From NCBI GenBank assembly GCA_021162685.1, contig JAGGYF010000038.1, positions 1-35,981 of the forward strand: a DNA stretch of 35,981 nt, in the 5' to 3' direction. The translations under genes were made by a program, and so were the position numbers. The stretch is from Candidatus Iainarchaeum sp. GTDB lineage: Archaea > B1Sed10-29 > WALL01. The notes beneath the pieces are model-generated. The model did not search any database. It was not told the DNA's origin and saw nothing but the letters and a program-made list of their open reading frames with translations. Shown piece after piece: positions 1-35,981 of the stretch (the first letter of the stretch is position 1; each line of letters begins with the position of its first letter).

Positions 1-2
1 CT

Positions 3-1256
3 ATTAAGGAAGCATTACGTGATTCAAACCCCTGGTGGAAGGAGGAATTCAGCATAGAGTTCAAAGAAAGAGAGGTATACAGAAAAATCCAAAAATTTTT
101 GCCTTTACCCCAGATAATAGCATTAACAGGCCTGAGGAGAGTGGGGAAAACAACATTAATGCTCAAAATTGTGGTAGATAATATAGACAAGGGCTTTAAT
201 CCCAAAAATATAATCTATTTCTCATTTGACAATTTTAGAAATATAGAAATACGAAAATTAATACAGGAATATGAGGAGATTATGGAAAAGGATTTTAGGA
301 GCGAGCCACATCTGCTCTTATTGGATGAAGTACAAAAACTAAACAATTGGGAGGAGCAAATAAAGAGAGTTTATGATTCCTTCAAGAATGTTAAGATAAT
401 AATCTCTGGCTCAGAGTCACTGTTCATAAAGAAGAAATCAAAAGAAACATTAGCAGGAAGAATTTTTGAATTTAAGGTTGAACCACTTTCATTCAAAGAA
501 TTCCTTGGCTTTAGAGGCGTTAAGTTTGAACCCATTGGGCTTTATGAAACAGAACTGATCAAATTATTTAACGAGTTTACCTTAACCCAAGGGTTTCCTG
601 AACTGGTTGGTATCAAGGACAAAGAGATTATACGAAAGTATATCCAAGAAAGCATAATAGAGAAGATTATTTACAAGGACATCCCAAGGCTTTTCAAGGT
701 TAGAGATGCAAGTACGATAGAATCCTTGCTCAATATGTTGATGGAGGAACCGGGCCAACTTATAGAGCTTTCAGATTTATCCAAAGAACTAAACATTTCA
801 AGACAAACACTCTCAAATTATTTGAGGTATCTTGAGGAATCGTTCTTGCTCAAAAAGTTATATAATTTCTCCAGAAGTAGGAGGAAAGTAGAAAGAAAAT
901 TAAAAAAGTATTACCCAACAATAATTTCTACCAATCTTCTGTTTAAGGAAGATAGAGTATATAGATCAAAGGTGTTTGAATGTTTATTAGTTAATCAGTT
1001 AAAGGCTGAATTTTTCTGGAGAGACCCATACAAGAATGAGGTAGATGTTGTTATGATAAATAAAGAGGCATTACCAGTTGAGATAAAGTATGGAAAGATA
1101 GATACAAAGGGAATACTGACATTTATGAAAAAGTTTGGAGTTGATGTGGGATACATAATTTCTTATAAAACAGAGGAAAAGAAGAGGATAGGCAACAAGA
1201 TCATTTCAATAATTCCTGCTTTCAAGTTCTTACTTGCACTGCCCATTGATATCTAA
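3..1256 (+). CDS. AAA+ ATPase, AAA_14/DUF4143 family (5'-partial)
   Basis: Frame stays open back to position 3 (IKEALRDSNPWW). Walker A GLRRVGKT, Walker B LLLDEVQ, ISGSES, C-terminal EVD...VEIK nuclease-like motif. Confidence 0.88.
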   Translation: MKEALRDSNPWWKEEFSIEFKEREVYRKIQKFLPLPQIIALTGLRRVGKTTLMLKIVVDNIDKGFNPKNIIYFSFDNFRNIEIRKLIQEYEEIMEKDFRSEPHLLLLDEVQKLNNWEEQIKRVYDSFKNVKIIISGSESLFIKKKSKETLAGRIFEFKVEPLSFKEFLGFRGVKFEPIGLYETELIKLFNEFTLTQGFPELVGIKDKEIIRKYIQESIIEKIIYKDIPRLFKVRDASTIESLLNMLMEEPGQLIELSDLSKELNISRQTLSNYLRYLEESFLLKKLYNFSRSRRKVERKLKKYYPTIISTNLLFKEDRVYRSKVFECLLVNQLKAEFFWRDPYKNEVDVVMINKEALPVEIKYGKIDTKGILTFMKKFGVDVGYIISYKTEEKKRIGNKIISIIPAFKFLLALPIDI

Positions 1257-2320
1257 ATTAGTGAGTATATCCCTATCTCCTGCTCCTGTGAGCTACCTGC
1301 TACATTTGCGACATCTCCTCTGACATACTCGCTTTCAACACCTGTGAAGATAGCAATTACTTCAACCCTTCCCTCGTATTCTGGGAGTACCCTTGCACCC
1401 CATATTACTGTTGCATCTGGTGCTACTTCCTGCGTTAGTCCATTTCCAATCTCAGTTACCTCACCTAGTGTTAGGTCTGGACCACCAGTTACGTGTATAA
1501 GGACACCTTTTGCTCCTGTATAGTCAATGTCAAGTAGTGAATTTTTCAATGTGTTCTTTATTGCATCTCTAACCTTGTTGTTTCCTACGCTTTCGCCAAC
1601 ACTAATTACACTTATGCCTCCTCCAGTCATGATTGCTCTTACATCTGCGTAGTCCAAGTTAACCAATGAAGGTATGGTAATTGTTTCTGTTATGCCTCGT
1701 ACTGTCCTTGCTATGACTTCATCAGCAACAAGGAATGCCTGCTCTATTGGGAGGTTTGGAACCAATTCAACCAATCTATTGTTATCAATAACTATCACTG
1801 TATCTGCAATCTGTTTGAGTTTTTCTATGCCAGCATCTGCCTTCTGCATGCGTGCTCTTTCCATCCTGAACGGATATGTAACTATCGCAATGACAATTGC
1901 ACCCTGCCTTTTTGCAATATCTGCAACAACAGGAGCAGAACCAGTTCCTGTTCCTCCGCCCATACCTGCTGTTATGAATACCATATCCGCGCCCTGCAAT
2001 GCTTCCTCTATTTCGTGCCTGCTTGCTTCAGCAGCCTTTTCTCCGACTTCTGGGTATCCTCCTGCTCCTAGGCCTCTTGTAACGGATTTTCCAATGAGCA
2101 ATTTTTTGATCGTGTCATGAATGAGGTTTAAATGTAGTCTATCCGTATTTAACGCGATCAATTCAGCACCACTTGCTCCTAATCGTGCAACGCGGTTTAC
2201 AGAGTTACATCCTCCCCCACCACATCCAACAACCATTATTCTGGGAGCATTTTCAATAATCTTTTTTGGTTTGGGTGTTTGATTATTAATAACGTCATTT
2301 ACCAGGCCTTCCATCACCAT
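1253..2320 (-). CDS. ftsZ: Cell division protein FtsZ
   Basis: [17 protein letters not shown], tubulin signature [15 protein letters not shown]; GGAGG RBS upstream. Confidence 0.97.
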
Positions 2321-2487
2321 ACCTCCAAGAGCAACTTTTAATCCTTAATTAATGAACTATAGTATATATATGTGTGCAATCAAAGGCATAGTTAAGATTT
2401 TAAACCAGTTCTGTAACGCATAGTAAGATTTCTTAATTTTTCACACTAGTGCAGAGCAAGATAACCCAAGAAAAATAGGAAATCAAA

Positions 2488-3111
2488 CTAAATTTTTGAG
2501 TACACAATACTCATAGCTTCTCTGAGGATATCCTCTGATTTATTTTCCCATTCTTCTATTTTAGATAATGCACTGTTGTTAAATTCCTCATCTTTTATCC
2601 CAGAGAGATTTATTTTGACATTAAGTATTGCTCCCCTCAATCCAGTGTGAGCGCACAGTGCTGCAACGCCAACATCTGTTATTGAATTTGGGTTTCCTAC
2701 CTCTGCAATCCTCTTTGTAAGTTTCAGCACATTATAGCAGGTATCTGCAGTTTTTAGAGGCACGCTGGCAGCCCCTTTGTATGCTTGTTGTATAGCTGCT
2801 CTCCTCTCCTGCTTCTGTTCTTCTGTTTCTTTTGGCATCTTAAATGCCTCCATGACCCCATTGAATGCTTTGGTGTCCTCATCAATTAGTTTCAATAATG
2901 CTGTTTTCAATGCTTCAGCATCCTTCCTTATTGCTACCATCTCCTCTTCCACTGCTGCATATTTTTCCTTTCCTATAGTCAGGTTACAGACCATGCATTC
3001 AAGAGAAGCAGCCAATGCACCACATAACGCAGATACGCTTCCTCCTCCTGGCGCTGGAGAGTTGGATGAAAGTTCATCCATAAATTCTGTTATCTTTTTC
3101 TCAACAAGCAT
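2488..3111 (-). CDS. Formiminotetrahydrofolate cyclodeaminase (FTCD_C family)
   Basis: LSSNSPAPGGGSVSA, GNPNSITDVGVA, NVKINL motifs; abuts the formiminotransferase. Confidence 0.93.
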   Translation of the reverse strand: MLVEKKITEFMDELSSNSPAPGGGSVSALCGALAASLECMVCNLTIGKEKYAAVEEEMVAIRKDAEALKTALLKLIDEDTKAFNGVMEAFKMPKETEEQKQERRAAIQQAYKGAASVPLKTADTCYNVLKLTKRIAEVGNPNSITDVGVAALCAHTGLRGAILNVKINLSGIKDEEFNNSALSKIEEWENKSEDILREAMSIVYSKI

Positions 3112-4008
3112 CTAGTCACCCCATATTCTATTCTCAAGCACCTGTTTTTTATCAAAATTTTCAAGCTTCAGATAGTAATCAGCGCAATCAATTAATGCAT
3201 CCATTGGGACCAAACCTATAATCTCACTTCCTATTACTTTAACGCCGTACCTGTTTGCCTCTCTTTCTATCATATCAAATACTCTATATATCGGACTTTT
3301 CTTATAATTCACAAGATTCATAGAGACCTGGGTAATCCCTCTATCCTTTAGCTCAAATCCCAATGCCTTGACATATCTCAATCCACCGGAGATATGCCTG
3401 ACCGCTTTTGCTATCTTCTTTGCAATCTCAACATTGGGTGTATCTAGATTAACATTAAATGCTATTAAAAATTCTCTTGCACCAACTGCTGTTGCACCTG
3501 CTTTACCCATCTTACTAGGACCAAAGTCGGGCTTTCTGTCCGGATTTGTTTCTATCTCCTTCTTCAATCCTTCATATTCTCCTTTTCTAACATCAGCCAA
3601 GTTTTTTCTATCTGGCCGCGTTGCAGCATATTCATAAAGATAAACAGGTATGCCCAACTCTTCGCCAATCCTTTTTCCCAGGCTTCTTGCAAGCTCAACA
3701 CATTCATCCATAGTCATATTCTTTATCGGTACAAATGGGATAACGTCTGTTGCACCCATTCGCTTATGCTCTCCTTTATGTTTATCCATATCTATAAGCT
3801 CTGCTGCCTTCCTACATGCTCTAAATGCCGCTTCTTTGGCAGGTTCTGGCTCTCCTATGAATGTAACAACTGCTCTGTTATGGTCTGGGTCCATACTATA
3901 ATCCAATAATTTCACTCCCTCAACACTTCTGATCTCATCAACAATTGCTTCAACAACTTCTTTCCTCCTTCCCTCACTGAAGTTAGGTACACATTCAACA
4001 AGTTTCAT
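3112..4008 (-). CDS. ftcD: Glutamate formiminotransferase
   Basis: MKLVECVPNFSEGR, DHNRAV, HKRMGATDVIPFVP, QVSMNL; start set at ATG 4008 after GAGGTG RBS. Confidence 0.94.
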   Translation of the reverse strand: MKLVECVPNFSEGRRKEVVEAIVDEIRSVEGVKLLDYSMDPDHNRAVVTFIGEPEPAKEAAFRACRKAAELIDMDKHKGEHKRMGATDVIPFVPIKNMTMDECVELARSLGKRIGEELGIPVYLYEYAATRPDRKNLADVRKGEYEGLKKEIETNPDRKPDFGPSKMGKAGATAVGAREFLIAFNVNLDTPNVEIAKKIAKAVRHISGGLRYVKALGFELKDRGITQVSMNLVNYKKSPIYRVFDMIEREANRYGVKVIGSEIIGLVPMDALIDCADYYLKLENFDKKQVLENRIWGD

Positions 4009-4085
4009 GAGAACACCTCGCAGTGAAAAATAAACATTCAACATTTTTAATTTTTCCTGTAAAATTGCTCAAAAAACAGAAAAGC

Positions 4086-4092
4086 TTATAAA
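4086..4092 (+). promoter_or_regulatory. TATA box (TTATAAA) for the basic-protein operon
   Basis: TTATAAA preceded by purine-rich GAAAAG BRE-like sequence, upstream of the GGGGGTG RBS. Confidence 0.6.
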
Positions 4093-4135
4093 TGAAAACA
4101 CTTTAATTGCAATTGTAACAATGGGGGTGTTCATT

Positions 4136-4270
4136 TTGGCAACAAGGAGAAGAACAACAAAAAAGAAAACAACAAGGAAGAAAAAAACAACGAAGAGGAA
4201 GACAACAAGAAAGAAGAAAACAACTAAGAAGAGGACAACAACAAGGAAGCGTAGAACACGAAGAAGATGA
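4136..4270 (+). CDS. 44-aa protamine-like Lys/Arg/Thr protein (not in ORF track)
   Basis: GGGGGTG RBS then TTG GCA; MATRRRTTKKKTTRKKKTTKRKTTRKKKTTKKRTTTRKRRTRRR; in-frame ATG at 4121 is an alternative start. Confidence 0.78.
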   Translation: MATRRRTTKKKTTRKKKTTKRKTTRKKKTTKKRTTTRKRRTRRR

Positions 4271-4303
4271 ATATTAAATAAAAAAACATATGGAGGTGTG
4301 TGT

Positions 4304-4522
4304 TTGGCATCTAAGGTTACACTGTCTTTGACAACAAAGGAGGCTACAACGCTCAAGCGCATCATAAAGAAGATTAAGACAAAGAAGAAGGCAAGGAAGA
4401 GAGCAACAAAGAAGAGAAAGGCAAAGAAGAAGGCAAAGAGAAAGGTTAAGAGGAAAGCGAGGAGAAAGAAAACAAAGAAGAAAAAGGCAAAGAAGAAGAA
4501 AAGAAGAACAAGGAGAAGATAA
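4304..4522 (+). CDS. 72-aa histone H1/protamine-like Lys/Arg-rich protein
   Basis: GGAGGTG RBS then TTG GCA; short N-terminal segment followed by a K/R/A tail ending KRRTRRR. Confidence 0.82.
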   Translation: MASKVTLSLTTKEATTLKRIIKKIKTKKKARKRATKKRKAKKKAKRKVKRKARRKKTKKKKAKKKKRRTRRR

Positions 4523-4523
4523 G

Positions 4524-4547
4524 CCTCCCTCCTTCTTATTTTATTTT
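4524..4547 (+). terminator. Pyrimidine/oligo-T terminator
   Basis: CCTCCCTCCTTCTTATTTTATTTT directly after the stop codon. Confidence 0.5.
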
Positions 4548-4605
4548 CGTTCCCCGCTCAGTAATGTTTATATATCCTATTCTCCTTTTTACCAACGGTG
4601 GTCCC

Positions 4606-6891
4606 ATGAAACGAATTATCGCATTAATCTTGCTATTATCTCTCTCATTAGCAGTTGCCCCAACCGTTCAAAACATTACGCTCTCAGATGATCCAGATAC
4701 ATTAAATGATGAAATCTTCGCAACATACTACTTCAACGATACAGACAACAACAAAGAAAACGGAACAACGTTCCAATGGTACAAAAACGGAGCAGCAATC
4801 TCAGGAGCAAGTGGCCATGTGTTCTGGGGAGATAATTTTGATAATGACACCACAGGAAATGCGCCTGCGAACTGGAGCACATATCAGGCACAAACTGGAA
4901 ATATAAAGGTTAATGATACTATATATTATGGTTCAACTGGGAAAAGCACGAGGGTTTCTGCTCATGAAGATGGGCTGCAACAAAAAAATGATGTCGCGAT
5001 ATATAAATCATTACCAACAATAGCAGCTGGTTATCTTGAAGTGTATATACGTATGCCTGACACAACAACAAACAAATATTTCATGATAGAGGAAGGAGGA
5101 CTTGCCACAGCGCAGAATATCGTTATACATTTCTCAGATTCGGGGTATATTCTCTATTATGATGATTCCGGAAACCCTCAGGTTATTACATCATATCAGG
5201 CGAACCAATGGTACCACATAAAGATAAAATGGGATAACTCAACAAACTTGGAGAGCATCTGGATAGATAATCAGCTCTTGGCAGAAAACGTGACCCAATG
5301 TGCTGCATTCACAAATGGCCCTGATACAATCAGTTTTTGGGCAATGCGGGACCCCAGCGACGCCGAATTTTTTATTGACAATGTCAGGGTTTACAATGGT
5401 TCGTTATCATTACAAAAACCAGCATTTGTGAAAAATGACCAAATAGTACTTGAAGTAACACCAAAGGATGATGCAGGCGAAACAGGAACAGCCACAAACT
5501 CATCAGCGTTCACGGCTCTGAACAGCCCACCACAGATAACTACAGCACAGAATTTCACAGCCAATCAAACAACACTAACATGGGACCATTCAGAGAGAGA
5601 TTTAGATAGCGACAGCATATCAAATGTAACTGTGACATTTTTAACATCAACAAAGCAGCAGGTTACACTCCTGGACGATCATGCAAACAGCGACTATTTT
5701 ACTCCTAATGATTATGCCTCCTACAATTATTATTCGTACTCATGTTATCCAAGGACGTGTTATGCCTATGTGATTTACACTCATAACAACCTCTACATAT
5801 CAGGAAGCCCATGTGATTCCGCAACTTCTTGGGCACAGTCTTTTGATTTTGGCCTTCAGACAAGAGCATGTATTGCCATAGGACCTGATTACACACAGCG
5901 CTGGGACCTTACAGACATACGGAAGAGTACATCTAACATCAAATACTACCGCAAATTTTCCTCATCTTCAACATCCTCTACATCTTACAGTGGCGTCCCC
6001 AACACAATTGACATCTCCTCCCTCACAGCAGGGGCAAATTTCATGAATATAACAGTATCAGACGGCATCAACTCAAAAATGTACCCATACATCTTCTTCA
6101 AACCACTATATGCAGACTACACAGGTCTAAATACATCCCTTTCAACAAATGTAACATCTTACACAGCAGACTATCAGCTTGAAAACATCAACTTAGTCTT
6201 AGATGACGGTGTAGAAGGAAACATCTCATGGAGTTCAGTAAACCTTACCAATTATTCATCTGTGCCATTTGGTTCTGCAGTAACCATCCAAAACAGAAGC
6301 ATCTCTGTTGACACCTCTACAATTCCTGAGCTGAACACATCAGCAACAATAACATTCAAAGACACAGCGCTAACAAACCTAAGCAAAGTTGTGATATGGA
6401 AACGCTCTGGAACAACAAACACAACATGTTATTACAACGGAGCAATAGTTTCAGGCAACCCATGTGGCATAGGAACTCCAACGTTCTCAGACGGAGTAGA
6501 TGACATCCAATTCACAGTACCTGGATTCTCATCCTGGAACGTTGGCCCTGACAGCGACTCAGATGGCTATTCAGATGATGCAGAGAACTCATGGGGAACA
6601 GACCCAAATGATCCAAATGACCCTGGACCATACTCTTCAGATGCTGATAATGACCTCCTAACAAACGAACAGGAAGCAAACATCGGTACAAATCCAAATG
6701 ACGCAGACACAGATGATGATGGATTTGTAGATGGAGAAGAAGTAAATATATACAACACAGACCCTACAGATTCATCTGACTATCCTGCGATCCAATCCAG
6801 CCCAATACAAGTAGCACCGGCATTTGATATACTGGGAGTAGCAGTATTAGTTTTAGGAGGCATAGCAATCTTCTTTATGGTGCAGAGATAG
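4606..6891 (+). CDS. Cell-surface glycoprotein/adhesin: Ig-like domains, lectin/LamG-like module, Asp-rich Ca-binding (TSP3-like) repeats, C-terminal anchor
   Basis: Signal peptide MKRIIALILLLSLSLAVA; many N-x-S/T sequons; DSDSDGYSD, DADNDLLTN, DTDDDGFVDG; PAF + TM + R C-terminus; TTTATATA at 4567. Confidence 0.8.
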   Translation: MKRIIALILLLSLSLAVAPTVQNITLSDDPDTLNDEIFATYYFNDTDNNKENGTTFQWYKNGAAISGASGHVFWGDNFDNDTTGNAPANWSTYQAQTGNIKVNDTIYYGSTGKSTRVSAHEDGLQQKNDVAIYKSLPTIAAGYLEVYIRMPDTTTNKYFMIEEGGLATAQNIVIHFSDSGYILYYDDSGNPQVITSYQANQWYHIKIKWDNSTNLESIWIDNQLLAENVTQCAAFTNGPDTISFWAMRDPSDAEFFIDNVRVYNGSLSLQKPAFVKNDQIVLEVTPKDDAGETGTATNSSAFTALNSPPQITTAQNFTANQTTLTWDHSERDLDSDSISNVTVTFLTSTKQQVTLLDDHANSDYFTPNDYASYNYYSYSCYPRTCYAYVIYTHNNLYISGSPCDSATSWAQSFDFGLQTRACIAIGPDYTQRWDLTDIRKSTSNIKYYRKFSSSSTSSTSYSGVPNTIDISSLTAGANFMNITVSDGINSKMYPYIFFKPLYADYTGLNTSLSTNVTSYTADYQLENINLVLDDGVEGNISWSSVNLTNYSSVPFGSAVTIQNRSISVDTSTIPELNTSATITFKDTALTNLSKVVIWKRSGTTNTTCYYNGAIVSGNPCGIGTPTFSDGVDDIQFTVPGFSSWNVGPDSDSDGYSDDAENSWGTDPNDPNDPGPYSSDADNDLLTNEQEANIGTNPNDADTDDDGFVDGEEVNIYNTDPTDSSDYPAIQSSPIQVAPAFDILGVAVLVLGGIAIFFMVQR

Positions 6892-6893
6892 AG

Positions 6894-7937
6894 TTACTTC
6901 AACTTTATCTCTTCCACCCCATATGTTATGAGTTTTATTCCGTTCCTAACGTCTTTCATATTAGCAATACTTATTGTTGAGTGTATGTTTCTCACAGGGA
7001 ACGAGATTGCTGTTGCAGGAATCCCGCCCTTACTTATTGCCATTGCGAGCGCATCTGTTGACCCCAATTCTGTAACCTCAAGCTGATACGGAATCTTATG
7101 TCTTTTAGCAACACGCACAAATTGCTCAACAAGTTCTTTGTTTGCAATAAGTTCAGAATCCTTTACTGTTATACAGGGCCCTCTACCAATGCCTTTCTTA
7201 TCAGAATTGAAGTCCTCCGAGTTTGTTGCATCTACTGCTATGCCCCAGTCAGGTGTTATCTCATACATGGCTGCTTTTGCTCCGTACAGTCCTACCTCTT
7301 CCTGTACTGTGAAGACAAAGTAGATATCCTTTTTAGATTTTTTCAATCTTTTTGCCAGCTCTATAAGCATTGCACAACCAACCCTATCATCCAATGCCTT
7401 CCCAGATATTATATCCTTGTTTATTAGTGTTGCGAATGCCCTTCTTGGTATAATATAATTACCTACACATATACCAGCATCTTCAACTTCTTTTCTTGAT
7501 TTTGCACCAACATCCACATACATTTCTTTTATTTCTGGGAATTCTTCTGTTTCTGCATCTGTGTGCAACAACTCATAGGAGATGACGCCATGTACAATAC
7601 CCTTGTTCCCTTTTATATGCACTTGTTGCGAAAGCAGTGTTTCACCACTGATTCCTCCCACAGTTGAAAATTTTATGTATCCGTCTTCTGTGATTTCCTC
7701 AACCATCAATCCGATTTCATCCATATGGGCTGCTAACATGACCTTTTGTCCCTTTCCCTTATGGTGTGCAACAAGGTTTCCAGAATGGTCTACATGCACT
7801 TCATCAACATGTGGCTTTATCTTTTCTGAGATATACTCCCTAACTACTTTTTCATCACCACTCGCGCCATACATACCTGCAAGTTCCTTTATGAGCATGA
7901 CATCTTCTGGTAATTTTGGGTACAATTTTCTCTCCAT
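6894..7937 (-). CDS. M42 family aminopeptidase (TET-like)
   Basis: AAHMDEIG, GKALDDRVG, TVQEEVGL, GSTDA, RNIHS. Confidence 0.95.
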   Translation of the reverse strand: MERKLYPKLPEDVMLIKELAGMYGASGDEKVVREYISEKIKPHVDEVHVDHSGNLVAHHKGKGQKVMLAAHMDEIGLMVEEITEDGYIKFSTVGGISGETLLSQQVHIKGNKGIVHGVISYELLHTDAETEEFPEIKEMYVDVGAKSRKEVEDAGICVGNYIIPRRAFATLINKDIISGKALDDRVGCAMLIELAKRLKKSKKDIYFVFTVQEEVGLYGAKAAMYEITPDWGIAVDATNSEDFNSDKKGIGRGPCITVKDSELIANKELVEQFVRVAKRHKIPYQLEVTELGSTDALAMAISKGGIPATAISFPVRNIHSTISIANMKDVRNGIKLITYGVEEIKLK

Positions 7938-8024
7938 GTTCTCACCGATAATATATCAGAACACCATTATTTAATGGTTTTCAATAGCAATAACTTTTTA
8001 AACTATCCCAAAGCAATTAAACCC

Positions 8025-8498
8025 ATGTTTTTTGTGGATACCTGCGTGGTGATACAAGGTACTAAATATGGACACGGTTCCTGCTCTACTATTGTCAAAC
8101 ATATGTTTGGTAATAATACGAATCCAGTTATTGCACTTACAGATTTCACGCTTGCTGAAATAGGTTTAAGGGCAGAACATAAAACAAAAAGGGCTGTAGA
8201 GGGAGCAGTCCACTCAGGCAGCATACCTTTGTATGTTACTGGAATAAAGCCAGGCGAGTGGAGTGATGAGAAACAATACGAGCATTTTATTGATAGCCGC
8301 CTTTCCTGCTTAGTACCTGACCCTAGTGACGCTGTTTTAGTTGCTGCTGCTGAGCGTTTCAATGCTGAGGGCATTATCACGCGAGACAGACACGATATCT
8401 ACACAACAAGACTATTCAATTACCTTGAACAAAAAGGCATACTCCTTTTTAAGCCAGGAGAGTTTGAGGAGAGGTATCTACATCATACTCATTTATAA
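8025..8498 (+). CDS. PIN-domain protein
   Basis: FFVDTC, TLAEI, DPSDAVLVAAA, IITRDRHD acidic PIN residues; TTTTTAAA about 25 nt upstream of ATG 8025. Confidence 0.8.
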   Translation: MFFVDTCVVIQGTKYGHGSCSTIVKHMFGNNTNPVIALTDFTLAEIGLRAEHKTKRAVEGAVHSGSIPLYVTGIKPGEWSDEKQYEHFIDSRLSCLVPDPSDAVLVAAAERFNAEGIITRDRHDIYTTRLFNYLEQKGILLFKPGEFEERYLHHTHL

Positions 8499-8501
8499 GT
8501 A
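8486..8501. promoter_or_regulatory. Candidate RbkR operator overlapping the rbkR TATA box
   Basis: Imperfect palindrome TACTCA-TTTA-TAAGTA; motif recurs upstream of ribC. Confidence 0.6.
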
Positions 8502-8521
8502 ACCTAAACCAAAAATAAGAC

Positions 8522-9166
8522 ATGCGTTCTTCTGAGCTGGATCTCTTGATATACCTAGCAGAGAAAGGAGCGTTGAAGCGATGTCATAAGATAACTACTA
8601 TAGCGCTTGCAAAGGAATTAAAGACATCGCAACAGACAGCATCGCGCTGGATTATAGAGCTACAGAGACAAGGATACATAGAGAGGAGCAACAGCGGTAT
8701 TAAACTCACAAAGAAGTCAAGGGACCTCCTAAAATCAATATATACATCACTACACAAAACGTTCTCAAAGCGATGCAGGCCAATAGATATAGAGGGAGAG
8801 CTTTTTGATGGATTTAGAGAGGCAAGGTTCTATATCTCATTGCCAGAATACACAGAGCAGTTTGAGAATAAACTCGGCTTTAAACCATATCCAGGAACAT
8901 TGAATTTAAAACTGAAGACGGTTGAGGACATGAGTAACAAGGATTTGCTTAAACATGGTATAATCATAAAAGGGTTTGAGAGGGACGGTAGGACATATGG
9001 TAAGGTAGAGTGCTTTCCGTGCATAATAAACGACAAAGTGAAGGGAGCGGTGATATTCCCAGAGCGAAACCATTATGGGCCAAATGTTATACAAATTATT
9101 GCACCGGTGAATCTCAGGAAGAAGCTTAAGATCAAGCCAGGTGATACAGTTACTATTTCTGTATAA
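8522..9166 (+). CDS. rbkR: Bifunctional HTH regulator / CTP-dependent riboflavin kinase
   Basis: N-terminal wHTH (TSQQTASRW) plus LGFKPYPGTLN, PERNHY, IIAPVNLR; precedes rib genes. Confidence 0.92.
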   Translation: MRSSELDLLIYLAEKGALKRCHKITTIALAKELKTSQQTASRWIIELQRQGYIERSNSGIKLTKKSRDLLKSIYTSLHKTFSKRCRPIDIEGELFDGFREARFYISLPEYTEQFENKLGFKPYPGTLNLKLKTVEDMSNKDLLKHGIIIKGFERDGRTYGKVECFPCIINDKVKGAVIFPERNHYGPNVIQIIAPVNLRKKLKIKPGDTVTISV

Positions 9167-9198
9167 CTCATTTTTAAGTAAATACCTATTTTAGAGTA
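9165..9198. promoter_or_regulatory. Tandem candidate RbkR operators upstream of the ribC TATA box
   Basis: AACTCA-TTTT-TAAGTA (9165-9180) and TACCTA-TTTT-AGAGTA (9183-9198), then TTTTATATAT at 9203. Confidence 0.6.
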
Positions 9199-9226
9199 TT
9201 GCTTTTATATATGCCACCAGATATAA

Positions 9227-9694
<468 letters not shown>

Positions 9695-9698
9695 TAAT

Positions 9699-10097
9699 AT
9701 GAATTTAGGGATTATTGTCTCAGAATTCAATTATGACATAACGTCTAAAATGTTGGAAAGAGCAAAGGCACATGCGAACTTTTTAGGGGTCAATGTGTCA
9801 GAGGTTGTATGGGTTCCAGGAGCATTTGATATGCCTCTTGCAATGAAAAAACTTGCAGAGAAAAGCGATGTTGATGCCATTGCTCTATTGGGTGCAGTAA
9901 TCAAAGGAGACACAGACCACGATCAGATAGTAGCACAGCATGCAGCAAGAAAAGCAGCAGACCTGTCCATAGAGTTCAACAAACCCATTGCTTTGGGCAT
10001 AATTGGACCAAACGTAACAAGAGCAGCTGCAATGGAGCGCATTGACGAGTATGCAAAAAGAGCAGTAGAAGCAGCAGTGAAAATGGCAAAGGTTTAG
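9699..10097 (+). CDS. ribH: 6,7-dimethyl-8-ribityllumazine synthase
   Basis: [27 protein letters not shown]. Confidence 0.96.
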
Positions 10098-10099
10098 AT

Positions 10100-10657
10100 A
10101 TGTTAGAGGAAGCAATCTCAGCTATACGTTCAGGTAGGCCAGTGATTATCATAGATAACGAGGACAGGGAGAACGAATGTGATGTAGTATTTGCTGCTGA
10201 GAGGGTAACACCAGAAGCAGTAATATTCATGTTGAACCATGCAAAAGGACTCATATGCGTCTCAATGGATAGTAACGTTGCCGAGCGTCTTGAGATAAAG
10301 CCAATGGTCGAGAACAATGAAGACCCTCTACAAACGAATTTTGGCGTTTCTTTAGACCACATACAAACATCAACAGGCATCTCTGCATTTGATAGGGCAT
10401 TAACGATAAGAGCAATTGCAGACCCTGTGTCAAGACCAGAGGATTTCAGAAGACCTGGGCACATCTTCCCTTTGATCGCAAGGGATATCAAAGAGAGACA
10501 AGGGCATACAGAAGCATCTGTTGAGCTAATGAAAAGAGCAGAGATGCAGCCCGTTGCCGCAATTTGTGAGATACTCAACAAGGATGGGACAATGGCAAGA
10601 GAGAGGGATGTAAAGAAGTTTGGCATCCCTATTCTTCACATCAATGTTTTTATATGA
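10100..10657 (+). CDS. ribB: 3,4-dihydroxy-2-butanone-4-phosphate synthase
   Basis: DNEDRENECD, TGISAFDRA, RPGHIFPL, GHTEAS, AICEI. Confidence 0.95.
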   Translation: MLEEAISAIRSGRPVIIIDNEDRENECDVVFAAERVTPEAVIFMLNHAKGLICVSMDSNVAERLEIKPMVENNEDPLQTNFGVSLDHIQTSTGISAFDRALTIRAIADPVSRPEDFRRPGHIFPLIARDIKERQGHTEASVELMKRAEMQPVAAICEILNKDGTMARERDVKKFGIPILHINVFI

Positions 10658-11421
10658 ACAAAATAGCAATATTACCCATGAACGTGCCTAAATCACATCC
10701 TCGCTATGCTTCACTTATGCAGAGGGAGAAACTGATTGAAGGGGTGAAGAAAAACATAACCGCTATAGCAGGACTTATAGCGCATGGAAGGGGAGAGGCA
10801 TTTGATTATCTTATTGGAGAGAGAACCACAGAAAATGCAAAGAAAGCAATAAGAGCAGCAGTTGCGCGCATGCAGTCATCAAAAACAGTACTCTCTGTGA
10901 ATGGAAACGTTGCTGTTCTCTGTCCAGAGGAATACGTGAAACTAGCACATCTACTTCGTGCCCCTCTTGAGATAAATCTTTTCTATTATCGGCCAGAGCG
11001 AATAAATGCAATAAGAAATGCACTTTTGGAAGCTGGTGCAGAAGAGGATGAGATCTTAGTTAGCAATAAAGAATACCTGGATATAGAGAGCAATAGGAAA
11101 CAAGCGAATCCTGAGGGCATAGCAAAAGCAGAGACAGTATTGGTTCCACTGGAGGATGGCGATAGAACAGAGGCATTAAAAAGAGCAGGAAAGTTTGTTA
11201 TCACTATAGACCTAAATCCAATGTCAAGGACTGCAAGGTTTGCAGACATTACAATTGTGGATAACGTAATCAGGGCAGTGCCTCTCATGGTGGAATACGC
11301 AAAGGAAAGGCAAGAAGAGGCACCTTTTGATAATAAAGAAAATTTGAGAGAAGCAATGCAGATTATGAAGCAAAATCTGGAGCGTGAGCCTGATGTTACT
11401 TCTCATCCAGCACCTTCATGA
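10654..11421 (+). CDS. 4-phosphopantoate-beta-alanine ligase (phosphopantothenate synthetase)
   Basis: HPRYASL, AHGRGEAFDYLIGE, VPLEDGDR, IDLNPMSRT; last residues are supplied by the inserted DNA. Confidence 0.93.
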   Translation: MNKIAILPMNVPKSHPRYASLMQREKLIEGVKKNITAIAGLIAHGRGEAFDYLIGERTTENAKKAIRAAVARMQSSKTVLSVNGNVAVLCPEEYVKLAHLLRAPLEINLFYYRPERINAIRNALLEAGAEEDEILVSNKEYLDIESNRKQANPEGIAKAETVLVPLEDGDRTEALKRAGKFVITIDLNPMSRTARFADITIVDNVIRAVPLMVEYAKERQEEAPFDNKENLREAMQIMKQNLEREPDVTSHPAPS

Positions 11422-11469
11422 ACTCACTCTCACTATTTTAGTTCCAGGTAGCTTTGGTAGTCTTGACAT
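11396..11469 (-). pseudogene. hicA: HicA toxin remnant with internal deletion
   Basis: MSRLPKLPGTKIVR (11469-11426) joined out of frame to EFMKVLDEK* (11425-11396); catalytic middle absent. Confidence 0.72.
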
Positions 11470-11674
11470 GATCTACAACCTCAAAGAAGGTCATGAAAGG
11501 AATATTCCTCTTTTTTTCATTAGGGAACTCTTCAAGGTATAACTCAACTGCTTCTTTTAGATTTGATATTGCTTCGTCAATTGTCTTCCCTTGACTAACT
11601 ATTCCTGTTTCTGGGTTCTCCGCGATGTACATATCTTCCTCTTGTGTTATAATTGCAGTCATTCTACGCTTCAT
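11438..11674 (-). CDS. hicB: HicB family antitoxin
   Basis: YIAENPETGIVSQGKTIDEAISNLKEAVELYLE; AGGTGG RBS. Confidence 0.9.
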   Translation of the reverse strand: MKRRMTAIITQEEDMYIAENPETGIVSQGKTIDEAISNLKEAVELYLEEFPNEKKRNIPFMTFFEVVDHVKTTKATWN

Positions 11675-11756
11675 ATTTCCACCTAATAACTTTAGGAATC
11701 GTTATATTTATAAAAATTTATAAAACACTCGCTATCTAATATAGAGCGTGAGCCTG

Positions 11757-12932
11757 ATGTTGAGTATTAAGGGAAACAAAAGCAATCTTCTTAAGGGTAA
11801 AAGGATTACATTGTGTGTGACAGGTTCTGTTGCATGTATTGAGGCACCAAAAATAGCAAGGGAACTCATGAGACATGGTGCAGATGTTTTTCCTGTGATG
11901 TCTGAGTCAGCAGAGCATCTGATCACAAAGGAGCTTATGGAGTGGGCATGTGAGAATCCTGTTGTAACAAAACTTTCTGGTGAAATAGAGCATGTACGCT
12001 TAGGTGCTTATTCTGATTTGGTTCTGGTCTGTCCCTCTACTGCGAACACTATATCAAAGATCGCATGTGGTATAGATGATACTCCCGTGACAAGCACGGT
12101 TTCATGTGCCATAGGGGCAAAAAAGCCCGTTATAATTGTTCCAGCAATGCACGACTCTATGTACAAACATCCTATTGTGAAAGAAAACATAAAAAAACTA
12201 AAACGCATTGGTGTCGAATTTATAGGCCCGAGGATGATTGAAGGAAAAGCGAAGATTGCACTAAACGAGGATATTGCGGATGCAGTCCTTTTGAGAGTAG
12301 GTAAAAAGGATATGAAGGGAAAGAGGATGGTGGTGACAGCAGGACCTACGTTTGAGCGTATTGATGCTGTTAGGGGAATCACAAATATGAGTTCTGGTAT
12401 GATGGGTATTGAGCTGGCGAAAAATGCAGCATACCGTGGAGCTGATGTGACACTGGTGTACGGTCCAGGAAGGGTAACACCACCCAAGTTTTTGAAAACA
12501 ATATATGTAGAATCTGCAGATGAGATGCTGAAACAAACATTACAGGCAATGAGAAAAGCAAACATCCTCATTTCATGTGCAGCAATTGCAGATTACACGC
12601 CAACAAGAAGGGTGAGGGGAAAGATAGATTCCAGCAAACCATTGACATTAAAACTGAAACAAACAAAAAAACTTGTTTCTGAGGCAAGAAAACGATTCCC
12701 AAGAAAAACAATCATCGCGTTCAAGCTGGAAACAAAAAGACATGTGGAAAAAGCGAGGGAGAAGATGAAAAGGGATAAGCTGGATATGATTATTGCTAAT
12801 GATATATCTGCAATGGGGTCTGATAGAAATAAAGTATATATTATAACAAAAGATAAGATGAAGACCATAGGGCCCGCTTCAAAGCCACAGATAGCGAGTG
12901 CAATAATTGATGAGATAGCAAAAGGTTTTTAA
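11757..12932 (+). CDS. coaBC: Phosphopantothenoylcysteine decarboxylase/ligase
   Basis: VTGSVA, IEHV, TANTISK, PAMHDSM, TAGPTFERID, NMSSGMMG, AAIADY. Confidence 0.96.
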   Translation: MLSIKGNKSNLLKGKRITLCVTGSVACIEAPKIARELMRHGADVFPVMSESAEHLITKELMEWACENPVVTKLSGEIEHVRLGAYSDLVLVCPSTANTISKIACGIDDTPVTSTVSCAIGAKKPVIIVPAMHDSMYKHPIVKENIKKLKRIGVEFIGPRMIEGKAKIALNEDIADAVLLRVGKKDMKGKRMVVTAGPTFERIDAVRGITNMSSGMMGIELAKNAAYRGADVTLVYGPGRVTPPKFLKTIYVESADEMLKQTLQAMRKANILISCAAIADYTPTRRVRGKIDSSKPLTLKLKQTKKLVSEARKRFPRKTIIAFKLETKRHVEKAREKMKRDKLDMIIANDISAMGSDRNKVYIITKDKMKTIGPASKPQIASAIIDEIAKGF

Positions 12933-12964
12933 AGCAGCTGTGAGTTAAGGTGTTTGGTGAGCCT

Positions 12965-13219
12965 ATGACCATGGAGGATGAAGTGAAAACCACATACAAG
13001 ATGCTCAAAGAGAACAACTTTAAAGTGGCAGAGATCATTTTTGAAGGGGGCATCTCTGTAAAGGATACTCAGATTTTAGCAACACTACAGAAGCTTGTTG
13101 ATGAGGGCAAAGCATTTGGTATTGTTCATGTTATCTATCTCACACAGGATGGACAACAGAGGGTTATTGATATCACAGCTGGAAAGGTTCCAGAGCAGCA
13201 AAAGGAAGAATTGAAGTAG
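12965..13219 (+). CDS. Hypothetical protein
   Basis: Fills the gap on the operon strand; GGTGA RBS before ATG 12965; no family recognised. Confidence 0.65.
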   Translation: MTMEDEVKTTYKMLKENNFKVAEIIFEGGISVKDTQILATLQKLVDEGKAFGIVHVIYLTQDGQQRVIDITAGKVPEQQKEELK

Positions 13220-13276
13220 ATTATTCTATTTATGGATAGACAAATCTTTATAAATCTACGAGGGATAGATTAGAAC

Positions 13277-14305
13277 ATGGGAGTAGATATCTCTGATATA
13301 GTCCCAAAGACAGTTGTTGAGCTGGAACACCTCACAGGAAGAACAATTGCTATTGATGCGTACAACACGTTATATCAATTTCTTTCTGTCATAAGGCAAC
13401 CAGACGGTACACCTCTGCAGAATTCAAAGGGTGAGATTACCTCTCATCTCACAGGGCTATTATACAGGACTACTAACCTGGTGGAGCAAGGTATCAAACC
13501 GTGTTTTGTTTTTGATGGTGTTCCCCCAGAGAAAAAACACGAGACAATTATGAAGCGAATAGCAATAAGGATGGAAGCCAAGGAAAAATGGGATGAAGCG
13601 CTGGAGAAAGGAGATATAGAAGAAGCGCGGAGATATGCACAACAATCTGTAAAGCTCACAAAAGAAATGGTTGAGCAGTCAAAAGAATTGTTGAGTGCAA
13701 TGGGCATACCATATGTTCAGGCACCAAGCGAGGGAGAGGCACAAGCAAGCTATATGTGCTCAAACGGCAAGGTGTGGGGTGTGGGAAGCCAGGATTTTGA
13801 TTCACTTCTATTCGGTGCACCAAGATTGGTTAGAAACCTAACTATTACTGGGAGGAGGAAACTCCCGAGGAAGAACGTTTATGTTATGATCAAACCTGAG
13901 ATCATCCAGTTGGATAGTGTTCTGAGCGAGTTGGGTATTACACGAGAGCAACTCATTGAGATAGGATTGATTGTTGGCACAGATTATAATGAGGGAGTGA
14001 AAGGTATAGGACCAAAAAAGGCCCTTGCACTTGTGAAGAAGGGAAAAAGTGCAGAGGAGGTATTTAATGAGCACAATATGGATACAAAAGACCTGAAAAA
14101 GATAAGGATGTTATTCCTAAAACCAGACGTTACAGATGAGTATACTCTAACATGGGGGACACCAGATACCAAGAAACTCATTGAACTATTAGTTGAAAAA
14201 TATGAGTTTTCTGAAGATAGGGTAAAACGGACAGCAGAACGACTATCAAAGGCCTTAGAGGTAAAGGGCACACAATCCCGTTTAGACCAATGGTTTGGTG
14301 GTTAA
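13277..14305 (+). CDS. fen: Flap endonuclease 1
   Basis: IAIDAYNTLYQF, APSEGEAQ, SQDFDSLLFG, GTDYNEG, PIP box QSRLDQWF; TTTATAAA at 13247. Confidence 0.97.
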   Translation: MGVDISDIVPKTVVELEHLTGRTIAIDAYNTLYQFLSVIRQPDGTPLQNSKGEITSHLTGLLYRTTNLVEQGIKPCFVFDGVPPEKKHETIMKRIAIRMEAKEKWDEALEKGDIEEARRYAQQSVKLTKEMVEQSKELLSAMGIPYVQAPSEGEAQASYMCSNGKVWGVGSQDFDSLLFGAPRLVRNLTITGRRKLPRKNVYVMIKPEIIQLDSVLSELGITREQLIEIGLIVGTDYNEGVKGIGPKKALALVKKGKSAEEVFNEHNMDTKDLKKIRMLFLKPDVTDEYTLTWGTPDTKKLIELLVEKYEFSEDRVKRTAERLSKALEVKGTQSRLDQWFGG

Positions 14306-14845
14306 ATGCTTATAGAGAAGTTAAGGGATGCATTCAAAAGGAGAGATATAACACGCTTGAAGGAGATAAGTAACATAGCAATAGAGCAAGCCGCAATGAA
14401 CGAAGACAAAGAACTTGTTGATTTATCCCTCATTGCATATGCATTATACAAACTTCTCTCCAAGCAGCATTTTAAGAAGAAGAAGGAGTGGAAACATTTC
14501 CTTGCTGATGTTGAGACAGACCTTGATGAAGCAGTAAAGATGTCGCGTGAGGGAATGTCTTTGCATGGTATACTTGAGGAGGATATAATACGTGATATCT
14601 CTGAGATAGATGAGAGCTATGGTAATTATGTGAAGGACATATTACATAAAGCAAGAATAAAACAAGCATCTCGTGTTTATGCATTGGGCATGTCCTTACA
14701 AAAGGCGATAGAGCTTACTGGAGCAGATAGATTAGAGGTCTATAACTATATAGGGACGACAAGAATTCATGATAGGCCGTTCACATCAACAAAGGACGTA
14801 ATCAAGCGATTTAGGTATCTCAAAAAAATCTTTGAAGGACAATAA
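14306..14845 (+). CDS. Hypothetical helical protein
   Basis: 179-aa ORF abutting fen; resembles from memory conserved DPANN hypotheticals (unverified). Confidence 0.75.
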   Translation: MLIEKLRDAFKRRDITRLKEISNIAIEQAAMNEDKELVDLSLIAYALYKLLSKQHFKKKKEWKHFLADVETDLDEAVKMSREGMSLHGILEEDIIRDISEIDESYGNYVKDILHKARIKQASRVYALGMSLQKAIELTGADRLEVYNYIGTTRIHDRPFTSTKDVIKRFRYLKKIFEGQ

Positions 14846-14881
14846 ATACGTTTAAATATATGATTTCGTTTAACCATATGT

Positions 14882-16060
14882 ATGGACATTTTGCTCGAAC
14901 TCATCATTTTGCTCCTCCTTGCTAAGGGATTTGGAGAGATATGTGAGAAGATAGGAATACCAAGCGTTTTAGGATATATTATTACTGGGATTGTGGCAGG
15001 GCCCATGGTTTTAAAGGTGGCTCAGCCACAAGATGTACAAATCTTTGCGCAATTGGGTATCCTTTTCCTTCTGTTTATTACTGGGTTTGAGCAAGGGAAC
15101 ATAAGGGAATTGATGAAGGACATAAAAGCAATTGCTTCTGTTTCTATGTTGGGTTATTTCATACCATATGCCGCTGCAATGGCTATCGGTTGGTTTTTTG
15201 GCCTGACACTTAACCAACTTATCCTCTTGGGGCTTCTTGTGGCAGCAACAGATTCAGGCATAACGATAAAATCAATAGCAAGTGTGGGAAAGCTGGGAAC
15301 GCGTGCAGGAAAGATTATGGTTGGAGTTACAGTTATGGACGGACTGACAGGCTTGATAATCTTTACCCTAATCATGACATATGCAACGCTTGGCACAATT
15401 GATATTGCTGGGATCATGCATGTCCTCGCCTCAATTGTCGCCTTTCTCGCCATTTTTATTGTTATGCATAAGCTCGTTCCATTTGTCGTGAAATATGTTG
15501 AGTATATGAATGTAGAGCAGGCAGAGTTTTCATTCGCGTTTGCGTTTGTTATCCTTTTAGCAATAACAGCAGAACATTTTGGGTTGCATGGCATAATCGG
15601 AGCATTCCTTGCAGGCGTTATACTTTCCGATTCTCCAATGGGCACAACAACATTTCTAAGAAGGATATCTTCTATCTCATTAGCGATTTTTATCCCACTC
15701 TTCTTTATCTGGGGAGGATTGCTCCTAAATTTTGAATATATAAATCCTTTCTCCTTTGCTATTGTCGGGGGGGTTCTCATAGCAAATGCGGTTGCAGCAT
15801 ACCTTGCTGGTATGCTCAATAACGTTGGGAAAGAGGGGTCTCTCCTGATGTCCATAAGTATGCTTCCAAGAGGAGACATAAATCTTGTGTTAGCATCTAT
15901 TGCAGTAACTGCAGTTGGAAGGACAGGAGAGCCTATACTCACAAAAGAGGTAGGGGAACTATTCTTCTCAACAACCATGCTTCTTGTCCTGCTTGGTGCA
16001 ATCATAACTGCCGTCTTGTTAAAAATATTTATCCGTAAAAGGGAAGAGAAAGGTGGATGA
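14882..16060 (+). CDS. Cation:proton antiporter (CPA2/NapA-like)
   Basis: Many TM helices; ATDSGIT, VMDG, IIGAFLAG, MLPRGD. Confidence 0.9.
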   Translation: MDILLELIILLLLAKGFGEICEKIGIPSVLGYIITGIVAGPMVLKVAQPQDVQIFAQLGILFLLFITGFEQGNIRELMKDIKAIASVSMLGYFIPYAAAMAIGWFFGLTLNQLILLGLLVAATDSGITIKSIASVGKLGTRAGKIMVGVTVMDGLTGLIIFTLIMTYATLGTIDIAGIMHVLASIVAFLAIFIVMHKLVPFVVKYVEYMNVEQAEFSFAFAFVILLAITAEHFGLHGIIGAFLAGVILSDSPMGTTTFLRRISSISLAIFIPLFFIWGGLLLNFEYINPFSFAIVGGVLIANAVAAYLAGMLNNVGKEGSLLMSISMLPRGDINLVLASIAVTAVGRTGEPILTKEVGELFFSTTMLLVLLGAIITAVLLKIFIRKREEKGG

Positions 16061-16777
16061 ATGGTAACATTTAATTTTCTACCAATAGAATATGATAGTG
16101 ATGCAAATCTCCTCTATTTTGATGGCGAGCAATTACATCCAGATGTTAGAACATTAGAGCAAGCAAAACCCGTTCTGTATAATTCAGATGTGGATGCACC
16201 GCGTGAACTGTATTATATGTATCGTAATGTATTTCTTGATAGCCACAAGGAACTTTTTGAGAGGTTTGGTATAAGATACGATATCACTGTTCTACCGCCT
16301 TTGTTCATTGGCAGCGAATACAATAAAACAGTTGGTCATTTCCACCCAGTAGTGCCTGGAACAGATATGACCTATACAGAAATTTACGAGGTGCTCTATG
16401 GAAATGCATATTATATGTTGTTTAACAAGGATGAAGTGAGGGTAGTTGAAGCAAAGGCTGGAGACCAGGTTATAGTCCCACCAAATTTTGGTCATATTAC
16501 CATAAATCCATCTGAAAAAAAGCCACTTATCATGGCAAACCTTGTTTCTAGTAATTTCGCATCTGAATACAAAGAAGTGAGGGAGAGGAAGGGAGGCCCA
16601 TACTACTACATAAAAGAAAAAAGCTGGATAAAAAACCCATATTATAAAAAGGATATGCAATTGAATATTGTGCGCCCAAATCAATTATTTAATGAGAATA
16701 TATACTCTATGTTTGTTCGCTCTCCCACCTCTTTCAATTTTTTAAGGGACCCATCTCACCTCTTTATGGAGGATTAG
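16061..16777 (+). CDS. Cupin-type glucose-6-phosphate isomerase family protein
   Basis: RYDITV, KTVGHFH, TEIYEVLYG, VPPNFGHITIN. Confidence 0.88.
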   Translation: MVTFNFLPIEYDSDANLLYFDGEQLHPDVRTLEQAKPVLYNSDVDAPRELYYMYRNVFLDSHKELFERFGIRYDITVLPPLFIGSEYNKTVGHFHPVVPGTDMTYTEIYEVLYGNAYYMLFNKDEVRVVEAKAGDQVIVPPNFGHITINPSEKKPLIMANLVSSNFASEYKEVRERKGGPYYYIKEKSWIKNPYYKKDMQLNIVRPNQLFNENIYSMFVRSPTSFNFLRDPSHLFMED

Positions 16778-16778
16778 C

Positions 16779-17870
16779 ATGGATGATGCAAAGAAGATGC
16801 TTTTAATACAATTATTTCTCTCGTCCGCAGTAGCGTTGGGATGGACGTTTTTCATACCTTATACTCTGTCAGTTGGTTTCAGTGTTCTAGACATACTACT
16901 ATATGCACTTGTTATCTGGGTCTCACCTTTTATTGTGTTATCAATAAAGAAAACGATTGATGCTAGGAAAGCTATGTCAATTGGATTATTTGCCCGTATG
17001 CTTGCTTTTGTTTTGGCCATCTCCTTTCTCTTCAAGGAGCAAATCTTTCTCATATCCCTTATGTTTGGTGTGATGATCATCTATTTTTGGCTGAGTATTA
17101 ACACGCTATACGAAAAGATAACAACAAAGTCAAATAGGGCATTTAGGAACAGCCTATTCCTTTTTGTTTGGCCATTCACCAGAACAATCCTACCAGCAGT
17201 TGGAGGAATACTTGCCTCGCTCTATGGATATCCCTCCCTTTTTGTTATTGGTACATTACTAGTACTCCCTACAGTGTTTATTGCCCAAACTGTCAAGAAG
17301 ACCTGCAATATGCATATATCCCTCCCAAAACATTTGAACAAGCACATAGTCCCTCTCACGTTTATTGAAGGGGTATGGAATGGAACTATATGGATAACTA
17401 TCGGGATAATAACATTGACATTTATAACAGAACCAAAACATTTTGGAACATTTTTTTCATATTTGGGTCTAATGGGCGCTGCTTCTTCCATTTTGCTTGG
17501 TGTGTTCTCGGATAAAATAAAACGGAGATTAAGATTTGCATTTACAATTGTTGCGTTCTCATCACTCTTCACAATCCTCTCATCATTAAGCCACACATTC
17601 TATCTTTGGACTGTTGCAACAGGGTTTCTCTTCTTTTTTTCAAACATGACCACGCCGTTCCTATGGACTGTTATAACAGAGACAACATCAAAAACATTTA
17701 ATGCAATGCTAAACAGAGAGATTGGTTTAGCACTTGGTAGGATGTTCGGAACATTGATAGCAATAATCTCCTACCTCCTTGGTGATTTACACTTATCGCT
17801 GATGATCGCAGGATTTATCTTCATCACTTATCCACTTGCTTTTGTTCTTCTGCGCATACACCTAATTTAA
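16779..17870 (+). CDS. MFS transporter
   Basis: About 12 hydrophobic segments in two halves; GVFSDKIKRR motif A. Confidence 0.82.
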   Translation: MDDAKKMLLIQLFLSSAVALGWTFFIPYTLSVGFSVLDILLYALVIWVSPFIVLSIKKTIDARKAMSIGLFARMLAFVLAISFLFKEQIFLISLMFGVMIIYFWLSINTLYEKITTKSNRAFRNSLFLFVWPFTRTILPAVGGILASLYGYPSLFVIGTLLVLPTVFIAQTVKKTCNMHISLPKHLNKHIVPLTFIEGVWNGTIWITIGIITLTFITEPKHFGTFFSYLGLMGAASSILLGVFSDKIKRRLRFAFTIVAFSSLFTILSSLSHTFYLWTVATGFLFFFSNMTTPFLWTVITETTSKTFNAMLNREIGLALGRMFGTLIAIISYLLGDLHLSLMIAGFIFITYPLAFVLLRIHLI

Positions 17871-18350
17871 GCTTGATTCAAGTATTCTTCTTATCGGATC
17901 TTCGGGTGCATATTTCAGTGTCTCAAATACCACAAACGTTTCTGTCCTGGCTATATCAGAAAGCCCCTGTATCTTTTTTATAAGTGCAGTTAGTTGTCTT
18001 CTATCCTTTACACTGGCTTCTATAAGCGTGTCATACCTCCCCAATAGATGATGAACTTGAGATACTTCTCTGAGATACATGAGGGAACGTTCTGTTTTTG
18101 TATAATCTGTCTGACGTTTGAAGGAGGCCATTGTGTACACCATTATATCCAGCCCAATTTTTTCTGGGTCTACATCTACTGTAAATCTTCTGATTACTCC
18201 CTTCTTTTTCAAGGATTTTATACATCTCTGTACTGTCTGCCTGCTCAACCATGTCTCCTTTGCTATTTCTGAATAACTCATTCTGGAGTTATCCAAAAGG
18301 CACAAAAGCACCTTTTTTTCGGCCTTTCCTAACATTTTATACACCACCAT
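17862..18350 (-). CDS. Lrp/AsnC family regulator
   Basis: NSRMSYSEIA HTH, GVIRRFT, LLGRYD; start may be 18350 or 18335. Confidence 0.92.
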   Translation of the reverse strand: MVVYKMLGKAEKKVLLCLLDNSRMSYSEIAKETWLSRQTVQRCIKSLKKKGVIRRFTVDVDPEKIGLDIMVYTMASFKRQTDYTKTERSLMYLREVSQVHHLLGRYDTLIEASVKDRRQLTALIKKIQGLSDIARTETFVVFETLKYAPEDPIRRILESSLN

Positions 18351-18487
18351 TTTGTCCAAATATATGTCTATTTCCCTATTTAAATGTTACTATCTGTCAA
18401 TTTATTTATAAATAATTTAACCAAATTGTTAAATAAAAAAGGCAAAGATATATCTTTATGTTATATACATAAATATAATTGCGAGGC

Positions 18488-18573
18488 TGACTTGAGCAGG
18501 TGTTGTTTGATACAATATCTGCGAGGATAGATCGGTCAAAGCATTCCATTACAAATAGGGGGTGGTGGAATGC
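18488..18573 (+). promoter_or_regulatory. Structured 5' leader, candidate cis-regulatory RNA
   Basis: Stems 18496-18506/18512-18522 and 18541-18552/18562-18573 with G-U pairs; second stem covers part of the RBS and the ATG. Confidence 0.5.
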
Positions 18574-18790
18574 AGATAGGGACGCTTTTCCGGTGTTAAT
18601 TATATGGAGTCACGAAGGGAAGTATTGGCTCTTCGTGCTAGGATTCATAGTTGGTGCCTATTTCGGTGCTATACCAAAGTACGCTGCTGCCGTGTCCTTC
18701 GTAATTGGCCTCTTTGAACAGGCTCTCCAGTCATACTTCATATTCCTGCAAGTCGGCATCATTGCAGGGATAATAGCAAGGGGTACGTAA
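18570..18790 (+). pseudogene. Small membrane protein gene, apparently frameshifted near its start
   Basis: RBS-led ATG 18570 gives MQIGTLFRC*; hydrophobic frame PVLIIW...GIIARGT* ends at 18790, followed by an oligo-T terminator. Confidence 0.45.
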
Positions 18791-18855
18791 TGTGCCCCTC
18801 TTACTTCTTTTTTTCCACATGTTATTAAAAGGTTAGACAACACAATCTTTCTCTT

Positions 18856-19503
18856 ATGAATAAAATCAAATTGATATGCAAGAGGCTTGAGAGAGCATAT
18901 GGTAAACCAGCTATAGAGTGCAACAAACCCCTTGACACATTAATACAAACAATACTCTCGCAGAACACATCTGATACAAATTCATATAGGGCCTTCTCCT
19001 CCCTTAAAAAGAGGTTTAAGACATGGGATGCTGTGATGAAAGCAAAAACAAAAACCATTGAAGACACGATAAGAATAGGAGGGCTTCCTCACATAAAAGC
19101 AGAGCGAATAAAACACGTCCTAAAAGAAATAAAACATAGGAGAGGCAGTTTTGACCTCTCTTTTTTGAGGACAATGAGCCATAAAGATGCAATGAAATGG
19201 TTGGTTTCACTAAAAGGTGTTGGACCAAAAACAGCAGCAGTTGTTCTCATGTTTTGCTTCAATAAACCAATAATGCCTGTGGATACACATGTGTATAGGA
19301 TAAGCAAACGACTTGGCATTGTTCCCAAGTATACTACAAGAGAAAAAACCCAGGAGATACTCAATGGCATTATCCCTGATAGTTGTAAATATATACTTCA
19401 TATCAATATGATAGAGCATGGGAGAAGGATATGCAGGGCAAAAAAGCCTCTCTGTGACAAATGCATACTAAATAGCGTATGTGACAGTGCATTTACTTTT
19501 TAA
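18856..19503 (+). CDS. nth: Endonuclease III family glycosylase
   Basis: ILSQNTSD, LKGVGPKTA HhH, PVDTHV, C-x6-C-x2-C-x5-C cluster. Confidence 0.93.
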   Translation: MNKIKLICKRLERAYGKPAIECNKPLDTLIQTILSQNTSDTNSYRAFSSLKKRFKTWDAVMKAKTKTIEDTIRIGGLPHIKAERIKHVLKEIKHRRGSFDLSFLRTMSHKDAMKWLVSLKGVGPKTAAVVLMFCFNKPIMPVDTHVYRISKRLGIVPKYTTREKTQEILNGIIPDSCKYILHINMIEHGRRICRAKKPLCDKCILNSVCDSAFTF

Positions 19504-20113
19504 TGTGTTTTAGGCTGTATCCCACAAGCCTTTCCACATCCACTTCCTTTTCTTCCTCTTCTATCTCGTCAAGATTCGCAGATGTGGCTGGTTTATCTGG
19601 GACCGCTGTGCAACATATCGTAGGACGTGTTGATAGTTCAAACGTCCCTATCCTCTTTGCCATCTCCTCAATTTCAATCTTGTCCAACCCAATCAGTGGC
19701 CTTACAATAGGTAGTAGGGATGCACGCTCTGTTACGTATATGTTCTGTAATGTTTGGCTCGCAACCTGTGCAAGTGAATCTCCTGTGACCAAAAAATCAG
19801 CACCAATCTTTTTCCCATAAGTGCTTGCGATTCTGAACATCATTCTTTTACACAAAACGCATGCGAATCTTCTTTTACATGATGAAACAAATGCATTTAG
19901 GTTCTCTCCATGGGGGAAAACAATCAAATCCTTGATATTGCTGTCTTTCTCTTTTAGTACTTCAACTATCTCATAGACCAGGTCCTTTTTTTCTCTGCCA
20001 GAGAACGGATAATTATCAAAAAATACAGGAACAGTTTCAACATTCTTCTTCGCTATTAAGTATGTTGCAACAGGGGAATCTATACCACCTGAAATCAAAG
20101 ATATGCATTTCAT
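19493..20113 (-). CDS. thiI: ThiI-like tRNA sulfurtransferase, catalytic domain only
   Basis: SGGIDS PP-loop, CVLCKR, TGDSLAQVASQT, RPLIG; no THUMP domain. Confidence 0.85.
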   Translation of the reverse strand: MKCISLISGGIDSPVATYLIAKKNVETVPVFFDNYPFSGREKKDLVYEIVEVLKEKDSNIKDLIVFPHGENLNAFVSSCKRRFACVLCKRMMFRIASTYGKKIGADFLVTGDSLAQVASQTLQNIYVTERASLLPIVRPLIGLDKIEIEEMAKRIGTFELSTRPTICCTAVPDKPATSANLDEIEEEEKEVDVERLVGYSLKHIKK

Positions 20114-20959
20114 AGGATCTCCTCGTATACTCTCCTTGCTATACTTTCAGCTTCATCCTTGTTCGCATTTATCAACATCTTCCCATTTTTGTATAACGTG
20201 CATCTTTTTTGGTATTATGCTAAACGCTGCTTTTGCTTTGCATGGCTGTATTGTAAGGAAGTCCATAGCATTTTCTTTTGTTCCACAATCCTTACAATCC
20301 TCTCTTTTCTTAACCTCAACAGTATAAAATGCATTCCTCTTTGCATTATAAATGAATACCTCGTCTTTTAGTACTTTTCCTCCTATAAAAAAATTTATTA
20401 CTTGCATAACTTGTACACTTGAAATCATAGAAACCACAGCAGGTATTGCACCAACTACCCCACACGGGTTATCCGAACCATTTGGAATGAAACATCTTAA
20501 ACATGCACTTTTATGTATGAACATGACTTGCCCATCATAGCCAGAAACAGATGCATAAACAAGAGGGATTTCCATTTTGATACACATACTATTCAACAGG
20601 TATTTTGTTGCAAATGTGTCAGTACAATCTAGCACAATATCTACATCTCTTATATGCTCCTCCCTGGCCTTTTTGGTTATGTAAGTTACATCTATGCCTG
20701 GATTGTGTTCCCTCAAACGTTTTGCTAGTACCTCTGCTTTGTTTTTTCCTATATCCCTCTCAGAAAATAAAGGACACCTATGGAGATTGCTTGCCCCAAC
20801 ATTATCATGGTCAATCAACACCAGGTTTATCCCAGATAAACAAAGGAGCAATGATGAGAAGTTTCCAAGACCACCACATCCAACAATAGCTGCTCTTTTC
20901 TCTCTCAATTGCTCATGATTTTTCTTCCCAATAGCCACTATCTGCCTTGAATAGTCCAT
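20110..20959 (-). CDS. ThiF/MoeB/HesA family adenylyltransferase, C-terminus frameshifted
   Basis: YSRQ, GCGGLG, SNLHR, DCTD, CLRC, CKDC. Main frame stops at 20153; a plausible true end (CTLYKNGKMLIN...EEIL*) lies in the +1 frame to 20110. Confidence 0.85.
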
Positions 20960-20960
20960 T

Positions 20961-21413
20961 CTAATACCTGAAGCTTTCCAATGCCTCAAATATATCATCT
21001 TGCGACAATATCCCAACAAGCTTTCCGTTATCTATAACTGGTAACACTTGCTGTTTATTTCTATACATTTTAAGTGCAGCTGCCCTTATAGTGTCCTTTG
21101 GAGAAACAGATGCATGACACTTTTTCATGATGTCCTTTATAGTTTTTGGAAAGAAGCTCATTCCAAGTAATGGTTCGGTGAGTATTTCCTGTTCTGAGAT
21201 GTCTCTTGGGTCAATCACTAATTTCAATAGGTCTTGCTCATTAACAATGCCCACAAAGTTATTGTTTTCATCAAATACGGGCAGTATAACAACGCCATGC
21301 CCTTTAAGTTTGCTCATGGCATCCCTTATATCATCTGTAACCTTGACATATGGATAGTTCTTTTCCATAAGCTCCTCAACAGTTGTTTTCCTCAATCTTT
21401 CTAATGGGTCCAT
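20961..21413 (-). CDS. CBS-domain pair protein
   Basis: LPVFDENNNFVGIVNEQD and LPVIDNGKLVGILSQDD. Confidence 0.92.
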   Translation of the reverse strand: MDPLERLRKTTVEELMEKNYPYVKVTDDIRDAMSKLKGHGVVILPVFDENNNFVGIVNEQDLLKLVIDPRDISEQEILTEPLLGMSFFPKTIKDIMKKCHASVSPKDTIRAAALKMYRNKQQVLPVIDNGKLVGILSQDDIFEALESFRY

Positions 21414-21472
21414 GCAATCACTCCAAAGATATATATATCAACATATATTTAAATATCCTACTGAGTGGTACA

Positions 21473-22286
21473 ATGGTGAGAACACTCATATTCAAGCCAG
21501 ATAAAGAAGTGACATCCTTAGTGGATGATTTCTCAAAAGAAGGGAAAAAAGACGTAGTGTGGATGCACCTATACCCTGATGAGGACAAGGTTATTGATAC
21601 AATCATAGAAGAGATGGGGCAGGACGAGGAATTCCAGGAGGATCTCCTTGAGGAGCAGAGACCAAGATTAACAAACTTCAAAAACTTTTCAGTTGTTGTT
21701 TTTGCTGCTCCATTACTTGAAGGTTTGTTGCAGCTATCATTCATAATATCAAAACGGAAGATTATATCTGTATCTAATATCAGAAGTGAGACCATAGATA
21801 AGCTGATGACAGAATACGAGCATTCAGAGGCATATGTTACTCCATCAAAGATACTTTCAGATGTTTTAGGGGAGCTTGTTGAAGAGATAATAAAAACAAT
21901 TTTCGTTCCAGAATTCAAAGATGTTGAAAGCAGACCTTGAAGTTGTTAGGGAAATAATATCCGGAAAAGCAAAGTTTGTAAAACAGTCTGATTTTGATGC
22001 ATATATTGAAGATAGATTACTTTTCGCTATTGATTCCATTGATACAATACGGGAATCACTAAACAACATATCCAATCTTCACCTAACAAATCTCTCCCAT
22101 AGAATGAACGAGAGCATGCATAAGTTAACAGTCATTGGTTCTCTGCTACTCATCCCAACAGTTATCGCAAGCCTATTTGGTATGAATGTTGCATTACCTC
22201 CTCTTGACTTCTGGACAATCATTGTCATTTCTGTTATACTATCCATGATAATGGCTGCAATCCTCAAAAAGATTGGCTGGATTTAG
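21473..22286 (+). pseudogene. corA: CorA family Mg2+/Co2+ transporter, split
   Basis: N part 21473-21940 (EEQRPR) and C part in another frame with MNESMHKLT...FGMN and two TM helices. Confidence 0.82.
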
Positions 22287-23127
22287 AGAGCAGTCCAAGA
22301 ACAAACGCAGCAGCCTGGCTTGCTGTCATTGATTTATCAGATTTTGGGCCCAAATGCACAACTTTATCACACCTTCTCAGTGTATCTAATGAGAGGCCTC
22401 TTTCATGGTTTCCGAATACAAGAGCAGTTGGGCTGTTTATCTCTGGCAACTCCTCATCGCCCCACAAAGAAAACCCGATACATGCCATGCCCTCAATTGC
22501 CTTCTCCGTAGTAGGATATACTCTCATATCTATTGGAAATTCCTCAAGCGCAAATTTCGCTCTTGAGAGCGCATCCAGTGTTCTATAATCATTGTTTGTT
22601 GAAACTCGCAGTTCAACACCAAACACATGGCATAATCGTATAAAACCTACTATCTCCTCCACGGTTTTTGGCGATTCAAGCACAATAATTATGTTACCTA
22701 TCTCAGCAGGTTTTTCACTTATTATCCCTAGACGCACATGGATTTTTTCATCTTGAAGCAGTCCTACATATACCTTGTTCTTTGCCCCCTCCTTTTCGCT
22801 CGTGTCCAACAAGCTCTGGATTCCTGAAAGAGATTGAGAAAATAACTCCAATGATATATTGTGGATGTTATGCTTCTCACAGAATCTGTTTATCATGTTT
22901 ACGGCATCTTCAATATTATCACAATGTTCTTCAACTAATATAGGTATAGTATACGCTATTCCCACTATCTGCTCTTTTATATTTCCTTCCACCAACAACC
23001 TGTTTTTTGGTGACCAACTATCCACCTCTACGCTATACCCTCTTTTCACCAATTCATCAATAACACTCCTCTTCTCCTCCGGAGATAAATATCTTACAAG
23101 CGAAACAAGGGTTTTCATTATTGCCAT
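22264..23127 (-). CDS. SPOUT (SpoU/TrmH-like) RNA methyltransferase with N-terminal extension
   Basis: ALVFGNHERGL, CDKVVHL, SMTASQAA. Confidence 0.75.
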   Translation of the reverse strand: MAIMKTLVSLVRYLSPEEKRSVIDELVKRGYSVEVDSWSPKNRLLVEGNIKEQIVGIAYTIPILVEEHCDNIEDAVNMINRFCEKHNIHNISLELFSQSLSGIQSLLDTSEKEGAKNKVYVGLLQDEKIHVRLGIISEKPAEIGNIIIVLESPKTVEEIVGFIRLCHVFGVELRVSTNNDYRTLDALSRAKFALEEFPIDMRVYPTTEKAIEGMACIGFSLWGDEELPEINSPTALVFGNHERGLSLDTLRRCDKVVHLGPKSDKSMTASQAAAFVLGLLSKSSQSF

Positions 23128-23200
23128 TTATGTATTCCATCATTTAAATTATTGGTACTATGGCATACCTTTTTATTTGTTAAAATCAAAAAGACCACCC

Positions 23201-23404
23201 ATGAATGTCACGAAAGACTCCAATTTAGCAGAGGTTGTGCAAAGGCATCCAGAGACAATCCCCGTATTTATGAAATACGGCCTTCACTGTATAGGGTGTG
23301 CCATAGCAAGCTTTGAGACAGTAGAACAAGGAGCGATAGCACACGGCATTGATGCAGATAAGCTTATAAAGGAGTTAAATGAAGTAATAGAAGAGGAGGG
23401 ATAA
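23201..23404 (+). CDS. DUF1858 / hybrid-cluster-associated redox disulfide domain protein
   Basis: HPETIPVFMKYGLHCIGC...ETVEQGAIAHGID. Confidence 0.9.
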   Translation: MNVTKDSNLAEVVQRHPETIPVFMKYGLHCIGCAIASFETVEQGAIAHGIDADKLIKELNEVIEEEG

Positions 23405-23405
23405 T

Positions 23406-23579
23406 ATGGTAGAAGTTGATCAAAACCTATGTATTGGTTGTGGAGCGTGTGTAGCGATATGCCCACAAGTTTTTGAAATGAGGAATGGAAAGTCACATGT
23501 AAAAGACCCAAATGGCTGCGACAAGTGTGACTGCAAAGCAGCAGCAAGCTCTTGTCCCGTCCAAGCAATCAAACTTTAA
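23406..23579 (+). CDS. Monocluster ferredoxin, 57 aa (not in ORF track)
   Basis: MVEVDQNLCIGCGACVAICPQVFEM...CPVQAIKL; GGAGG RBS. Confidence 0.93.
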   Translation: MVEVDQNLCIGCGACVAICPQVFEMRNGKSHVKDPNGCDKCDCKAAASSCPVQAIKL

Positions 23580-25107
23580 TTGCCTTTTCTTTTGGGATAA
23601 GTGACTTATACTCAGGATGAACAAACCCTTCAAACCTTTCGTCTTCTTTTATTTCTCTTGAAAACTTCTTCTCAAACTTGCTTCTATGTAAAGAATTGTA
23701 TGAACAGAATGGAATAATTTTATGGTCTGGTGTTACGTAGTGTATCACGCATCTCTCAACCCTTTCAACATCAAAATTATATGGATCCATGAAGTGCATT
23801 GTCCCAATAAATAGAATATTCTGCTTGTGGAATCTTGCAGCTGATGCAAAGTCCCCACCTACAATTATGTCCTTAAGTAATGAAAGCAGCGATTTACTCT
23901 CTTTTATTTTATCTAAATAAATTATAGAAGGAGCATTTATGAACAATCTCGCTAATGCATCCATCTTACCTTTTGAATGCTCAGAAACTTCAAGCAAACG
24001 CTTGACATTAATCAATCTTGTTATCGGAATAACTTGGTCCCCGTTCACATACACATATGTGCCTGCACCACACGCTGGATGTGTGCTTAGTTCTGGATAT
24101 ACTCCTTTTTGCGTTCTTTTCAAGAAATCAATCAGAGGAGTGATCGCTGGAATAGTGACAAAATCACTTGCTTTTATCTGTCCATATGTCTGTTCTTCAA
24201 TATCATGTAAAAGGTCCGGAATTGTAATCCTTTTCTTCTTCAATTCGCTTTTGTTGATTCTACCTGCAAATGATACTGGTTGGAAATTGACACCAGCTAC
24301 TACATCATTGTTCTTCATCGCAAATCGGATTATATCTCCAACTTGTTGGTCATTCACGCCCCTAACAACTGTTGGCACAAGTACAACATTTGGTCTGCCA
24401 CACTCTTTGTTGACTTTCCTAACATTTTTTATCACTTTTTCTTTTATAGGAAGCGCATTAAATCCTCTCGCAACAATATATGGTTCTTTTGTAACTCCGT
24501 CAAATTGCAGGTATAGGGTATTGGTTCCAGCCTTTGCCAACTTTCTAAGATAGTCAATGTCCTTTGCCAGTCTCAAACCATTTGTTGCAATCAAAATCTC
24601 TTTAAACCCTCTGTTTCTAGCTATTTTTACGATTTTTGGTAGGTCATCTCTTACAGTAGGTTCACCACCTGCAAACATAACAGCATAACATCGTGGTTTC
24701 TCTTTTGCAACAACATCCAACATCTTTTTTATCTGTTTAACAGTTGGCTCATATACATACCCAGCAGCATTCGCATTTGCAAAGCAGATAGGACACCTCA
24801 TATTACATCTATTTGTTACATCAATAAGGGCAAGAATTGTTGAACTTTTATGGTTTGGACAAAGCCCACAATCAAAGGGACAACCATTCCTCCTCCTTGT
24901 GTTTGGGTTTTTAACTCCTTCTTTTGTCTGGAAACTTCTCATATATTCGTAGTAAAGCGAAGCATCTCCAAAATACGCATCCTCAAATACTCCATGTTTT
25001 TGGCAACGTTTTTGTATGATTATCTTTCCCCTCTTCTCAATAATCTTTGCTGGTACAGTTTGCAGACATTCTGGGCATAGTGAAAATGTCTCTTTAATTA
25101 GTTTCAT
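23569..25107 (-). CDS. tes: Radical SAM enzyme, tetraether lipid synthase (Tes/GDGT-MAS, MJ0619) family
   Basis: CPEC...CQKH, CPFDCGLCPNH, CNMRCPIC, YLQFDG, NFQPVSF, HPACG, MHFMDPYNFD...RCVIHY...IPFC. Confidence 0.85.
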   Translation of the reverse strand: MKLIKETFSLCPECLQTVPAKIIEKRGKIIIQKRCQKHGVFEDAYFGDASLYYEYMRSFQTKEGVKNPNTRRRNGCPFDCGLCPNHKSSTILALIDVTNRCNMRCPICFANANAAGYVYEPTVKQIKKMLDVVAKEKPRCYAVMFAGGEPTVRDDLPKIVKIARNRGFKEILIATNGLRLAKDIDYLRKLAKAGTNTLYLQFDGVTKEPYIVARGFNALPIKEKVIKNVRKVNKECGRPNVVLVPTVVRGVNDQQVGDIIRFAMKNNDVVAGVNFQPVSFAGRINKSELKKKRITIPDLLHDIEEQTYGQIKASDFVTIPAITPLIDFLKRTQKGVYPELSTHPACGAGTYVYVNGDQVIPITRLINVKRLLEVSEHSKGKMDALARLFINAPSIIYLDKIKESKSLLSLLKDIIVGGDFASAARFHKQNILFIGTMHFMDPYNFDVERVERCVIHYVTPDHKIIPFCSYNSLHRSKFEKKFSREIKEDERFEGFVHPEYKSLIPKEKAIKV

Positions 25108-25303
25108 GTTTTCGCCTCTTCGTGAGTTCTTTGTATTCCTTTTCTTCATCTTCCCAATCGTTTTTTGTTGTATCCTCTTCTAATGACCTTATCCTATCCT
25201 CAATCTGATCCTCTGGTGCGTTTGTCATGGTTTCTTCTAATGCAAGTGCATCCTCTAAAACATTTTCATATATTCTCGGTGTTGGACTCTTCTTTTTTGC
25301 CAT
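25094..25303 (-). CDS. Small charged hypothetical protein
   Basis: 69 aa, TATA about 25 nt upstream, overlaps the tes start. Confidence 0.6.
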   Translation of the reverse strand: MAKKKSPTPRIYENVLEDALALEETMTNAPEDQIEDRIRSLEEDTTKNDWEDEEKEYKELTKRRKHETN

Positions 25304-25376
25304 GCCATATTATATGCTAAACCTATTTATGTAGTTTACCACAAAATTTTTAAACTTCTGCCCCCTATTTCCCACT

Positions 25377-26294
25377 ATGAGGGCAATAGCACTAGTATTT
25401 GTGCTAATACTAACACTTGGGTGCATTTCTTCTCCACCTACAGGAAAAGAGGGCATAAGGAAGGCAGTAAATGAGGCACCCTACTCCTCAAGTGTTGTGA
25501 TATACGCGAACATTGATAAATTATTATCAGATGACAATATACAAGCAAAATCAAACATACCCCCAGAGGCCATGCAACTTACTTCACTGGTAAAATACGC
25601 ATACGTTATAATAATTGATAACGAGCCTGTTGTGGTCGTTGATGCATTTGGATTGGACATCCTCATAGGCCTTCTCTCATTCACAAAAAACATACAAAAG
25701 GTCACATATGAAGGCCACACATTATATGTTATGGATGATGGAAACGCCTTTTATCACATAGGAGATAAAGTATACTTCTCAAAAATAGATACATTAAGGC
25801 ACTATATAAATCGCATGAAAGAAGAAAGCAAAGCAACACCAAAATTTGAATCAGTAATCACAAATATGAGAGATGGAGACCTTATGGTTTTGTTTTCTGG
25901 TCAAGAACCGTTCAAACGTGGGGGCATCGCAGTGCAATTCAAGAAGGGTCCTGACCACATCTTCATTGTTGCGGAGATGGAAAGTCCAGAAACAGCACAG
26001 ATGATGGCGTCAGTGATACCATCACTTGTTTCTTCTGATATTGAACTAGTTAGCGTGGATACAAAAGGCAATAGATTGTTTGTTGAGATGTACGGAACAT
26101 TGGATTCATTACAGAAGGCTTTTGAGAAGAAGCCACAATTAGCACCAGACCAGCTAATTGAGACAATTGAGAATACGCCTGGAAACTGCACAACACCCGA
26201 GGAATGTAGTGCGTATTGTGAAGAACATCCAGAAGAGTGTGAGGAATGGCTCTCAGAGCATCCCGAGATTTTAGAGGTTCAAGGCAGTTTATAA
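25377..26294 (+). CDS. Putative lipoprotein with C-terminal Cys motif
   Basis: MRAIALVFVLILTLGC lipobox; PGNCTTPEECSAYCEEHPEEC. Confidence 0.75.
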   Translation: MRAIALVFVLILTLGCISSPPTGKEGIRKAVNEAPYSSSVVIYANIDKLLSDDNIQAKSNIPPEAMQLTSLVKYAYVIIIDNEPVVVVDAFGLDILIGLLSFTKNIQKVTYEGHTLYVMDDGNAFYHIGDKVYFSKIDTLRHYINRMKEESKATPKFESVITNMRDGDLMVLFSGQEPFKRGGIAVQFKKGPDHIFIVAEMESPETAQMMASVIPSLVSSDIELVSVDTKGNRLFVEMYGTLDSLQKAFEKKPQLAPDQLIETIENTPGNCTTPEECSAYCEEHPEECEEWLSEHPEILEVQGSL

Positions 26295-27586
26295 CTCTCT
26301 AGTTCATTTTTTAAAAGTACAATTACTTCTTTAGGTTCAACGCAGTAATCCAATCTTTTTAATGTCTCCCCAACTAAGAAATTTAACAGTTGTGTTTTCC
26401 CTTTTAGATACTTTTTCACCTCTTTTGGATGGCTTTCTATAACCTCTCTTATGACTCTTGTTACTTCTTTTTTTGAGATACTTCTCATCTCTATTTCTTG
26501 CTTATTATCTAGCATCGCTCTTAATTTTCTTTTAGCTATCGCCCTCGTAATTTTTCCATGATACATATCAGCTAACAACTGAGCAATCCCATTTGCACTA
26601 ATTTCCACATCTGAAAAGGATATCGACCTATAATGCAACTCACCCATCAATTCGGTTTTAATCCAATTAGCAACGAATTGAGGAGGCAGTTTTTTTGAAA
26701 GGGAAAAGAACAATTCAGTTAGTTTCCAATCAGTTGTTAGAACATTTGTTTCTTCTTTTTTCAGCCCCAAGCCTTCCAAGTTTTTCTTAACTTCTTCCAA
26801 TGGTTTTGGCAAATAAACTCTAATTTCTTTGATGTCTACTGGAGGGAGATCAGGATCAGCAATAAATCTGTAATCCTCAACAGTCTCCTTTTCTCTAAGT
26901 GATACTGTTTTTCCTGTTGTTTCATCAAAATGCCTTGTCTCTCTTTTAACCTTCTTGGATTGATTTAACAATTTTGTCTGCCTTTTTATTTCATAAGCTA
27001 ATGCGGTTTCAACCCCTTTTATAGAATTTATGTTTTTGATTTCTACCCTTTCTGAACCAAGGGATATGTTTGTGTCTACCTTGAATATACCTCTGCCTAC
27101 TCTCAAATACGACAGTAAGTGTCTCAATTCCAACAAAAACTCTTTTGCTTGTTTTGGGGATTTCATATCTGGTTCTGTAACAATTTCTACAAGAGGGACA
27201 CCACTCCTATTCAGATCAATAGTTTTTTTCTTTGGGTCATATCTTCCAGCGTCCTCCTCCCAGTGTACCTCCCTTATCCTAATACCCATAAACTCTCCAC
27301 CCACAGCAAAAGGAGAGGATGTTCTTTGGTAATTATTTGGCAAATCTGGATAGAAGTAATGTTTGCGCATGGTTGTTACTCTATCCAACATTTTGCAATT
27401 GAGGGCTTTGCCAATTATAAGTGCTTCTTCAACAGCCTTCATATTTGTGGCCATGGGTTTTGCGCCTGGCTGTCCTGTACAAACTGGGCAGATATTTGTG
27501 TTAGGGAGCGCTTCGGTAACTGGACAAGAGCAGTACATCTTAGACTTTGTATTCAAATATACATGTACCTCTAGTCCAATCTTCAT
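26279..27586 (-). CDS. gatB: Asp-tRNA(Asn) amidotransferase subunit B
   Basis: MKIGLEVH, CPVCTGQPG, RKHYFYPDLP, NRSGVPLVEIVTEP, DYRF. Confidence 0.96.
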   Translation of the reverse strand: MKIGLEVHVYLNTKSKMYCSCPVTEALPNTNICPVCTGQPGAKPMATNMKAVEEALIIGKALNCKMLDRVTTMRKHYFYPDLPNNYQRTSSPFAVGGEFMGIRIREVHWEEDAGRYDPKKKTIDLNRSGVPLVEIVTEPDMKSPKQAKEFLLELRHLLSYLRVGRGIFKVDTNISLGSERVEIKNINSIKGVETALAYEIKRQTKLLNQSKKVKRETRHFDETTGKTVSLREKETVEDYRFIADPDLPPVDIKEIRVYLPKPLEEVKKNLEGLGLKKEETNVLTTDWKLTELFFSLSKKLPPQFVANWIKTELMGELHYRSISFSDVEISANGIAQLLADMYHGKITRAIAKRKLRAMLDNKQEIEMRSISKKEVTRVIREVIESHPKEVKKYLKGKTQLLNFLVGETLKRLDYCVEPKEVIVLLKNELESYKLP

Positions 27587-28854
27587 TTTTCCATCTCCTT
27601 AGCTGCCCTTAGTAGACTATGCTCCTGAAACTTCTTTCCTACAAGTTGCATCCCAATCATTTTCCTTACAGGTATGGAGATTGCAGGCAGTCCAGCCAAT
27701 GCAGGAAAACCTGTGCATATGTCACTCATATACTCTTCTACGGGGCTAAGTTCATCTTCTAATTTCCAAGGTAGAACAGGCATTGTAGGGGTTAATATAA
27801 AATCCGTTTTGTTCATAATCTTTGAAAGTTCCTTCTCAACAACTCTTTTTCCATTTAGTGCTAAGGAATACCACTTATCTTTATGTTCCTTTAGAGTGAT
27901 ATATGTGCCAAGCAAAATTCTTCTCTTTACCTCCTCAGAGAGCACAGCTCTTTTTTCGCCAAAGAGTACGCCATCAAATTTCTGCATTGCTGAAGAAAAT
28001 TCTGAGAACATTAATAGATAGTATGTGGGAACTGCATATTTTATTTTACCAAAGTTTACCTCTCTTATATCTGCACCCAAGTTTGAGATCCTTTCCACTT
28101 CCTTTTCAAAAGCATCTTCAACTTCTGCTTGTAGTTCTAATCCTCTAAAGATTGTGATAGTGCTTTTGCTTAGAATAGGCTCATCCAATCCTTTGGTATA
28201 ATCACACTTTGTTGTCTTTACAGTAGTACAATCTCTTGGATCCAACCCAGTTATAAATGATAAAATATATGCAACACCATAGACATCTCTTGCCATAGGC
28301 CCAATTGTATCAAGACTCATACATAGGTCCATTAATCCGTATCTTGAAACAAGACCATATGTAGGTCTCAAACCAACGACACCACAAAACGCGGCTGGCG
28401 CCCGCACAGAACCAAATGTATCTGTTCCTAAAGCAAAGTCACACATACCAGTAGCTAGTGCAACAGCGTTTCCAGAAGAAGATCCACCCGGTACTCTGGA
28501 TTCATCTATTGGGTTCCTTGTTACACCAAAGTCAGAAGTACTGCCTGAAGATCCTGCTCCAAAGGGATCATGCGCAGTTTTTCCAATGATATAAAATAAA
28601 TCCCTACATTTTCTGACCACAGTTGCATCATATGGGGCGACATAATCCTTTAATATCTTTGAAGAACTTGTTGCTCTCATACCCTTTACACAAATGTTAT
28701 CTTTAACTGCTAATGAAAGTCCCTCTCCTTTTTCTTCATTAATAGATATGAAAGCATGTAATCTTCTATTTAATTTATTTATGATTCTCTTCTGCTTTTC
28801 TATCCTCTTTTCTAAGTTTACTCCTCCTTGGACCAAATCCTTACTGGATATCAA
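27583..28854 (-). CDS. gatA: Amidotransferase subunit A
   Basis: AVKDNI, PGGSSSG, GTDTFGSVRAPA, EVKRRILLG; start uncertain (TTG 28854 chosen). Confidence 0.93.
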   Translation of the reverse strand: MISSKDLVQGGVNLEKRIEKQKRIINKLNRRLHAFISINEEKGEGLSLAVKDNICVKGMRATSSSKILKDYVAPYDATVVRKCRDLFYIIGKTAHDPFGAGSSGSTSDFGVTRNPIDESRVPGGSSSGNAVALATGMCDFALGTDTFGSVRAPAAFCGVVGLRPTYGLVSRYGLMDLCMSLDTIGPMARDVYGVAYILSFITGLDPRDCTTVKTTKCDYTKGLDEPILSKSTITIFRGLELQAEVEDAFEKEVERISNLGADIREVNFGKIKYAVPTYYLLMFSEFSSAMQKFDGVLFGEKRAVLSEEVKRRILLGTYITLKEHKDKWYSLALNGKRVVEKELSKIMNKTDFILTPTMPVLPWKLEDELSPVEEYMSDICTGFPALAGLPAISIPVRKMIGMQLVGKKFQEHSLLRAAKEMEK

Positions 28855-29074
28855 AATATTTTCTTGCTTTGACATACCTACCACTGAACGTAAAAACATC
28901 TTCGCATTTTTCAACACGGTCATCTCTGAGATAACCTTCTTTTCTCAAATCACTTCTTATTTGTTTTAGATTGTGTAGTTGACTCGCCCATTTTAGAATC
29001 TCTTTCATATCCTCCTCAAATTTTACTTTCTCCTCGTCTGTTAATTCGATTCTGGCGATTCTAGCAACTTTCAA
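28841..29074 (-). CDS. gatC: Amidotransferase subunit C
   Basis: VARIARIEL, LRDD; directly upstream of gatA; N-terminus short. Confidence 0.82.
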   Translation of the reverse strand: MKVARIARIELTDEEKVKFEEDMKEILKWASQLHNLKQIRSDLRKEGYLRDDRVEKCEDVFTFSGRYVKARKYFDIQ

Positions 29075-29514
29075 TCATATTCCTCCTTAACTGTTGAGAA
29101 AGAAGTTATTGTTAAAGTTTTCTTTACTCCCTTCATTGCACGTATCCTATCCAATATTAAATTACCAAGTTGCTCTATACTCCTCCCTCTTACTTTCAAG
29201 AGAATATCCCACTCTCCTCCTACTATATGTACCTCTGTGACTCCTTCTATATTAGCTAGTTTCCTGGCTAGCTCTCTTTGTGACACCTCTTTGTTTGGTT
29301 CGTATGCAACAAGTAAGAATATTGTTATTGGGTTACCTATCAGTTTGTTATCTACAACTACAGTATATCCTTTTATTATCCCTGCTTCACGCATCCTTTT
29401 TATTCTATCGTATACTGTACTCCTTGGAAGACCAAGTTCTTTGGAGAGCCTTTTAATACTCTTACTAGCATCCTTTTGCAGTTTTCTTAGTATCTGCAGG
29501 TCTTTTTTGTCCAT
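29071..29514 (-). CDS. Lrp/AsnC family regulator
   Basis: MDKKDLQIL, LPRSTVYDRIKRM, VGGEWD. Confidence 0.94.
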   Translation of the reverse strand: MDKKDLQILRKLQKDASKSIKRLSKELGLPRSTVYDRIKRMREAGIIKGYTVVVDNKLIGNPITIFLLVAYEPNKEVSQRELARKLANIEGVTEVHIVGGEWDILLKVRGRSIEQLGNLILDRIRAMKGVKKTLTITSFSTVKEEYD

Positions 29515-29553
29515 GAACTACTATTTTGTCCGAACATATATAAATATTTTGTG

Positions 29554-29569
29554 GTTTATCCGGATAAAC
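29554..29569. promoter_or_regulatory. Perfect 16-bp palindrome, candidate operator
   Basis: GTTTATCCGGATAAAC between the divergent lrp-gatCAB and tRNA promoters. Confidence 0.55.
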
Positions 29570-29626
29570 TCCAATTTTTATGACAAAAATTTTAAAAATA
29601 TGTACATATATAATAAATAAGTCAAT

Positions 29627-29698
29627 GGCCCGGTGGTTTAATTGGCATAATGCCGGACTGTTAATCCGGTGATGGTGGTTCGAATCCACCCCGGGCCG
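29627..29698 (+). tRNA. tRNA-Asn(GTT)
   Basis: Acceptor GGCCCGG/CCGGGCC, anticodon arm CCGGA-CTGTTAA-TCCGG, T-loop TTCGAAT, discriminator G; no intron, CCA not encoded. Confidence 0.96.
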
Positions 29699-29703
29699 TT
29701 GGA

Positions 29704-29744
29704 GGGAGTGGCACCCAGGGTGGGAGCTACTTGGGTGCTCCCAC
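29704..29744. other. GC-rich hairpin element between convergent tRNA and phosphoesterase genes
   Basis: GCACCCAGG/CTTGGGTGC or alternatively GTGGGAGC/GCTCCCAC. Confidence 0.55.
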
Positions 29745-29745
29745 A

Positions 29746-30459
29746 TCATCTTACAAGTTCATAAACCTCTGGTAACTCAATACATCCCTCTTCATCTATA
29801 GCTAAGACATTTAAGTGGCCAATTCCTATGCGCTTCAAAACAGGACTCAATAAATCTTCTTTTCTGCATCTTGTTACATCAGTACCTGCTGCTAATGGGG
29901 AAAAAGCAGGCATCACAATTAGTTCATCATTGTAAAGGAAGCATGGCAATTTCAATGAAACACCAACATCATCCCTTAGTGTGACAGAGGGATGTTCATG
30001 CCCTATAATCTTTAACTTTTTTGTATGCAATGGCAGGAAATCCTTATGGCCGTGTGCTATTATCTTATCATCAATCTCTAAATAATCAACAAATTCAACT
30101 TTCTTATATTTTGACGTAACTGTCCTTAAGTAATTATCATGGTTTCCCCTTACCACAATGATCTTATCAAATCTTTCACTCAAATAATCAAAAAGCTTTC
30201 TTGTTTCTGTCCATTCCTGCGGATTGTTTTCACTAAACTCATGTTTTATATCGCCGTTTAGTATCATCATCTCTCTTTCTGGCAGCATTTCTAATTTCTC
30301 CATAATGATTTTGAACTGGTATTGAGGGACAAACAGACCAGAACCAACCATTGCCCTTTCATATCCTAGGTGTAAATCAGCAATTACTACAAATTCCTTA
30401 GATATCAACGCACCTGTGTTTGTTGCCAGTAACCCATTAATTTTTACGCTTTTTTTCAT
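29746..30459 (-). CDS. Lhr-associated metallophosphoesterase
   Basis: ADLHLG, NGDIKH, RGNHD, AHGH, GHEHP, MPAFSP. Confidence 0.93.
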   Translation of the reverse strand: MKKSVKINGLLATNTGALISKEFVVIADLHLGYERAMVGSGLFVPQYQFKIIMEKLEMLPEREMMILNGDIKHEFSENNPQEWTETRKLFDYLSERFDKIIVVRGNHDNYLRTVTSKYKKVEFVDYLEIDDKIIAHGHKDFLPLHTKKLKIIGHEHPSVTLRDDVGVSLKLPCFLYNDELIVMPAFSPLAAGTDVTRCRKEDLLSPVLKRIGIGHLNVLAIDEEGCIELPEVYELVR

Positions 30460-33032
30460 GTCTTTTCACCAATCTTTCTTAACACATACTCATGTAGATA
30501 CTGCAATAACTTCTTTTTATCTTGTATCCTCATAGTGTCTGATGCACCAGCGATAAGATTATGTGCAAATGGTGATGGCAATTCTCTGTCATTCCTCAGC
30601 ACAATAAATGTCTTCCTGTTCTTTATCCACTTCACAACCTTTATTGTATTTTCTAGGTCCATTGCATCCTCCAGAATCTCCCTATATGTCTCCTTTATTA
30701 TGGGGAAATTTGGATCTATCTTCTTTATTATATTGTATAAGAAATATGCACTCATCTGTTGTTTTCCCACGCTTCTTCTACCATCTATATATCTTCTCAA
30801 AATCAGAAACGAACGAGCAGCAACATGCCTAAACCTTCTCCTTAGTATCTCTGTCCCCTCAAGCGAATCCTTCAGTATAGAGATTATATCTGCTTCACAT
30901 AACCTCCGATATAATGTGCTGTAATCTACTTTTTTTCTTCTTGGCAGTGTAAGGACAAAGCCATTATCCGAGATAGTTATACCTATGTTTATGTTCTCCT
31001 CTTCTGATATAAGATATGCGAATATACGCGATAGTGCATCATTTACCTTTCTTCCAAATAATGTATGAAAGATTAGATTTTTTCTTCCATCAACATCTAT
31101 AAACTCTTCAATAATTATGTGCGTATGTGTAGGTATTCTCAAATACTTCTTCTGTTGCATAAAATAGGAGAATATCGCATTTGCTGTTGTCTTGTTTATC
31201 ATAAACTCCTTCTGTAGCGCTTCAATAATTTTATTTTTACTTTCTTTTGATAAAACTTCATCCATCCGTTTTCTGAATTTGTTTATCTCCATTGCGAGGT
31301 CAAACGACAAGGGCAAACTTTCTGAATACCATGATGGAACAGTAGGTCGCTTTCCAATTGCGCTTTCCACTGTAAGTTTCATCCCTCTCACATATAGATA
31401 TCTATATGGCGTACCCCCCAATACAAATATATCCCCGCGTTTCATTCTTTGCATAAATGTCTCATCAAGTGTTCCAACAAATTGCCCTTTTTTTGTGAAT
31501 ACTTTTATTGCTGTTTCATCTGGAATTGTCCCAATGTTCATATAATATATCGGCCTGATCATCCTTCCTCTCTTGGATATCCTCAACCCATCAAAGTATA
31601 TCTTTCCATACACTTTTCTATTCTGCAATTCCCCATATTCTCCATTTAGATATTTTAGCAGGTTTAGATAATCATCATAGTTCAAGTCTTTGTAGGGATA
31701 CGCCTTGGTAATTACTCCAAACATCTCCCCTACATCCCAATCCTTTTCCAGGCTCATCCCAACTATGTGCTGGGCTAAAACATCCAAACAGTTTTTAGGT
31801 ATGTGAACCCTGTCCAATTTTCCATCTCTTGCGGCTTTTGCCAATACAACACATTCTATAAGGTCATCTCTATCTGTGACTACAAATACCCCCTTAGAGG
31901 TTTCATGTAGCCTGTGCCCACTCCTTCCAACCCTCTGCAATGCCCTGGTTATACTTTTTGGAGACCCCAGCAAGATAACAAGGTCAATGTTTCCTATATC
32001 TATGCCAAGTTCAAGAGAGGTACTTGAAACAACAACCTTTAACTCACCCTTTTTCAACTGTTCTTCGACATTTAATCTGATATCCTTGCCCAATGAAGAA
32101 TGATGTGTCCCTATGACTCCAACATATTTGTTTCCAAACATCTTCTTCAAATGATGCACAACCCTTTCCGTTCCGCTCCTCGTATTTGTGAAGATGAGTG
32201 TTGTCTTATGTTTTGATATAAGGTCATCAAGTAATTTGTAAAGGTTTATTTGTGTTTCTTCAACACTGCTATAAATAAAGTCATCAACCGGACTTACAAC
32301 ACTTAGTTCAATCTTTTTCAGGAAATTTACGTCAACAATTGCGCAGTCCCTGTGTGTACCAACCAAAAATTGTGCCACTTCCTCCAATGGGTGAATTGTC
32401 GCGCTTAGTCCGATACGTATGAACTCTTTCTTCACCCTATTTTGTAACCTTTCCAGCGATAGCATGAGGTGTGTTCCCCTCTTATTTTCACAAAGAGAGT
32501 GAATCTCATCAACAATAACATACTTGATATTCTCTAACATCTTTACTGCCCTTGGGGAGTTAAGGAGTATTGCCAGACTTTCAGGTGTTGTGATCAGGAT
32601 ATGTGGCGGTTTTCTCAACATACTGGAACGTTGCGACTGGGTTGTATCTCCTGTTCTCACTGCAACCCTTATCTTCTGCTTAAGGTTTGCAATTTTTTCT
32701 ATTCCCCTTAGTGGCGCGTCTAAATTTCTTTTTATGTCATTATTCAATGCCTTTAACGGAGAAACATACAACACATATGTTCTGTCCTCAAGTGCATTTT
32801 TTTGTGCAAGCAAAACCAGTTCATTTATTGATGCTAAAAAAGCGCTCAATGTTTTACCTGAGCCAGTTGGGCTTGATATTAATATATTCTTTCCTTTATG
32901 TATCTCCATAACTGCATATTTCTGTGGAGGTGTAAAACCGCCAAACGTTTCCTTAAACCACTTTCTAACAGGCTTTGCCAATATTGAATAGACTTCTTCA
33001 TCAGGATACTCATGAGTAAGCTTAGTAATCAT
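30456..33032 (-). CDS. lhr: ATP-dependent helicase Lhr (core)
   Basis: SPTGSGKT, DEIH, LSAT, SLELGIDIG, QRVGRSGH, IGTIPD, VPSW. Confidence 0.95.
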   Translation of the reverse strand: MITKLTHEYPDEEVYSILAKPVRKWFKETFGGFTPPQKYAVMEIHKGKNILISSPTGSGKTLSAFLASINELVLLAQKNALEDRTYVLYVSPLKALNNDIKRNLDAPLRGIEKIANLKQKIRVAVRTGDTTQSQRSSMLRKPPHILITTPESLAILLNSPRAVKMLENIKYVIVDEIHSLCENKRGTHLMLSLERLQNRVKKEFIRIGLSATIHPLEEVAQFLVGTHRDCAIVDVNFLKKIELSVVSPVDDFIYSSVEETQINLYKLLDDLISKHKTTLIFTNTRSGTERVVHHLKKMFGNKYVGVIGTHHSSLGKDIRLNVEEQLKKGELKVVVSSTSLELGIDIGNIDLVILLGSPKSITRALQRVGRSGHRLHETSKGVFVVTDRDDLIECVVLAKAARDGKLDRVHIPKNCLDVLAQHIVGMSLEKDWDVGEMFGVITKAYPYKDLNYDDYLNLLKYLNGEYGELQNRKVYGKIYFDGLRISKRGRMIRPIYYMNIGTIPDETAIKVFTKKGQFVGTLDETFMQRMKRGDIFVLGGTPYRYLYVRGMKLTVESAIGKRPTVPSWYSESLPLSFDLAMEINKFRKRMDEVLSKESKNKIIEALQKEFMINKTTANAIFSYFMQQKKYLRIPTHTHIIIEEFIDVDGRKNLIFHTLFGRKVNDALSRIFAYLISEEENINIGITISDNGFVLTLPRRKKVDYSTLYRRLCEADIISILKDSLEGTEILRRRFRHVAARSFLILRRYIDGRRSVGKQQMSAYFLYNIIKKIDPNFPIIKETYREILEDAMDLENTIKVVKWIKNRKTFIVLRNDRELPSPFAHNLIAGASDTMRIQDKKKLLQYLHEYVLRKIGEKT

Positions 33033-33107
33033 ATAATGAGATTATGCGTTTCTATCTTTAAATCAGTTACATACATATTTTTATACCTCAACTGATTATT
33101 TTTTTCC

Positions 33108-33578
33108 ATGCGTAGAAGAAGAGGAACAGACAAGATGACACTTGTGTTTATAATCTTAATCATCCTAATCATTGCTTTCATTGGCATACTGGTTTTGGCT
33201 TTGGGCTATATCGGCTATACCTCTCTCGTAAAGGAGAGACCCAAACCCCCAGATACTAGCATTATCTACAGAAACGAGTCAATATCGCCTATCATTATCC
33301 AACATACCTCTTCTGACCAATCAAGCCAGGAGCAACAGGAGCAGGACAACCAGCAAAACGAAACGAATGCATCTCAGGAAGAGCAAGAGGTTACCTACAA
33401 TGATTGTTCTTTCCCAGACAAGCCTCATGGCTCTAAAATTTGTGCTAGTTTAGATGCCACACACACGGAGGAGAAGTACATATGGGAATGCCAGAACGGT
33501 ACCTGGGTCCATGTGGAAACATGCTCATCAGCAGCAAATTGCATAGAATCAGGGGATACAGCAGAATGCCTAACTTGA
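33108..33578 (+). CDS. Membrane-anchored protein with Q/E linker and Cys-rich C-terminal module
   Basis: Basic N-terminus, one long TM helix, six Cys in the last ~60 aa. Confidence 0.7.
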   Translation: MRRRRGTDKMTLVFIILIILIIAFIGILVLALGYIGYTSLVKERPKPPDTSIIYRNESISPIIIQHTSSDQSSQEQQEQDNQQNETNASQEEQEVTYNDCSFPDKPHGSKICASLDATHTEEKYIWECQNGTWVHVETCSSAANCIESGDTAECLT

Positions 33579-34466
33579 AAAGTTCTCCCAACCTTTTGCA
33601 CTCACTTTCTTTCCTTTGTAATATACGCCCCTGCCTTTACTAACCTCTCCAATCTTGTACTTTCCATTGTATCCAGGTATTGTATAAACGATCTGGTAAT
33701 CCTCTCCAGAGTGCCATATGATATCATCAGCATTTAATCCATATCTTCTGCAATACCTGTACAACTTTGGGTCTACTGGAACCCTATCTATATCAATTCT
33801 TACTTTAGATTGCTTAGCCAACACATTCAACTCAAATCCTAAGCCATCTGAAATATCAATACCGGCATTTGCTTTTTCCATTAGTTTCTTACATAGTTTA
33901 ACATTCAGCTCGGGTTTGAGTTGGGGTTCTATAAACTCCTTTTTTCTTGGCAAACCCATAGTAAGTATTCTGTAACCTAATGCAGCGCTTCCTATATTTC
34001 CGGTCAGAACCACAGAGTCCCCAGGTTTTGCGTTGCTCCTCAGAAGCGGCTTATTCTTTATTTTTCCAATTGCAGTGCTTGCTACCACCAACTGTTTACT
34101 CTCTATGGTATCTCCACCCAAAAGATAGGCATTAAACTGTTTCAATTTCTTATCCATTGATTTGTATAATGAAATAACAAATGACTCATCGTAGTTTGAT
34201 GGTATCCCCACGCAAGTAAACATATATTGGGGCAATGCACCTTTTGCTAGCAAGTCTGACATGGTACTAACAACAACCTTGTGACCAATCGCATTCGGAT
34301 CAGTTGTTTGGAAATGATTTCCAACAACACTCATATCCACGGTTACTGCCATATTGCCAATAATTTCAGCATCTTCTTCATATTTTGTTAAAACATGCCG
34401 GTCTCTCCTCAGCATTTTCCTAAGTTTTGCAACTATTGCCCTTTCCCCAATGCCAGATAGACGCAT
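33570..34466 (-). CDS. thiL: Thiamine-monophosphate kinase
   Basis: GERAI, SDLLAKGA, GGDT, IDISDGL, GEDYQIV, GWENF. Confidence 0.93.
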   Translation of the reverse strand: MRLSGIGERAIVAKLRKMLRRDRHVLTKYEEDAEIIGNMAVTVDMSVVGNHFQTTDPNAIGHKVVVSTMSDLLAKGALPQYMFTCVGIPSNYDESFVISLYKSMDKKLKQFNAYLLGGDTIESKQLVVASTAIGKIKNKPLLRSNAKPGDSVVLTGNIGSAALGYRILTMGLPRKKEFIEPQLKPELNVKLCKKLMEKANAGIDISDGLGFELNVLAKQSKVRIDIDRVPVDPKLYRYCRRYGLNADDIIWHSGEDYQIVYTIPGYNGKYKIGEVSKGRGVYYKGKKVSAKGWENFSS

Positions 34467-34499
34467 GTGTTTTTTAACACATTTTTCATATATATAACT

Positions 34500-35132
34500 A
34501 TGGAAAAAAAGGAATGGCTCATAATCGTACTGCTCCTATCAAACTTTCTTATCCCTATAGCTCTTTATCAAGTTCTTCCAGAGAAAATACCTCTTCATTG
34601 GAATGCACAAAATTATGTTGATTCCATGGGACCCAAATACATGATCTTCCTTATTCCTCTCCTAACTGTACTGATATACTGCTTCTTATTCTATCTGCCA
34701 CATATATCAGTATACAAAAGAAACATCATGAGATTTTATGAAAACTTTGGTTTCACCATACGTTTTGCCTTTGTTCTCCTTATGACCTCTATCTTTTATG
34801 TAGTATTATTAGCTTCACTGGGATTTATCTTTGCAGTATCTCAAGCCGTCCTGTTGGTCTTAATCCCCTTCTTGTTCTATATCTCATATACTATCAGGTT
34901 TACAAAAAGAAATTTTTTCATAGGTATTAGGACACCGTGGACATTAGCTAGTGAAAAGGTATGGAAAAAAACACATCTACTCGGAAGCAAACTACTAATG
35001 CTCTCCTCATTGTTTCTGTTTATTGGTGTGTATGACTCTAATCTCATACTTGTCTCTCTTCTTCCATTAATCTTATCAATATTGTTCCTTGTTATCTATT
35101 CATTTGTATTATACAAAAGGGTGAGAAAATGA
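34500..35132 (+). CDS. SdpI family membrane protein (DUF1648 + SdpI)
   Basis: LPEKIPLHWN, NFFIGIRTPWTLASEKVWKKTH. Confidence 0.9.
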   Translation: MEKKEWLIIVLLLSNFLIPIALYQVLPEKIPLHWNAQNYVDSMGPKYMIFLIPLLTVLIYCFLFYLPHISVYKRNIMRFYENFGFTIRFAFVLLMTSIFYVVLLASLGFIFAVSQAVLLVLIPFLFYISYTIRFTKRNFFIGIRTPWTLASEKVWKKTHLLGSKLLMLSSLFLFIGVYDSNLILVSLLPLILSILFLVIYSFVLYKRVRK

Positions 35133-35662
35133 ATATACTTGATGAACTCAATCAAGCAGTTGAGATTATAAAGAAGACACCAGCATTTTGTAAACTAATT
35201 CCAGAGGTCGGAACAAACATAGCATACGCTAAACCAGACGCAAAAACAATAGATGATGTTGCAGCAATTCCTGGTAGAATAAGGGAAGCATTAGGCAAAC
35301 CCTCTACTGTTGAAAGCGCGCATTTTGGTGTTTCCTCCCATATGGCAAGAACCTGCTTAAAAGCCATCCAATTCGACCCAAATAAACGATGTTGTATGAA
35401 CATCAGATACTCTGAGGAAAACATAGAGCAATTGAGGGAACATGGATACTCTATCTTTTTCTTTGATCGCATGAATGAACCCGAAAACATAAAACAAAAG
35501 GAAGGAGCAAGCATTCCTTGGATTGTTGAACAAGCATATAAAGGGTTAGGATATATCCCGGATATCATCTATGATAAAGGGGCAGTGGGGAAAGAGCCAA
35601 TGATTAGGATATTTGCTGAGAATCCAAGAAAAGCGGTTGAGATTGCATTGAGTATTTTGTAA
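35129..35662 (+). CDS. thiN: Stand-alone ThiN-family thiamine-phosphate synthase domain
   Basis: LIPEVGTNIAY, VAAIPGRI, FGVSSHMAR, GAVGKEPMI. Confidence 0.88.
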   Translation: MNILDELNQAVEIIKKTPAFCKLIPEVGTNIAYAKPDAKTIDDVAAIPGRIREALGKPSTVESAHFGVSSHMARTCLKAIQFDPNKRCCMNIRYSEENIEQLREHGYSIFFFDRMNEPENIKQKEGASIPWIVEQAYKGLGYIPDIIYDKGAVGKEPMIRIFAENPRKAVEIALSIL

Positions 35663-35809
35663 GCTTTTTCGGGAAGGCTATTTAAATCTTTGTGGAGTTG
35701 CCAGCTCAGAGGTAAAAACGAAGGGTTAAAAACTAGTTTTCTTAGTTCTTGAGATATTCTTACTAGTTTATTTTTATTTTTTGTATACTCCTTTCTCTCA
35801 CCACGACTC

Positions 35810-35838
35810 GTTTAAATCGCACCAAGTAGTATGGAAAT
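35810..35838 (+). repeat. Single CRISPR-repeat-like sequence
   Basis: GTTTAAATCGCACCAAGTAGTATGGAAAT (29 nt) after a ~145-nt non-coding leader-like stretch; no second copy in window. Confidence 0.5.
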
Positions 35839-35864
35839 GGGCATATCTGGCTTTTTAAGGCATT

Positions 35865-35939
35865 GCTTTTCCGACCAATTTTGCCAAATTTTAGTCGCTT
35901 TTCCGACCAATTTTGCCAAATTTTAGTCGCTTTTCCGAC
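35865..35939. repeat. 32-bp tandem repeat, 2.3 copies
   Basis: GCTTTTCCGACCAATTTTGCCAAATTTTAGTC at 35865 and 35897, partial at 35929. Confidence 0.92.
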
Positions 35940-35981
35940 TAGAAGTTGTGGAACTGGAATCTACCTAGGCTGCTCATGTAC

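Follow-up and report, generated by a model that had tools for sequence, protein, structure and literature searches.

Two small, extremely basic open reading frames (ORFs) lie one behind the other on the forward strand of contig C33, which in its full length of 35,981 nt is the window analyzed here. The genome to which it belongs measures 1.11 Mb in 45 contigs, is 98% complete and has a G+C content of 39.6%. The genes of the window are archaeal, such as those for FtsZ, FEN1, a CTP-dependent riboflavin kinase and the archaeal phosphopantothenate synthetase, and the source organism is a small DPANN archaeon. The relatives used for comparison have genomes of 0.3-1.3 Mb each, and the phylum is represented by 31 species genomes, all of one class. 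On the left, the pair is bordered by a divergent FTCD gene with its start at 4008 (MKLVECVPNFSEGR, GAGGTG 5 nt upstream), and the intergenic region is 127 bp long; on the right, the closing T-rich tract is followed by a TTTATATA box and by the next gene, which encodes a 775-aa surface protein. The public DNA runs that contain this stretch are hydrothermal-vent metagenomes, and the contigs built from them in independent assemblies cover positions 3969-4657 with zero differences and zero variants; since the runs probably come from the very samples that yielded the genome, this tiling backs the assembly only. The same comparison returned partial pieces of low identity, which stem from other purine-rich sequences.

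The pair is framed by a full set of candidate expression signals. A TATA-like box, TTATAAAT, lies at 4086-4093 (+), 50 nt before the start of gene 1, is preceded by a purine-rich, BRE-like AGAAAAG, and is the putative promoter of both genes. It falls inside a broad zone, -65 to -45, that shows a mild excess of TATA-like hexamers before those ORFs of this genome that are led by a Shine-Dalgarno (SD) sequence; the distance profile, drawn from a crude gene set, is too noisy for the box to be called more than plausible. Gene 1 (4136-4270, +) has the SD-like sequence GGGGGTG at 4123-4129 (+), 6 nt before its TTG GCA start (4136-4141), and encodes 44 residues, namely M-A and then TT-(K/R)3-4 units that end in KRRTRRR. 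There follows an A-rich spacer of 33 nt (4271-4303, +; its upstream part being 4271-4291), free of any T-run and thus consistent with co-transcription of the pair. Within it, the SD sequence GGAGGTG (4292-4298, +) stands 5 nt before gene 2 (4304-4522, +), which also starts with TTG GCA (4304-4309) and encodes 72 residues, mixed at positions 1-17 and continued by a K/R/A/T tail with the same KRRTRRR end. The T-rich tract TTCTTATTTTATTTTCGTT at 4533-4551 (+), which includes TTTATTTT at 4539-4547, is a putative oligo-T archaeal terminator.

The two products are unusual in composition. Gene 1 is made of 15 T, 14 K, 13 R, one M and one A, with no acidic residue; 61% of it is K/R, its N-terminus reads MATRRR, and its five TT-(K/R)3-4 units are reflected in the DNA by a tandem unit of 33 nt (11 codons) with 82% matches and no indels. 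Gene 2 holds 30 K, 13 R, 9 T and 8 A next to one acidic residue (Glu), and the spacers between its basic runs are single A, V or T residues. The resulting net charge is +27 on 44 residues for gene 1 and about +42 on 72 for gene 2. Neither protein has a signal peptide or a hydrophobic segment. A single-sequence AlphaFold2 model of gene 2 consists of one helix, residues 11-71, at pLDDT 94 and with no tertiary fold; a long helix of this kind is the usual model output for a K/A/R-rich sequence and no sign of a stable fold. Both proteins are extremely basic and fold-less, and probably intrinsically disordered polycations.

The feature that ties the two genes together is their common C-terminus. The heptapeptide KRRTRRR is written as AAG CGT AGA ACA CGA AGA AGA in gene 1 and as AAA AGA AGA ACA AGG AGA AGA in gene 2, so that the coding stretches differ at five nucleotides and every change is synonymous; when both basic parts were shuffled, the last seven residues were identical in 24 of 200,000 shuffles. 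The original prediction had drawn attention to this shared end in different codons, which is confirmed against that chance level, and it had described the locus well in other respects: the TATA box, the two ribosome binding sites, the TTG-GCA that follows each of them and the terminator tract are all present in the sequence, gene 1 does consist of 44 residues with 15 T and 27 K/R beside M and A, and gene 2 does join a short N-terminal segment to a K/R/A tail. It was also right that the proteins do not look like the canonical archaeal chromatin proteins. No Pfam or NCBIfam domain matches either of them, and this includes the models of the histone fold (PF00808), Alba (PF01918) and MC1 (PF05854).

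Are these ORFs genes? In the source genome, SD matches of at least 6 nt precede 75 of 879 crude long-ORF starts vs 22 of 5000 positions picked at random, and they peak sharply between -12 and -8. It follows from this enrichment that SD pairing is used by this organism. The motif GG[AG]GGTG has 128 copies on both strands of the genome, only 21 of which precede an ORF of at least 40 codons at 3-9 nt, and genes 1 and 2, with their SDs 168 nt apart, account for two of these 21 sites. Both ORFs are among the most K/R-dense frames genome-wide, gene 2 being first (20 K/R in its best 25-residue window) and gene 1 reaching 17. The tandem repeats have periods of 15, 18, 33, 12, 24 and 30 nt, all multiples of 3, with one exception at 26. 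With regard to codon use, Arg is encoded by AGR as well as CGN codons, and AAG supplies 87% of the Lys codons in gene 2 and 64% in gene 1, vs 46% genome-wide; the preference for AAG over AAA keeps the A-runs short. Our assessment is that both ORFs are with high likelihood real genes, and that the two are probably co-transcribed. Against this, the start codon is TTG in both, and a second reading frame of gene 1 is also open. An RNA gene was considered as well, and it is ruled against by the lack of an Rfam match over the stretch (best E 0.71, a plant miRNA) and by RNA folding that is weaker than that of shuffles (z = +1.34).

Another question is whether the pair has counterparts elsewhere. HMMER-type searches for gene 2 gave no homologue in 40 relatives, and none was found in the 5.8-billion word-indexed set or by the exhaustive 1.84-billion phmmer search; gene 1, searched in its own genome, matched only itself. 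Exact look-up in a public collection of 15 billion proteins, which needs the exact start and would miss calls with other starts, returned none of four start variants of the two genes and none of 13 stand-alone look-alike ORFs from other genomes. The collection does contain a tailed MC1 that is encoded in one of these look-alike genomes. In the ESM-Atlas the only matches are unnamed clusters of 39-50-aa look-alikes, meaning that the protein type is already in databases as "hypothetical protein"; the nearest cluster with any Pfam family carries HC2 on 42% of its members at a score of 0.84, below the 0.9 lead level. Searches of open-access literature for protamine-like or lysine-rich small proteins of archaea brought up no account of such stand-alone proteins.

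Since composition bias defeats HMMER, relatives were searched with a codon pattern, ACN ACN ARR ARR ARR (N0-3) ACN ACN ARR, with the reversed pattern as the control. This gave 62 matches in 17 of the 31 phylum genomes, seven of them in the source genome itself, vs 2 for the control. Most of the matches that were read out are stand-alone ORFs of 38-100 aa with a start codon, composed of TT/TV/TA-(K/R)3-4 units and beginning M-(V/A/P)-(T/V/A)-K/R..., as does the MATRRR of gene 1. Such an ORF occurs in 12 of the 30 other phylum genomes, with one fused to an HhH domain and two interrupted by N, and among outgroup archaea two of 10 genomes match, both of 0.8 Mb and both with stand-alone ORFs. The look-alikes come with signals of their own. 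A set of 30 stand-alone ORFs taken from other genomes includes 16 with an SD match of at least 5 nt, 21 with a T-run of at least 4 within 40 nt of the stop, 23 with four K/R at the end, and 27 that start with ATG (start choice favored a nearby ATG). Arg accounts for 0.36 of their last six residues vs 0.20 of the body, and the spacer T is freely swapped with A, V and S. An earlier suggestion, namely that the Thr pairs could serve as phospho-switches, finds no support.

The source genome holds a third small ORF of this kind, 38 aa long (MPARKKKKTT...), at 23105-23221 of contig C1, with the SD GGAGGTG 6 nt upstream; it stands after two tRNA genes, and a hairpin follows its stop. No neighbor is common to this locus and to that of its closest look-alike (relative G004), and the small genes stand in unrelated contexts. 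The same holds for the pair itself, the position of which is not conserved elsewhere: none of the three relatives that have FTCD carries a K/R-rich small ORF beside it. As for gene 2, no orthologue was found by sequence or by a K/A pattern, although that pattern occurs in 7 of 31 phylum genomes vs 2 control hits; when its ORFs were read out, two were tails on larger recognizable proteins and the rest were short or unidentified frames. The outcome for the original prediction is thus divided. The synteny that it proposed to look for is absent, its two-gene, nucleoid-condensing system is not conserved as such, a nucleic-acid-binding role is plausible from the fusion partners described below, and recurrence in relatives holds for the gene 1 type through the codon pattern and fails through HMMER-type searches.

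How far does this type of protein extend? The TTKKKTTKKKTT codons were scanned in 185,579 species genomes and gave at least 120 matches, so that the module extends far beyond this phylum. Among the matches listed, stand-alone ORFs belong to records labelled Micrarchaeota, Woesearchaeota, Iainarchaeum, Thermoplasmata, Patescibacteria and Omnitrophota, and ORFs cut by a contig end to records labelled Aenigmatarchaeota, Altiarchaeales and Dependentiae. The TT-(K/R)n mini-ORFs are not peculiar to this organism. A working definition of the class is an ORF of at most 120 aa, at least 50% K/R, with K/R runs of 2-5 split by 1-3 T/V/A/S and with its own start codon and SD. Gene 1 falls within it (61% K/R, five units, SD at 6 nt), gene 2 has the composition, yet spaces its runs with single A/V/T residues, and both have the Arg-enriched all-K/R end (RRTRRR). 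Low complexity defeats phmmer- and hmmsearch-type searches, which return nothing; the class is thus delimited by its composition, and its members may have arisen by convergence and not from a common ancestor. Judged by composition and layout, gene 1 is a member of a widespread, unnamed class of (TT/TV/TA-(K/R)3-4)n mini-proteins, and gene 2, on the same grounds, is a lineage-specific K/R/A variant that shares the Arg-rich C-terminus of gene 1.

The same module also occurs as a tail on larger proteins. In the source genome, the transcription factor TFE (PF02002) ends in ...KKKKKTTKKKAKKKTTKKKKTTKKKARRKGKK, which is the TT-(K/R) repeat, and about 44 nt of this tail are identical to the small ORF on contig C1. 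Two consequences follow from this identity: the K/T frame is read in a bona fide protein, and the free and fused forms exchange sequence. Among the phylum relatives, TFB, a Toprim (DnaG-like) protein and an HhH_5-like domain carry the module, the last of these fusions being conserved in two organisms; the MC1 of relative G018 has a K/A-rich tail with the end ...KKAKKKAKRRRR (KRRRR). The possibility that gene 2 is itself a degenerate HhH domain was considered and rejected, as its BLASTP comparison with the HhH fusion of relative G002 gave only E 0.26 and the HhH protein was not found in the source genome.

For a broader view, 47 larger ORFs were scanned with Pfam, that is, 45 of the 52 from the matches listed plus two others (L159 and L054); the seven dropped beforehand had the appearance of a membrane protein or of GC-rich DNA read in a wrong frame. 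Among these matches, topoisomerase I-type domains are found in 15 of the 47, and across Bacteria topoisomerase I is the main carrier of the module. The ribosome-linked partners are trigger factor (4), S2 (3) and S3 (1); HSP90 occurs twice, four cases are secreted glycosidase/CBM contexts in which the module is a linker, PPDK, DUF1801, TFE, TFB, Toprim and MC1 occur once each, and 12 ORFs have no Pfam domain. Counted by type among the matches listed, DNA-linked partners make up 19 of the 47 vs 8 for ribosome-linked ones, and the presence of the module on the latter and on the secreted glycosidases means that DNA is not its sole context. A precedent for what such a tail does is found in Streptomyces, where, according to one study, the Lys repeats of TopA bind DNA and stabilize the enzyme-DNA complex (PMC5714199).

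What, then, could the two proteins do? Charge is their only evident property, the partners in the phylum handle DNA, and the TopA repeats bind DNA; these three points together suggest free counter-ions for DNA beside histones and Alba. Genes 1 and 2 would be free-standing versions of the basic tail seen on TFE, TFB, the HhH domain and topoisomerase I, and in a K/A-rich variant on MC1. It is plausible that both bind nucleic acid, and the binding would be electrostatic and independent of sequence, along the phosphate backbone, most likely that of chromosomal DNA. Its charge would thereby be neutralized, and the DNA would be bridged or compacted next to histones and Alba, in a manner akin to the C-terminal domain (CTD) of linker histone H1, chlamydial Hc2 or protamines. 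The gene-like anatomy of the locus, the recurrence of the class together with its gene signals and the fusion contexts are observed; translation of the pair, DNA as its partner and compaction as the effect are inferred. Taken as a whole, the reading of the pair as real, probably co-transcribed genes for disordered polycations resembling H1 tails or protamines, with DNA as the main partner, has in our estimate about an even chance of being correct. A counter-consideration for a role in chromatin is that the genome already has such proteins: it encodes two histones and one Alba, all away from this locus.

The main rival, because 8 of the 47 partners among the matches listed are ribosome-linked, is that the partner is RNA or the ribosome. 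Here the peptides would act as a free polycationic "glue" that stabilizes rRNA in an organism with a reduced genome, much as very small basic ribosomal proteins, or the basic extensions of larger ones, might do. Besides the tails on S2, S3 and trigger factor, this view is favored by K-rich tails on ribosomal proteins of the source genome and by the strong SDs and AAG-biased codons, which would fit high expression. Against it, DNA-linked partners are the more numerous in the same set, and those in the phylum are TFE, TFB, MC1, HhH and the Toprim protein; moreover, the mini-genes lie outside ribosomal operons, and their copy number, length and sequence vary among relatives far more than those of ribosomal proteins do. 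We regard this explanation as rather unlikely, while taking it seriously.

A second explanation grants the pair no function at all: a purine-rich, slippage-prone open stretch of low complexity, either untranslated or translated without a selected role. Young neutral ORFs are conceivable, as purine-rich repeats can expand by slippage. Consistent with this are the failure of sequence searches to find homologues, the absence of the ORFs from the public protein collection, the lack of synteny, the partly open alternative frames, the tandem repeats, and the fact that no RNA run is among the public runs that match positions 3300-5300. The signals of the locus speak in the other direction, and in particular the two correctly spaced 7-nt SDs at such a short distance from each other, in a genome that has so few sites of this kind. 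To these can be added the promoter-like box and the T-tract, the heptapeptide that is kept in different codons, the repeat periods in multiples of 3, and the recurrence in other genomes of same-type ORFs with a start codon, an SD and a T-run. Collectively they make a non-functional stretch improbable.

The remaining alternatives are weaker still. Oligo-Arg/Lys peptides can cross or damage membranes, and an episymbiotic DPANN cell could export such polycations as antimicrobial or cell-penetrating agents against its host or competitors. The large surface protein encoded next downstream would suit this scenario, and a preprint argues that positively charged repeat peptides kill through aberrant condensation (10.1101/2023.03.09.531820). 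However, neither protein has a segment that could direct it out of the cell, no transporter or immunity gene is adjacent, and the module is fused to cytoplasmic DNA-binding proteins, which together make export very improbable. A scaffold for polyphosphate granules has a precedent in Pseudomonas, where one report ties AlgP, a lysine-rich H1-like protein, to granule spacing (PMC9239181), but a search of the 98%-complete genome yielded neither PPK1 (PF02503) nor a PPK2 that passed the cut-off, with controls positive in 7 and 8 of 14 genomes, so that we give this idea hardly any credence. The least credible proposal of all is that the real gene is the antisense ORF at 4069-4365 (-), which encodes a hydrophobic peptide of 98 aa rich in Phe, Val and Leu and is the longest ORF over the stretch, for its ATG has a pyrimidine-rich upstream region with no SD, it crosses the spacer and both SD sites, exact look-up did not find its product in the public protein collection, and in every fusion of the module to a known domain K/T is the frame in use.

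If the pair encodes free DNA-binding polycations, as we prefer to read it, the consequences go beyond this locus. Surveys of archaeal chromatin, which cover histones, Alba, MC1 and Cren7, rest on annotation and homology, and the pair and at least 12 look-alikes in the phylum escape both. A wider possibility, which we offer tentatively and would sooner doubt than defend, is that free peptides of the protamine/H1-tail type are a routine product of ultra-small DPANN archaea and perhaps of further prokaryotes with small genomes. They would be abundant and unannotated constituents of the chromatin of these cells or of the charge balance of their nucleic acids, and they would evolve by repeat expansion and by swaps with transcription factor and topoisomerase tails. 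Such mini-proteins are missed by homology searches, and the public collection lacks all those looked up in it, so that every census of archaeal chromatin proteins would have a blind spot if this were the routine. For the cell, with a genome of about 1 Mb, it would mean free polycations beside the histones and hence different estimates of chromatin composition and charge balance. For the experimenter, peptides that are made would offer a simple model, accessible by synthesis, of how basic tails act, as the module exists both free and fused (TFE, TFB, HhH, topoisomerase I). And if they are not made? The pair would then be a warning about SD-flanked ORFs of low complexity.

Comparison with known systems helps to place the two proteins. 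The closest in general character are chlamydial Hc2 and Hc1 and the H1-like proteins of bacteria, which are likewise small or built of repeats, extremely rich in Lys/Arg, of low complexity and without a globular fold. Hc1 and Hc2 bind and compact DNA electrostatically. The pair differs from them in its archaeal host, for which no developmental cycle is known, in its lengths of only 44 and 72 aa, and in its repeat unit, which is TT-(K/R)3-4 in place of Ala/Lys/Pro-rich pentamers; hmmscan against Pfam-A at E up to 10 gave no hit of the HC2 family (PF07382), or of any other family, to either protein.

With the CTD of H1 and with protamines, the pair shares the nature of a disordered polycation with a net charge density above 0.55 per residue. 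The terminal Arg cluster of both genes is protamine-like, the Lys-rich repeats are H1-CTD-like, and the long helix predicted for gene 2 is reminiscent of the helical form of the DNA-bound H1 CTD. Linker histones H1/H5 are defined by a winged-helix domain with basic tails, and the pair leaves no room for one, with no non-basic segment other than M-A in gene 1 and mixed residues only at positions 1-17 of gene 2; it is further set apart from H1 and protamines by the lack of S/TPKK motifs, of Cys and of any Pfam hit. There is no sign of histone replacement, and the genome keeps its two histone genes.

The tail of Streptomyces TopA is similar in being a K-rich repeat with small-residue spacers, and TT-KKK tails on topoisomerase I-type domains are the commonest fusion context of the module among the matches listed. 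The TopA repeat anchors an enzyme; that of the pair is free of any enzyme, so it cannot act by tethering. The tails of MC1, TFE and TFB in the phylum are of the same kind, and the end of the G018 MC1 is Arg-rich like those of genes 1 and 2; the products of the pair differ from these proteins in being without any folded domain. Lysine-rich H1-like proteins of bacteria and Lys-repeat tails are thus known already, and the free archaeal mini-proteins are a variant of them.

The free and fused forms of the basic repeat lie close together elsewhere in the genome to which the window belongs (G000; loci L031 and L017). On contig C1, a third polycationic mini-ORF of 38 aa (23105-23221, +) begins with GTG behind the Shine-Dalgarno sequence GGAGGTG and is preceded by tRNA-Gly and tRNA-Phe genes; 3 kb away, on the opposite strand, is a gene for TFE with a basic C-terminal tail (20266-20874, -). 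The mini-ORF and this tail have in common an identical run of ∼44 nt, which suggests that the free and fused forms were recently exchanged.

Several further features lie around genes 1 and 2. The longest ORF of the FTCD-N gene (3112-4044, -) starts at the ATG at 4044; most likely, the true start is at 4008 (MKLVECVPNFSEGR), and GAGGTG is located 5 nt upstream of this candidate. An antisense ORF of 98 aa (4069-4365, -), rich in Phe, Val, and Leu, mirrors the K/T repeats and could be mistaken for a membrane protein by a gene caller. Downstream, a surface-type protein of 775 aa (4564-6891, +), rich in Asn, Thr, and Ser, has bacterial TSP3 (calcium-binding) repeats in its C-terminal part and a C-terminal hydrophobic anchor; a TTTATATA box of its own lies at about 4567.

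Are such repeats confined to nucleic-acid proteins? TT-KKK repeats also form inter-domain linkers of secreted bacterial glycosidases (GH5/CBM2, GH25; loci L074, L094, L106, and L124), where a role with nucleic acids is unlikely. Short basic (K/T or K/R) N-terminal cytoplasmic tails are present on membrane proteins of G005 (L020) and G000 (C30:14784-15986, +), immediately ahead of a transmembrane helix. For two TT-K repeat ORFs, L021 (G011) and L024 (G007), from two genomes of one family, an upstream ATG is possible; reading from it gives similar N-terminal parts of 50-60 aa (MK.L....YY..KKK..FS...), possibly a conserved domain ahead of the repeat tail.

In other organisms, basic modules are attached to DNA-binding proteins. 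The TT-(K/R)n repeat precedes a helix-hairpin-helix domain (HHH_5) in G002 (L019:1324-1812, +; repeat of ∼90 aa) and in P0005, from a second organism (∼35 aa), with 71% identity across the domain; this fusion was not found in the window's genome. Finally, the MC1 chromatin protein of G018, a relative from the same phylum (L159:1213-1599, +; PF05854, E 9e-31), and the only looked-up protein found in the public collection, bears a K/A tail of 40 aa ending in KRRRR.
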